Positions 1 through 13,301 of a DNA stretch of 13,301 nucleotides are shown here, one piece after another (position 1 is the first letter of the stretch; each line of letters opens with the position of its first letter). A program made the translations under genes and the position numbers. This DNA comes from Candidatus Odinarchaeia archaeon (lineage in GTDB: Archaea > Asgardarchaeota > Odinarchaeia > Odinarchaeales > Odinarchaeaceae): contig JAHQXC010000032.1 in assembly GCA_029856525.1 (NCBI GenBank), forward strand, positions 1 to 13,301, in the 5' to 3' direction. The notes beneath the pieces are model-generated. The model was not told where the DNA came from. It saw nothing but the letters and a program-made list of their open reading frames with translations, and searched no databases.

Positions 1-1455
1 AAACTCGGATAGAAGACGGCGGCCGCCGCTTAAAACACGTTTAGAATCATAGAAAGCCATGTTACCGGCTCCGGGAATATATTTAAATTCAACAGGGTCA
101 GGGATAGTCTCAAAATATTCTGAAGCCTTACGGTGAACAGCCTTAGATAAAGGGTGCTGAGAGTGCTTCTCAGCTACAGCAGCGAACATGAGAACATCTC
201 TTTCAGAAGCGTTGAAACCGATGATATCGGTGACAGACGGTTCCCCTCTAGTTAATGTACCAGTCTTATCGAAGACGATTGTAGTAAGACTTTGAGCAGC
301 CTCCAGGTACTCGGCTCCACGGATTAGAATACCGGATTCAGCGCCCTTACCTACACCGACTATTAAAGCCGTCGGCGTTGCGATTCCTAAAGCGCAGGGA
401 CAGGCGATGATCATAACAGCTATAAAAGAGAGTAAGCCCACACTGTAATCGCCGAGAATAAAAGTCCATGAGAGAAGAGAGATAAAAGCTGCTAGAATAA
501 CACCTGGAACAAATCTAGCTGCAACCCTATCAGCTATCCGTTGAATAGGAGCTGAAGACGCTTGAGCTTCTTCAACCATTCGAATAATCTGGTTTAAAGT
601 GGTTTCAGCGCCTATCCTAGTCGCTTTAATTTTAAGAAAACCTGTTAAATTAACAGTAGCCCCGATCACACTGTCACCGACAGTTTTATCAACAGGAACA
701 CTCTCACCGGTGATCATCTTCTCATCGATGGATGAAGAGCCTTCAACGATCACACCGTCAGCCGGGATCTTCTCACCGGGGGAGACTAAGATTAAATCGT
801 TTAATCGAATATTAGAAGCTGAGATAACCTCAACTTTACTGTTTCGAATAACTCTAGCCATAGTAGGAGATAAATCCATCAGCTTCCGGATAGTAGCGGA
901 GCTGCGTTTCTTAATAGACTCCTCTAAGTATTTACCTAAAAGAACAAATGCGATGATAATAGCAGCTACATCAAAGTAGACGTCTCTAGGAGTGAAAGGG
1001 AGAAAACCTGGAGCGAACACGGCGATAGAACTATAAATGTAAGCGGTTAAAGTTCCAACAGCGATCAGTAAATCCATGTTCGCAACCCGGTTTCTTATAG
1101 CTTTAACAGCACCCTTATAAAAAGTCCAGCCGCCGATAAATTGAATCGGCGTAGTGATAATGAATAAGATAACACCGTAGTTCAACCATGGAAGTAAGCT
1201 GATAGGAACCCATGTGAAAAAAGTTACACCTGCAGCTAAAACTAGAAAAGCCGCCGCTCTAAGAGCCGCTAAGAAAATAGCCCCTGTTAAAGCCACACTC
1301 ATCCTTCTACGCATAGATTTAAGCTCGCGTTCAGGGGATTCGAAGATGCGAAGACAGGTCTCACTGCAAAAATAATATGTGCGACCGTTAACCACGGTTT
1401 TGAAAGGCGTCTTCTCAGGGTCTACTTCCATGCCGCAGACAGGGTCTCGAACCAT
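1..1455 (-). CDS. copA: Heavy-metal (probably Cu+) P1B-type ATPase with N-terminal YHS/TRASH metal-binding domain; 3' end runs off the window
   Basis: Not in the ORF track; translated by hand from ATG at 1455, open for 485 codons to the edge. Motifs: [13 protein letters not shown]...[12 protein letters not shown] (YHS/TRASH), [34 protein letters not shown] (CPC 394..402), DKTGT (256..270), SQHPL. The C-terminal YN/MxxSS subtype motifs lie outside the window. Confidence 0.93.
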
Positions 1456-1462
1456 AAAGAAT

Positions 1463-1485
1463 ATAACAGTGTTATCGAATATAAA
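1463..1485 (-). promoter_or_regulatory. Putative copA promoter: TATA-like TTTATAT (1479..1485) with downstream palindrome ATAAC-N3-GTTAT (1463..1475)
   Basis: The TATA-like box lies 23 nt upstream of the ATG, a spacing typical of leaderless archaeal mRNAs. No SD is visible. A perfect 5-bp inverted repeat sits between the TATA box and the start. Confidence 0.5.
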
Positions 1486-1497
1486 TCTAGCTATAAA

Positions 1498-2106
1498 TCA
1501 AATATCAGCCAGTAAAGCTGAAACACGCCCCTCCACCATCTCAGTTGAAGCTGAAGCTGGAAGAGAATCTATTAAAACACCTCCACGGAGAAATAGAATA
1601 ACAGGGGTCTCAGATATGTTGAAACGGGTACAAATAGATGAAAGCTTACAGTCAGCCTTATAAAAATAGATTCGACCCTTATAATTCGAGGCTAAAGAAG
1701 CTAAAACAGACTCTAAACGCTCACATCCACCGCAGCTTCCATCGTAAACTAAGAGGACAACAGGCTTAAAAGTCTCTAAAACAAGACCTGGAAAAGTGTG
1801 ATCGTCGATCCTGCGTAGAACCCTCCTCTTTCTAAATAAGCTTTTAAGCCTGGTTAAACCGCTCTCATAATCTTTATAAGCGATACTATAACCTAAGTTT
1901 TCGAGCACATCTTCTAAAACAGGTAAATCCACACGGCTGTAATCATATTTAACAGAGACAACACCGCTCATATAATCCATTTTAGCGTCAACTACACCGT
2001 CAACCCTGCTTAGAATATTCTCCACGTCAAGCCTGCATTTAGCGCAGTTAACACCTCTAACAGGAATCCTCCTCTCAGCGATCTTAGCTGAACCCATAGA
2101 AATCAT
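1498..2106 (-). CDS. HMA (CopZ-like) domain fused to a thioredoxin-fold domain
   Basis: N-terminal IPVRGVNCAKC...LSRVDGV...VSVKYD...LENLGY matches the HMA GMxCxxC fold. C-terminal KPVVLLVYDGSCGGCERL...FYKAD...FNISETPVILF matches Trx CxxC plus the cis-Pro motif. The start could also be the Met at 2097. Confidence 0.82.
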   Translation of the reverse strand: MISMGSAKIAERRIPVRGVNCAKCRLDVENILSRVDGVVDAKMDYMSGVVSVKYDYSRVDLPVLEDVLENLGYSIAYKDYESGLTRLKSLFRKRRVLRRIDDHTFPGLVLETFKPVVLLVYDGSCGGCERLESVLASLASNYKGRIYFYKADCKLSSICTRFNISETPVILFLRGGVLIDSLPASASTEMVEGRVSALLADI

Positions 2107-2119
2107 CTTAAAACATTAA

Positions 2120-2135
2120 TGAAATTATAGTTTCA
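2120..2135 (-). promoter_or_regulatory. Putative promoter/operator of the copper module: TGAAA-N6-TTTCA palindrome overlapping BRE/TATA-like GAAACTATAAT
   Basis: Inverted repeat at 2120..2124 and 2131..2135. The TATA-like element starts 24 nt upstream of ATG 2106. Confidence 0.42.
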
Positions 2136-2139
2136 CAAA

Positions 2140-3600
2140 TTAAACTAGAATTAAACTCTTCTTAAAAAGCTTATGCAAATCAGAGTCTTTTAAACCAGCC
2201 CGCTCAAGCAAGCGTTTAACAATAGATAAAACCACGTAACATACAATCTTATTATCAGACATGTATTTTAAAGCAGCGTCACGCCAAGCCTCGAAGAAGA
2301 AAGTGGAAAGATCACGCCTCCTCTCAAATATCTCAGAGTTTAAAGCTTCAAGAAGATTATTAACAGAGACGTTAACAGCGTCAACGTCTAAAGGAATCTC
2401 GGAGACTCCGACCGCGCAGTCGTCGAGATTCAAACCTCTAATCCCGGTTCGACGAATCAGAGTCCTCCTCAAATCAGCGTCCTCGAATTTAAATTTCACA
2501 AGCTCAGCGATCTGCAAAGCCGCTTCAGCTAAAAGCGATTGATTAGAAGCTAAAAGATTCCGAGCCGTCTTAATGAAAGGTTTAAAAAGCTCGGTGTAAA
2601 GGTAACGCGACTGCTGCGAATCGTTTATTAAAGCTTCAACCTCACAGATTCTACGCTCAATTAAACCATACTTCTCTTCTTCAACATCTAAAATATTCTT
2701 GAAAACCCGGCTTAAAATCTCAGAGTAATAGCTACCGGTTAAAGCAGTCTTAAAAGATTTACTGCGAGCATAAGATTTTAAAAGAGACCCGTCAAGTTCG
2801 ATAACAGTCTCAAAGTTTCTAAAAAATATATTCAACTGTTCAAAGTCGAAGGGTTCGCGAATAGACTTCAATAAAAGAGATGAAGGCAGATTTAAATCAC
2901 TGTTAGAAAAATTTTTAAAAAGATTATAAACCCGGTTGAAGCCTTCAATAACAGCGTTAAAACGCGAGCGCACAGTCTCAAAATCTCTTTCAAGTCGAAG
3001 ATTAGATTCACGGAGAATCTCAGCCCGCTGCAAGCTTAAATTATAATCACGCTCCAGCTCGTTAAAACGAGTATTCAAAGAATCATAAGAAGCCTGCAAA
3101 TCTCTAAGATTAGAAGCTAAACGCTTATTCTCATCTAATAGAGTAGCCTTCTCAGCTTGAAGCCCGGCTAAAGCCCTGTTAAGAGAATCCCTCTCCTCAA
3201 CAAGTCGACTACGCTCACACCTCCAGTCACCTAGCATAAAAGTAAAATTTTTTAGAACAGATGATAAAGCAGATTTAAAATTCTCTTTAAAAAGGTTAGA
3301 AGCCTCTACAAGCCGGTTATAAGAATCATAAAGCTCTCTGAAAACACTAGTATAAGAGTTCAGAGAATCCTTAAACTGTTTCATTAAATCTGATAGAAGC
3401 CCGGCGTCGAATACATTCGAAAAAACGGTTTTAGATAAATTCTCTGAGAAAAGCTTTAAACGCTCCAGCTCAACGTTATGATTATCGAATAAGCTGAGAA
3501 TACTATTCATTTCGAGAATCAACTGGTCTAAAGCAGATGAAAGCCGTTGAATTAAAGCGTTCAAAGTATTATTAAAGTCGTCGAAGATCTCATCACTCAT
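2140..3600 (-). CDS. Uncharacterised all-alpha protein with a long leucine-zipper coiled coil, directly downstream of tubulin
   Basis: 486-aa ORF with Leu at exact 7-residue spacing from L133 to L182 and an SD-like AGGTTGAT upstream. It starts 20 bp after the tubulin stop. Confidence 0.85.
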   Translation of the reverse strand: MSDEIFDDFNNTLNALIQRLSSALDQLILEMNSILSLFDNHNVELERLKLFSENLSKTVFSNVFDAGLLSDLMKQFKDSLNSYTSVFRELYDSYNRLVEASNLFKENFKSALSSVLKNFTFMLGDWRCERSRLVEERDSLNRALAGLQAEKATLLDENKRLASNLRDLQASYDSLNTRFNELERDYNLSLQRAEILRESNLRLERDFETVRSRFNAVIEGFNRVYNLFKNFSNSDLNLPSSLLLKSIREPFDFEQLNIFFRNFETVIELDGSLLKSYARSKSFKTALTGSYYSEILSRVFKNILDVEEEKYGLIERRICEVEALINDSQQSRYLYTELFKPFIKTARNLLASNQSLLAEAALQIAELVKFKFEDADLRRTLIRRTGIRGLNLDDCAVGVSEIPLDVDAVNVSVNNLLEALNSEIFERRRDLSTFFFEAWRDAALKYMSDNKIVCYVVLSIVKRLLERAGLKDSDLHKLFKKSLILV

Positions 3601-3605
3601 AAAAA

Positions 3606-3613
3606 ATCAACCT
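3606..3613 (-). promoter_or_regulatory. Shine-Dalgarno-like site AGGTTGAT for the 486-aa gene
   Basis: Resembles GGAGGTGAT and lies 5 nt from ATG 3600. A similar element precedes tubulin. Confidence 0.5.
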
Positions 3614-3620
3614 GAAACAG

Positions 3621-4895
3621 TTAAGAACCCTCAATCTCCCTGTAGATTCTAATAATCCTCTCAAAATTATCGCGAGCCTCCTTCAAAGCAGACTTAGATG
3701 TACCAGCGTTAACATAGTGGTTAATATACCAGTCACGGTTGAAAAGCGAGTCGAAACGTTCCAGTATACGTGTAAAAGGCTCGGCGATAATAGTGTTATT
3801 AGTTAAAAGACAGATCTCCCTGTCGAAGTCGACGGGGGCACTCTCACATATACCGTATTTTAAACCTAAATCAGGGTGAACACCCGGAGCGAACGCCACG
3901 TTAGCTTTAATATCGCTCATAATAGTGAAAGCGTTCTCTATAGCAATATTACCTCGAAACATTAAAACAGAGGAAATAGTTTTACCCTGACCGCTACAGT
4001 TCACCATGTAATGAGTCGGGTCGAAGCATCTCTCAACCAAGTCTAGTTCAGTGGACATTTCACTCTCCTCTCTAGTTAAAGGAGCTATAGAGGGAATAAT
4101 GAATTTAGTCTCAGGTAAAGCTACAAGGTTATGAGCCATCTCCATTAAATCCATGTTAAGCGGACCAGGGAATCGCAGAGAAGCTGTAATAGAAGCCATC
4201 ACCCGTCCGATTAGAAAATTAAGATCCGAGAACTGCTTGATCACAGGGTAATTCAACTGGTCTTTAACAATTCTTATAAGAGCGGTGTTATCGAATAAGA
4301 CAACCAGATCCGAGAATCTAGCTAAATGGTTTAAGCTTAAAACCGTGTTATAAGGCGCTAAAGTCACATCGTTAACCTCTGAGGGGAGAATACTAAAGTT
4401 GAGAACACCTTTATCAGGGAACTCTCTCTTAAGAGTCTCAGTTATAAGAGAGCCGAAGCCGCTGCCGGTTCCACCGCCAAGCGTGTGAATCACGAGAAAC
4501 CCTTGAAGCGTATCAGGCATAGTATCCCTAATCTTCTCTAAGATAACGGGTATAAGCTTCTTACCGGTCTGGTAGCCTATAGACCACACGTTGTGAGCTC
4601 CAGAGTAGCTTAAAACCATAAGATCCTCGGAGAAAAAAGAGCCCAGCTTCCTCTCTTTCACGAGAAATTCTACAGCTAAAGGCTCCAAGTCGACGAAGAG
4701 AGCGCGAGGGTGAAAGCCGTCCGGAGCCTCCACTAAGAAAACAGATTTATAATCAACTTTATCCTCGGCTTCAGGCCTCCTCTGATTACTCTGAATATCC
4801 ACATCATGCTCCTCGCAAATCCTCTTCCAAAAATTGTAGCCTATCTGATTGCCGCCTTGACCTACATGTAAAACTAATATCTCTCTACCAGGCAT
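3621..4895 (-). CDS. Asgard archaeal tubulin (OdinTubulin-like)
   Basis: MPGREILVLHVGQGGNQIG (cf. MREI...GQCGNQIG), RALFVDLEP, GAHNVWSIG, signature GGGTGSG (G140-G146, 4458..4478), PYNTVLS, DNTAL, T7 loop LRFPGPLNMDLME and RDWYINHYVNAG (cf. FxHWYxGEG). The tubulin-type C-terminal helices are present, unlike FtsZ/CetZ. Confidence 0.97.
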   Translation of the reverse strand: MPGREILVLHVGQGGNQIGYNFWKRICEEHDVDIQSNQRRPEAEDKVDYKSVFLVEAPDGFHPRALFVDLEPLAVEFLVKERKLGSFFSEDLMVLSYSGAHNVWSIGYQTGKKLIPVILEKIRDTMPDTLQGFLVIHTLGGGTGSGFGSLITETLKREFPDKGVLNFSILPSEVNDVTLAPYNTVLSLNHLARFSDLVVLFDNTALIRIVKDQLNYPVIKQFSDLNFLIGRVMASITASLRFPGPLNMDLMEMAHNLVALPETKFIIPSIAPLTREESEMSTELDLVERCFDPTHYMVNCSGQGKTISSVLMFRGNIAIENAFTIMSDIKANVAFAPGVHPDLGLKYGICESAPVDFDREICLLTNNTIIAEPFTRILERFDSLFNRDWYINHYVNAGTSKSALKEARDNFERIIRIYREIEGS

Positions 4896-4900
4896 ATTAA

Positions 4901-4910
4901 ATCAAACCCT
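4901..4910 (-). promoter_or_regulatory. Shine-Dalgarno-like site AGGGTTTGAT for tubulin
   Basis: Lies 5 nt upstream of ATG 4895 in a 31-bp gap, consistent with an internal cistron. Confidence 0.42.
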
Positions 4911-4926
4911 GATATTTTTTAAAGAT

Positions 4927-6564
4927 TCATGCAACCTGCTGGAAATGTTTAAACACTTCCTCAGATATCCTTCTACAAAGCTCGTTATCAGATAGGTACT
5001 TGTTAAAGTAGTTATATAAAGATTCTTTTGAAACATTCTTTATTTTCTTAACGAGAATCTCAGGAGAGAATAAAATCTCATAGCCGTCAACTCTCACAAG
5101 TCTAATAGAAGAATTATTTTTAATATAGTCTTCGATATATTCACTGGAGATATTCTTAACCTCAGCTCGTTTAACCCAGCCCCTCTCCCCGTATGCTCGA
5201 AGAACATTCATTAAAACGTTAACACCCTCACCCTCTAGAATAAGCGGGAGAATCGTATCATAGATAAACTGTTCCCTAGCGTATTCGCCTGGAATACAGT
5301 TTTGAAATAAAGCGGCTCCGCGAATAGTATTCGAATTAACACCTCTAAGCCTATTCCTAATACACTCGGTGATAGCAGGGTAATGGTTTAAAAGAAAATT
5401 CTCTAACGTGATTAAAAGCCTTCTAACACCATCCCAGCCACCCTTCTCTTTAAAGTTGAGAAGCCAAGATGAGATAACACCTAGAATACGGTTCCTGAAA
5501 TCTCTATAAACGTCACCCAACCGGTCAAGATAGGAGAGAATACTTTTAACAGCTGTGTGAACCTCCAAGCAGATTAATCTAAGCTTATCGACGAAAAGAG
5601 ACTCCTGCTCCACGTATTCTCTGAAGCCTACTCTAAACTTCTCTAATATTATTTTGAAAAGAGTCAAAGAGTTTTTAACATCAGGCTGCTCTAAAACAAT
5701 GTTTAAAGGGATACCGGCATCCTGGAGTAGAAAGACGATCTCGCCGAGATTCCTAAAACACTCGCTTATAGAGTCTAGTAGTTGAAGAGCCTCCTCTAAA
5801 AATAGTTGCTCCGTATCCTCAACGATTATTCTAGACGCCAACCTATCTAGAAAAGCTTGAAAGTCTAATCCTATAGTCTTAAAAAACTCAGCTTTCCGAG
5901 CGTCCACACCGCCTTGAACATCCATAACCTTCACGTAAACGAGGTTCCTGAAAGCTATCCGACGCTCCAGCTCATCTAAACTCCTCTTAAACTCTTCTAG
6001 ACTGCTACGCCAGCCTATAATATTATCAGTGACAGTTGAAAGCTCTATAATATTAAAAACATTAGAATTTTTTAATCTACCAAGATAGTCTAATAATTTA
6101 AGCAGCTCAGATTTCAAGGCTCCAAGCCTAGATTCGAATTCTACGAGAACACTCCAGTTCATTCCACGTTTAGCCGTCTCCTCTCGTATAAGCGTGAAAT
6201 CGCGTTCAACACTTTTAAGAGACTCATCTAAGCCGGCCAGATAATCCAAGCAGTAACCGTAGATCTTAGCCTGAGCTTCAAGCATATTACCTTCAAGTCT
6301 ACTAAGCTTCTCTGAGAGAAGTCTAACAGACTTCTTCCTAGCACCGAATAAGCCTTTAACACCGCTAGTCGACTCCACAGCTATCTTCAACTCTAAACCT
6401 AGTTTTTCAACATCGTTAGCTAAAAGTTTAATAAACTCTAATATCTCAGAGGAGCCGGGTAGAATACTAGAAGCCTTAGAAAGCATGGTTTGAATAACCC
6501 CGCCAGCCTCCTTCAACTTCAAGCTAAGCGACTCTGTATCAGAGCTCATAGAATACACCGCCAA
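4927..6564 (-). CDS. Uncharacterised 540-545-aa helical-bundle/coiled-coil protein directly upstream of tubulin
   Basis: Long ORF rich in L/E/K with several amphipathic helices. The real start is probably ATG 6549 (MSSDTE), since SD-like GGCGGTG (6556..6562) sits 6 nt upstream; the track's start is a TTG. Confidence 0.85.
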   Translation of the reverse strand: MAVYSMSSDTESLSLKLKEAGGVIQTMLSKASSILPGSSEILEFIKLLANDVEKLGLELKIAVESTSGVKGLFGARKKSVRLLSEKLSRLEGNMLEAQAKIYGYCLDYLAGLDESLKSVERDFTLIREETAKRGMNWSVLVEFESRLGALKSELLKLLDYLGRLKNSNVFNIIELSTVTDNIIGWRSSLEEFKRSLDELERRIAFRNLVYVKVMDVQGGVDARKAEFFKTIGLDFQAFLDRLASRIIVEDTEQLFLEEALQLLDSISECFRNLGEIVFLLQDAGIPLNIVLEQPDVKNSLTLFKIILEKFRVGFREYVEQESLFVDKLRLICLEVHTAVKSILSYLDRLGDVYRDFRNRILGVISSWLLNFKEKGGWDGVRRLLITLENFLLNHYPAITECIRNRLRGVNSNTIRGAALFQNCIPGEYAREQFIYDTILPLILEGEGVNVLMNVLRAYGERGWVKRAEVKNISSEYIEDYIKNNSSIRLVRVDGYEILFSPEILVKKIKNVSKESLYNYFNKYLSDNELCRRISEEVFKHFQQVA

Positions 6565-6570
6565 GTTAAA

Positions 6571-7329
6571 CTATTTAAGCAAGCTTATTATAATTCTACC
6601 CCTATCAACTTTATAAGCTAGATCAGAGGAGATGTGATCTCTAAACTGGTTTTTAACAACGCGGAGAAAGCGTAGAACACGGTTATTCAACTCTCTAATC
6701 CTCAACTCTACAACCGCGTCGACAAGCTGGTATATCATAGATAGAAATTCAGGCGAGTGAGCCCCCCTGTTAACATAGTAAACAGCTTGATCGTTAAACT
6801 GTTTATGAATCCGGAAAGCCGATCTACAGAATCGGATAATATCCTGAACAGGTAGATTAATGCTCAGAGAAGTTAAATTAGAGAAAACCCATCTAACCGT
6901 GAAACCGCTTGGAATAGATTCACGCACCTGCTTCATAGCGAATAAAAGCTTAGAAAGATTATAAGGGTTATCTAAAACAACTGTGAAAGAAGTCGACTTA
7001 ACCTTATCCTGAGAGAGCTCACCGGTGAAACAGTCGATGAAGCGAAACCTACCAGACTCACATATAGCCTTCAACTCATCCCTTAAAAAATCGGATTCAA
7101 CACCTAAACCGATAACACTGTTCAAAGAGTATTCGAAAGCGTGATCAAAGTCTAGTTGAATCACATAGTCGCCTCTAAGCAGACTACTCCTAATAATCTC
7201 AGAGCTGAAAACCAATTCATCTGAACCAGGGTCAAATGAGATAAGAGCCACACCGTTCCTGAGAACACCCCCTCCAAGCGCAGCGTCAAGCCCCTCTATC
7301 CCTAAAGGAAGAAAATCAGCTTCAAACAA
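6571..7329 (-). CDS. KaiC/RAD55 (RecA-superfamily) fold protein, predicted catalytically inactive
   Basis: LPLGIEGLDAALGGGV start, LVDAVVELR and RFLRVVK are typical of the family. The Walker A position reads FDPGSDEL and the Walker B position reads RWVFSNL. TTG start with SD GGTGG (7337..7341). Confidence 0.82.
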   Translation of the reverse strand: MFEADFLPLGIEGLDAALGGGVLRNGVALISFDPGSDELVFSSEIIRSSLLRGDYVIQLDFDHAFEYSLNSVIGLGVESDFLRDELKAICESGRFRFIDCFTGELSQDKVKSTSFTVVLDNPYNLSKLLFAMKQVRESIPSGFTVRWVFSNLTSLSINLPVQDIIRFCRSAFRIHKQFNDQAVYYVNRGAHSPEFLSMIYQLVDAVVELRIRELNNRVLRFLRVVKNQFRDHISSDLAYKVDRGRIIISLLK

Positions 7330-7413
7330 AACTAAACCACCGTGAAAATTAAAGCCTGTTTAAAAATAATATGGTTAAACGATTATAAAAAATTTAAAAA
7401 ATAGAAGAAAGTT
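7330..7413 (-). promoter_or_regulatory. AT-rich gap with T6-AAA-T6 tract (likely terminator of the NTase gene) and TATA candidates for the four-gene tubulin block
   Basis: On the minus strand: TTTTTTAAATTTTTT at 7387..7401, TTTATAA at 7383..7389, TTTTTAAA at 7359..7366 and SD at 7337..7341. Confidence 0.45.
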
Positions 7414-8247
7414 TTAAGATAGATTACTCAAGACAAGTCTAGGAGCCTTAAAGTGAAGATTAAAAATTAACTGGAAAAGTTTAAAAAAAACTCTAGCATT
7501 AAAGTAAAAACCCTTGAAATCAGGTAATAAGAATCCCCTCAGAAAAGAAACATCTAAAAACTTTTTGAAAAAAGATAAAGCAGTCTTAGCGTCAACACTC
7601 CGCCCCGTCAAATAAAAATAACAGTTAAGCAGAGACCATTTAACAGACGTGTAAAAATATCTCCAAGCAGGTTTAAAACAGTTAACGATAATAGAAAAAA
7701 AGAATAGGAGACTACACAGTATAAAAGATTTAACGATTTGAAAAAAGTTTAACCCAGCATTAAACTGTTTAAAATCATAGCTTCTACCGTAAAGAACACG
7801 GCAATTAGAGAAAACAGAGTTTAAAACAAGCCGCCCTGGAGCGATAAAACAGGATAAAAACCTGTTCACGTTGAAAACCCTGTGAAAACATTTTGAAAAA
7901 AGATCACGTTCAAAACATATAAAAAAAGATTTAAATAAACCGGTCCCAGCCTCGAAAAAATAAAGCAACCGGTCGAGAAAACTAGAATAGTCTAATTTAA
8001 AGAAAAATCTCTGAACAGAAAACATTAAAGATAAAGCAGCACGCCTAACCCCTCCACCAACACCGTCATCTAAAACAATAAGAAGGTCAACATCACTAAC
8101 CCTATCGTTAAAACCTCCTTTAACAGCAGAACCGAAGAGAATAATAGAAGCAGGCAGAAAACCCAGCTTACACTTAAAAATTTTCAAAACCAGGTTCAAA
8201 AACCTTTCAACAGTTAAAGGCGCAGCCACACCGCTGAAAGCACACAT
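7414..8247 (-). CDS. Pol-beta-superfamily nucleotidyltransferase domain protein with a hydrophobic, Phe-rich C-terminal half
   Basis: IILFGSAVKGG...SDVDLLIVLD is the hGS-x(n)-DxD catalytic signature. A hydrophobic stretch reads SFILCSLLFFFSIIVNCF. Confidence 0.75.
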   Translation of the reverse strand: MCAFSGVAAPLTVERFLNLVLKIFKCKLGFLPASIILFGSAVKGGFNDRVSDVDLLIVLDDGVGGGVRRAALSLMFSVQRFFFKLDYSSFLDRLLYFFEAGTGLFKSFFICFERDLFSKCFHRVFNVNRFLSCFIAPGRLVLNSVFSNCRVLYGRSYDFKQFNAGLNFFQIVKSFILCSLLFFFSIIVNCFKPAWRYFYTSVKWSLLNCYFYLTGRSVDAKTALSFFKKFLDVSFLRGFLLPDFKGFYFNARVFFKLFQLIFNLHFKAPRLVLSNLS

Positions 8248-8723
8248 AAATATAAGTTTAGAAACATATCAATAAAAACATTCACAAACCATGAGAAAGC
8301 GAATATAGTATTCTATGAAAAGGCGAATTCTACAATACCCGGAAAACACAAGGTGAAAGCGATACTCTAAGCTAATGTTGAAGAGCAGAAAACCAGAGTA
8401 AGAGAGAAAAACGATAATATAACCGTCACACCGTTAAATCTCACAGCTCACAACACCAGATTCATATAATAAGTTAAATGTTAACACAGCGTATAAAACC
8501 GCTGGTCGACATGCCCAGCGAAGCAATATTTCACATAAACATGGGATTATAGGAGTCCACAGCTTTAGAGATCGTAATATATACGGTTAAAAAGATCGTA
8601 AGCTTTTAAATAACACTGTAGTTGAGAGTGAACGCGCATCCTTGAGAATTGTTTAAAATATATAGGGGTTATAAGAGATTTCAGTAGATTAAAGCCTCTC
8701 GGATCAGGGTAAAGAGGTGTTCT

Positions 8724-8744
8724 ATGAATAAACTCGAGTGTTAA
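8724..8744 (+). other. Possible 6-codon upstream ORF (MNKLEC) with its own SD GAGGTG
   Basis: GAGGTG at 8714..8719, ATG at 8724, TAA ending at 8744. It is out of frame with the helicase ATG at 8758. Confidence 0.25.
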
Positions 8745-8757
8745 TCGAGGTTACTCT

Positions 8758-10932
8758 ATGAGTTTGAAAATACTTGAAGTAGCTGGAGTTGATCCAAGGC
8801 TTATAAGAAGGCTTATAGAGATAGGTGTTGAAAGTTTAACACCTGTACAGGAGTTAGCTGTTAGAAAAGGAGTTTTCCGTAGAAAAAATATTTTCATATG
8901 CGCTCCAGCCTCATCAGGTAAAACACTGTTAAGCTATATAGCGGCTTTAGCTATGGCGTTAAGGGAGCCTAAATCTAAGGCGCTGATACTCGTCCCTTTA
9001 AGAAGTCAAGCTGACGAAGTGAACGAGTATTTGAATCGAGTCTACACGGTTTTAGGAGTAAATATTGTAAGATTAAACGAGCTGGATTCAAGCAGGCTAG
9101 CTGACGCTAACATTATCATCTCAACTTTTAAAGAAATGGATTCAGCGCTACTAGTAGGTTACAGCTGGTTTAAAGATGTGTCATTGATTATATTAGATGA
9201 ATTCCAGTTACTCGGACAGCATGAGAAAGGAGGCTTATTAGAGAATCTCATCATAGTTTTAGTAAACCGGTTTAGCGGCGCCCAGTTCATTTATTTATCT
9301 GATATAGTAGGCAACGCTTTCGAGATCTCAGAGTGGTTGAACGCTGAGCTCGCTCAAATATTCACCACGCCTCTACCAGTCCGCTACAGTGTATTAATAG
9401 ACGAAGATAACCGTGTTCTAAAAAATATAATAGAGGAGACTGTTAAAACCAACGGGCAGGTGATCGTGTTCACCTCCGGGTTAAACCAGGTTTTACAGTT
9501 ATGCAGTGAATTAGAAAAATATTTTAAAAATTTAGTAAGCGGAAGCGCGGTAAACGAGATTCAGATAAAGTTAAACACGCTGAGAGAGAAAGGTGAAAAC
9601 ACGTATACGAGAGAGTATTTAAGCTATTATATTAAAAGAGGGATAGGCTTCCACACTCCTAGTTTAACATCACTTGAAAAACTGGTGGTTGAAGAGTTAT
9701 TCAACGCTAGAATATTGAAGATAGTGGTTTCAACACCTGAAATAAGCTCAGCTGTAAACATGCATCCACGCGTAATCGTCTTCAAAAACATCTATAAGAG
9801 TATGCGAGCTGAAAAAAATAGAAGAGAAGCAGAGTTATTAAACCCGAATATAGTTCATAGCATACTCGGTAAAGCTGGAAACTATAAGTATGATCGCGAA
9901 GCCTACGGTATAATACTAGTCGAAGACAGCGTGGAAAAAGAGAGAGCTGAAAAACACTTCTTTAAGAAAAATATTAGAGGAGAGCTTCTCCCAAGATACG
10001 AGTATTTGAAAAGCATACTCGTAGAAAACAGTGGCTTAGAGTATATGCTATTATATTTAATAGCATTATACGGGGCTGTCAGCGTGAAACAGTTAATAGA
10101 ACACTTTCAAAAATCACTTTATTACCGGCAGAACCCCGTAGAGAAGAGAGAGAGATTAAACCGGCTTCTCCAGTTTAAAACCGTTAAAGAAGTTTTAAAA
10201 GATAGAGTTGATTATACAACCAGGCTTAACGCTGAGAAGATTAGTTTAACAATGGTGAAGAATATTAGATGCGAAGCGAATATGTTAAAAGCATCTGTTT
10301 TAAGCTCGACAGGTAGAAGAGAACATGAAATCCAGGTTATGGAAAACGGTTATATGAGCTGCGACTGCGAGTACTGGAGGTTTAAAGCGGTTAAAGAAAG
10401 AAAAATATGCAAGCATCTAGCTGCTTTAATGTTGAAACTGGAAGCTGAGAAAAAACCTGTAGAAGCGTATAACATAATTTTAAAAGCTTTAAACCCTGGA
10501 AGCCTGGTTTTAAAACTAGCAGTGGAAGGCTATATAAACATAAACGAGAGTGTTTTAACAGTCACTGATAAAGGAAGAATATCAGCGTATACGAGCATTC
10601 AACCTGAACTGTTAAACAGGTTAACCGGGTTAATAGAAGACCGGAAAATAGATAATAGAAGCCGTTTTCTGAAATGTATAAGCGAGATTATTGAAAACAG
10701 TCTAGTAGAGCTACCATACTCGAGTGTTAAAAGCAAAGCAGCCTTAGAATACTTAGCCGGCGTGTTAGAAGAGCACCCGGACGGCTTCGAGCCAGGGGAT
10801 TTCAGAAAATTATTAAACTACGCGGATTGGATCTTCAACGCGTTAACGATGATAATAAAGTACACTGGGAGAAGAGATTTAGAAGACGAGTTACTTAAGT
10901 TTAAAGAGAAATTATATGAGAAGACCATGTGA
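8758..10932 (+). CDS. Hel308/Ski2-like SF2 helicase paralog with degenerate motifs and a SWIM zinc finger
   Basis: LTPVQ (Q motif), APASSGKT (8902..8925), VPLRS (Ia), ILDEFQ (9196..9207 for DEFQ), RGIGFH (IVa), STPEISSAVNM (V), ILGKAGNYKYD (VI). SWIM C535-x-C537...C551-x-H553 at 10360..10416. SD GAGGT at 8747..8751. Confidence 0.85.
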   Translation: MSLKILEVAGVDPRLIRRLIEIGVESLTPVQELAVRKGVFRRKNIFICAPASSGKTLLSYIAALAMALREPKSKALILVPLRSQADEVNEYLNRVYTVLGVNIVRLNELDSSRLADANIIISTFKEMDSALLVGYSWFKDVSLIILDEFQLLGQHEKGGLLENLIIVLVNRFSGAQFIYLSDIVGNAFEISEWLNAELAQIFTTPLPVRYSVLIDEDNRVLKNIIEETVKTNGQVIVFTSGLNQVLQLCSELEKYFKNLVSGSAVNEIQIKLNTLREKGENTYTREYLSYYIKRGIGFHTPSLTSLEKLVVEELFNARILKIVVSTPEISSAVNMHPRVIVFKNIYKSMRAEKNRREAELLNPNIVHSILGKAGNYKYDREAYGIILVEDSVEKERAEKHFFKKNIRGELLPRYEYLKSILVENSGLEYMLLYLIALYGAVSVKQLIEHFQKSLYYRQNPVEKRERLNRLLQFKTVKEVLKDRVDYTTRLNAEKISLTMVKNIRCEANMLKASVLSSTGRREHEIQVMENGYMSCDCEYWRFKAVKERKICKHLAALMLKLEAEKKPVEAYNIILKALNPGSLVLKLAVEGYININESVLTVTDKGRISAYTSIQPELLNRLTGLIEDRKIDNRSRFLKCISEIIENSLVELPYSSVKSKAALEYLAGVLEEHPDGFEPGDFRKLLNYADWIFNALTMIIKYTGRRDLEDELLKFKEKLYEKTM

Positions 10933-10954
10933 AGCCTAACATTACTATAAAGCG

Positions 10955-10969
10955 ACAGTGTTAAAAATA
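10955..10969 (+). promoter_or_regulatory. Putative aconitase promoter: ACAGTG followed by TATA-like TTAAAAATA
   Basis: The AT box ends 22 nt before ATG 10992, within a 59-bp intergenic gap. Confidence 0.35.
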
Positions 10970-10991
10970 GTTTAGACAATAGGTTTAAAAC

Positions 10992-12935
10992 ATGCCGTTA
11001 AATTTAACTTATAAAATTTTAAAAGAACATTTAGTAGAGGGCAGCCTGGTTAAAGGAGAAGAAATAGGTATAAGAATAGATCGAACACTAACCCAGGACG
11101 CTACAGGGACACTAACATATCTCCAATTCGAAGCATTAGGCTTAGATAAAGTTAAAACAGAGCTTTCAGTAAGCTACATCGACCATAACACGCTTCAAAC
11201 AGATTACATGAACGCAGACGACCATAAATATCTGCAAACCGTAGCCGCTAAATACGGCGTGTATTTCTCGAAACCCGGCAACGGTATATGCCATCAAGTC
11301 AACTTAGAACGCTTCAGTAAACCTGGTAAAACCCTACTAGGCTCAGATTCACATACACCAACATGCGGCGGTGTGGGAATGCTAGGCATAGGAGCCGGCG
11401 GGTTAGATGTAGCTGTAGCGATGGGCGGAGGCTTATTCTATTTGAATACACCCGCGGTTTTAGGCGTGGAATTAGTAGGGGAGAGAAAACCATGGGTTTC
11501 AGCTAAAGACGTGATATTAGAGGTTTTAAGGAGACTAAACGTGAAAGGAGGAGTTGGAAAGATAATCGAATACTACGGGGATGGTGTCAAAAACCTGGAC
11601 GTTTATGAGCGTGCGACGATCGCGAATATGGGAGCGGAGACAGGGGCCACCAGTTCAATATTCCCTTCAGATGAGATTACAAGAGATTTCTTCAAGCTTC
11701 AGAGAAGGCTCAGCGACTGGGTGAAGTTGGAAGCCGACCCTGGATGCGAGTACGATGAATATATGACAGTGAAGTTAGATGAATTAGAACCGATGATCGC
11801 CCTCCCCCACAGCCCTGGAAACGTTAAAAAAATAAGTGAAGTAGAGGGGACACCGGTCGACCAGGTTGCGATAGGAAGCTGCACTAATTCATCACTGAAA
11901 GATTTAATGATCGTGGCAGCGATACTTAAAGGTAAAACCATACACCCGGATGTGAGTTTAACCATATCACCTGGTTCGAAACAAGTATTAGAGGAGATAG
12001 CTAGAAACGGTGCTCTAGCTGATTTAATAGCGGCTGGAGCGAGAATACTAGAATCAGCCTGCGGGCCATGCATCGGCATGGGGCAGGCGCCTAGAAGCGG
12101 AGGAGTCTCTCTTAGAACGTTTAACAGGAATTTTAAAGGTAGAAGTGGAACAGAGGACGCTCAGGTTTATCTAGCAGGCCCTGAAGCGGCTGCAGCCGCC
12201 GCATTATACGGGGAGATAACAGATCCTAGAAGGCTAGGAGAATACCCTGCTGTAAAGTTACCTACCAGAATCCGTGTAAACGATAATTTAATAGTGAAAC
12301 CACCGTCTGATCCATCTAAAATCCAGGTGATAAGAGGACCGAACATTAAACCTATACCTGTTAACACACCGTTACCGGATGAAATCAACATGGAGATATT
12401 GATAAAGCTTGGAGATAATATATCAACAGATGATATTCTACCAGCCGGTGTGAAAACACTGCCTTTAAGAAGCAATATACCTGCGATAAGCGAATACGTG
12501 TTTAAAAACATTGATCCAACCTTCATAGACAGGGTGAAAAAAAGGAAAGGAGGGTTAATACTAGCAGGGGAAAATTACGGTCAAGGCTCAAGTCGAGAGC
12601 ACGCTGCGATAGCTCCAATGTATCTTGGAGTTAAAGCTGTAATAGCGAAATCATACGCGCGAATCCATAAAGCCAACCTCGTAAACTTCGGCGTGATACC
12701 CTTACAGTTAGTGAATCCCCCGGATTATAATAAAATAAAACAAGGAGACATAGTCAGCATGAAAAATATTAGAGCACAGTTAGCTAGCGGAGCTCAAATC
12801 TTAGAAGCCGTAGACGTGAGTGAAAAGTTAATCTTCAAAGTGAAACATGATCTAACACCACGCCAAGTGAAAATAATACTAGCAGGCGGGTTACTAAACT
12901 ATGTGAGAGATTTAAATAAGAAGCAGGCTGGTTAA
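10992..12935 (+). CDS. acnA: Single-chain aconitate hydratase (Aquifex/archaeal type), [4Fe-4S]
   Basis: TQDATGT, YIDHN, GNGICHQV, GSDSHT, GSCTN and CGPCIGMG (three cluster Cys), NRNFKGR, DNISTDDI and NYGQGSSREHA. The swivel domain is fused at the C-terminus. Confidence 0.9.
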   Translation: MPLNLTYKILKEHLVEGSLVKGEEIGIRIDRTLTQDATGTLTYLQFEALGLDKVKTELSVSYIDHNTLQTDYMNADDHKYLQTVAAKYGVYFSKPGNGICHQVNLERFSKPGKTLLGSDSHTPTCGGVGMLGIGAGGLDVAVAMGGGLFYLNTPAVLGVELVGERKPWVSAKDVILEVLRRLNVKGGVGKIIEYYGDGVKNLDVYERATIANMGAETGATSSIFPSDEITRDFFKLQRRLSDWVKLEADPGCEYDEYMTVKLDELEPMIALPHSPGNVKKISEVEGTPVDQVAIGSCTNSSLKDLMIVAAILKGKTIHPDVSLTISPGSKQVLEEIARNGALADLIAAGARILESACGPCIGMGQAPRSGGVSLRTFNRNFKGRSGTEDAQVYLAGPEAAAAAALYGEITDPRRLGEYPAVKLPTRIRVNDNLIVKPPSDPSKIQVIRGPNIKPIPVNTPLPDEINMEILIKLGDNISTDDILPAGVKTLPLRSNIPAISEYVFKNIDPTFIDRVKKRKGGLILAGENYGQGSSREHAAIAPMYLGVKAVIAKSYARIHKANLVNFGVIPLQLVNPPDYNKIKQGDIVSMKNIRAQLASGAQILEAVDVSEKLIFKVKHDLTPRQVKIILAGGLLNYVRDLNKKQAG

Positions 12936-12936
12936 A

Positions 12937-13301
12937 CTATTTAGAAGATTTGAGCTCAGTTAGAAAACGTTCAAATCGCTCCAGCCCGGTTCTAAGATTA
13001 TTTAAAGGTTCAATGAAAACTTTAAACCCGGAGTCGATAGTATTAGCTAAAACACTTCGAAAAGAAGTATTCTCAACACTTTCAAAATCTTTTATAAGGC
13101 GAAGCAGCCGGTCGACAAGCCCCATAAAATAGTACACGTTAGATAAAGCCAGACGGGTGAAAACATCTTTTTCAACCAGCTTAGCCGGTTCTTCAATAAC
13201 ACCTTGAATTAACACTAATAAGCCTTTAAGCGTTGAAATAATTTTAACAGCGTTTAAGACAAGCTCGCCGAGTATATTGAAAACCCTGTTAAGATTCTTA
13301 T
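12937..13301 (-). CDS. C-terminal part of an uncharacterised alpha-helical protein; 5' end beyond the window
   Basis: The frame of the 92-aa track ORF stays open upstream of the GTG at 13215 to the window edge (KNLNRVFNILGELVLNAVKIISTLKGLLVLIQGV...), so the track start is probably internal. Confidence 0.7.
   Translation of the reverse strand, partial: KNLNRVFNILGELVLNAVKIISTLKGLLVLIQGVIEEPAKLVEKDVFTRLALSNVYYFMGLVDRLLRLIKDFESVENTSFRSVLANTIDSGFKVFIEPLNNLRTGLERFERFLTELKSSK

Follow-up and report, generated by a model that had tools for sequence, protein, structure and literature searches.

EzrA, the spectrin-like regulator of FtsZ, and the proteins PRC1/Ase1/MAP65 are dimeric or rod-like, and their helical-bundle modules bind polymers of the tubulin family. 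EzrA carries an N-terminal membrane anchor. BtubC, the "bacterial kinesin light chain", is a TPR-repeat protein and the accessory of a eukaryote-like prokaryotic tubulin in the btubAB operon of Prosthecobacter. According to the summary given in PMC9871819, BtubC has been reported to stabilise the filament. TubY, from the type III TubZRC systems of plasmid and phage partition, likewise shares its locus with a GTPase of the tubulin superfamily. Its N-terminus is a MerR-type HTH, and its C-terminal coiled coil, a parallel tetramer in the form of a four-helix bundle, brings together the basic amphipathic tails that bind the membrane; the oligomerisation is needed to reach the membrane (PMC7762940). 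In Odinarchaeota, FtsZ1 binds the membrane by its own amphipathic helix and FtsZ2 does so via SepF, while no partner of tubulin is described in the same paper (PMC12583498), nor is one named in the Odin tubulin literature cited here. Odin tubulin itself has already been crystallised and has been polymerised in vitro under published assembly conditions (Akil et al., 2022; PMC8956254). The OdinTubulin structural paper does not discuss the neighbouring genes. The copy of the downstream gene in LCB_4 has been mentioned in passing by Santana-Molina et al. (2023; PMC9871819), where it was described as having coiled-coil segments, as weakly related to ATG16 and as annotated Smc. In the same paper the gene upstream of OdinTubulin was found to resemble Prc1/Snf8 by HHpred, and both flanking genes were said to be specific to the LCB_4 genome. 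The protein family treated here would bear on the organisation of a pre-eukaryotic tubulin.

The window, i.e., the whole stretch of DNA that was analysed, comprises 13,301 nucleotides. ZIP486 is the working name used here for the 486-aa ORF at 2140-3600 on the minus strand, and the coordinates of this gene, of its parts and of its neighbours are collected in Table 1. The gene is present in one copy in the source genome, and the alignment with its orthologues places the start at the same methionine (M-S-D/G-E). The listed start of H545 is a TTG, with an ATG five codons further on. Neither Rfam families nor tRNAs were found in the window.

Table 1. Features of the ZIP486 locus, in positions of the window, with the residues of ZIP486 where a part of the protein is meant.
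Feature	Positions	Strand	Remarks
ZIP486 (leucine-zipper protein, P0001)	2140..3600	-	486-aa ORF, downstream of tubulin
Tubulin-ZIP486 spacer	3601..3620	-	20 nt, from tubulin stop to ZIP486 ATG; SD-like GGTTGA
N-terminal helical region, residues 1-125	3226..3600	-	acidic, pI 4.6, net charge -7; helices 3-59 and 66 onward predicted by AF2
Continuous heptad register, residues ~109-231	2908..3276	-	~17 heptads, ~18 nm as helix
Strict leucine zipper L133-L182	3055..3204	-	every d position Leu over eight heptads in a row; AF2 pLDDT 89-91
Interval first flagged, residues 133-217 of ZIP486	2950..3204	-	exact mapping by position check
Predicted all-alpha C-terminal domain, residues 234-470	2191..2901	-	highest conservation among the globular parts, 31-68% identical between lineages
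Basic motif L-I-R-R-T-G-I-R, residues 381-388	2437..2460	-	near-invariant in 13 sequences
Basic amphipathic C-terminal tail, residues 471-486	2143..2190	-	S-D/E-L-x-K-L-F-x-K-x-L-x-L-V/I, then stop
Odin-type tubulin, 424 aa	3621..4895	-	Pfam Tubulin 2.5e-45, Tubulin_C 1.3e-14
H545, 545-aa helical protein upstream of tubulin	4927..6564	-	third member of conserved block
KaiC-like gene, head of block	6571..7329	-	Pfam ATPase/KaiC 1.9e-08
Nucleotidyltransferase-domain gene, upstream	7414..8247	-	Pfam NTP_transf_2

The order H545-tubulin-ZIP486 is kept in all six loci for which context was available, belonging to two families, and the distance from tubulin to ZIP486 stays within 17-29 nt in every one of them (20 nt here). 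The six loci come from related genomes, so the gene order does not count as independent evidence, and four further lineages are without context. Tubulin is 87-92% identical to the source protein within the genus and 69-72% identical in the second family. H545, which belongs to no Pfam family, recurs in each of the five other loci, where it is 27-69% identical. The identity of ZIP486 to the source protein is 30-60%, against 69-92% for tubulin, and ZIP486 thus evolves much faster than its neighbour. The KaiC-like gene occurs in three other loci of the same genus and was not found in the two loci of the second family, where ZIP486 is followed by convergent genes and not by copper genes. As these flanks differ in the second family, the conserved unit is a core of three genes. 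Matches to the nucleotidyltransferase gene were obtained by BLAST in two same-genus loci and in both second-family loci; in the second family this gene directly precedes H545.

Co-occurrence was followed through 400 Asgard genomes. The C-terminal domain of ZIP486 was found in 6 of the 400, all in the order of the source genome. Tubulin was detected at E <= 1e-30 in eight genomes, namely the same six and two that carry tandem tubulin pairs, from both of which ZIP486 is absent. Genomes with an Odin-type tubulin are in this set exactly the six with the ZIP486 C-terminal domain, and the one genome of the order that lacks ZIP486 (82% complete) lacks tubulin as well. By comparison of these related genomes, the ZIP486 gene appears tied to Odin tubulin through conserved synteny and co-occurrence, and its product is a concrete candidate for an archaeal tubulin-associated protein. 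Contrary to the statement in PMC9871819, both flanking genes prove to be conserved throughout the class and not specific to one genome.

Members of the family were collected by several searches. A word-indexed search gave three relatives with 57-60% identity, one of them being OdinLCB4_007530 from Candidatus Odinarchaeum yellowstonii. The profile of the C-terminal domain, run against 1.84 billion representative proteins, retrieved 7 clusters, all of them 464-494 aa long and of the same architecture, the domain being C-terminal. One extra match of the profile, to a repeat protein of 6,888 aa (P0015), was regarded as spurious. A 40-residue stretch of the profile (positions 186-226) was matched 14 times in this protein with an E value of 5e-12, and a helical repeat without relation to the ZIP486 family is the probable explanation. 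Metagenome scans revealed no further ZIP486 loci, and the scan of genome contigs returned only those already known. All named members of the family originate from Odinarchaeia MAGs, one of which is labelled only Promethearchaeota. The genomes of the second family go under the names "Candidatus Hodarchaeota archaeon" and "Promethearchaeota archaeon", yet are placed in the order of the source genome. ZIP486 shows all the features that the family has in common, i.e., a length of 464-494 aa, a helical N-terminus, a coiled coil, the C-terminal domain, the tail and a gene beside Odin tubulin. The C-terminal domain is marked by the motifs L-P-S, R-Y-x-H-T-E-x-F-x-P and L-I-R-R-T-G-I-R, and the proteins end with K-L-F-x-K-x-L-x-L-V/I. 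On the evidence of these searches, ZIP486 is an Odinarchaeia-specific family.

The sequence-only reading had drawn attention to this protein by a regular run of leucines. Translation and a position check confirmed Leu at 133, 140, 147, 154, 161, 168, 175 and 182, and the register does resume, as had been proposed, at L196, L203, V210 and V217. V224 continues the d positions further, and S189, also at d, interrupts the run of leucines after L182. The a positions listed in the same reading (L144, N158, L165, Y172, F179 and N200) are likewise correct; the remaining ones are R130, R137, K151, Y186, A193 and F207, and R, K or N fills half of the a positions within the strict zipper. Leucine makes up 16% of ZIP486. 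When the whole protein was shuffled 20,000 times, a run of eight leucines spaced by seven residues appeared in 5 of the shuffles; when residues 120-230 alone were shuffled 20,000 times, it never appeared. At the DNA level, the eight leucines are encoded by five different codons, the 21-nt units of the zipper have a mean identity of just 33%, and no tandem repeats were reported by Tandem Repeats Finder. The zipper is therefore not a recent DNA repeat, and its regularity is held at the level of protein. The zipper is real and non-random. Taken alone, a leucine zipper is an ordinary motif, and the value of this one lies in its conserved pairing with tubulin.

The zipper forms the centre of a longer a/d register, which extends without a break over residues ~109-231, i.e., over approximately 17 heptads. 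The extent proposed earlier, eight heptads with a continuation to V217, was thus too short, and the length of the rod, which had been put at roughly 12 nm, is to be revised to nearer 18 nm for the approximately 123 residues in register. Eight consecutive Leu at d, together with the a/d hydrophobic pattern over 17 heptads, place the segment among the coiled coils. For the comparison between lineages, each sequence was anchored at the invariant column of L175 and its own ungapped sequence was read from there. Over 11 distinct lineages, hydrophobic residues (L, I, V, M, F, Y, W) make up a fraction of 0.66 at a and of 0.84 at d, compared to 0.09-0.19 at the five remaining heptad positions. Identity to ZIP486 in the coiled coil is as low as 14-50%, yet the register is kept in all 11 lineages. 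Insertions and deletions within the zipper amount to exactly 7 residues: a same-genus genome has lost one heptad, and the second family has acquired one. The only other gaps in the register, of 1 and 11 residues, are both situated at its N-terminal edge. In every lineage, one or two residues of the core are polar at about the same point; in ZIP486 these are S189 (a d position) and N200 (an a position). The equivalents within this layer (residues 189-201, approximately 2998-3036 on the minus strand) are N, S, Q or K in every lineage, and Asn at a, corresponding to N200, recurs in most of them. The polar layer may set the register or may serve as a hinge.

The structure of ZIP486 was modelled with AF2 as a monomer from an alignment of seven sequences. 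The model consists of a helix at residues 3-59, one single uninterrupted helix at 66-229 and a helical domain at 240-486, with a mean pLDDT of 77.6 and a pTM of 0.41 for the full length and with pLDDT values of 87-91 over residues 131-200. The earlier idea of a rod between N- and C-terminal helical regions is borne out by this monomer model. We thus describe ZIP486 as a predicted three-part alpha-helical protein with an acidic N-terminal region, a coiled-coil stalk and an all-alpha C-terminal domain that carries a tail. The N-terminal region would pack as a hairpin. When modelled alone, the C-terminal domain reached a pLDDT of 75.9 and a pTM of 0.66, and the last 16 residues stayed below 50. 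In the basic motif at 381-388, the residues L381, R383, R384, T385, G386 and R388 are invariant in all 13 sequences, I387 is nearly so, and position 382 is either I or V. The motif sits in a region of the domain that is predicted as loop or helix end. The tail at 471-486 is the best conserved short segment of the family, with an identity of 44-88% compared to 14-50% in the coiled coil. It is basic, and its amphipathicity is moderate; the hydrophobic moment, at 0.43-0.60, presumably falls below Eisenberg's line for surface helices. The tail may act as a membrane-targeting or partner-docking peptide.

Known families were considered as an identity for ZIP486. Searches of Pfam, NCBIfam and PDB sequences returned sub-threshold matches to generic coiled coils alone, all within residues ~4-270; among them were ADIP (23.6 bits with a cut-off of 34.3) and the coiled coil of CEP135 (3.7e-6). 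The sequence-only reading had named an SMC or chemoreceptor fragment as an identity that would speak against it. The match to SMC_prok_B reached 17.6 bits, with a cut-off of 567, and spans only the coiled-coil region at 116-222; membership in SMC was rejected. The MCP signal domain was absent from Pfam scans of ZIP486 and of the family members, and the Foldseek match to a soluble chemoreceptor (E 2.1) is that of a generic long helical pair, so this identity was rejected too. ATG16 (PF08614) matched weakly in 6 of 13 members, at best with E 3.7e-4 and below the gathering threshold, beside many other generic coiled-coil families, and it was not accepted either. These weak matches reproduce the remark "weakly related to ATG16" in PMC9871819. 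Foldseek against the PDB gave no match with E below 1, neither with the whole model nor with the C-terminal domain, and the ESM Atlas gave no usable match. A wide VIA-align search with the C-terminal domain returned generic three-helix bundles only and no specific fold. All matches lay below the stated helical-bundle background of about Z 13, including the best one, N.BspD6I (Z 10.5 over 67 residues). PRC1 (4l3i) was aligned with Z 6.3 and rmsd 8.3, within the same background, and no MAP65_ASE1 match was seen in Pfam. Collections of phages and plasmids contained no match to ZIP486, and nothing therefore points to a mobile partition system.

Among the described systems, TubY resembles ZIP486 in that a coiled coil is combined with a basic amphipathic C-terminal tail next to a tubulin-superfamily GTPase. 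The suggestion of a TubY-like factor holds to this extent as a functional analogy, while the defining MerR-type HTH is missing. Membership in TubY was rejected, as no HTH or MerR family was found in the Pfam and NCBIfam scans and the N-terminus is an acidic helical region. Unlike TubY, ZIP486 has a domain of 240 residues between stalk and tail, and it is chromosomal, without phage or plasmid matches, and has a eukaryote-like tubulin as its neighbour. With BtubC it shares the position of an accessory beside a eukaryote-like tubulin; unlike BtubC, it matches no TPR model and has a coiled coil as its central element. Its sequence matches neither PRC1/Ase1/MAP65 nor EzrA. Two units of three-helix bundle in the C-terminal domain superpose on an EzrA repeat (Z 10.0, rmsd 1.7 and 70 residues in VIA-align), at a level expected of any three-helix bundle, and the N-terminus is acidic, unlike that of EzrA. 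GCN4-type and bZIP proteins have, as ZIP486 does, Leu at d over many heptads and Asn, Lys or Arg at a. In ZIP486, unlike in these, no basic DNA-binding region precedes the zipper, which is the internal stalk of a 486-aa protein. A bZIP identity was rejected, as residues 110-132 are not basic and none of the 13 members had a bZIP match in Pfam.

By established rules, Leu at d combined with Asn, Lys or Arg at a favours parallel dimers in coiled coils; the rules are reportedly those of Harbury in 1993 and of Gonzalez in 1996. Since ZIP486 has these residues at d and a, textbook rules suggest that its stalk would be a parallel dimer. With a probability of roughly 0.55, we consider ZIP486 to be a parallel, zipper-dimerised rod which acts as a bivalent tubulin-associated adaptor, i.e., a cross-linker or a tether. 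According to this reading, ZIP486 would be expressed, together with H545 and the single Odin-type tubulin, from one closely packed gene block, and the stalk would pair two ZIP486 chains in parallel and in register, giving a bivalent rod. One end of the rod, formed by the paired C-terminal domains and tails or by the N-terminal regions, would bind polymers of Odin tubulin, and the opposite end would hold another partner, which may be a second polymer, H545 or the membrane. The oligomeric state, the orientation of the chains, the contact with tubulin and the role of the tail are what we infer here. What gives the protein its interest is that it is present only where Odin tubulin occurs, is encoded 17-29 nt behind it and has the predicted build of a bivalent rod. 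A more far-reaching proposal would have ZIP486, probably together with H545, as the dedicated tether of a proto-tubulin cytoskeleton, which, as a zipper-dimerised rod, would hold curved Odin tubulin polymers by one end and, by the other, engage the membrane or another partner via the paired, conserved amphipathic tails. This proposal is speculative, and we regard it as rather doubtful. If it is true, ZIP486 would be an archaeal tubulin-associated protein of an origin independent of the eukaryotic MAPs, with a role like that of FtsA or SepF for FtsZ.

The composition of the stalk leaves room for other assemblies. Aromatic residues occupy a at Y172, F179, Y186 and then from F207 to F228, and some e positions are hydrophobic (L155 and L190). 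A trimer, a tetramer or a hetero-oligomer would also fit these aromatic residues and the leucines at e. Only two favourable and one unfavourable g-e' charge pairs are readable, which is too little to fix the orientation of the chains. The stalk could thus form a higher-order or antiparallel assembly in place of a parallel dimer, such as a trimer, a TubY-like tetramer or a self-assembling filament like those of bacterial coiled-coil-rich proteins. Besides the bulky aromatic a residues from Y172 to F228, such an assembly has in its favour the parallel tetramer formed by the C-terminal coiled coil of TubY (PMC7762940), and also the sub-threshold matches of some members to the crescentin rod and to intermediate filaments. 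These Pfam matches are, however, generic and below threshold, and the coiled coil is only ~120 residues long with globular parts on either side, unlike filament-forming rods. Leu at d with charged residues or Asn at a favours dimers according to the established rules, and we consider a higher-order or antiparallel stalk unlikely. We hold it to be less likely still that the functional unit on tubulin is a hetero-oligomer of ZIP486 and H545, joined by their coiled-coil segments, and not a ZIP486 homodimer. The two genes do flank tubulin in every locus, an ad hoc heptad score gives H545, too, a long register (residues 58-232), and in ZIP486 the core stripe is broadened by hydrophobic residues at e. 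The proteins nevertheless show no sequence relationship, BLASTP finding nothing when they were compared as possible paralogues, and Asn at a suits homotypic Asn-Asn layers.

The function of ZIP486 may also be unrelated to tubulin, with the position of the gene reflecting the history of the operon. The protein would then handle DNA or chromosomes, as the old annotation "Smc" implies, or remodel membranes. The invariant R-R-T-G-x-R motif and the basic tail are possible binding sites for nucleic acid or lipid, no recognised tubulin-binding domain is present in ZIP486, and the link to tubulin comes wholly from genomic context. Against this stands the synteny, which is kept in two families at approximately 30% identity of ZIP486 while other neighbours differ, and the exact co-occurrence and co-absence with Odin-type tubulin in the genomes searched; as for DNA or chromosome handling, membership in SMC fails. 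A function apart from tubulin appears to us the least probable of the alternatives, and quite improbable in itself.

Two intergenic regions of the window can be mentioned in addition. A non-coding gap of approximately 510 nt (8248-8757) lies between the divergent nucleotidyltransferase and helicase genes; it is AT-rich, with a strong AT skew and several TATA-like stretches. The spacer after ZIP486 (2107-2139, minus strand) has a length of 33 nt and contains the sequence CTATAAT, which precedes the start codon (ATG) of the HMA-thioredoxin gene by approximately 25 nt. In view of this sequence, the copper genes may have a promoter of their own.

Follow-up and report, generated by a model that had tools for sequence, protein, structure and literature searches.

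A single-copy OdinTubulin ortholog and its conserved flanking genes in an Odinarchaeum species

Results

The tubulin gene and its neighbourhood

The stretch of DNA analysed (13,301 nt; hereafter the window) carries at 3621-4895, on the minus strand, an uninterrupted frame of 424 codons followed by a stop. Its product (P0001, 424 aa) matches the Pfam families Tubulin (PF00091; E 2.5e-45) and Tubulin_C (PF03953; E 1.3e-14), both above their cut-offs. The plus-strand reading of the same interval was discarded: stops occur throughout that frame. The first-pass annotation of the window had placed a tubulin at these very coordinates, to which the strand (minus) is now to be added. The genes of the window and the motifs of the tubulin are listed in Table 1, where, as throughout the text, residue numbers of P0001 are linear from Met1.

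Table 1. Genes in the window, with the motifs, catalytic residues and upstream element of the tubulin gene
Feature	Residues	Coordinates	Strand	Remarks
HMA-thioredoxin fusion (202 aa), then P1B-type copper ATPase		1-2106	-	downstream of CC486
CC486, coiled-coil orphan	486 aa	2140..3600	-	downstream of tubulin; alignment A2
Tubulin, P0001	424 aa	3621-4895	-	Tubulin, Tubulin_C
C-terminal end REIEGS		3624..3641	-	no acidic tail
T7 loop and start of H8, FPGPLNMDLMEMA	242-254	4134..4172	-	contains N247, D249, E252
E252	252	4140-4142	-	catalytic pair with D249
D249	249	4149-4151	-	catalytic pair with E252
T4 signature GGGTGSG	140-146	4458..4478	-	includes T143
T3 loop GAHN	99-102	4590..4601	-	invariant in six orthologs
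T1 loop GQGG	12-15	4851..4862	-	invariant in six orthologs; alpha GQAG, beta GQCG
A/T-rich TATA-like element, TTTAAAAAATAT		4912-4923	-	17-28 nt upstream of tubulin ATG, in 31-bp gap
X545, orphan helical protein	545 aa	4927..6564	-	upstream of tubulin; no Pfam family; alignment A1
KaiC-fold protein	252 aa	6571..7329	-	Pfam KaiC, E 1.9e-08
Nucleotidyltransferase-domain gene	277 aa	7414-8247	-	
DEAD/Hel308-like helicase	724 aa	8758-10932	+	

The genes for the nucleotidyltransferase, the KaiC-fold protein, X545, the tubulin, CC486, the HMA-thioredoxin fusion and the copper ATPase follow one another in that order, all on the minus strand and 6-84 bp apart; the gaps that separate the tubulin gene from its two neighbours measure 31 bp and 20 bp. 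Six genomes from two families (loci L016-L020 and the window) share the order X545-tubulin-CC486. The complete 13 kb (aconitase, helicase, nucleotidyltransferase, KaiC-like, X545, tubulin, CC486, HMA-thioredoxin, copper ATPase) is collinear in G301 and in the closed chromosome of strain LCB_4 (G303; 1.42 Mb), the genomes of the genus that reach that far; in G302, a 6.2-kb contig carries the KaiC-X545-tubulin-CC486 block only. The sister family keeps nucleotidyltransferase-X545-tubulin-CC486, with X545 and CC486 there only 25-32% identical to their counterparts. All four genomes of the genus (window and L016-L018) have the KaiC-like gene in the block; it was not found in the sister-family stretches that were fetched (L019 and L020).

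The 252-aa KaiC-fold protein scores far under the NCBIfam cut-offs. The nucleotidyltransferase protein has a Phe/Leu-rich C-terminal half, and its sister-family counterpart, at 30-33% identity, is likewise encoded upstream of X545. The helicase gene and the tubulin block are transcribed away from each other, with 510 bp of intergenic DNA between them, and the helicase shows a weak SWIM zinc-finger match at 534-561 (E 0.0042, below cut-off). On the other side of the block, the N-terminus of the copper ATPase resembles a TRASH/YHS-type Cys motif, and the copper module is syntenic within the genus.

Where the window has the TATA-like element ahead of the tubulin gene (Table 1), the three remaining genomes of the genus show similar A/T-rich stretches. 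In the sister family, we found a GGAGG Shine-Dalgarno sequence instead, 8-9 nt upstream of the tubulin start. The tubulin gene may have a promoter of its own inside the block.

Identity, copy number and phylogeny

In the PDB, P0001 finds the crystallised OdinTubulin of LCB_4 (7EVB) at E 2.5e-268, aligned from 1-424 to 1-424 without gaps; a direct count over this ungapped alignment yields 387 identities in 424 positions (91.3%). The hits that follow OdinTubulin have E-values of about 1e-75 to 1e-70 and comprise the Lokiarchaeum AtubB, BtubB, a Heimdallarchaeal tubulin and eukaryotic beta-tubulins (best non-Odin matches: 9f6t_B, 4.2e-75; 2btq_B, 1.4e-72; 24rt_A, 1.4e-71). The exact sequence of P0001 is already contained in NCBI, NCBI nr and Logan. 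P0001, the LCB_4 protein and the PDB chains fall into one common 90% cluster. Among the 1.84 billion cluster representatives searched, the Odin type makes up just one 50% cluster, represented by P0005 at 73% identity, and everything outside that cluster is at most 37% identical.

PF00091 matches three genes in the assembly that contains the window (G000; 1.32 Mb in 127 contigs, 93% complete): besides the tubulin described here, there are two of FtsZ type, which lie on other contigs. The first-pass annotation had noted the lack of a second tubulin gene in the window, and the statement can be extended to this 93%-complete assembly. Heterodimeric tubulins come as two paralogs, in prokaryotes normally side by side, one of which has Lys for the catalytic Glu; such a pair is absent: the single tubulin of window and genome carries Glu at position 252. 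Among 400 sampled genomes of the phylum, a tubulin was found in 8. These comprise the four species of the genus (four out of four), two of the three sister-family genomes, the tubulins of which are 69-72% identical to that of the window, and two unrelated genomes with adjacent paralog pairs (G047 and G138).

We inferred a quick maximum likelihood phylogeny (LG+G4), in which rows L010, L013 and L014 (three of the four from Lokiarchaeum) as well as one of the genome's own FtsZ, L001, had been extracted in the wrong orientation and are to be disregarded (two dropped, two fragments). The ten rows of the Odin clade group together with an SH-aLRT of 100 and the genus with 99, P0001 being sister to LCB_4 at 94. 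The phylogeny that the earlier annotation had called for thus sets P0001 inside the Odin clade, next to LCB_4. The quick LG+G4 tree does not settle where that clade belongs with respect to the alpha-like and beta-like groups, and the literature likewise leaves this unsettled (PMC9871819, PMC13394414); an affinity of Odin tubulins to AtubC has been reported (PMC13394414).

By its sequence, then, the gene encodes an ordinary ortholog of OdinTubulin, a structurally and biochemically characterised family, as the first-pass annotation had guessed when it proposed an ortholog from a related genome. The host belongs to the genus Odinarchaeum, as a species distinct from but close to Ca. Odinarchaeum yellowstonii LCB_4.

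A mixture of alpha- and beta-type motifs

The T7 region was described beforehand as FPGPLNMDLME, which is indeed found within FPGPLNMDLMEMA. In a MAFFT alignment with an alpha-tubulin (P0075, for which D251/E254 follow its own numbering) and a beta-tubulin (P0088) as references, the Pro of FPG corresponds to beta, alpha having FDG, so that the motif is rightly called beta-like. In the same alignment, D249 and E252 fall on the alpha catalytic positions D251/E254, opposite the Lys of beta, which bears out the assignment made by eye. The T1 loop also reads as announced, GQGG in place of the GQAG of alpha and the GQCG of beta. For T3, the GAHN motif is present, but the GAGN against which it had been set is not the general form; it is found in beta only, while alpha has DAANN. 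Furthermore, P0001 is without both the 3-aa M-loop insertion of alpha- and beta-tubulins and the 8-aa insertion specific to alpha, as is OdinTubulin (PMC8956254).

Among 273 collected tubulins, the combination of GQGG, GAHN and FPG..D..E is confined to the Odin clade; alpha-like sequences mostly have GQAG and FDG..D..E, and beta-like sequences GQCG, GAGN and FPG..D..K. The hydrolytic residues shared by OdinTubulin and alpha, the Glu-to-Lys change in beta, the alpha/beta hybrid character of OdinTubulin and its higher identity to an alpha/beta hybrid sequence have all been described (PMC8956254). The features singled out by the first-pass annotation are therefore real and nothing new, since the 91%-identical ortholog of a sister species was published with them by Akil et al. 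2022 (PMC8956254).

The text of that paper names the T7 residues Asn246, Asp248 and Glu251, whereas a linear count on the 7EVB chain gives 247, 249 and 252; for A100, H101, T143, F222 and N226, text and linear count coincide. The offset means that D249/E252 as numbered here, and in the earlier annotation, are the D248/E251 of PMC8956254.

Conservation of the tubulin

Six Odin-clade orthologs from two families share 278 invariant positions out of 424, the remaining 146 varying. A100, H101, T143, F222, N226, N247, D249 and E252 are all invariant, as is every nucleotide-contact and catalytic residue named in Akil et al. 2022. The positions of FPGPLNMDLMEMA are unchanged in the six orthologs save for P245, which is Q outside the genus. 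Compared with the crystallised LCB_4 chain, P0001 has 36 substitutions and misses the terminal Gln. These substitutions are mostly conservative (R/K, I/V, S/T, D/E) and are concentrated between residues 25 and 43 and, in the C-terminal domain, between 359 and 419; none of the 36 touches a named nucleotide-contact or catalytic residue. Within the genus, the tubulin gene has a dN/dS of 0.04-0.05 at a dS of about 1: it is under purifying selection.

The C-terminus

The chain ends in REIEGS, as previously remarked, and has no E-hook. From H11 to the end, P0001 counts 45 aa with a net charge of +1 and the proteins of the Odin genus 45-46 residues with +1 to +2; in the alpha and beta examples the same segment is longer, 57-58 aa, and carries a net charge of -12 to -16. 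In the predicted protein, the acidic tail is thus absent and the H11-H12 segment is, besides, about neutral and not acidic. It is a reasonable inference, drawn already from the sequence in the first-pass annotation, that partners would have to bind the filament body, the acidic tail being absent.

Predicted mechanism and polymer

Crystals of the LCB_4 OdinTubulin contain a GTP-bound homomeric protofilament, and GTP is hydrolysed within them, upon which the intermediate domain moves (PMC8956254). There, the T7 Asp and Glu of the upper subunit position the hydrolytic water, N247 (linear numbering) is at the cation site, and the main-chain amides of A100 and H101 contact the gamma-phosphate and the hydrolytic water in 7EVB (PMC8956254). 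Tubules were assembled from OdinTubulin as the single component, the architecture being known from in vitro assembly; at high temperature, curved protofilaments coil up to form them (PMC8956254). GTP-dependent assembly of such homopolymers and the dependence of GTP hydrolysis on the T7 Glu are on record for the LCB_4 protein only (PMC8956254).

We read the same mechanism for P0001 because the residues involved are identical to those of the crystallised ortholog. GTP would be bound by T1-T6 of the lower subunit, and an identical subunit would stack on top, its T7/H8 residues N247, D249 and E252 completing the active site. N247 and E252 would hold a second cation, while D249 and E252 would position the attacking water. 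As every subunit carries the Glu, each longitudinal interface should be competent for hydrolysis, unlike in the alpha/beta heterodimer, where the Lys of beta disables the N-site. Hydrolysis would then curve the protofilaments, leading to their coiling into tubules at high temperature. The "self-activating homopolymer" of the first-pass annotation agrees with the published work on LCB_4, and for P0001 the term would hold by virtue of the ortholog. Taken as a whole, the reading of P0001 as an OdinTubulin ortholog that forms a self-stacking, hydrolysis-competent homopolymer appears highly probable to us, with polymerisation and mechanism carried over from the literature.

The flanking proteins X545 and CC486

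Both genes beside the tubulin had been noted in LCB_4 by Santana-Molina et al. 2023, who stated that they have no homologs anywhere (PMC9871819). Contrary to that statement, we found X545 and CC486 in six genomes. A word-indexed homolog search with X545 returned the four proteins of the genus only; the sister-family orthologs, at 25% identity, came to light only by synteny and BLASTP. The flanking genes are under purifying selection (dN/dS 0.08-0.28), with strongly conserved C-terminal motifs in X545 (GERGW.KR and CIP..Y) and the motifs LIRRTGIR and KLF in CC486.

Pfam and NCBIfam give sub-threshold coiled-coil matches only for either protein, and neither resembles BtubC or any Pfam family at a detectable level. 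We modelled both with AlphaFold from six-sequence alignments. The X545 model (pLDDT 90, pTM 0.72) is an all-helical arrangement of stacked bundles with a small C-terminal alpha/beta domain; that of CC486 (pLDDT 72) is a long coiled-coil hairpin with a conserved, poorly resolved C-terminal helical domain. A Foldseek search of the X545 model against the PDB retrieved nothing at E <= 0.001. EzrA (E 0.083) and the GCP chains of the gamma-TuRC (E about 0.5) were set aside for X545: their TM-scores are low and they constitute no evidence. Wide searches with VIA-align delivered generic three-helix bundles and coiled coils only, at Z of 9-15 for X545 and 9-11 for CC486, values no higher than the noise stated for helical models; the C-terminal domains of both proteins are barely covered by these searches. 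Similarities to Prc1/Snf8 and to ATG16 have been proposed for the flanking genes (PMC9871819).

Alternative readings

Two readings would deny that the gene is an archaeal tubulin proper. P0001 could be a division or shape protein of the CetZ or FtsZ type and no true tubulin: the UniRef name of the LCB_4 ortholog, "Tubulin-like protein CetZ", and its PDB name point that way, and the protofilaments of the published tubules coil around the circumference, which is more FtsZ-like. However, Tubulin_C is matched, the FtsZ model TIGR00065 of NCBIfam gives 21.9 bits where its cut-off requires 295.2, the PDB entries that match best outside the Odin type (E about 1e-70) are AtubB, BtubB and eukaryotic beta-tubulins, identity to alpha and beta amounts to 33-35%, and the genome has two FtsZ of its own. 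Both sequence and structure family refute a CetZ or FtsZ identity, which we regard as very improbable. Even less credit is due to an origin of the gene in eukaryotic contamination of the assembly or in a very recent transfer. Tubulins are rare in Asgard archaea, as the count of 8 in 400 genomes illustrates, but the neighbourhood is collinear with that in the genomes of the genus, including the closed LCB_4 chromosome, GC content is even across the region, and even the closest sequences from eukaryotes share only about 35% identity with P0001. Synteny refutes this origin, which we take to be practically excluded.

A third reading complements the homopolymer and leaves self-assembly in vitro intact: in the cell, the tubulin would work only together with X545 and CC486, which would nucleate, bundle, anchor or cap the polymer, and the three-gene cassette would be the functional unit. 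The gene order persists in six genomes of two families although the flanking proteins have drifted to 25-32% identity, compared with 69-72% for the tubulin; the genes lie on one strand with gaps of 31 and 20 bp, the flanks evolve under constraint (dN/dS 0.08-0.28), and X545 and CC486 are long helical or coiled-coil proteins like many cytoskeletal partners. There is a precedent, too, in BtubC of the btubAB operon (PMC9871819). Against this, the fold searches yield generic helical-bundle matches only, below the noise level for helical models, and synteny by itself does not demonstrate binding. We give this functional unit slightly less than an even chance. The narrower proposal that X545 and CC486 are dedicated tubulin-associated proteins that recognise the filament body is put forward more tentatively, as a possibility that we rate below the former; recognition of the filament body would follow from the lack of an E-hook and from the neutral H11-H12 surface.

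Comparison with known tubulin systems

The single-gene, self-stacking OdinTubulin ortholog that we favour resembles its LCB_4 counterpart in nearly every respect: length is equal save for one terminal residue, the T1, T3, T4 and T7 motifs are identical, and the LCB_4 gene is likewise single-copy, without an acidic tail and set between the same flanking genes. Eukaryotic alpha- and beta-tubulins belong to the same fold family (33-35% identity), with which P0001 shares the T7 Asp/Glu of alpha and the FPG of beta. They differ in that two genes supply a heterodimer, in place of one gene here, in that both insertions and the E-hook are theirs only, and in their strongly acidic H11-H12, which is neutral in P0001. 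The published OdinTubulin polymer is a coiled tubule, as opposed to the microtubule of 13 protofilaments (PMC8956254).

AtubA/AtubB (Lokiarchaeum ossiferum, Heimdallarchaeia) and the bacterial BtubA/BtubB are, like P0001, true tubulins of prokaryotes. They are encoded by tandem paralog pairs that give rise to heterodimers and mini-microtubules (PMC13394414), whereas the Odin type is single-copy. The btubA-btubB-btubC operon of Prosthecobacter also sets tubulin beside a gene for a dedicated non-tubulin partner (PMC9871819); X545 and CC486, by comparison, are putative partners that show no similarity to BtubC.

OdinTubulin is important for eukaryogenesis because it serves as a model of what tubulin was like before the alpha/beta duplication, a case that was argued in 2022 on the 91%-identical protein. 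To this, P0001 adds natural sequence variation only, which tells tolerant positions from the unchanging residues of the active site and the nucleotide sensor. The flanking pair provides concrete candidates for archaeal tubulin partners, a lead that is already in the literature for one genome (PMC9871819). Should the proposal hold, X545 and CC486 would be the first archaeal MAP-like factors and an instance of tubulin binding independent of the E-hook.
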